Positions 1 through 24,703 of a DNA stretch of 24,703 bases are shown piece after piece. Both the position numbers and the translations under genes were made by a program. The stretch is taken from assembly GCA_012511525.1 (NCBI GenBank), contig JAAZFW010000099.1, positions 1 to 24,703 on the forward strand, in the 5' to 3' direction. The notes under the pieces were generated by a model, which was given only the letters and a program-made list of their open reading frames with translations, made no database searches and had not been told where the DNA came from. Positions within the stretch are counted from its first letter, which is position 1. Each line of letters starts with the position of its first letter. Source of the stretch: Clostridiaceae bacterium. GTDB taxonomy: Bacteria > Bacillota > Clostridia > Saccharofermentanales > UBA5734.

Positions 1-2
1 CC

Positions 3-1307
3 CAATCGGCCGAACGCGGGGCGGCGGCGCTGCTGATCGATGATGCGAAAGCGCTGTCCGGAAATCCTGACCTGACCGTGCCGGTCCTGCTGGTGCCGGA
101 CACGCTCAAGGCCCTGCAGGATTTGGCGGCCGGTTATCGCCAGACCTTGCCCGGCCGCGTCGTGGCCGTCACGGGTTCGGTCGGCAAGACATCGACCCGC
201 CAGATGGTCGCCGCCTGCCTCGAACCTGCCCTGCGCGTCTATCAGACAACGGCCAACCGTAACAACGAGATCGGACTGCCGGAGACCTTGCTGGGCGCGA
301 GTCGCCAGGACGAGGCGGTCGTCGTCGAGCTGGGCATGCGGGGGCGCGGTGAAATCAGCCTGCTGAGCCGGATTGCCCGGCCGGATATCGCCCTGATCAC
401 ATGCATCGGCTGGTCGCATATCGGGCGCCTGGGCAGCCGCGAGGCGATCCTGGCAGCCAAGTGGGAGATCGTGGAAGGGCTAAAGCCCGGCGGTCTGCTG
501 ATATTGAATGCCGATGACCCGCTCCTGATCCAGGCGGTAGGCCAGTTGGCGGATGGGATCCGCCTGGCGCTGATCTGCGCGACGCCTCGGGGGCTTTCTG
601 CCGCACGGTCGCTGCCGCGCCCGCCGGCGTTCATTCTGTCGGCCGGACCGGCTGATGTATCGGCTGAGCGAACCGCCTTCACGGCCAGCTGCTTGTCTTT
701 CGGCCAACAGGATGAAACGGTTGCGGTCACCTTGCCGTTTCCCGGCCTGCACCATGTCCGCAACGCCCTGTTCGGCCTTGCGGCTGCCAAGGCCCTGGAT
801 ATGAGCCTGGATGAGGCAGCGGCGGGGGCCGCCAGCTGTCCGGTCTCCGGCAACCGCCAGAAGCTGGTTCGGTCGCACGGAATCACGATCATGGACGATT
901 CGTACAACGCGGCGCCCGAGTCGATAGAAGCCGCCCTCGAGGCCCTGGCCGTCCTGGCCGGACAATCCGGACGCAAGGTCGCGGCGCTCGGCTGCATGCT
1001 CGAACTGGGCCCTTTCGCACCAGAAGCGCATCGTCAGGTTGGCGAGCGGGTTGCCGAACTGGGCTTTGACCTGCTGCTGGCTTACGGACCGGAAGCGGAC
1101 GACCTGCTGATCGGCGCCCGCACGGTCAACCCGGAAATCCCGTCCTGCAGCTGCCAGGACCACGAGGAGATGGCTACCCGACTGTCGGCCGGTTTGCAGG
1201 CGGGCGATTTTCTCCTGGTCAAAGGTTCTCGCGGGTATGCGATGGAACATGTCACGGCTCTGCTGCTTGAGCGGTTTGACCAGGGCCGGAAAGAGGAAGA
1301 ACGATGA
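3..1307 (+). CDS. murF: UDP-N-acetylmuramoyl-tripeptide--D-alanyl-D-alanine ligase (5'-truncated by window edge)
   Basis: The frame is open from position 3 (QSAERGAAALLIDD...), so the ORF-track start at 78 is internal. Mur ligase motifs: VAVTGSVGKTST (ATP loop), NNEIGLPETLL, VVELGM, DDSYNAAPES, LLVKGSRG. Lies directly before mraY with an ATGA overlap. Confidence 0.95.
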   Translation, partial: QSAERGAAALLIDDAKALSGNPDLTVPVLLVPDTLKALQDLAAGYRQTLPGRVVAVTGSVGKTSTRQMVAACLEPALRVYQTTANRNNEIGLPETLLGASRQDEAVVVELGMRGRGEISLLSRIARPDIALITCIGWSHIGRLGSREAILAAKWEIVEGLKPGGLLILNADDPLLIQAVGQLADGIRLALICATPRGLSAARSLPRPPAFILSAGPADVSAERTAFTASCLSFGQQDETVAVTLPFPGLHHVRNALFGLAAAKALDMSLDEAAAGAASCPVSGNRQKLVRSHGITIMDDSYNAAPESIEAALEALAVLAGQSGRKVAALGCMLELGPFAPEAHRQVGERVAELGFDLLLAYGPEADDLLIGARTVNPEIPSCSCQDHEEMATRLSAGLQAGDFLLVKGSRGYAMEHVTALLLERFDQGRKEEER

Positions 1308-2311
1308 CAACGCTGTCTGTCTGGCTCCCGATGGTTATCTTCGCCCTGGCGGTCTTTGCATTGACCGTGCTGGCCGGCTTTTTCGGCCTGCCGCTGCTGC
1401 GCCGGCTGCGGGTCGGCCAGACAGTCCGTGACGACGGGCCGAAAAGCCACTTCAGCAAGAGCGGCACACCGACCTTCGGCGGCCTGTTTTTTCTCGCACC
1501 GCTTTTCCTGCTGGCCATCGCCGCCTTCTTGCTGGAGATCATTCCGGACCAGGCCGGTGTCCTGATTCTCCTGATGCTGCTGTTCGGCGCGGTGGGGTTT
1601 GTCGATGACTACATCAAGGTCCGTGTCAGCAAAAAAGGGTTGTCCGTCCGCCAGAAAACGGTGCTGTTGCTTTTGATCAGCATCGCTTTCAGCGTCTACT
1701 ACCTTTATCTGGCGCCAGAACCTGCGGTCTTCCTGCTGCCTTTGCCCGGCCAGGCCCTGCCGATCAGCGGCTGGTTTCGGCTGCCATACCTTGTTTTTGT
1801 CGTTCTGGTCTTGTTTTTCACCAGCAATTCGGTCAACCTGACCGACGGCGTCGACGGTCTGGCTTCGTCTGTGACGGCGGTCAGCGGCGTCGGCTTCTTC
1901 CTGGCCGCTTTCCTGATCCAGCCCATGACCCAGGCTGTCCAGGCGGGCGCCTTAACCGCACTGGCGATGACCGGCGCCTGCCTGGCTTTTCTGGTCTTCA
2001 ACCGCCATCCGGCCCGCGTGTTCATGGGTGATACCGGATCGCAGGCGCTGGGTGCCGGTATCGCCGGCGTTGCGCTGCTCTACGGCGCGCCCTGGCTGAT
2101 CCTGCTGATCGGGGTCATCTACATGGTCGAATCGATGTCCGTGATCATCCAAGTCATCTATTTTCGCAAGACCGGCGGCAAACGGATTTTCCGCATGTCG
2201 CCGATCCACCACCACTATGAACTGGGCGGCTGGTCGGAAGTCAAAATTGTCCGCGTTTTCACGCTGACAGCGGCTGTCGGCACGATCATCGGCCTGTTGC
2301 TGCTGCTTTGA
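1304..2311 (+). CDS. mraY: Phospho-N-acetylmuramoyl-pentapeptide transferase
   Basis: Polytopic membrane protein with KSGTPTFGG, GFVDDYIK, NSVNLTDGVDGL, VFMGDTGS and PIHHHYEL motifs. Confidence 0.97.
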   Translation: MTTLSVWLPMVIFALAVFALTVLAGFFGLPLLRRLRVGQTVRDDGPKSHFSKSGTPTFGGLFFLAPLFLLAIAAFLLEIIPDQAGVLILLMLLFGAVGFVDDYIKVRVSKKGLSVRQKTVLLLLISIAFSVYYLYLAPEPAVFLLPLPGQALPISGWFRLPYLVFVVLVLFFTSNSVNLTDGVDGLASSVTAVSGVGFFLAAFLIQPMTQAVQAGALTALAMTGACLAFLVFNRHPARVFMGDTGSQALGAGIAGVALLYGAPWLILLIGVIYMVESMSVIIQVIYFRKTGGKRIFRMSPIHHHYELGGWSEVKIVRVFTLTAAVGTIIGLLLLL

Positions 2312-2350
2312 GCAATTCGCGGCCAGGCAGACGGGAAGGAGGGGTGCCAG

Positions 2351-3778
2351 ATGAAAAATGACCGGTTCCTGCGCGGGCAGGAAAGCCGCAACCGCGACGT
2401 GGTGCGCGTCAGGCCGGACCAACTGGCCCTGCCCCCGGTCCGCCATGTCCATGCCGGACTTTTGGTCATCACCCTGATCATGGTCTGCTTCGGCCTGGTC
2501 ATGCTCTTCAGCGCCAGCATGACGGACGCCTATTCGAGCGAAGGCAACGCGCTCTTCTACGTGCTCAAGCAGGGCAGCATCACGACGATGGGCTTGATCC
2601 TGGCGCTCTTCATCGCCCTGATCCTGCCGGTCGGCCTATTCGACCATTTTTGGATGACAGCCGCGCTCTACGTGCTGACCAGCGCCCTTCTGGCCTATGT
2701 CCGCTTTTTCGGCGTTGTGATCAACGGCGCGCGGCGTTGGGTCGTGATCGGCGGCATCCAGTTTCAGCCCTCCGAGCTGGCCAAAATCGCCCTGGTCTTC
2801 TGCTTTGCCGGCTACTGCTCGATGGTCCGTCGCCGCCGCAAAGCCGGCAAACTGCGCTTCAAAACGCCCCTGCGCCAGTTCCTGGCCGACGGCTGGATCG
2901 ACATCCTGCTGCCCGGCGTCCTGCTGGCGGTGTGGATTTTGGTGATCGCCTTTCAGCCGCACCTGTCTTTTGCGGTCATCATGGCCTTTATCCTGGTCGT
3001 TTTGTTCCTGACAGCCGGGATCCGGGTGCGTGCCTGGCTGAGCGCATTCACCCAGCTGCTGGTGCTGCTCCTGGTGGTCGTCCTCTTAGGCTCGCTGGTC
3101 CTGGGCGTCATGCCGGCCGGCGAGCTGAAAAACAGCCTGAACGAGACGGTCGAAGAGAATTTCGCCCACGTCGCGAAACGCCTGGAAACCTTTACCAACC
3201 CGGAAGAAGCCTCGTCCGACGACCGGCACCAGATCCGCCAGTCCCTGATCGCGATCGGCTCGGGCGGCCTGACGGGGGTCGGCCTGGGCAAGGGCCGCCA
3301 GAAGTACAACTATCTGCCGGAAGCCCACAACGATTTTGTTTTCGCGATCATCGGCGAGGAACTCGGTTTCCTGGGTGCATCCTCGATCGTGATCCTTTTC
3401 TTGCTTTTCATGCTGATCGGCATCAGCATCACACGCAATGCCGCCAATACGTTTTGCGCTTTGCTGGCCGGCGGATACACCATGCTGATCAGCATCCAGG
3501 CGTTTTTGAACATCGGCGTCGCCACAGAGACACTGCCGACCACCGGGATATCCCTGCCGTTTTTCAGCTACGGCGGGACCTCCAATTTGTTTTTCCTGGT
3601 GGCGATCGGGTTCATCCTGGCTGTTTCGCGCACCGGCCAGCGGCTCTCCTCTGTCCGAACCCTGGAACGGGAGGCGAAACCGGGGAGCGAACCGGCCAGC
3701 CGGACCGGCGAAGACCTTGAGCGCCAAGCTTACCTGAGATCGCTCGAGCAAGAAAATCAAATGGCAGGTGATTCATGA
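2351..3778 (+). CDS. ftsW: SEDS-family peptidoglycan glycosyltransferase (FtsW/SpoVE-type)
   Basis: Motifs NGARRW, FQPSELAK, GSGGLTGVGLG, LPEAHNDFVFAIIGEELG (catalytic Asp present) and TTGISLPFFSYGGTS. RBS AAGGAGG upstream. Positioned between mraY and murG. Confidence 0.92.
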   Translation: MKNDRFLRGQESRNRDVVRVRPDQLALPPVRHVHAGLLVITLIMVCFGLVMLFSASMTDAYSSEGNALFYVLKQGSITTMGLILALFIALILPVGLFDHFWMTAALYVLTSALLAYVRFFGVVINGARRWVVIGGIQFQPSELAKIALVFCFAGYCSMVRRRRKAGKLRFKTPLRQFLADGWIDILLPGVLLAVWILVIAFQPHLSFAVIMAFILVVLFLTAGIRVRAWLSAFTQLLVLLLVVVLLGSLVLGVMPAGELKNSLNETVEENFAHVAKRLETFTNPEEASSDDRHQIRQSLIAIGSGGLTGVGLGKGRQKYNYLPEAHNDFVFAIIGEELGFLGASSIVILFLLFMLIGISITRNAANTFCALLAGGYTMLISIQAFLNIGVATETLPTTGISLPFFSYGGTSNLFFLVAIGFILAVSRTGQRLSSVRTLEREAKPGSEPASRTGEDLERQAYLRSLEQENQMAGDS

Positions 3779-4896
3779 TGGCAGGTTACCGTTACATTCT
3801 TTCCGGGGGCGGCACCAGCGGCCATGTGAACCCTGCCCTGGCGATTGCCGAGGCCATCCGCCAGGCTGATCCCGAGGCCGAGATCCGCTTTTACGGCACC
3901 GAACGGGGCATCGAGTCCGACCTGGTCGCACGGGCCGGCTACGCGTTCCAGGCGATCGAAGCGCGGCCGCTGCCCGGACGCCCGTCTCCCGCGATGGTCA
4001 GGGCCGCCTGGTCCTTTTGGCGCGGCCGCAGGCAATGCCGCCAGCTGATGCGCCAGTTCCGGCCGCACATCGTGATCGGCACCGGCGGCTATGTCGCAAG
4101 TCCGGTCGTATCAGCCGCTTCCTCGCTGGGCATACCGGTCCTGCTGCATGAGCAGAACGCTTTCCCCGGCCGTTCGAACCGCCTGATGGCGCGTCAAAGT
4201 CAACAGGTCTGCGTCGCGTTTCCAGGTACGGAACGCCATTTTCCCCGTCATGTGCCTATCGCCGTCACCGGCAATCCGGTCCGCCCGGCCTTTTTCAGCC
4301 AGGATCGCCAGGCGGTGCGGGAGCGTCTGCACCAGGAAGGAGAACGTCCCCTGGTTCTGGCTATGGGCGGAAGCCTGGGTGCGCGCACGATCAACCAGGC
4401 GATCCTCAGCTTGACGGACTGGGTTCACGAAATGGAAAGAGAGGGACATGTGCTTCCGCGGGTCGTCCTGGCTGCCGGCCAGCGTCAGTACGCGTCCATA
4501 GCGGCTGCGGCGGCCGCGGAAGGCCGCTGGCTCGAAGTCCATGACTACATCCACAACATCCAGGAGTGGATGGCTGCCGCCGACCTTTTGATTTGCCGGT
4601 CCGGCGCTTTGACCTGCTCTGAAATCGCGGCGCTGGGCCGTCCCGCAATCCTCGTGCCGTATCCCTACGCAGCCGGCGACCACCAGACCTTCAACGCGCG
4701 GGTGCTGGCTGACGCCGGTGGCGCCCTGCTTTGCCCTGACGCGCAGCTGACCGGGACCTGGCTCGCCTCGCGGCTGGATCAGCTCCTGAACCAGCCGGAT
4801 CAGCTGGAATCGATGGGCCGCCAGGCGGCAAGTCTGGCCAGACCTGACGCGGCCGCGGCGATTTGCGAACATGTCATGCGCCTGATCAGGCCGTGA
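3778..4896 (+). CDS. murG: Undecaprenyl-PP-MurNAc-pentapeptide GlcNAc transferase
   Basis: Motifs GGGTSGH, GTGGYVA, HEQNAFPG, TGNPVR, GGSLGA and RSGALTCSE...HQTFNA. Start is ATG 3778 (7 nt after AGGTG) or ATG 3775; both overlap the ftsW stop. Confidence 0.96.
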   Translation: MAGYRYILSGGGTSGHVNPALAIAEAIRQADPEAEIRFYGTERGIESDLVARAGYAFQAIEARPLPGRPSPAMVRAAWSFWRGRRQCRQLMRQFRPHIVIGTGGYVASPVVSAASSLGIPVLLHEQNAFPGRSNRLMARQSQQVCVAFPGTERHFPRHVPIAVTGNPVRPAFFSQDRQAVRERLHQEGERPLVLAMGGSLGARTINQAILSLTDWVHEMEREGHVLPRVVLAAGQRQYASIAAAAAAEGRWLEVHDYIHNIQEWMAAADLLICRSGALTCSEIAALGRPAILVPYPYAAGDHQTFNARVLADAGGALLCPDAQLTGTWLASRLDQLLNQPDQLESMGRQAASLARPDAAAAICEHVMRLIRP

Positions 4897-5726
4897 AAAC
4901 GCTAACCTCCAAGGACCGGCCGGCCAGAACGCCGCATCGGCTCCGGTTCCGCCTGCTAGGCTGGCCGGTGTCGCTTGCGATCCTGTTTCTGGCCGTCTGG
5001 CTCCTGCCTGTTTTCCGTTTGCAGCGCTTCGCCTGGGCGGGCGAGCTGCGCAGCCTGCACGCGGCCGGCATTGAAGCGGCCAGCGGGTTGACAAACGGGC
5101 AGCACCTGTTCGCAGGTCTGGGCGGCTCATGGGACCACTGGCTCGGCCTGCGCTACGGGACAGCAGAAGAACAAATCGCGGCCGCTTTCCCGGTTATCAA
5201 GTCGGTCAAGGTGTCGCTTGATCTGCCCGGGCAGGTGGTTTTCCGGATTGAGGAGCGCATCGAGGTCGCCTGGCTTGCCATTCCTGACGGCTGTGTCATG
5301 ATCGATAAGGATGGTGTCGCCATGGGGATCCAGGCGGACCGGCCGGGGCAGATCCCGCTGATCGAAGGCCTGACCATCCGCTCGATGACCCTGGGACAAG
5401 CCCTGGAGGCCGACACCCCTGACGCCCTGCATCGCGCGGTGGGCCTGCTCGGTGCTATAATTGAGGCGGACCGCGACACGCGTCCGCAGGTGTTCCTGCT
5501 TGGGCAAGTCAGCCAGATCCGCCCGGTCAGCGGCCGCCTACTCTATATGACGCTGGTCGTCCCGGACACCGGCGAAGCGATTTCGGTTCGTGCCGAGATC
5601 GGGCCTGAACTGACAGAACACATGCTCTGGCTGCGCTTCGCCATCGACCAGGACGTGCTGAACGGCCGCGGCAAAGGCATCCTGGACCTGACCGGCGGCA
5701 ACCGGACGTTTATCCCGGATGCATGA
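4893..5726 (+). CDS. ftsQ: Cell division protein FtsQ/DivIB-like (TM + POTRA-like domain)
   Basis: Basic N-terminus, one TM segment, then POTRA-like patterns (IEAASGLTNGQHLF; FPVIKSVKVSLDLPGQVVFRIEER). Follows murG. GTG 4893 overlaps the murG stop (GTGA), so I prefer it to the track start at 4863. Divergent; call rests on pattern and synteny. Confidence 0.75.
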   Translation: MKTLTSKDRPARTPHRLRFRLLGWPVSLAILFLAVWLLPVFRLQRFAWAGELRSLHAAGIEAASGLTNGQHLFAGLGGSWDHWLGLRYGTAEEQIAAAFPVIKSVKVSLDLPGQVVFRIEERIEVAWLAIPDGCVMIDKDGVAMGIQADRPGQIPLIEGLTIRSMTLGQALEADTPDALHRAVGLLGAIIEADRDTRPQVFLLGQVSQIRPVSGRLLYMTLVVPDTGEAISVRAEIGPELTEHMLWLRFAIDQDVLNGRGKGILDLTGGNRTFIPDA

Positions 5727-5741
5727 TGAGGAGGTTGGACG

Positions 5742-6140
5742 ATGTTTCCCATTCTTGGCTTGCTGCTTGGCCTGATCATCGGCCTGATCTGGAACCTGAA
5801 CATTCCGGACGCCTATTCATCCTACGTGGCGGTCGGGATCCTGGCCGTTCTGGATTCCGTGATCGGCGCCATGACCGCCAACTTGCAGAACCGGTTCAAC
5901 ATCCGGCTGTTCCTGACAGGGTTCCTGGGCAATACGGCAATCGCCGTGGCGCTGGCCGCGCTGGGTGACCAGCTCAATCTCCAGCTGAGCCTGGCGGCCG
6001 TGTTCGCGTTCGGCAACCGGATTTTCATCAATTTCTCGACCATTCGGCGTTTGCTGTTGGAACGCTGGGACAATCGGCGCCGTCCCGCCGGCACGGATCC
6101 TGAGAAAGCGGACGGGCGCGATCCCGTTCAGCCGTCATGA
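5742..6140 (+). CDS. sbp: Small basic protein family (Sbp/DUF1290) membrane protein
   Basis: YVAVGILAVLDSVIGA...FLTGFLGNTAIA...AAVFAFGNRIFINFSTIRR matches the Sbp family pattern. RBS GAGGAGG at 5728-5734. dcw location is typical. Confidence 0.85.
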   Translation: MFPILGLLLGLIIGLIWNLNIPDAYSSYVAVGILAVLDSVIGAMTANLQNRFNIRLFLTGFLGNTAIAVALAALGDQLNLQLSLAAVFAFGNRIFINFSTIRRLLLERWDNRRRPAGTDPEKADGRDPVQPS

Positions 6141-6148
6141 TCTGCCTT

Positions 6149-6195
6149 TGTCAATATCTTGTAAGGAGAATTTAAAATAACACTAAATATTGTTG
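6149..6195. promoter_or_regulatory. Tandem NrdR-box-like operator pair
   Basis: ACACTAAATATTGTTG (6180-6195) matches 13/16 of the recalled consensus acaCwAtATaTwGtgt. TGTCAATATCTTGTAA (6149-6164) matches the core only. The two are offset by 31 bp with a 15-bp linker. Confidence 0.6.
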
Positions 6196-6221
6196 TGTCG
6201 TTTGTCATCTTAGTGTAAAAT
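6193..6221 (+). promoter_or_regulatory. Putative sigma-A promoter for ftsZ
   Basis: TTGTGT (6193-6198), 17 bp, TAAAAT (6216-6221) in an AT-rich intergenic island. An alternative upstream pair is TTGTCA (6148-6153), 17 bp, TTTAAA (6171-6176). Confidence 0.5.
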
Positions 6222-6332
6222 TGGAAAAGAATAAGGGTGTCTGTCTGCTCCGGCCACCTTGCGCTCCGGAGACAGTCGTTTACAAAAACATACAGATAGC
6301 CAGGGCAGCTTAGGCTGAGAGGGGTTGATGGC

Positions 6333-7787
6333 TTGTCAGACTATAAAATGGGATTTGGAATGGATAACGATCACTTTGCGACCATCAAGGTCATAGGCAT
6401 CGGCGGCGGCGGATGCAACGCGGTTGACCGCATGATCAACGGTGATGTTCAGGGCATCGAATTTATCACGGTCAACACGGATAACCAGGCGCTGATGCGG
6501 ACCAATTCCAGCAATCGGATCCAGATCGGCGAGAAAATCACCCGCGGACTCGGGGCCGGCGCCAATCCCGAAATCGGCGAAAAGGCCGCCAACGAGTCGA
6601 AAGATGAAATCGCCCAGCTGATTCGCGGAACCGACATGCTGTTCATCACGGCCGGCATGGGCGGCGGTACCGGTACCGGCGGGGCCCCGGTCATCGCCCA
6701 AATCGCCCGGGAACTGGGTATCCTGACGGTCGGTGTCGTCACGCGGCCCTTCCGTTTTGAAGGGTCGCGGCGCATGCAGAATGCCGAACGCGGCATCCGC
6801 GAAATGGAGAAATATGTCGACTCCCTGATTGTCGTGCCCAATGACAAGCTGCTGGAGATCGCAACCGAAGACACCACGCTCGACGAAGCCTTCACCCTGG
6901 CCGACCAGGTCCTCAAGTACGGCGTTTCCGGCATTTCCGACCTGGTCGCTGTGCCCGGATTGATCAATCTCGACCTGGCCGATGTCCGCCGTGTCATGAC
7001 CCAGGCAGGTGTCTGCCATATGGGGATCGGCCGCGCTTCCGGCGAAGGCCGCGCGGCCAATGCCATCCGGCAGGCGATTAACAGCCCGCTGCTGGACACG
7101 ACGATCGACGGTGCGCGCGGTGTGATCATCAACTTCACCGGCGGCCGCGACATGCGGATCCGCGAAGTCGATGAGGCGGCCTCGATCGTACGCGACGCCG
7201 TATCGCCAGATGCAGACATCATCTTCGGCGCGGTGATTGACCCGGAAATGGAAGATGACATCATGATCACGGTCATCGCCAGCGGGTTTGACCGCGAAAT
7301 AGCGCCGTCCGCCCAGCCACGGACAACCGCTGCCGCCGCCCCGAGCCGCCCCAGCCCCTTTGCGGCCAAGGCGCAGCCGGCTGAACCTCAACCCGAAAAA
7401 CCGCCCGAGCAGACGGCGCCCGCCAAAAAGCAGGTCGATGAAGAGGTGTCCGAGATCCCCGACTTCCTGTCGTCAGCATTTTCCCGCCCGCAGGAGCAGC
7501 CTGCCCGTCCCCAAAGCAACAGCACGGGATTTCACACGGTAGGCACCCAGCAGGAAGCCGCAGAAGAAGACCAGACCCGGACCTTTGTCCCGTCTTACCA
7601 TAATCAGCAGCCCCGTCCGGCTCCCGAAAAAGCCGCGCCCGCCCCGCAGCCGCCCCAGGCCAGACCCCAGGAACCGGCGCGCGGCAGCGAGACTGCTGAA
7701 GAACCCGAGCCGAAACGTGAGAAGCGTTCCGGCCGTATCCTGCCCTGGTTTTTACAGGACAACAACGGCCGTTCCCAGGACTCGTAA
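6333..7787 (+). CDS. ftsZ: Cell division GTPase FtsZ with long C-terminal linker
   Basis: [14 protein letters not shown], tubulin signature [14 protein letters not shown]7 loop INLDLADV, globular domain ending VIASGFD. TTG start 8 nt after AGAGGGG. Confidence 0.98.
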
Positions 7788-7852
7788 CGCTTTAACGGCC
7801 ACTGGACCGGGCGTCACCCGATCCAAACGCGGTAGAGTGAGGAGGTGACGGT

Positions 7853-8320
7853 ATGCGCTGTCCCTTTTGCGGACACGATGAGGACAAGGTGATCGATTCC
7901 CGTCCGGCGGACGATGGTGCGGCGATCCGCCGCCGCCGTGAATGCATCAACTGCGGGAACCGTTTCACGACCTATGAAAAAATTGAGAACCTGCCTTTGA
8001 TGGTGATCAAGAAAGACGGTTCGCGCCAGCCGTTCAACCGGGACAAGCTGATTTCCGGCATCATGAAAAGCTGCGAAAAGCGTCCGGTGTCGACCGAGCA
8101 GATCGAATCGCTGGTCGATGCCATCGAGAGCCGATACCAGAACAGCCTCAAGCGGGAGGTCCAGTCCAGGGAAATCGGCGAGCAAGTCATGGAAGGGCTG
8201 AAGCAAATCGACGAGGTCGCCTATGTTCGCTTCGCCTCTGTCTACCGCCAGTTCAAGGATGTCAGCTCATTCCTGCACGAACTCAACGAAATTCTTGGCA
8301 AGCAGGAGGAGATCCGCTGA
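7853..8320 (+). CDS. nrdR: Transcriptional repressor NrdR
   Basis: Zn ribbon MRCPFC...[17 protein letters not shown] plus ATP-cone ([16 protein letters not shown]...[13 protein letters not shown]). RBS GAGGAGGTGA. Confidence 0.97.
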
Positions 8321-9030
8321 TGAAAAAAGCACTCATCGTCGACGACGACCCCAACATCAGTGAACTGCTGCGCCTTTATTTCGATAAGGACGGTTTTGCC
8401 GTCATCACGTGCCTCGACGGTGAGAAGGCGGTCGAGACCTTCAACCAGGCCAATCCGGATGTCGTCATATTGGACCTGATGCTGCCCGGACGCGACGGCT
8501 ACGACATCATGCGCGACATCCGGCGCTCGTCCGATGTTCCGATCCTCATGCTGACCGCCCGCGGCGATACGCTGGACAAGGTCGTCGGCCTGGAACTGGG
8601 CGCGGACGATTACATCCAGAAACCCTTTGAGCCCAAAGAACTGATGGCGCGCGTCAAGGCTGTGCTGCGCCGCTATGAGAGCGGCCAGGAACCTAAATTC
8701 GTCCCCGGTGCGCGGGAGGGCGGCGAGGTGGCTGACTACCCTGGTTTGCGCGTCGACAAATCGCGCTACACGGTCAGCGTCAACGAACGGGAACTCGAGA
8801 TGCCGCCCAAGGAGCTTGAACTCCTTTTTTTCCTCGCCACGCACCCCAATCGCGTTTTTACGCGCGAGCAGCTGCTGGAAAATGTTTGGGGCTATGACTT
8901 CTATGGCGAGTCGCGCACGGTCGATGTCCACATCAAGCGCATTCGCGAAAAGCTCGAAGCGGCCGGACCGCATCCGTCCTGGTCGATCAAGACCGTCTGG
9001 AGCGTCGGCTACAAATTCGAGACGGCCTGA
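8320..9030 (+). CDS. OmpR/PhoB-family DNA-binding response regulator
   Basis: Receiver domain (IVDDD, LDLMLPGRDG, MLTAR, GADDYIQKPF) plus winged-helix domain (RVFTREQLLENVWG, RTVDVHIKRIREKL). Start overlaps the nrdR stop (TGATG). Confidence 0.95.
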   Translation: MKKALIVDDDPNISELLRLYFDKDGFAVITCLDGEKAVETFNQANPDVVILDLMLPGRDGYDIMRDIRRSSDVPILMLTARGDTLDKVVGLELGADDYIQKPFEPKELMARVKAVLRRYESGQEPKFVPGAREGGEVADYPGLRVDKSRYTVSVNERELEMPPKELELLFFLATHPNRVFTREQLLENVWGYDFYGESRTVDVHIKRIREKLEAAGPHPSWSIKTVWSVGYKFETA

Positions 9031-9039
9031 CACGAAGCG

Positions 9040-10545
9040 ATGGCAAGGCGCTTGTTTTCCCGGTCCTTCTATGTACGGACGATCGTCCAGCTGACATTGG
9101 CCATCCTGGTTGTTTTTTTGGTTCTCAGCCTGGTTTACTACGCCATCGTGTCGCGCAACAGCATGCGCCAGCAAGCAAACAAACTGCTCAACGCAGCCCA
9201 GGCCATCTCCAGCGCCATTGCGATCAACCTCAGTGCCGACGGCGATATCGAGAACCCGCAGGTGAACAGCTTTGTGAATTTCACCGCCCGTTCCAGCGGC
9301 GCGATCGTCTGGATTATCAATTTCAGGGGCGAGATCATCCTGCAGACCGGTTTGCCGGCGGTGGTGCGCGAACGGCTGGAACGATCCGAGCGCGGTTATT
9401 TCGTCCTGCCCGATGAATTCCTGGCAGCGAAAAGCAGCGGCACCTCCGGCATGACCCAGGGCGGTGACTTTTCCGGCCTGCTGGCCGACAGCGGGGCCTA
9501 CTGGCTGTCGGCGGCCTACCCGGTTCCAACCGGGAATTTCGGCTACCGCGGCGAAATACAGCTGCACATGCAGACGCAGGACGTCAATTTTACCGCTTTC
9601 CTGATGACCAACGGCCTGATCGTGTCATTTCTGGTCGCGTTCGCCACCGCGCTTGTGATCAACGGCATCATCTCGCGCAACATCACCCGCCCGATCCGCC
9701 TGCTCTCCGAAGCGGCCGAGAAGGTGACCCGCGGCGATCTGAGCGCTCGGGTCGAACTGCCGAAAAAGGCGCCTGGACGGCTGCAGGGTTTGGTGACCGA
9801 TGACCTGACCGGCCTGGTCGAGACAATGAACAGCATGATGGACAAGTTGGCCAACCAGGAACGCGACCGCAAGGACTTCATCTCCAGCGTCTCCCATGAC
9901 CTGCGCACCCCGATCACCACGATCCGCGGTTTTGTCGAGGGCATGCTCGACGGGACGATCCCGCCGGAACGATCGCCGCACTACCTGGAGATCGTTAAGC
10001 AGGAGGTTTTGCGTCTTCAGACCTTGGTCAACACGATGTTCGAGGGCACCGTTCTGGAAAGCGCACAAAAGATCAACCAGACGGTTTTCGACATCAACCA
10101 GGTTATCAAGGAAGATATCATCGGTCTGGAGTCGTTGCTGTCCGAAAAGCGGCTCGACGTCCAGACGGAATTTCTAAATGACGACAACGGCAGACTGCTC
10201 GTCCTCGGCGACCGCGAGGCGATCAGCCGGGTCGTATACAACATCGTGTCCAATGCCATCCATTACACGCCTGACGACGGCATCATCGCCCTGACGACGC
10301 GCAAATCAGACCGCCCCAAGGAGATTGAAGTCGTTATCGACGATTCAGGCCCGGGCATTCCTGAACAGGAATACCCGTATATCTTCGACCGCTTCTATAA
10401 AGTCGACAAGTCACGCACGTCCAAGGGATCCGGACTGGGGCTTTATATCTGCCGCACCATCCTGGCCGCCCACGGCCAGAAAATCCGGGTGGCGCGCAGC
10501 GATCTCGGCGGGGCCCGTTTCATTTTCACGTTGCAAAGCCCCTGA
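9040..10545 (+). CDS. Membrane sensor histidine kinase (2 TM, HAMP, HisKA, HATPase)
   Basis: H-box SVSHDLRTPITTIRGF, N-box NIVSNAIHY, G boxes DSGPGI / IFDRFYK / GSGLGL. Two hydrophobic segments flank an external domain. No obvious cytoplasmic PAS domain. Confidence 0.95.
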   Translation: MARRLFSRSFYVRTIVQLTLAILVVFLVLSLVYYAIVSRNSMRQQANKLLNAAQAISSAIAINLSADGDIENPQVNSFVNFTARSSGAIVWIINFRGEIILQTGLPAVVRERLERSERGYFVLPDEFLAAKSSGTSGMTQGGDFSGLLADSGAYWLSAAYPVPTGNFGYRGEIQLHMQTQDVNFTAFLMTNGLIVSFLVAFATALVINGIISRNITRPIRLLSEAAEKVTRGDLSARVELPKKAPGRLQGLVTDDLTGLVETMNSMMDKLANQERDRKDFISSVSHDLRTPITTIRGFVEGMLDGTIPPERSPHYLEIVKQEVLRLQTLVNTMFEGTVLESAQKINQTVFDINQVIKEDIIGLESLLSEKRLDVQTEFLNDDNGRLLVLGDREAISRVVYNIVSNAIHYTPDDGIIALTTRKSDRPKEIEVVIDDSGPGIPEQEYPYIFDRFYKVDKSRTSKGSGLGLYICRTILAAHGQKIRVARSDLGGARFIFTLQSP

Positions 10546-10553
10546 TGGCGCCT

Positions 10554-10587
10554 TGTTCATAGTGCATTCACTTTTTTTCGCTAGAAT
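10554..10587 (+). promoter_or_regulatory. Putative activator-dependent internal promoter for the htrA-like gene
   Basis: TAGAAT at 10582-10587 with no recognisable -35. TTCAT (10556) and TTCAC (10567) repeats lie 11 bp apart in the -35 zone. AT-rich gap between genes. Confidence 0.35.
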
Positions 10588-10619
10588 GGAAAGTACCTTT
10601 CCGGATGGGAGGATTTTTG

Positions 10620-11954
10620 TTGAAGACCAAAACAAAATGGATCGCGGGCCTGTTCGTCTTGCTGCTGCTTTCAGCGATCGCATCCTCGCTTTTAACCGCC
10701 GCGGTATTGCTCCGTTTTATCCGAACCGGCCGGACCTGGCCCTGCCTGGCCCAGGTTACCGGCCTGGACAGCTTGAGAATCGTCTCACAGAGCACGGAAC
10801 CGTCTGCGACGGGCGGAACCGAACGGACCCCGACACCCAAGCCAAGCGCGACGCCTACCCCCCGGCCGACAACGACTCCGTCACCCAGCCCGACACCTGA
10901 GCCGAGCGCGAGTCCGACGCCATCACCGACGCCATCGATGCATAACGCATCGGAGACGCTGGCGTTGTGGCAAACCCAGCGGCTGGTTCAGCAGATCTAC
11001 GACATGATCGAGCCGTCTGTAGTCGGGATTCGGGTCGAGGTGCCCGCCAGCGGTGCCCAGACCACCCGAACCAACGAGGCCAGCGGCCTGATCATCGACA
11101 ACCAGGGGACTGTTGTGACCAGTGCCTCAGTCCTGTCGATCGCCCTGGACAGATCGGGCAACCTGCTGCCGGCGGCGCAAGTCCTTGTGTTCCTGAACGG
11201 CTCCGACAGCCCTGTCACGGGGCGTGTCGTCGGCCGCGACATTGTGACCGGGCTGGCCGTGATCGACCTTTCAGAGGAGTCCGGCAAGCGGATTTTCCAG
11301 CCGGCGCGGCTTTCCGGCAGCTCGGACATTCGGGTCGGGCAGATGATCCTGAGCGTCGGCTTCCCCGATCTTCTCAATGAGGCCGGCAACCTTTCCAGCG
11401 GCCTGATCAGCGCGGTTAAGCGCAGCGTCGTCCTGGAGAACGGCACCGAGGTCCAGATGATCATGACGGATCTGCCGTCTGCCGGGTTTTGTACCGGCGC
11501 CCCGCTGCTCAATTTGCAGGGCGAGGTGATCGGCCTGGCCAACTGCGGCCTGGCCCGCGAATCATATGACACGCAGATCTATGCGCTGCCGACCAGCGCC
11601 ATGCTGGCTGTCGCGCGGGATATTGTGCGCGACAGCGAGCATGCCGAGGCCAAAGCCTGGCTCGGTCTGACTGTGCTCAAGCAGGACAGCTTCCTGGAAC
11701 TGCAGCGTCTGTACCGATTCCCGGACGGCCTTTATGTCAGCAGCGTGGTCGCGGACAGCCCGGCTTACGCGGCCGACGTGCGCAAAGGCGACATCATCAC
11801 GGCGATCAATGACCAGCCGGTTCTGGACGCGGCGGAGCTGAGCGCCCTGCTCAAGGATGCCGAGCCTGGAACGGCGCTTCGCCTCAGCGTTTTCCGGAAG
11901 GCGGACAGCCAGACCCTGGAGATCCTGGTTTATTTGCAGGAGCTGATCCGATGA
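10620..11954 (+). CDS. HtrA/DegP-like trypsin-fold + PDZ membrane-anchored protein, predicted catalytically inactive
   Basis: Trypsin-like scaffold (SVVGI, SGLIID..G.VVT, GRD...LAVI, VGQMILSVG, IMTD, PLLNLQGEVIG) plus PDZ (WLGLTV, GLYVSSVVADSPA, GDIITAIN). TTG 10620 is 7 nt after GGGAGG; track start is ATG 10605. Triad residues are substituted. Confidence 0.88.
   Translation: MKTKTKWIAGLFVLLLLSAIASSLLTAAVLLRFIRTGRTWPCLAQVTGLDSLRIVSQSTEPSATGGTERTPTPKPSATPTPRPTTTPSPSPTPEPSASPTPSPTPSMHNASETLALWQTQRLVQQIYDMIEPSVVGIRVEVPASGAQTTRTNEASGLIIDNQGTVVTSASVLSIALDRSGNLLPAAQVLVFLNGSDSPVTGRVVGRDIVTGLAVIDLSEESGKRIFQPARLSGSSDIRVGQMILSVGFPDLLNEAGNLSSGLISAVKRSVVLENGTEVQMIMTDLPSAGFCTGAPLLNLQGEVIGLANCGLARESYDTQIYALPTSAMLAVARDIVRDSEHAEAKAWLGLTVLKQDSFLELQRLYRFPDGLYVSSVVADSPAYAADVRKGDIITAINDQPVLDAAELSALLKDAEPGTALRLSVFRKADSQTLEILVYLQELIR
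10827..10937 (+). repeat. Pro/Thr/Ser-rich low-complexity linker coding region
   Basis: Encodes TPTPKPSATPTPRPTTTPSPSPTPEPSASPTPSPTPS. Confidence 0.9.
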
Positions 11955-12610
11955 TTGATGCCGAACCTTTAAAGCGCGACGGGCTGCGCCGGCAAGGCGC
12001 CGTTGTCATGCGGCTGCTGCGCCAGACTTATCCTCAGGCTGTGTGCACCCTGGACCATGCGGAGCCCTGGCAACTGCTGGTGGCCGCCATCTTGTCGGCT
12101 CAGTGCACCGACGCCAGGGTCAACGTGATCACACCGGCCTTGTTCAGTCATTTCCCCGATGCCCAGGCGATGGCCAAAGCAGACCAGGCCAAGGTCGAAG
12201 AGCTGATCCGCAGCTGCGGGCTTTTCCGCACCAAGGCTCGTTCGATCATCGCCAGCAGCCGGGAGATCGTGGCGCACCATCTCGGCCGGGTGCCGGACAC
12301 GCTCGAGGCTCTGACCTCGCTGCCGGGCGTCGGGCGCAAAATCGCCAACCTGATCCTGGGCGACGCCTACGGCGTACCCGCGATTGTCGTCGACACCCAC
12401 TGCGCCCGCATCTCCGCCCTGATCGGCTTGACAGACCACACGGACCCTGCCCGGGTCGAGAAAGATCTGGCCGAGGTTCTCGATCCGGCCGATTGGATCG
12501 ACTACGGGCACCTGATGGTCGAGCATGGCCGCACCCTGTGCGTGGCTCGCCGGCCTGACTGCGCCAACTGCCCGTTGGCCCCCCATTGCCGTTATGCCGC
12601 CGGATCCTGA
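11951..12610 (+). CDS. nth: Endonuclease III (HhH-GPD DNA glycosylase/AP lyase)
   Basis: LLVAAILSAQCTDARVN, HhH LPGVGRKIAN, VDTH, and [4Fe-4S] motif C-X6-C-X2-C-X5-C. ATGA overlap with the upstream gene. Confidence 0.96.
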   Translation: MIDAEPLKRDGLRRQGAVVMRLLRQTYPQAVCTLDHAEPWQLLVAAILSAQCTDARVNVITPALFSHFPDAQAMAKADQAKVEELIRSCGLFRTKARSIIASSREIVAHHLGRVPDTLEALTSLPGVGRKIANLILGDAYGVPAIVVDTHCARISALIGLTDHTDPARVEKDLAEVLDPADWIDYGHLMVEHGRTLCVARRPDCANCPLAPHCRYAAGS

Positions 12611-14717
12611 TCCCAAACCCGTCAGGCAGTTCCTGTGGCAGCAGCCGGTGAAGATGCTGCCGGGTGTCGCCGCGCGCCGGGCCGCCCAATTGCAAAAGCT
12701 GGGCATCGAAACCTGGTTTGACCTGCTGTGCTGGTTCCCCCGCGAATATGAGAACTGGGCCGACCTGGTTCCGCTTTCCGAACTGGCCGACGGGCAAGAG
12801 CAGACGTTCCAGGCCGGCGTACAGCGCAAGCCGAACCTGAGCCGAAAAGGCCGGCTGTCGATGCTGCGCACGGTGCTGGGCGATGGCCATCACACGGTAT
12901 CGGCCATCTGGTTCAACCAGCCGTGGCTGTCGGATAAGCTTGAAGTCGGCATGGTTTGCCGCTTCCATGGCCTGGTTAAGCGCAACGGGCGGACCTTCCA
13001 GGTTCAAAACCCCGCGTTCGAAGCGGTCGATAACCCGGATGAGCCCGCGTCTTCGTTCGGCTACCGGCCGATATACCGACTGACCGCCGGCATGACGCAG
13101 GGCGTGATGCGCCAGCTGATCCAGTCTCTTCTTAACCGGACTGCCGACAACCTGCCCGAACCGCTGCCGGCCTGGCTGCGCCGGCGTTACCAGCTGTGCG
13201 CGGCCGATTTTGCCTACAGCCGGATCCACCAGCCCGCTGATGAACACGATATCGCACTGTGCCGCCGCCGGATCGGCTTTGAGGAGCTCTTTTTGCTCCG
13301 CACCGGACTCTGGCTGCTGCGCCGGCATCGCCGCCAGGAAGCCAGCGCGCTGGCGCTGTCGCCCGATGCGGCCGGGCTATCGGCGCTGGATGCGTTTTTG
13401 GAGCGATTGCCCTTCGCGCTGACCGCCGCCCAGCGGCGCTCCTGGCAAGAAATTATGGCCGATCTCGGCCGGCCGCACCCGATGAACCGGCTGCTCCAGG
13501 GCGATGTCGGGTCTGGTAAAACGGTGGTCGCGGCCCTGGCCATGCTTGCGTGCAGCCTGGGCGGTGCCCAGTCGGCCTTGATGGCGCCCACCTCGATCCT
13601 GGCGCGCCAGCACCACCAGACCCTGTGCCGAATCCTTGAAGGGAGCGCACCGGCTCCGGCCTTGTTGACCGGCGCCACCCGTGCCGCCGAGAAACGTGAA
13701 ATTTTATCGGGGCTGGCCGACGGCAGCATCCGGATGGTGGTCGGCACGCACGCCCTGCTGGAAGACGTGGTCGTTTTCCAGCGCCTGGCCCTGACGATCA
13801 CCGACGAACAGCATCGCTTTGGGGTCGGCCAGCGCCGCCGCCTGGGCCAGCTGCAGGAAGATGAGGGCAAGCTCCAACCGCATGTGCTGGTGATGTCCGC
13901 CACACCGATCCCGCGTTCACTCGCCCTGGTGCTCTACGGCGACATGGATGTCTCCCTGATCGACGAGCTGCCGCCAGGCCGGAGCCCGGTGGCCACCTAT
14001 ACCGCCGCCGGCCGCGACCGGCCCCGGGTCGAGCAGCTGATGCGCCGTACGGTCGCTGAAGGGCGCCAGGTCTATGTCGTCTGCCCGATGATCGAGGAGC
14101 AGGAGGCGCTGGACCTCGAATCCGTCACGGCGGTCTACAACCGCCTGGCCCAACAGGTTTTTCCCGAGTTCAAGGTCGGCCTGCTGCACGGCGCGCTGCG
14201 TCAGGCCGTCAAGGACGAGGTCATGGACCAGTTCATGGCCAACCATCTGCAGATCCTGGTCAGCACGACGGTCATAGAGGTCGGGGTCGACAACCCCAAC
14301 GCCACCTTGATGGTGATCGAAAACGCGGAGCGGTTCGGACTGGCCCAGCTGCACCAGCTGCGCGGCCGGATCGGGCGCGGCGCGCACCGATCCCTGTGTG
14401 TCCTGATCAGCGACAGCAGCGACGATCTGGGCCGCAAACGGCTCAAGGCGATCTGCCATGCCGCCGACGGTTTTGCCGTTGCCGAACAGGATCTGCAGCT
14501 GCGCGGCCCAGGTGATTTTTTCGGTACACGCCAGCACGGGTTGCCGCCGCTGCGGATGGCCAACCTGTACCGGGACACGGCCCTGATGCACGACGTACAG
14601 GAGGGGCTGCAAGCCATGATCCAGGAAGACCCCGATCTGCAAAATCCGGAGCACAGCCGCCTGCGCGCGCTGATCGTCAGCCGCTATCCGGAGGTGTTCC
14701 GGAACATCGGGCTGTAG
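12594..14717 (+). CDS. recG: ATP-dependent DNA helicase RecG
   Basis: RLLQGDVGSGKT, DEQHRFG, MSATPIPR, QLHQLRGRIGRG, LRGPGDFFGTRQHG. ATG 12594 fits the usual RecG N-terminus and overlaps nth by 17 bp; the track start at 12525 is probably too early. Confidence 0.95.
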   Translation: MPPDPDPKPVRQFLWQQPVKMLPGVAARRAAQLQKLGIETWFDLLCWFPREYENWADLVPLSELADGQEQTFQAGVQRKPNLSRKGRLSMLRTVLGDGHHTVSAIWFNQPWLSDKLEVGMVCRFHGLVKRNGRTFQVQNPAFEAVDNPDEPASSFGYRPIYRLTAGMTQGVMRQLIQSLLNRTADNLPEPLPAWLRRRYQLCAADFAYSRIHQPADEHDIALCRRRIGFEELFLLRTGLWLLRRHRRQEASALALSPDAAGLSALDAFLERLPFALTAAQRRSWQEIMADLGRPHPMNRLLQGDVGSGKTVVAALAMLACSLGGAQSALMAPTSILARQHHQTLCRILEGSAPAPALLTGATRAAEKREILSGLADGSIRMVVGTHALLEDVVVFQRLALTITDEQHRFGVGQRRRLGQLQEDEGKLQPHVLVMSATPIPRSLALVLYGDMDVSLIDELPPGRSPVATYTAAGRDRPRVEQLMRRTVAEGRQVYVVCPMIEEQEALDLESVTAVYNRLAQQVFPEFKVGLLHGALRQAVKDEVMDQFMANHLQILVSTTVIEVGVDNPNATLMVIENAERFGLAQLHQLRGRIGRGAHRSLCVLISDSSDDLGRKRLKAICHAADGFAVAEQDLQLRGPGDFFGTRQHGLPPLRMANLYRDTALMHDVQEGLQAMIQEDPDLQNPEHSRLRALIVSRYPEVFRNIGL

Positions 14718-14738
14718 CCGGGCCGGGGAGGGAAGACG

Positions 14739-15299
14739 ATGCCACGCATTATTTCCGGGACGGCGCGCGGGACGCGCCTGGCAGCCCCGCGGGGCGACAA
14801 GACACGGCCGACGGCGGACCGGGTCAAGGAGGCTTTGTTTTCCATCCTGCAATCTGACTGGCCCGCGGATGGTTTTCTTGATCTGTTCGCCGGAACCGGG
14901 CAGATCGGCCTGGAAGCCGCTTCGCGCGGGGCCGGCCGCGTCGTGCTGGTCGAGAAAGACCAAAACTGCCTTTTGATCATCCGTGAGAACAGCCATCGCG
15001 CGCACCTTGAAACACAGGTCCGCCTGCTGGGGCAGGACGCAGCCCGGGCCCTGGCCGGTCTCTCAGAAAGGTTCGATGTCATTTTCGCCGATCCGCCCTA
15101 TCGACTGGTCCAGGCGGTGTGCGACCGACTCGGCTCTGAGCTGGCCAGGCTGCTGGCACCCGGCGGGCGGCTCATCATCGAGCATGACAGCCGCGACCCG
15201 GCCCCGTCATTTGTAACCAATTTGCAACTTGAGCGATGTTGCCAGTATGGAACGGCAATGCTATCATTTTATAGAAGGGCGCCGGATGGCGCCTCCTGA
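14739..15299 (+). CDS. rsmD: 16S rRNA m2G966 methyltransferase RsmD
   Basis: MPRIISGTARG, TRPTADRVKEALFSIL, LDLFAGTGQIGLEAASRGA, DPPY. RBS GGAGG. recG-rsmD-coaD synteny. Confidence 0.93.
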   Translation: MPRIISGTARGTRLAAPRGDKTRPTADRVKEALFSILQSDWPADGFLDLFAGTGQIGLEAASRGAGRVVLVEKDQNCLLIIRENSHRAHLETQVRLLGQDAARALAGLSERFDVIFADPPYRLVQAVCDRLGSELARLLAPGGRLIIEHDSRDPAPSFVTNLQLERCCQYGTAMLSFYRRAPDGAS

Positions 15300-15331
15300 T
15301 GCTGTGCCGACAGGAGAGAGGCGGTGATGTG

Positions 15332-15838
15332 GTGCGCACCATGATCTACCCCGGTACGTTTGATCCACTGACAAACGGACACCTGGACATTGTCCGCCGC
15401 GCCGTCCGCCTGTGTGACCGGCTCATCGTCGCGGTCCTGGTCAACAGCGCCAAGCAAACGGCCTTCAGCGCGGCAGAACGGAAAGCGATGATCCAAACGG
15501 TCCTGCAGGATCTGAGGACGGTCGAAGTCGTCCATTTTGACGGTCTGCTGGTCGACCTTTATCGCCGCGAGGGCGCCTGTGCCGTTGTACGCGGGCTGCG
15601 CAGCGAGTCTGATTTTCGCTTCGAAGCTGAGATGGCAGCGGCCAACAAGCTGCTGCTTCCGAGCTACGAGACATGCCTTCTGCCTTGCCGCATCGACCTG
15701 GCTTTCACGAGTTCGTCGATTGTCCGGGAAGTCGCGTCTTACGGAGGCGATATATCCGGCATGGTGCCGTCGGCATTGATCGAAAAGATCTGCGAGCGGT
15801 TCGCCGCCAGGAACAGCCAACAAAGACCGGAGGGGTGA
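15332..15838 (+). CDS. coaD: Phosphopantetheine adenylyltransferase
   Basis: YPGTFDPLTNGHLD (HxGH-type), VVRGLRSESDFRFE, SSSIVREVASYGGD. GTG 15332 after GGCGGTGA gives the canonical N-terminus length; track start is 15299. Confidence 0.95.
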   Translation: MRTMIYPGTFDPLTNGHLDIVRRAVRLCDRLIVAVLVNSAKQTAFSAAERKAMIQTVLQDLRTVEVVHFDGLLVDLYRREGACAVVRGLRSESDFRFEAEMAAANKLLLPSYETCLLPCRIDLAFTSSSIVREVASYGGDISGMVPSALIEKICERFAARNSQQRPEG

Positions 15839-15848
15839 CTGAACCGCC

Positions 15849-16319
15849 ATGTATGAGCAACGCCAGGGCAAAAGCCCGGACCAAAGCATCGAAGATCTGA
15901 TCAACCGGTTGGACCATGCGGTCGCGACCGCGCGCAACGTGCCGTTTTCCAACAGCTGCATGGTTGACCGCGAAGAGATGACCGTCCTGATCAGCATGAT
16001 CCGGGACAACCTGCCGGCCGAATTGAAGCAGGCCAAATGGCTGCTTGAGCAGAACCGGCAGCTGATCGCCGAAGCGCGCAAGGAAGCCGAGAGCATGATC
16101 CGCGAAGCGGAATCGCGCATGGCGGCGATGATCGACGAGCACGAGATCACCCAGCAGGCCAGGCAGCAGGCCAGCCAGACCATCGATGCGGCCAACAATT
16201 CGGCCCGCCAGATCCGCAATGGTTCGATCGAGTACGCCCGCAAGCGGCTCTCCGACCTTGAGGAGCAATTAACCGGCATGCTGGTCATGATCCAGAAAAA
16301 CTTGCAGGAGCTGCGTTAA
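15849..16319 (+). CDS. Conserved coiled-coil protein, SepIVA/DivIVA-like (often labelled ATPase subunit-like)
   Basis: Pattern ARNVPFSNSCMVDREE...IRDNLPAELKQAKWLL followed by a long AEA/EAE-rich helix. Lies directly after coaD. RBS GGAGGGGTGA. Family assignment is from recalled synteny and pattern. Confidence 0.7.
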   Translation: MYEQRQGKSPDQSIEDLINRLDHAVATARNVPFSNSCMVDREEMTVLISMIRDNLPAELKQAKWLLEQNRQLIAEARKEAESMIREAESRMAAMIDEHEITQQARQQASQTIDAANNSARQIRNGSIEYARKRLSDLEEQLTGMLVMIQKNLQELR

Positions 16320-16337
16320 AAAAAGTTCTTCCGACTG

Positions 16338-16367
16338 AAAAGGCTGTCCGTCACCGGACAGCCTTTT
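16338..16367. terminator. Bidirectional rho-independent terminator
   Basis: Perfect 13-bp inverted repeat AAAAGGCTGTCCG-TCAC-CGGACAGCCTTTT between convergent genes, giving U-tracts on both strands. Confidence 0.92.
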
Positions 16368-16388
16368 GCTTTGTGTTTGGGACAGCTG

Positions 16389-17459
16389 TCAAAGCCGTTC
16401 CATCCAGGCGTGCTTATCCGGCAGCAGGCCGTACTGCACGCCGGTGATGGTGTCGTAGAACGTCTGGCTGAGCGGACCGATCCGGCCTTCGTTGAACGTA
16501 ACGACATCCTGCTCGTACTTGAGCGCGCCGACCGGCGAGATGACGGCAGCCGTGCCTGAGCCGAAAACCTCGCTGACACGGCCGGCCTTGGCGGCCGCCC
16601 AAAGCTCGTCGACGGCGATCTGGCGTTCTTCGGTCGCATATCCAAGCTTCTCGGCCAGCTCCAGCACGGTCCGGCGCGTGATGCCCGGCAGGATGGAACC
16701 GTTGAGAGCCGGCGTCACCAGCTTGTTGTCGATCACGAAGAAAACATTCATCGAACCGACTTCCTCGATGTAACGGCGGTGCACCCCGTCCAGCCACAGA
16801 ACCTGCACGTAGCCGGCCTTGTAGGCGTTGGCCTGGGCAATCAGGCTGGCAGCGTAGTTGCCGGGTGTCTTGGCGAACCCCGTGCCGCCCTTGACCGCGC
16901 GCACGTACTCGTCTTCGACATAAATACTGACCGGATTGAGCCCCTGGGCGTAATAGGCGCCGGACGGCGACAGGATGATCATGAACTTGTAGGTGTGCGA
17001 GGGCCGGACGCCCAGGCAGGCGTCCGTGGCGATGATAAAGGGCCGGATATAAAGGGAGGTGCCGGGCGCGGACGGAACCCAGTCCGCCTCCAATCGCAGC
17101 AGTTCCTTGAGGGCGTGGACGCAAAAGTCCGGGTCGACCGGCGGGATAACCATGCGGGCGTTCGACTGGTTGACCCGCTCAAAATTCAGGCGCGGGCGGA
17201 ACAGGGCGACCTGGCCGTCCGGCTGACGGTATGCCTTCAGCCCTTCGAAAATGGCCTGGCCGTAATGGAAAACCATGGCCGACGGAGCCAGCGACAGCGG
17301 CGCGTACGGGACGATGCGCGCGTCGATCCAGCCCTGCCCCTCGACGTAGTCCATGATAAACATGTGGTCGGTGAAGATCTGGCCGAAGCCGAGACTGGTG
17401 TCGGATGCGGGCTTGGCCGCGGGCTTTTGGGTGCGTGTGACCGGAATGGCTGGATACAT
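16389..17459 (-). CDS. ilvE: Branched-chain amino acid aminotransferase (PLP fold IV)
   Basis: FHYGQAIFEGLKAY, AKTPGNYAASL (PLP Lys), EEVGSMN, ILPGITR, SGTAAVISPV. RBS AAGGGGGAG. Confidence 0.96.
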   Translation of the reverse strand: MYPAIPVTRTQKPAAKPASDTSLGFGQIFTDHMFIMDYVEGQGWIDARIVPYAPLSLAPSAMVFHYGQAIFEGLKAYRQPDGQVALFRPRLNFERVNQSNARMVIPPVDPDFCVHALKELLRLEADWVPSAPGTSLYIRPFIIATDACLGVRPSHTYKFMIILSPSGAYYAQGLNPVSIYVEDEYVRAVKGGTGFAKTPGNYAASLIAQANAYKAGYVQVLWLDGVHRRYIEEVGSMNVFFVIDNKLVTPALNGSILPGITRRTVLELAEKLGYATEERQIAVDELWAAAKAGRVSEVFGSGTAAVISPVGALKYEQDVVTFNEGRIGPLSQTFYDTITGVQYGLLPDKHAWMERL

Positions 17460-17517
17460 GCTGACTCCCCCTTGCAGGTCCGGGCTTGATGCCGGACAGG
17501 ATGCTGAATCAAAGGGT

Positions 17518-17546
17518 ATTATAAACTTAATTTACCGCTTCGGCAA
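17518..17546 (-). promoter_or_regulatory. Sigma-A promoter of ilvE
   Basis: On the minus strand: TTGCCG, 17 bp, TATAAT, about 60 bp upstream of the ilvE ATG. Confidence 0.8.
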
Positions 17547-17610
17547 TGCGGGGCGATGTGTTTTTCTGGCTGTTTTCCATCGTTTGGGGCTGGCTCAGCC
17601 GAACCTCCCG

Positions 17611-17619
17611 TGTTATAAT
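17611..17619 (+). promoter_or_regulatory. Extended -10 promoter of uvrB
   Basis: TGTTATAAT (TGn-TATAAT) with a weak -35. Confidence 0.75.
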
Positions 17620-17620
17620 C

Positions 17621-17634
17621 AGAACGTACATTCG
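17621..17634. promoter_or_regulatory. LexA (SOS) box
   Basis: AGAAC-GTAC-ATTCG versus the Gram-positive consensus CGAAC-RNRY-GTTCG (12/14). Sits at the predicted transcription start of uvrB. Confidence 0.8.
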
Positions 17635-17659
17635 TCATCTGCAAGAGGAGGCCAAACGC

Positions 17660-19675
17660 ATGACCCAGTTTCGCATCCACTCCGACATGAAGCCGCGCGG
17701 GGACCAGCCTGAGGCCATCGCCAAGATCGTCCGCGGCCTCGGCGAGGGGATACCAGCCCAGACGCTCTTGGGCGTCACCGGTTCCGGCAAGACGTTCACC
17801 ATGGCCCACGTCATCGAGCGCGTTCAGCGGCCGGCGCTGGTCATCGCCCACAACAAGACCCTTGCGGCCCAGCTTGCGGGCGAGTTCAAGGCCTTTTTCC
17901 CGGAAAATGCGGTCGAGTATTTTGTCTCCTACTACGACTACTACCAGCCGGAAGCTTACATCGCGGCCACCGACACCTACATCGAGAAGGACTCGGCGAT
18001 CAACGACGAGATCGACCGCCTGCGCCATTCGGCGACAGCATCGCTGCTCGAACGGCGCGATGTGATCGTCGTCGCCTCGGTTTCCTGCATCTATGGCCTG
18101 GGCGATCCGCGCGACTACAAGGAGCTGATGGTCCATCTGCGCCCGGGGATGCGCAAGGACCGGGATACGGTCATCCGCGAACTGATCGACATCCAGTACA
18201 ACCGCAACGATTACGAGATCCGGCGCGGCAGTTTCCGCGTGCGCGGCGACACCATCGACATCTGCCCTTCGGCATCGGACGAATTGATCACCCGGATTTC
18301 CTTCTTCGGCGACGAAATCGAAAAGATCACGGAGATCGAACGGCTGAGCGGTAAGCCCAAAGCCGGCCGCTCCTATGTCTCCATCTTTCCGGCTAGCCAC
18401 TACGCGACGACCGAAGCCAAGATGAAGCAGGCCCTGATCAGCATCGAAGAGGAACTGGAAGAGCAGCTGGCCCTGCTGCACAGCCGCAACCAGCTGGTCG
18501 AAGCGTACCGCCTCGAGCAGCGGACCCGCTACGACCTGGAGATGATGCGCGAAACCGGTTTTTGCAAGGGCATCGAGAATTACTCACGCCACCTGACCGG
18601 CCGTCCGGCCGGCACCCCGCCGTATACCCTGCTCGATTTCTTCCCGGACGACTACCTGCTCATGATCGACGAGTCCCATGTCACCATCCCCCAGATCGGC
18701 GCGATGTACAACGGCGACCGGTCACGCAAGGAGGCGCTGGTTACGTACGGGTTCAGACTGCCGTCGGCGTTCGACAACCGGCCGCTGCAGTTTGCCGAGT
18801 TCGAACAGCGCATGGGGCAGGCCTTGTTCGTCAGCGCGACACCGTCCCGCTATGAGGCGGCGCATGCCGTCCAGGTGGTCGAACAGATTATCCGGCCGAC
18901 CGGACTGGTCGACCCCGAAATCTCGATTCGTCCGGTTGAAGGCCAGATCGAGGACCTGCTGGCAGAAACGGCCCAGGCTACGAAGCGCGGCGAACGGACG
19001 CTTGTGCTGACATTGACCAAGAAAATGGCCGAGGACCTGACTGCGTTCTTCAAAGACGAAGGGCTGCGCGTGGCTTACCTGCATTCGGACATCGAGACCG
19101 TCGAGCGCATGAAGATCCTGCGCTCCCTGCGCCAGGGCGCCTTCGACATCCTGGTCGGCATCAACCTGCTCCGCGAGGGGCTTGACTTGCCTGAGGTTTC
19201 CCTGATCGCAATCCTCGACGCGGACAAGGAAGGTTTTTTGCGTTCGACCACCTCGCTGGTCCAGATCATCGGGCGGGCGGCGCGCAACATCAACGGACGC
19301 GTCGTCATGTACGCGGACGAGGTGACCGACTCCATGCTGATGGCCGTACAGGAGACCAACCGGCGCCGCAGCATCCAGCAGGCCTACAATGAGGCGAACA
19401 ACATCACACCTGTCTCAGTGACCAAGGATGTGCGCGACGTGATCGACACGGTGCTCGAGGCGACTGAAGAGGCCGGCCTGCCGGAAGCGGTGGCCGAAGG
19501 CCTGCTGGACAACCGCCTGGAGGGCCTTGGTCCCGAGGACCTGGCCAAGCTGGCACAGCGCATGGAGAAAGACATGAAGGAAGCGGCCCGCAAGCTGGCG
19601 TTCGAGGAGGCGGCTCACCTGCGCGATCTGCTGATCGTTATCCGCGGGCGCCTGTCCGGGGGCGGCAAGCCCTGA
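17660..19675 (+). CDS. uvrB: Excinuclease ABC subunit B
   Basis: [12 protein letters not shown], beta-hairpin [46 protein letters not shown] and a C-terminal UVR coiled coil. ATG 17660 follows RBS GAGGAGG; the track start at 17546 lies upstream of the promoter. Confidence 0.97.
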
Positions 19676-19685
19676 ACCAAACCGA

Positions 19686-20204
19686 TCAGCCTGTCCGGCA
19701 GCGATAGGCGGCCAGTACCTCGGCGAAATAGATCGTATGCTGATGCTCGAGATCCTTTTGGCGATGCTCCGGAGTCAGAAGCAGATGGGGCGGGTGGACC
19801 CGCGTGTAGGTTCGGCACTCCAGGTTGATCGGGCACTCCAGCACCGCAAACGAGCGGACCTGCTGTCCGGGAACCGGTGTGAGCTTAGTTGCCTTGAATT
19901 TGTCCACATCGCGGCCGGACCTTTTGCCGCAGAAGGCGACCGCTTCGGCCAACGCGTCGTCGGGAACCGCGATCGTGAATTCGGGGACCTCTTCCAGGGC
20001 ATGCCAAGAGAACCGGTCCGGTGTCACGGCGATAGCCAGAACCGGATGGCCGTGGTAAAACGGGCCGATCAGGCCCCAGCCCAGCGTGATCAAGTTAGGC
20101 CGCCCGAGCTGGTCGATGACCGAGCAAAGGACGCCGCCCCGGTGCAGGCGGCTCAGGATTTCTCCGCTGCAGGACCAGAAGTCCAGCGGTTCGTGAATGA
20201 TCAT
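19686..20204 (-). CDS. Flavin reductase-like (flavoredoxin-type FMN-binding) protein
   Basis: PNLITLGWG, EFTIAVP, FCGKRSGRDVDKF, ECPINLEC, terminal HTIYFAEV. RBS GAGGGGTGA. Confidence 0.82.
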   Translation of the reverse strand: MIIHEPLDFWSCSGEILSRLHRGGVLCSVIDQLGRPNLITLGWGLIGPFYHGHPVLAIAVTPDRFSWHALEEVPEFTIAVPDDALAEAVAFCGKRSGRDVDKFKATKLTPVPGQQVRSFAVLECPINLECRTYTRVHPPHLLLTPEHRQKDLEHQHTIYFAEVLAAYRCRTG

Positions 20205-20258
20205 GGCATCACCCCTCGCCTTTTAAGCCCAGTATACCGCATCCGGCGCAAAATCGGT

Positions 20259-20264
20259 TATAAT
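20259..20264 (+). promoter_or_regulatory. -10 element for the GNAT gene; divergent -10 (TATACT, minus strand 20231-20236) for the flavin reductase gene
   Basis: Perfect TATAAT in a short divergent intergenic region. Neither strand shows a good -35. Confidence 0.5.
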
Positions 20265-20330
20265 TGAGGCCGGACCCGGTAACCTGAAGATGCCTGCACC
20301 AGCAGGCTAAGAGGCCGCGCAAGGCGGCGA

Positions 20331-20888
20331 ATGGAGCGGCAGATGGAACCATCACAGCACACAAGGCAGTTAAGGATGATCTGGCCGGCTGGAAAACCAT
20401 GCGGTTTGCCGGTGACCTGCCCGGACGGGTACGTTTTGCGCCAGTTCCGGGAACCGGATACCGAAAACTACCTGGCCTTGATGCACGAGGCGGGTTTTAC
20501 CGATTTTTCGCTTGAATCGCTCGAAAAAATGAAAAAGACCCTGCTGCCCCAGGCCTTTTTTCTCGTCGAGCACCACGTGTCACACGAGCTGGCGGCGACC
20601 GCGATGGCCAACCACCAGCCGCTCGACGCCTATCCGAAGGCCGGCGCCGTCAACTGGGTGGCCGGTTCGAAAAAGCACAGCGGACGCGCGCTGGGCACCA
20701 CCGTCGTCCTGGCGGTCCTGAAACGCCTACTTGATTGCGGATACAGCGAAATTTACCTGACGACCGACGATTTCCGCCTTCCGGCGCTGAAGACCTACTT
20801 GAAAATCGGCTTTGAACCGGATCTTTTCGCCGACGATATGGCTGCACGCTGGCAAGCGATCTACGAAAAGCTCAACTGGCAGGTGTGA
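20331..20888 (+). CDS. GNAT-family N-acetyltransferase
   Basis: Acetyl-CoA-binding-like segment WVAGSKKHSGRALGTTV and C-terminal IYLTTDDFRLPALKTYLKIGF. Alternative start ATG 20343 (GGAG 6 nt upstream). Substrate unknown. Confidence 0.82.
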   Translation: MERQMEPSQHTRQLRMIWPAGKPCGLPVTCPDGYVLRQFREPDTENYLALMHEAGFTDFSLESLEKMKKTLLPQAFFLVEHHVSHELAATAMANHQPLDAYPKAGAVNWVAGSKKHSGRALGTTVVLAVLKRLLDCGYSEIYLTTDDFRLPALKTYLKIGFEPDLFADDMAARWQAIYEKLNWQV

Positions 20889-20901
20889 GGACCAGATCTG
20901 G

Positions 20902-20929
20902 CGCGGCTGCCCCCGCCGCGGGCTTTTTT
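20902..20929 (+). terminator. Possible weak rho-independent terminator after the GNAT gene
   Basis: CGCGGC-TGCCCCC-GCCGCG stem, then GGC, then TTTTTT. The U-tract is offset by 3 nt. Confidence 0.45.
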
Positions 20930-20937
20930 GGTATAAT
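20929..20937 (+). promoter_or_regulatory. Extended -10 promoter for pgm(-dnaE)
   Basis: TGGTATAAT (TGn-TATAAT) 67 bp upstream of the pgm ATG. RBS AAGGAGG at 20991-20997. Confidence 0.7.
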
Positions 20938-21004
20938 TAATCCGTAAAACCCGCCATGAGGCAGGCTGCGGCTGATCGCGCCTGCGTGAGAAGGAGGCGT
21001 CCCG

Positions 21005-22756
21005 ATGTCGCGAGCCCAAGCCCTTTATAAGCTCTGGTCCGAACACCCCTATTTTGACGCGAGCACGCATGCGGAGCTGCGCGCGATTCAAGACCAGCCG
21101 GATGAGATCGAGGACCGTTTCTATTGCGACCTGGCCTTCGGCACGGCGGGACTGCGCGGCATTTTGGGCGCCGGAACCAACCGGATGAACCGCTATACGG
21201 TGGCCCGGGCCGCCGACGGCATGGCGCGGGCGATCGCCTCCCGCGGCAAAAAGTCCCGGGACCGGGGGATCGTGATCGCCTATGACTCGCGCCATTTTTC
21301 GGAGCAGTTCGCCTGGATATCCGCCCGGATATTCGTCGGCCACAACATCCGTGTGCGCCTGTTTGACGCGCTGCGTCCGGTTCCGGTGCTGTCGTTTGCC
21401 ATTCGCTATTACGGTGCTTCCGGCGGCATCATGATCACGGCCAGCCACAACCCGGCCCGGTACAACGGCTTTAAAGCCTATGGGGAAGACGGCAGCCAGC
21501 TGCCACCGGACGAGGCCGACGCGGTGGTTGCCTTCATGGACCAGCTTCCGGATATCACCGCTCTGACCTGGCCGGACGAGGCCGAAGCCCGCGCGAGCGG
21601 CTTGCTGGAGATCATCGGCGAGGAACTGGACCAGGCTTACCAGGCGATGCTGCTGACTTTGGCGATCAACCCGGATGCTGCCAAACGCCACCGGGACATG
21701 AAGATCGTCTACACACCGCTGCATGGCTCCGGCAACAAGCCGGTGCGGCGTGTTCTGGCCGCCCTGGGATTTAGGCAGGTGCTGGTGGTTCCCGAGCAGG
21801 AGTTGCCCGACGGCGCGTTTCCGACGGTTGCCATGCCAAACCCGGAAGAACGCTCGGCCCTCAGCTTGGCCATCGGCTTGGCCGAGCGCGAAGGGGCCGA
21901 CCTGGTCATCGCCACCGATCCCGACGCGGACCGGACCGGCCTGTGCGTCAGGACCCGTGACGGGAGCTATATGGTCCTGAGCGGCAATCAGATCGGCCTG
22001 TTGCTGGCCGACTACATCCTCTCGGCGAGAAAGAACAGCCAGACGATGCCGGACAAGCCCTTCGTGGTGACCACGATCGTCTCCACCAAGCTGATGCGCA
22101 AAGTGTCAGCACATTATGACGTCACGTTGTATGAATGTTTGACCGGCTTCAAGTATATCGGCGAACTGATCAAGGAGAAAGACGAAAACGGCGACATGCA
22201 TTACCTGTTCGGCTTCGAAGAGAGCTACGGCTACCTGGCGGGCACACAAGTACGCGACAAGGACGCCGTCGTCACCAGCATGCTGATCGCCGAAATGGCG
22301 GCCGTAGCCCGCGACAGCGGCCAGACGCTCTACGACCGGCTCCAGGATCTGTACCGGCGGTTTGGCTACGCGGCGGAAAAGACGATCTCGCTGGCGATGG
22401 AAGGCAAGACGGGACTGGAGCGGATCCGCTACGGGATGGCGCGGCTGCGCCGTGAACTGGCCGGCGCGTTTCCCGGCCTGCCTATCCGCCAGATTGCCGA
22501 TTATGCCGGGCGCGTGCGCCATAACCTGGCAGACGGGACACGCGAGGCGCTGGCCTTGCCGCAGTCCGACGTGCTGCTGTACGAACTGGACGGGCTCGAC
22601 TGGTTTTGTGTCCGCCCCTCGGGCACGGAGCCCAAGATCAAGCTCTACTTCGGCTGTTACGCCGATCAGGCGGCAGACAGCGAATCCTGCCTGAGCATGC
22701 TCCTGGACCAGGTCGCGGCCAGGATCCAGGCAGTTCTTGACGAGGATGCATCATGA
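21005..22756 (+). CDS. pgm: Phosphoglucomutase/phosphomannomutase (alpha-D-phosphohexomutase)
   Basis: FGTAGLRG, ITASHNP (phospho-Ser), ATDPDADR (metal loop), GFEESYG (sugar loop), RPSGTEPKIK. Confidence 0.93.
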   Translation: MSRAQALYKLWSEHPYFDASTHAELRAIQDQPDEIEDRFYCDLAFGTAGLRGILGAGTNRMNRYTVARAADGMARAIASRGKKSRDRGIVIAYDSRHFSEQFAWISARIFVGHNIRVRLFDALRPVPVLSFAIRYYGASGGIMITASHNPARYNGFKAYGEDGSQLPPDEADAVVAFMDQLPDITALTWPDEAEARASGLLEIIGEELDQAYQAMLLTLAINPDAAKRHRDMKIVYTPLHGSGNKPVRRVLAALGFRQVLVVPEQELPDGAFPTVAMPNPEERSALSLAIGLAEREGADLVIATDPDADRTGLCVRTRDGSYMVLSGNQIGLLLADYILSARKNSQTMPDKPFVVTTIVSTKLMRKVSAHYDVTLYECLTGFKYIGELIKEKDENGDMHYLFGFEESYGYLAGTQVRDKDAVVTSMLIAEMAAVARDSGQTLYDRLQDLYRRFGYAAEKTISLAMEGKTGLERIRYGMARLRRELAGAFPGLPIRQIADYAGRVRHNLADGTREALALPQSDVLLYELDGLDWFCVRPSGTEPKIKLYFGCYADQAADSESCLSMLLDQVAARIQAVLDEDAS

Positions 22757-24703
22757 CGGTCACAGCATTTACCCACCTGCACCTGCATACCGAATACTCC
22801 CTGCTCGACGGGGCGATCCGCCTGCGCGACTTGCCCGACCGCCTTGCCGCGCTGGGCATGCAGGCCTGTGCCATCACCGATCATGGCGTCCTCTACGGCG
22901 TGATCGACTTTTACAATGCGATGCTGGCCAAGGGTCTCAAGCCGATCATCGGCTGTGAAGTCTATCTCGCGCCGCGCGGCTACCTGGATAAGGAGGCGGG
23001 GGTCGACAAGGAGCCGGCCCACCTGGTGCTGCTGGCTGAAAACCAGATCGGCTACCGCAACCTGATGAAGCTCGTCTCGATCGGATTCACCGACGGCTTT
23101 TACTACCGCCCGCGCATTGACCACGACCTGCTGCGCCAATACAGCGCCGGGCTGACCGCGTTGTCTGCCTGCTTAGGCGGCGAGATCCCCACGGCCATCC
23201 TGCAGCAGGACATCGACCGCGCCCGCGCGCTGGCTCTGAAGATGGACAAGATATTCGGGCGCGACCATTTTTTCCTTGAAGTGCAGGACAACGGCCTGCC
23301 CGAGCAGTCGCTGGTTAACAGCGCCCTGATCCGGCTTAGCCGGGAAACCGGCATCCCGCTGGTCGCTACCAACGACTGCCATTACCTGGAAAAAGAAGAC
23401 GCCCATGCGCACGAGGTGCTGCTCTGCATGCAGACCGGCAAGCGCATGAGCGATGACGACCGCATGCGCATGGCAACCGATGCGTTCTATGTCAAGTCAC
23501 CCGAAGAGATGGCCGAAGCGTTCGCGGCTGTGCCGGAGGCCATCGCCAACACGGTCCGGATCGCGGAGCGCTGCCAGGTCACGTTTGATTTCAATACGAT
23601 CCATTTGCCGGAGTTTGCCGTTCCGCCGGGAAAGACCCACGACGGCACCTTGCGTGAGCTTTGCCTGGAGGGGCTTGAAAAACGCCTGGAGATCGCCCGG
23701 CCGGTGCTGCGCGCCGAATATGAGCGGCGCCTGGATTACGAACTGGGCGTGATCAGCCAGATGGGCTACACGGACTATTACCTGATCGTCTGGGACTTCA
23801 TTCGCTTTGCACGCAGCCGTTCGATCATGGTCGGGCCGGGACGCGGCTCCGGCGCCGGCTCCCTGGCGGCCTGGTGCCTGGGCATCACCAACATCGACCC
23901 CCTGCAGTATGCCCTGATATTCGAACGCTTTCTCAATGCCGACCGGGTCAGCATGCCGGACTTTGACATCGACTTCTGCTATGAGCGCCGCCAGGAAGTG
24001 ATCGATTATGTCACTGAGAAATACGGACACGACCATGTCGCCCAGGTGATCACGTTCGGCACGCTGGCTGCCCGGGCCTGCATCCGGGATGTCGCCCGCG
24101 CCCTGGACGTGCCTTATGCGGAAACCGACCGGCTGGCCAAGATGATCCCGGCCTCTCCGGGGATGACCTTGACCAAGGCCATGGACGCCAATCCCGACCT
24201 CCGCCAGGAATACGCCCAGAACGAGACGACCCGCATGGTCCTCGACTTGGTCCGGCGGTTCGAAGGCATGCCGCGCCATGCCTCGACCCATGCCGCCGGC
24301 GTGATCATCTCCAACGAGCCTTTGACCGACCTGGCGCCGCTGTCGCGAAACGAAGATGCTGTCGTGGTTCAGTTTGCCAAGAACAACGTCGAGCTGATCG
24401 GGCTGCTCAAGTTCGATTTCCTGGGACTTAGGACGCTGACGGTGCTGCGCGACACGGCGGTCATGGCCCATGAGAACCACGGCGCCGAGATCGACTACGA
24501 CCGCATCCCAATGGACGATCCGGCTGTCTACCAGATGATCAGCGAGGGGCGGACGGAAGCGGTCTTCCAACTGGAAAGCGCCGGCATGACCAGCTTCATG
24601 AAAGAGCTGCGACCGGAATCGCTCGAGGATATCATCGCCGGCATCTCGCTCTACCGGCCGGGGCCGATGGAGCAAATCCCGCGTTACATCGCGGCCAAGC
24701 GCG
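22753..24703 (+). CDS. dnaE: DNA polymerase III alpha subunit (3'-truncated by window edge)
   Basis: Missing from the ORF track because it runs off the window. Manual translation from ATG 22753 gives HLHLHTEYSLLDGA, TDHG, GPGRGSGAGS, MPDFDIDF, STHAAGV and LLKFDFLGLRTL. ATGA overlap with pgm. Confidence 0.97.
   Translation, partial: MTVTAFTHLHLHTEYSLLDGAIRLRDLPDRLAALGMQACAITDHGVLYGVIDFYNAMLAKGLKPIIGCEVYLAPRGYLDKEAGVDKEPAHLVLLAENQIGYRNLMKLVSIGFTDGFYYRPRIDHDLLRQYSAGLTALSACLGGEIPTAILQQDIDRARALALKMDKIFGRDHFFLEVQDNGLPEQSLVNSALIRLSRETGIPLVATNDCHYLEKEDAHAHEVLLCMQTGKRMSDDDRMRMATDAFYVKSPEEMAEAFAAVPEAIANTVRIAERCQVTFDFNTIHLPEFAVPPGKTHDGTLRELCLEGLEKRLEIARPVLRAEYERRLDYELGVISQMGYTDYYLIVWDFIRFARSRSIMVGPGRGSGAGSLAAWCLGITNIDPLQYALIFERFLNADRVSMPDFDIDFCYERRQEVIDYVTEKYGHDHVAQVITFGTLAARACIRDVARALDVPYAETDRLAKMIPASPGMTLTKAMDANPDLRQEYAQNETTRMVLDLVRRFEGMPRHASTHAAGVIISNEPLTDLAPLSRNEDAVVVQFAKNNVELIGLLKFDFLGLRTLTVLRDTAVMAHENHGAEIDYDRIPMDDPAVYQMISEGRTEAVFQLESAGMTSFMKELRPESLEDIIAGISLYRPGPMEQIPRYIAAKR

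Follow-up and report, generated by a model that had tools for sequence, protein, structure and literature searches.

Positions 6149–6195 of the window, which is the whole 24,703-nt stretch of DNA analysed here, carry what we regard as a real feature: a putative NrdR operator of canonical paired architecture on the ftsZ promoter, to which NrdR is predicted to bind. It is likely that this operator serves the promoter of an ftsZ-nrdR unit, through which nrdR would be autoregulated and FtsZ would be coupled to the demand for dNTPs. The initial annotation had proposed NrdR autoregulation and ftsZ control through the ftsZ promoter, and the computational tests support this proposal. The binding of NrdR, its nucleotide dependence, the repression, and an effect on the FtsZ level or on division are what the pattern predicts. 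The features of the region are as follows.

6149–6164, unstranded: NrdR box 1, TGTCAATATCTTGTAA, promoter-distal, 8.0 bits with the nrd-trained position weight matrix (PWM), conserved in the alignment.
6165–6179, unstranded: inter-box spacer of 15 bp, 31 bp start to start, approximately three helical turns.
6180–6195, unstranded: NrdR box 2, ACACTAAATATTGTTG, promoter-proximal, 14.5 bits, last 3 nt overlapping the −35, conserved.
6193–6198, plus strand: predicted −35 hexamer TTGTGT, 17 nt upstream of the conserved −10, assigned from conservation.
6210–6221, plus strand: extended −10 region, TTAGTG and TAAAAT, a near-invariant alignment block with the −10 at 6216–6221.
6228–6332, plus strand: predicted 5′ untranslated leader of approximately 105 nt, with the RBS GAGAGGGG at 6317–6324.
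6333–7787, plus strand: ftsZ, 484 aa, Pfam Tubulin (1.7e-51) and FtsZ_C (1.4e-34), conserved TTG start.
7788–7852, plus strand: ftsZ-nrdR spacer of 65 bp, with a weak hairpin and no T-tract, bridged by metatranscriptome contigs.
7853–8320, plus strand: nrdR, 155 aa, Zn-ribbon and ATP-cone repressor, Pfam PF22811 and PF03477, NCBIfam TIGR00244 equivalog.
8320–10545, plus strand: response regulator (8320–9030) and histidine kinase with HAMP (9040–10545), from Pfam.

The window is the whole of contig C453 of a metagenome-assembled genome (MAG) of 2.57 Mb, with a GC content of 61%, 601 contigs, and 94% completeness. The closest public relatives, likewise MAGs, come from digesters and guts and bear the labels uncultured Oscillospiraceae, Saccharofermentans, or Clostridia. 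The genes of the window are arranged in the order murF-mraY-ftsW-murG-ftsQ-DUF1290(sbp)-ftsZ-nrdR-response regulator-histidine kinase-htrA-nth-recG. The ftsA gene is absent between ftsQ and ftsZ (4863–6332), and a DUF1290 (sbp-like) gene (5742–6140) stands in its place; this order is conserved in the family. The cognate NrdR, with its Zn-ribbon and ATP-cone, is encoded within the window itself and scored 212 bits against TIGR00244 (cut-off 124.65). The genes downstream of the 6149–6195 pair are ftsZ, nrdR, and the two-component system, with no reductase operon. The reductase genes are located on other contigs, nrdD on C218 and the B12-dependent nrdJ on C117 (TIGR02504 above cut-off). The nrdJ of this genome is split over two contigs, C117 and C378. 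A search of the genome for an R2 subunit found none, and its reductases appear to be limited to classes II and III. Hydroxyurea, which the initial annotation had named as a test, is therefore unsuited to this organism.

Box 2 (ACACTAAATATTGTTG) has three mismatches to the NrdR consensus ACACWATATATWGTGT and matches it at 13 of 16 positions; its coordinates and sequence had been given correctly. It is the sole match with at most three mismatches in the window, where shuffles gave an expectation of 0, and one of four such matches in the whole 2.57-Mb genome, another of which lies upstream of nrdD. Box 1 (TGTCAATATCTTGTAA) is weak, with poor flanks. Its description as a site starting 31 bp upstream with the core kept agrees with our result, as 9 of the 10 core positions are kept.

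The checks proposed with the initial annotation, namely a PWM from the nrd genes, an AT-rich background, and the conservation of boxes and spacing, were run. The PWM was a palindromic 16-bp matrix refined on tandem sites 31–32 bp apart, and no ftsZ sequence was included. Training used only sequences from upstream of nrdD and nrdJ in 40 relatives, of which 24 belong to the same family and 16 to three sister families. Tandem boxes 31–32 bp apart occurred in 43/56 nrdD/nrdJ upstream regions of the relatives. By eye, both nrdD and nrdJ of the window's own genome have a box pair, with distances of 31 and 32 bp. With this matrix, box 2 is the third-best single box genome-wide. The summed score of the ftsZ pair is 22.5 bits (22.47), which ranks third among the tandem pairs of the genome after nrdD (27.5) and nrdJ (26.5) and just before a pair upstream of veg on contig C256 (22.46). 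The next pair scored 14.7, and these four loci are the only ones above 15 bits.

In the background tests, the intergenic region, or its AT-rich core, was shuffled with its dinucleotides preserved; 0 of 20,000 shuffles reached 22.5 bits, and the maximum was 18.0. Among 359 AT-rich 200-bp windows of the genome, only those at nrdJ, veg (C256), and ftsZ exceeded 15. These two tests answer the caveat that both the consensus and the region are AT-rich. The 15-bp spacer of the ftsZ pair fits the 14–17 bp range and gives integer helical turns between the box centres. Spacers that bind NrdR in vitro are 14–17 or 24–27 bp long, also with integer helical turns (PMC12051234), and tight binding requires both boxes (PMC12051234, PMC13584703, bioRxiv 10.1101/2024.05.27.596032).

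The promoter was assigned from conservation only; a simple sigma-70 consensus scan did not call it. All family relatives share the −35 motif TTGT(A/G/T)N, even the box-less ones, and the block TTAGTG-TA(A/G)AAT stands 20 nt after box 2 in nearly all of the 22 distinct ftsZ operators. The boxes had been described as overlapping both candidate −35 elements. Box 2 does overlap the predicted, conserved −35, by 3 nt, but only one conserved promoter is supported, and box 1, farther upstream, is clear of it. A second promoter (TTGTCA at 6148–6153 and TAAAAT at 6173–6178) was rejected, with a 19-nt spacer and conservation in the closest relatives only. The TTAGTGT at 6210–6216, which had been taken for a mirror half-site of box 2, is present and forms part of the extended −10. 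The corresponding third box at 6201–6216 scored −12.9 bits and was rejected. The TTAGTGT motif persists in relatives lacking both boxes, which marks it as part of the promoter rather than a third box.

The predicted transcription start is near 6228, approximately 105 nt upstream of ftsZ. The leader is poorly conserved in the alignment except for the RBS GAGAGGGG. Comparison with Rfam gave no match in the window, and the leader folded no better than its shuffles (z = +0.27); a riboswitch or other structured RNA in this leader was thus rejected. As judged from the sequence, ftsZ most likely begins not at a downstream ATG but at TTG 6333, which is located 8 nt after the RBS GAGAGGGG and is conserved as TTG or GTG in relatives. 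The TTG start gives ftsZ a conserved MSDYK-type N-terminal extension ahead of the first ATG (6333–6360).

In a comparison with 24 family-level relatives and 16 genomes of three sister families, a pair scoring 16 bits or more was found upstream of ftsZ in 19/24 family relatives and in one sister-family genome (G034), with spacers of 14 (G017), 15, 16, or 25 bp (G010), in keeping with helical phase. One further relative (G005) retained one strong box at ftsZ. The remaining four (G007 of the same genus, G013, G015, and G019) kept the ftsZ promoter (−35, TTAGTG, and −10), and both boxes are absent. Tandem boxes persist at nrdD, nrdJ, and/or veg in G007, G013, and G019, and G015 has a weak veg pair only. 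This distribution in the aligned genomes shows that ftsZ has probably been lost from, or gained by, the NrdR regulon repeatedly. These four relatives manage without the boxes, so NrdR control of ftsZ is dispensable.

The box sequences diverge among relatives, with C4, A6, A8, T9, T11, and G13 kept. The information-content profile of box 1 over the 22 distinct ftsZ operators correlates with the nrd PWM (r = 0.93). The mean information content is 0.43 in the spacer versus 1.0–1.2 in the boxes, and the upstream flank is likewise not conserved. The positional scan of 155 kb of ftsZ-nrdR loci found every pair 100–230 bp upstream of ftsZ and none elsewhere. When the scan was widened to 80 further-reaching nrdR loci (~450 kb) with a threshold of 17 bits, only the five closest relatives had the pair at ftsZ; three others had one immediately before nrdR, and a single pair lay at another site. 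In 17/80 of these loci ftsZ and nrdR are adjacent. The three others are L188, L190, and L193 (Thermincola, Bacillota, and Lutisporaceae MAGs), where tandem pairs of 25–30 bits lie 60–240 bp directly upstream of nrdR. Their position suggests either direct nrdR autoregulation or a nrdR-led reductase operon.

The fourth tandem NrdR operator of the genome (C256:5979–6026; G000, locus L131:2480–2527) has a 16-bp spacer and scored 22.5 bits. The minus-strand fhs (formate-tetrahydrofolate ligase) and the plus-strand veg (Pfam VEG) flank it, and a TTGACT −35 follows 8 nt downstream as part of the predicted veg promoter TTGACT/TGATACAAT. A pair approximately 160 bp upstream of veg was found in 26/30 relatives from three families. 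The veg site is more widely conserved than the ftsZ site.

The nrdR gene directly follows ftsZ in 38/38 relatives in which nrdR was found, a linkage that extends across the order. Its apparent absence from the two remaining genomes (G003:C538, L242; G007:C62, L243) is explained by contig breaks inside ftsZ; the assemblies of several relatives probably break in the low-complexity ftsZ tail. The ftsZ-nrdR gap is 8–99 bp and terminator-free in 21/22 family loci, and 0–18 bp in one sister family. Four sister-family genomes with tightly coupled ftsZ-nrdR (G025, G031, G037, and G040) have no boxes within ~2 kb upstream; their nrdD upstream regions score low too, with the gene starts guessed. The statement that nrdR begins 65 bp after ftsZ with no U-tract terminator between them is borne out at 7788–7852. 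Scanning of this spacer and of the gaps of the family relatives found no nrdR promoter, NrdR box, or terminator, and a separate nrdR promoter, box, or terminator in the spacer was therefore rejected.

Public digester metatranscriptome runs, selected for holding this sequence, gave an RNA depth of 2–4 and contigs without direction. In three runs contigs cover ftsZ and nrdR, and each of these runs yielded a contig that bridges the spacer (7726–7969, 7732–8012, and 7742–7919), at a depth of 2–3 and with DNA carry-over possible. The depth over the upstream dcw genes (4800–6269) was 0 in these three runs, and a run that is probably DNA covers 4800–6269. The bridging contigs and the zero upstream depth fit a transcript whose start lies in the sbp/ftsZ intergenic region and which extends through nrdR, and they lend weak support to a single such transcript. 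The short terminator-free gaps and, as weak RNA evidence, these contigs agree with the earlier reading of ftsZ-nrdR as an operon. The start of the response regulator gene overlaps the nrdR stop, and RNA contigs span this junction in two runs; the two-component system may be on the same transcript, under the NrdR-controlled promoter.

We propose the following mechanism. At high dATP, NrdR would shut the ftsZ-nrdR promoter together with those of nrdD, nrdJ, and veg. When dATP becomes scarce relative to ATP, NrdR would leave the DNA, and at low dATP ftsZ and nrdR would be expressed along with the nrdD and nrdJ operons and veg. NrdR synthesis would thus be placed under negative feedback through the ftsZ promoter. 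A fall in dATP would raise FtsZ synthesis along with that of the reductases, and FtsZ synthesis would follow dNTP demand. FtsZ activity in the studied bacteria is controlled mostly after translation, so the transcriptional effect may be small.

The most serious competitor to this mechanism accepts the operator as real and holds that its selected function is nrdR negative autoregulation only. The ftsZ gene would then be a passenger, its protein level buffered by other promoters, dcw read-through, or post-transcriptional or post-translational control, and division would not be meaningfully tied to dNTP status. We consider this unlikely, at roughly one chance in six, although the comparative pattern is compatible with either ftsZ or nrdR as the target of selection. 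In its favour, box presence tracks terminator-free ftsZ-nrdR linkage, which favours autoregulation: the ftsZ boxes were found where the two genes are tightly linked without a terminator (in the family and in G034), and two sister families with hairpin and T-run terminators in the ftsZ-nrdR gap have no boxes at ftsZ. The three distant Firmicutes with tandem boxes directly upstream of nrdR show that such autoregulation may exist elsewhere. There is no terminator between sbp and the ftsZ promoter, and read-through from ftsQ-sbp is compatible with the sequence. However, the upstream dcw genes have no RNA coverage, which speaks against strong read-through, and G020 retains the boxes despite a T-rich ftsZ-nrdR gap of 135 bp. 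The two sister families with terminators also have no boxes in the gap itself. Autoregulation of nrdR is moreover rare, being seen in 3/80 of the wider loci here and never found in Proteobacteria (PMC5343134), so there is no general need for it that would explain the recruitment of the ftsZ promoter.

Two further explanations concern the boxes themselves. An AT-rich promoter or UP-element could have produced the match incidentally, or another factor could use the site, with no binding of NrdR in either case. The low GC content of the sbp/ftsZ intergenic region (6141–6332), 30% against 61% for the genome, the AT-rich NrdR consensus, and the weak flanks of box 1 would suit this explanation. In addition, the 3′ half of box 2 (TTGTTG) coincides with promoter sequence that the four box-less relatives also have, so part of the box 2 score is owed to the promoter. 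We nevertheless judge it improbable. The shuffles never reached the observed score, and the only other AT-rich windows to stand out belong to reductase and veg promoters. The conserved positions are those of the reductase operators, and the spacers obey a rule of 14–16 or 25 bp. The box-less relatives lack box 1 and the 5′ half of box 2 and retain the promoter, which makes the boxes a separable module. It is more improbable still that NrdR activates the ftsZ-nrdR promoter instead of repressing it. NrdR was reported to up-regulate topA in P. aeruginosa through a promoter box (PMC4409342), and the position of box 1 upstream of the −35 is compatible with activation. However, topA has a single box, whereas the paired architecture mediates repression at reductase operons (10.1101/2025.03.28.645925), and box 2 overlaps the predicted −35, as in repressed promoters.

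The repressor operator preferred here has the architecture of known reductase operators, and a predicted position at the promoter like theirs. L. monocytogenes nrdDG, S. coelicolor nrdRJ, and E. coli nrdHIEF have two partially palindromic 16-bp boxes of shared consensus with a 15–16 bp spacer, next to or overlapping the −35/−10 (PMC12051234), and nrdD and nrdJ of the window's own genome have an identical architecture. The predicted layout is that of S. pneumoniae nrdDG, whose box 2 takes in the −35 (PMC12051234). The target differs and the architecture does not, since the genes served here are ftsZ and nrdR and not a reductase. The arrangement is also like S. coelicolor nrdRJ, where, according to the summary in PMC4409342, nrdR is autoregulated indirectly in an operon under NrdR boxes. 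Unlike in Streptomyces, where nrdR comes first and its partner is nrdJ, nrdR is here the second gene and its partner is ftsZ.

The boxes of topA (Pseudomonas) and dnaA (Shewanella) likewise extend the NrdR regulon to DNA-related genes beyond dNTP synthesis. These non-reductase genes have single boxes (10.1101/2025.03.28.645925), with activation reported in the case of topA, whereas the ftsZ and veg sites are full pairs of canonical spacing, conserved across the family and the order, respectively. In genome-wide work on E. coli and P. aeruginosa, paired boxes turned up at reductase operons and nowhere else, and the oligomerisation mechanism was taken as reductase-specific (10.1101/2025.03.28.645925). 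Our literature search found no report of ftsZ or veg as a NrdR target, in line with the initial annotation for ftsZ; Rodionov & Gelfand 2005 and RegPrecise could list such predictions. The ftsZ and veg pairs are new as a known NrdR operator architecture at non-reductase targets.

The family-wide ftsZ pair and the order-wide veg pair are counter-examples to the view that box pairs and the tetramer mechanism are limited to reductase operons. With modest confidence, we lean towards the broader reading that NrdR in this order of Clostridia is not reductase-specific and acts as a dATP/ATP-sensing regulator of the replication-division cycle at ftsZ (hence nrdR) and veg, through the tetramer-on-two-boxes mechanism. 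These would be the first canonical paired operators outside the reductase genes, and they would connect the dNTP pool to the divisome directly at the level of transcription. The veg operator also gives a starting point for work on Veg, whose function is poorly understood. The circuit pointed to is one in which the nucleotide signal for dNTP synthesis would also set the synthesis of a division protein and of the repressor itself. Natural box-less variants, such as G007 of the same genus, provide a ready comparison. For the Clostridia, this would be a testable candidate link by which replication and division may be coordinated without the known nucleoid-occlusion or SOS-type checkpoints.

Follow-up and report, generated by a model that had tools for sequence, protein, structure and literature searches.

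A membrane-anchored HtrA-family protein without the catalytic triad, encoded behind a two-component system and a predicted regulator-type promoter in uncultured Clostridia

HtrA proteins are textbook protease-chaperones, which oligomerise through their protease domain and whose stand-alone binding role is usually probed with engineered Ser-to-Ala mutants; DegP mutated in this serine retains chaperone activity. Two-component systems adjoining htrA genes (viz. CssRS, CiaRH and CutRS) induce these genes, and a protease-inactive HtrA of B. subtilis still raises fitness (PMC12826053, PMC12802291). The window analysed here, a stretch of 24,703 nucleotides from a Clostridiaceae bacterium (assembly GCA_012511525.1, contig JAAZFW010000099.1), contains a gene (10620..11954; all features described in this work are on the plus strand) which, based on Pfam, HMMER alignment, Foldseek and its relatives, codes for an HtrA-family membrane-anchored pseudoprotease of 444 amino acids, referred to below as pHtrA. 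A preliminary description of this DNA had placed the gene behind a two-component system, and the Pfam results for the two preceding genes agree with this. The first of them (8320..9030), whose start overlaps the stop codon of nrdR, codes for an OmpR-family response regulator with receiver and winged-helix domains (Response_reg 1.3e-30, Trans_reg_C 3.9e-28); it shows 73-94% identity across 25 species loci and its best NCBIfam matches are MtrA/YycF, under the cut-off. The second (9040..10545) codes for a sensor histidine kinase, in which Pfam and the sequence indicate a first transmembrane segment, an extracytoplasmic loop of ~150 amino acids spanning about residues 37-185, a second transmembrane segment and HAMP, HisKA and HATPase domains; no PAS domain was found in it by the same means. 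An OmpR-type regulator and a two-TM HAMP kinase with an extracytoplasmic loop are thus found adjoining an htrA-like gene, which is the layout of the CssRS-htrA type. The gene that follows pHtrA codes for endonuclease III (nth, 11951..12610; TIGR01083 226.7 bits, above the cut-off), and because its ATG overlaps the pHtrA stop codon (ATGA), co-transcription of the two genes is probable. The gene order FtsZ-NrdR-regulator-kinase-pHtrA-Nth-RecG is held in all pHtrA loci examined. The identification of the regulator and kinase as WalRK was considered and rejected, as a better candidate is present on another contig (C90; 251 and 330 bits) and the kinase lacks the PAS domain; the regulator scores 239 bits against the YycF model (cut-off 340), while the kinase scores 172-196 bits against the WalK model (cut-off 725) and matches it solely from the DHp domain onward.

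From its N-terminus, pHtrA is made up of a membrane anchor, a linker rich in Pro and Thr, a protease domain of the HtrA fold and, lastly, a PDZ domain. Translation probably starts at TTG 10620, in agreement with the M/L-K-T-K-x-K-W N-termini of the relatives, and a Shine-Dalgarno sequence GGGAGGA (10607..10613) is located about 6-7 nt upstream of it; an ATG in the same frame at 10605 could also serve as the start but is less probable. The transmembrane anchor (10638..10721) is indicated by hydropathy (Kyte-Doolittle maximum of 2.5 over about residues 11-31) and by a helix spanning residues 4-41 in the AlphaFold2 model (mean pLDDT 74), and since the N-terminus is rich in Lys, an N-in, C-out topology is predicted. 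The Pro/Thr/Ser-rich low-complexity linker (10785..10937), recognised from the sequence and from pLDDT values below 50, differs in length among the relatives. It is followed by a domain of the trypsin-like (HtrA) protease fold whose active site is dead (11079..11537) and which was delimited using Pfam (Trypsin_2, E 2.8e-18) and a search of its own genome, and by the PDZ domain (11661..11927; PDZ E 3e-14, PDZ_2 3.1e-14, with PDZ_6 and PDZ also matched). The HtrA/DegP family (MEROPS S1C) is defined by a protease domain of the trypsin-like type with one or more PDZ domains after it, an arrangement that pHtrA shares, and the top Foldseek matches of the model are to DegQ, DegP, MucD and DegS (E about 1e-22). 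Against the Do-family model TIGR02037 pHtrA scores 118.5 bits, under the curated cut-off of 416.2. The PDZ domain is the most conserved portion of the protein, and the W-L-G residues of its carboxylate-binding loop (W352/L353/G354) are invariant in the relatives and align with the WLGV of solved HtrAs. The earlier statement that the scaffold, PDZ domain, membrane anchor, ribosome-binding site and reading frame are intact is thus upheld by the Pfam matches, the hydropathy and the open frame.

The His-Asp-Ser triad of active HtrA proteins (TNxHV / SD(L/I)A / GNSGG) is absent from pHtrA. At the position of the catalytic His there is a Ser (codon TCA, 11127..11129; VTSASV), and at that of the catalytic Asp a Gly (codon GGG, 11250..11252; VTGLAV), both placed by profile alignment. 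The Asn-Ser of GNSGG is replaced by Cys-Thr (11490..11495; FCTGAP), with Cys291, the first of the two conserved Cys, at 11490-11492 and Thr (ACC, 11493-11495) at the position of the nucleophile, whereas the second one, Cys309, within a G-L-x-N-C motif, is at 11544..11546, as read from the codons and the clade alignment. In the HMMER alignment to the solved chains of DegP, MucD and DegQ these residues face TNNHV, SDVAV and GN(S/A)GGP with high posterior probability, and H-D-S is read in 125 of the 150 best profile matches outside the pHtrA clade. The three replacements and the two Cys in the remodelled active-site region, all pointed out in the preliminary description, were confirmed when the codons were read directly, with the triad equivalence being based on the sequence and the profile alignment together with the fold match to the DegP family. 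It is most likely that pHtrA cannot cut protein, and the name 'serine protease Do', which is given in databases to proteins of this clade, is almost certainly wrong.

About 40 non-redundant relatives of pHtrA, from Saccharofermentans/Mageeibacillus-type MAGs, form one clade, and the dead HtrA forms are monophyletic (SH-aLRT 100). The host group comprises uncultured Clostridia of biogas reactors. No His is present in the His column in any of the 40 members, and 36 of the 39 members that have a residue in the Asp column have Gly there; the loss of these residues is thus conserved in the clade, as an orthologue survey proposed earlier was meant to establish. The gene for pHtrA is also under purifying selection, with a dN/dS of 0.19 against an orthologue at 79% identity (protease domain 0.15, PDZ 0.12; nth is similar at 0.21), and together with the monophyly and the conserved triad loss this supports the earlier view that the gene is not decaying. 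No paper on this clade was found in the literature. A single ancient origin of pHtrA with certain degenerate HtrAs of Lachnospiraceae, which also have the Asp-to-Gly change, was considered and is unsupported, as the latter form a separate long-branched clade in a tree whose deep nodes are weakly resolved; no regulator/kinase pair shares an operon with these HtrAs.

In the spacer between the kinase and pHtrA, a direct-repeat box TGTTCA-N5-CATTCA with an 11-bp period (10554..10571), which is a predicted OmpR/PhoB-type activator site, takes the place of the -35 element, and the -10 hexamer TAGAAT (10582..10587) is found 10 nt past it, a spacing that is fixed in all loci. All 29 loci have the box, as one match per locus that is always in this spacer. 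In its own genome it is the top match to the position weight matrix (29.3 bits; the runner-up scores 19.5), and it is the sole site with 0 mismatches in each of five other genomes, so that in a search for further regulon members in the six genomes the pHtrA promoter alone matched well. It was looked for without success in four related genomes lacking pHtrA, upstream of the regulator genes, at the locus of the active HtrA and at RR-HK-HtrA loci of Oscillospiraceae. From its sequence, this conserved regulator-type promoter would be a newly described feature of the locus. However, as pHtrA begins 75 nt after the stop codon of the kinase, there may also be read-through transcription from the kinase gene. 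The box is covered by one metatranscriptome contig, at low depth and with DNA carry-over possible, and no transcription start could be read in the public RNA runs, which gave low-depth Logan contigs and of which 3/4 are probably DNA. An RNA thermometer hairpin over the Shine-Dalgarno sequence (10597-10613) was tried and rejected, its folding energy being no better than that of shuffled sequences (z = 0.28).

The relationship of pHtrA to the regulator and kinase is clarified by genomes in which the same pair occurs without it. In G001 and G002, which belong to two sister families, and in G003, which is from the own family, the order NrdR-regulator-kinase-Nth-RecG is present, with no HtrA-like gene separating nth from the kinase, and the kinase of G003 aligns over its whole length, inclusive of the sensor loop, at 50% identity. 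Since the same pair is found in the same place without pHtrA in three genomes, it does not need pHtrA, and since it is retained by genomes that lack the dead HtrA, it must have other targets. Due to this, and in view of the conserved promoter that pHtrA has of its own, the 'three-component signalling module' is unsupported in the form proposed earlier, and it is less probable that pHtrA is an obligatory third component of signalling, although feedback of pHtrA on the kinase is possible. As related lineages keep the pair without the dead HtrA, pHtrA is better read as a regulated output of the two-component system with a non-cutting binder or holdase function, a reading to which we give about an even chance of being correct. 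In the proposed sequence of events, the triad His and Asp would have been lost long ago, leaving the nucleophile position free to vary while the protein stayed under selection. The gene would be transcribed from its own promoter, where the tandem direct repeat at the place of the -35 element has the layout of an OmpR/PhoB-type activator site, and the adjacent pair would presumably switch it on upon a cell-envelope or secretion signal. The protein would then act by binding and not by cutting, with the PDZ domain and the remodelled cleft perhaps serving as a holdase or buffer for C-termini that are exposed, or for secreted proteins that are unfolded, at the interface of membrane and wall. By analogy with known HtrAs, a chaperone or binder is our best guess at its function.

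Among the alternatives to a regulated output, the one that fares best, while still being improbable, is that pHtrA serves the neighbouring kinase as an accessory co-sensor, similar to YycHI for WalRK or LpqB for MtrAB, in which the PDZ domain or the cleft passes a peptide signal to the extracytoplasmic loop. Both proteins are membrane-anchored with extracytoplasmic domains, and regulon members that inhibit their own kinase have a precedent in CpxP, which is a member of its regulon and also inhibits its kinase. The adjacency of the two genes is conserved across the clade, but by itself it says little because the whole neighbourhood, inclusive of nth and recG, is syntenic. In their residual evolutionary distances, pHtrA and the kinase are correlated (0.46-0.59; with the sensor loop 0.50-0.56), and so are pHtrA and the regulator (0.29-0.34), but pHtrA and NrdR are not (0.12-0.13); this is a weak hint, in favour of the regulated output as well as of a co-sensor, that may reflect shared fast rates and for which there is no valid significance test. 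However, the occurrence of the kinase and regulator at the same locus in G001, G002 and G003 without pHtrA, and the promoter that pHtrA has of its own, which is not simple operon coupling, argue against this possibility. A combined form, in which pHtrA is the dedicated single output and also an extracytoplasmic co-receptor of the pair, with the PDZ domain and the Cys-bearing cleft informing the kinase about the folding of secreted proteins or their redox state, is about equally doubtful; if true, strict anaerobes would have an envelope-surveillance loop that is self-contained and works without proteolysis.

Somewhat less probable still is that the active HtrA of the genome has in pHtrA a non-catalytic subunit or a regulator, with mixed oligomers tuning or targeting the live protease. 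The preliminary description had asked for a second, active-type HtrA, and one with an intact triad was found on a different contig (C532, L001 520-1923; TNNHV / NDIAV / GNSGG), where it is similarly membrane-anchored. The oligomerisation of HtrAs noted above is in accordance with such a role, active paralogues are often regulated by pseudoenzymes, and pairings of a dead and a live type have been proposed for MamO with MamE and for Deg5-Deg8 of plants. However, the two genes are unlinked, and the box is absent at the locus of the active HtrA.

It is unlikely that the two conserved Cys make the remodelled site a sensor of metal or redox state. These residues flank the former nucleophile, the degenerate site of MamO binds metal (PMC4794232), and the extracytoplasmic Cys pair of CutS is a folding or redox sensor (PMC12802291). 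Both Cys are present in 24 of 40 members, both are absent in 9 and a single one is found in 7, counts which are non-independent as they come from related sequences; however, the Mageeibacillus-type sub-clade lacking both Cys retains the gene and the promoter, and the members with one Cys alone likewise speak against a paired site. Very unlikely is a protease with non-canonical catalytic residues (e.g. Thr or Ser with another base), for although Ser is found at the nucleophile position in 27/40 members, mostly within S-G-G-P, in the remaining members, which are under the same selection, this column is occupied by A, T, I, F, G, N or Q, the oxyanion loop has lost its Gly-Asn throughout the clade, and no invariant His, Lys or Ser was found in the protease domain in the clade alignment. 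Lastly, the idea of an annotation artefact or of a pseudogene in decay, for which the low score against TIGR02037 and the position of pHtrA as the fastest-evolving gene of its block could be cited, is refuted by the conservation data, as every locus examined has an open frame, the dN/dS is low, the PDZ domain is invariant, as are many motifs, and the promoter is conserved.

In pHtrA one has a natural case of an HtrA that has long been retained after the loss of its catalytic His and Asp, with a dedicated, strongly conserved promoter of the predicted regulator type and a live HtrA elsewhere in the genome. As such, its non-proteolytic job is directly testable on a single protein with a single promoter and a single regulator/kinase pair. 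The hosts are abundant fermenters of biogas reactors, and the wiring of their envelope stress response is of some applied interest.

In comparison with the described systems, the locus resembles WalRK-YycHI (with the terminal HtrC, which in Bacillus is an active protease) and MtrAB-LpqB in that a membrane-anchored extracytoplasmic protein is encoded straight after the regulator and kinase, but it differs from them in that the pair is not the best WalRK candidate, its kinase is without PAS, and it is also found without the accessory gene. With DegS and DegP of E. coli (MEROPS S1C) pHtrA shares the fold, the domain order and the carboxylate-binding loop of the PDZ domain, and DegS, whose PDZ domain senses C-terminal peptides, is likewise membrane-anchored; however, these proteins cleave using an intact triad, whereas the oxyanion loop of pHtrA is remodelled. 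MamO (PMC4794232) is similar in having an HtrA/trypsin fold with a degenerate triad, a selected non-proteolytic role and an active HtrA paralogue in the genome. However, unlike MamO, pHtrA keeps its PDZ domain, is without a magnetosome context (its context being cell-division and DNA-repair genes), a fused TauE-like membrane domain and the conserved His pair, and it scores 25.7 bits against the MamO model NF040961 (cut-off 800), so that it is not a MamO-type protein. The closest resemblance in layout is to CssRS-htrA/htrB of B. subtilis, CiaRH-htrA of S. pneumoniae and CutRS/CssRS-htrA of Streptomyces, in which an OmpR-type regulator and a HAMP kinase are similarly found beside the gene for an anchored single-PDZ HtrA, and where there is likewise a dedicated regulator-type promoter (predicted in the case of pHtrA) with few other targets (PMC12826053, PMC12802291). 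The likeness of the pair to CssRS is one of layout, and the sequence of the box differs from the published CutR motif. Although pHtrA, unlike the outputs of these systems, is without a catalytic triad, its own predicted regulator-type promoter fits the known pattern of a two-component system inducing htrA.

Each of the three catalytic residues has been replaced in pHtrA, the HtrA-like protein encoded behind the response regulator and kinase genes (10620-11954 (+), 444 aa), as the preliminary description had stated. When the codons are read directly, Ser (11127-11129), Gly (11250-11252) and Thr (11493-11495), all on the + strand, are found exactly where His, Asp and Ser were said to be lost, and in HMMER alignments with solved HtrA chains the segments VTSASV, VTGLAV and FCTGAP correspond, with high posterior probability, to TNNHV, SDVAV and GN(S/A)GGP, respectively. 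The equivalence of these residues is based on sequence and profile alignment plus a fold match: the AlphaFold2 model (mean pLDDT 74; input of 25 relatives) has the HtrA fold, and its best Foldseek matches (E about 1e-22) are DegQ, DegP, MucD, M. tuberculosis HtrA and DegS. Trypsin_2 and PDZ domains are recognized by Pfam, and the score against the NCBIfam Do-family model is 118.5 bits (cut-off 416.2); the PDZ is the best-conserved region, its carboxylate-binding loop having an invariant W-L-G among the relatives. The frame is free of stops over 10605-11954 (+), and translation likely starts at TTG 10620 (+), 6 nt past GGGAGGA (10607-10613), the N-terminus M-K-T-K-T-K-W being common to relatives, with the in-frame ATG at 10605 a less likely start. 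At the N-terminus a Lys-rich stretch, a hydrophobic helix and a disordered Pro/Thr/Ser-rich linker succeed one another, which predicts a membrane-anchored protein whose folded part is extracellular. A short potential hairpin over the Shine-Dalgarno sequence (CCTTTC / GGGAGG, 10597-10613) has a folding energy no better than that of shuffled sequences (z = 0.28); it recurs in the closest relatives (loci L008, L009, L018 and L088).

The most informative result of the analysis is the promoter. The spacer between the kinase and pHtrA genes ranges from about 60 to 400 nt across the clade, with protein identities of only 40-50%, yet despite this divergence the same 34-nt element, viz. TGTTCA(Y)-N4-(C)ATTCA(Y) and, after a 10-base gap, TAnAAT (10554-10587 (+) in the window), is present as one copy in every such spacer. 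Its two half-sites, with a spacing of 11 bp, stand where a -35 element would be, which is how sites of OmpR/PhoB-type activators are organised. A relaxed pattern gives exactly one coding-strand match per locus, always in the kinase-pHtrA spacer (29/29 loci). The window site scores 29.3 bits versus 19.5 for the next best in its own genome, with slight circularity as the matrix of orthologous sites includes it, and in each of five other genomes the box has a single perfect match, which lies upstream of the dead HtrA. The full element was not found in four related genomes lacking the gene, where box-only matches are no commoner than those of a control pattern, nor in a genome with a divergent dead HtrA (G088), and the element was not found at the live HtrA locus or at the Oscillospiraceae regulator-kinase-HtrA loci with intact triad. 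Well-documented examples of two-component systems which induce an adjacent htrA and have very small regulons are CssRS and CiaRH (PMC12826053) and CutRS (PMC12802291). Based on these precedents and on the conserved, nearly unique box of regulator type, we read pHtrA as the probable output, dedicated and regulated, of a response regulator. The obvious, though unproven, candidate for the regulator acting on the putative box is the neighbouring one. The public RNA data yielded contigs of low depth only; in X5, the one genuine metatranscriptome, contigs 95-99% identical cover 10548-10698 (promoter and start) and 11295-11726 (protease domain), with a word depth there of 5.5-8.5 versus 2-5 over the kinase and recG, which is too thin as a measure of expression; the contig at 10548-10698 could also stem from DNA carry-over or from transcription continuing out of the kinase gene.

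The gene order FtsZ, NrdR, OmpR-type regulator, HAMP-HisKA-HATPase kinase (extracytoplasmic loop about 150 aa long), pHtrA, endonuclease III and RecG is identical in every locus examined. Among 151 genomes of the same order, most of those in the window's family have a high-scoring dead HtrA and some of those in a second family a divergent one, the remaining two families having ordinary HtrAs only. At the syntenic place, genome G004 has a very divergent dead HtrA, whereas in G001, G002 and G003 (loci L095, L093 and L092), of which G003 is from the same family as the window, nth comes straight after NrdR, regulator and kinase, an HtrA-like gene being absent there. The dead HtrA is hence younger than the regulator/kinase pair or less persistent, and the pair can do without it, which speaks against the three-component signalling module proposed in the preliminary description being an obligatory one. 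The G002 kinase is 610 aa long, about 100 aa of which are a C-terminal extension. The pair should also not be interpreted as WalRK, as a second regulator and PAS-bearing kinase of the same genome (contig C90:2809-5256; 251 bits for YycF and 330 for WalK, PAS region included) outscore it and are more likely, by these models, the WalRK equivalent. In Oscillospiraceae MAGs (L033:3490-6975 and L037:1-2160) a regulator, kinase and intact-triad HtrA stand in the same order at a different locus; the regulator is 55% identical, the direct-repeat box is absent, and the arrangement may resemble the ancestral live one. The order of the ftsZ-to-recG block is kept throughout the bacterial order, and overlapping stops and starts at nrdR/regulator (TGATGA, 8317-8323) and pHtrA/nth (ATGA, 11951-11954) point to translational coupling of genes unrelated in function; from the latter overlap, nth and perhaps recG may share the pHtrA transcript.

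The fold, the peptide-binding loop of the PDZ and much of the cleft are kept in pHtrA, while the catalytic chemistry is lost. Protease-dead E. coli DegP retains chaperone-type benefits. The same applies to protease-dead B. subtilis HtrA mutants, according to work cited in PMC12826053. By analogy, we give an even chance to pHtrA being a stress-induced, membrane-tethered binder or holdase: under stress the response regulator would switch it on from the predicted box promoter, it would hold unfolded secreted proteins or exposed C-termini without cutting them, and a damping effect on its own kinase is possible as well. Once the background given by RecG, FtsZ and Nth is subtracted from the distance matrices, the residual distances of pHtrA correlate with those of the kinase (0.46-0.59) and the regulator (0.29-0.34), but not with those of NrdR (0.12-0.13); the sequences being related, these values allow no valid significance test, and they are a weak hint of shared evolution with kinase and regulator, a pattern which shared fast rates could also give. 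That pHtrA is a true co-sensor of the kinase appears rather unlikely. Somewhat less probable again is a role as regulatory subunit of the live HtrA. The window's assembly (2.57 Mb, 601 contigs, 94% complete) does contain a second, membrane-anchored HtrA with TNNHV, NDIAV and GNSGG intact (contig C532), which answers the question raised earlier of an active copy, and also a small PDZ-less trypsin-like protein with intact triad (contig C426).

The two Cys noted earlier in the remodelled active-site region are confirmed (codons beginning at 11490 and 11544 (+)), and both are kept in 24/40 clade members; however, both are lost in 9/40, and an entire sub-clade is without them, so that a Cys-based metal or redox site in the cleft is improbable. 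In these 40 members (pairwise <90% identity), His is found at the His position in none, Gly at the Asp position in 36, and Ser at the Ser position in 27, the remainder having A/T/N/Q/I/F/G. The near-duplicate P0008 (>90% identical to P0007), left out of these counts, is the sole clade member seen with His there (TDAHV versus TDARV in P0007), and despite this it keeps Gly at the Asp position. Because the protease domain of the clade has no invariant His, Lys or Ser, an alternative catalytic mechanism is very unlikely, and residual proteolysis by pHtrA is scarcely credible. In the divergent dead forms Asp is present and His absent, which suggests, within the limits of a quickly searched tree, weak at its deep nodes, that His was lost first and Asp afterwards.

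Decay of pHtrA can be practically dismissed, in line with the preliminary description, in view of the stop-free frame, the conserved family with its invariant W-L-G and a dN/dS of 0.19 versus a 79%-identical orthologue (protease domain 0.15, PDZ 0.12; nth 0.21 and kinase 0.06 in the same comparison). A search of 5.8 billion proteins gave 27 cluster representatives as a well-delimited group (301-930 bits), below which the scores fall to 113 bits, where ordinary HtrAs stand; when 1.84 billion representatives were searched with a profile, the pattern was the same and more distant dead forms were added, H-D-S being present in 125 of the best 150 matches. In a species-level genome collection the gene is found in 25 loci, all from MAGs, mostly of anaerobic digesters, and assigned by their record titles to Saccharofermentans, Mageeibacillus and unclassified Oscillospiraceae, 'Clostridiaceae' and Eubacteriales. 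In a maximum-likelihood tree, obtained by a quick search and weak at its deep nodes, core and divergent dead forms constitute a single clade, supported at SH-aLRT 100 and embedded in active HtrAs. Lachnospiraceae (Roseburia, Blautia and others) have their own clade of degenerate HtrA-PDZ proteins (L061:5647-6981, L064:5755-7080, L079:5779-7065, L083:5401-6684 and L085:4074-5375; protein P0044), with His lost, Asp replaced by Gly in T-G-I-A-V and a one-residue deletion in the Ser loop; it lies apart from the window's clade in this tree, as would be expected if a second loss had taken place independently. The gene there adjoins MutS2, and a divergently oriented OmpR regulator and kinase are about 2.5 kb off.

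Proteins of the pHtrA clade are named 'serine protease Do' or 'S1-C subfamily serine protease' in databases, and a literature search found no paper describing the clade. The closest characterised pseudoprotease of the HtrA family is MamO (PMC4794232), but pHtrA should not be interpreted as a MamO, since its score falls short of the MamO cut-off (25.7 versus 800 bits), it lacks the His pair and its context is different. In its wiring the closest system is the CssRS-type module with HtrA output, from which the window's system differs in that the output protein is dead. What is distinctive of this dead HtrA is its dedicated promoter together with its regulator/kinase context.
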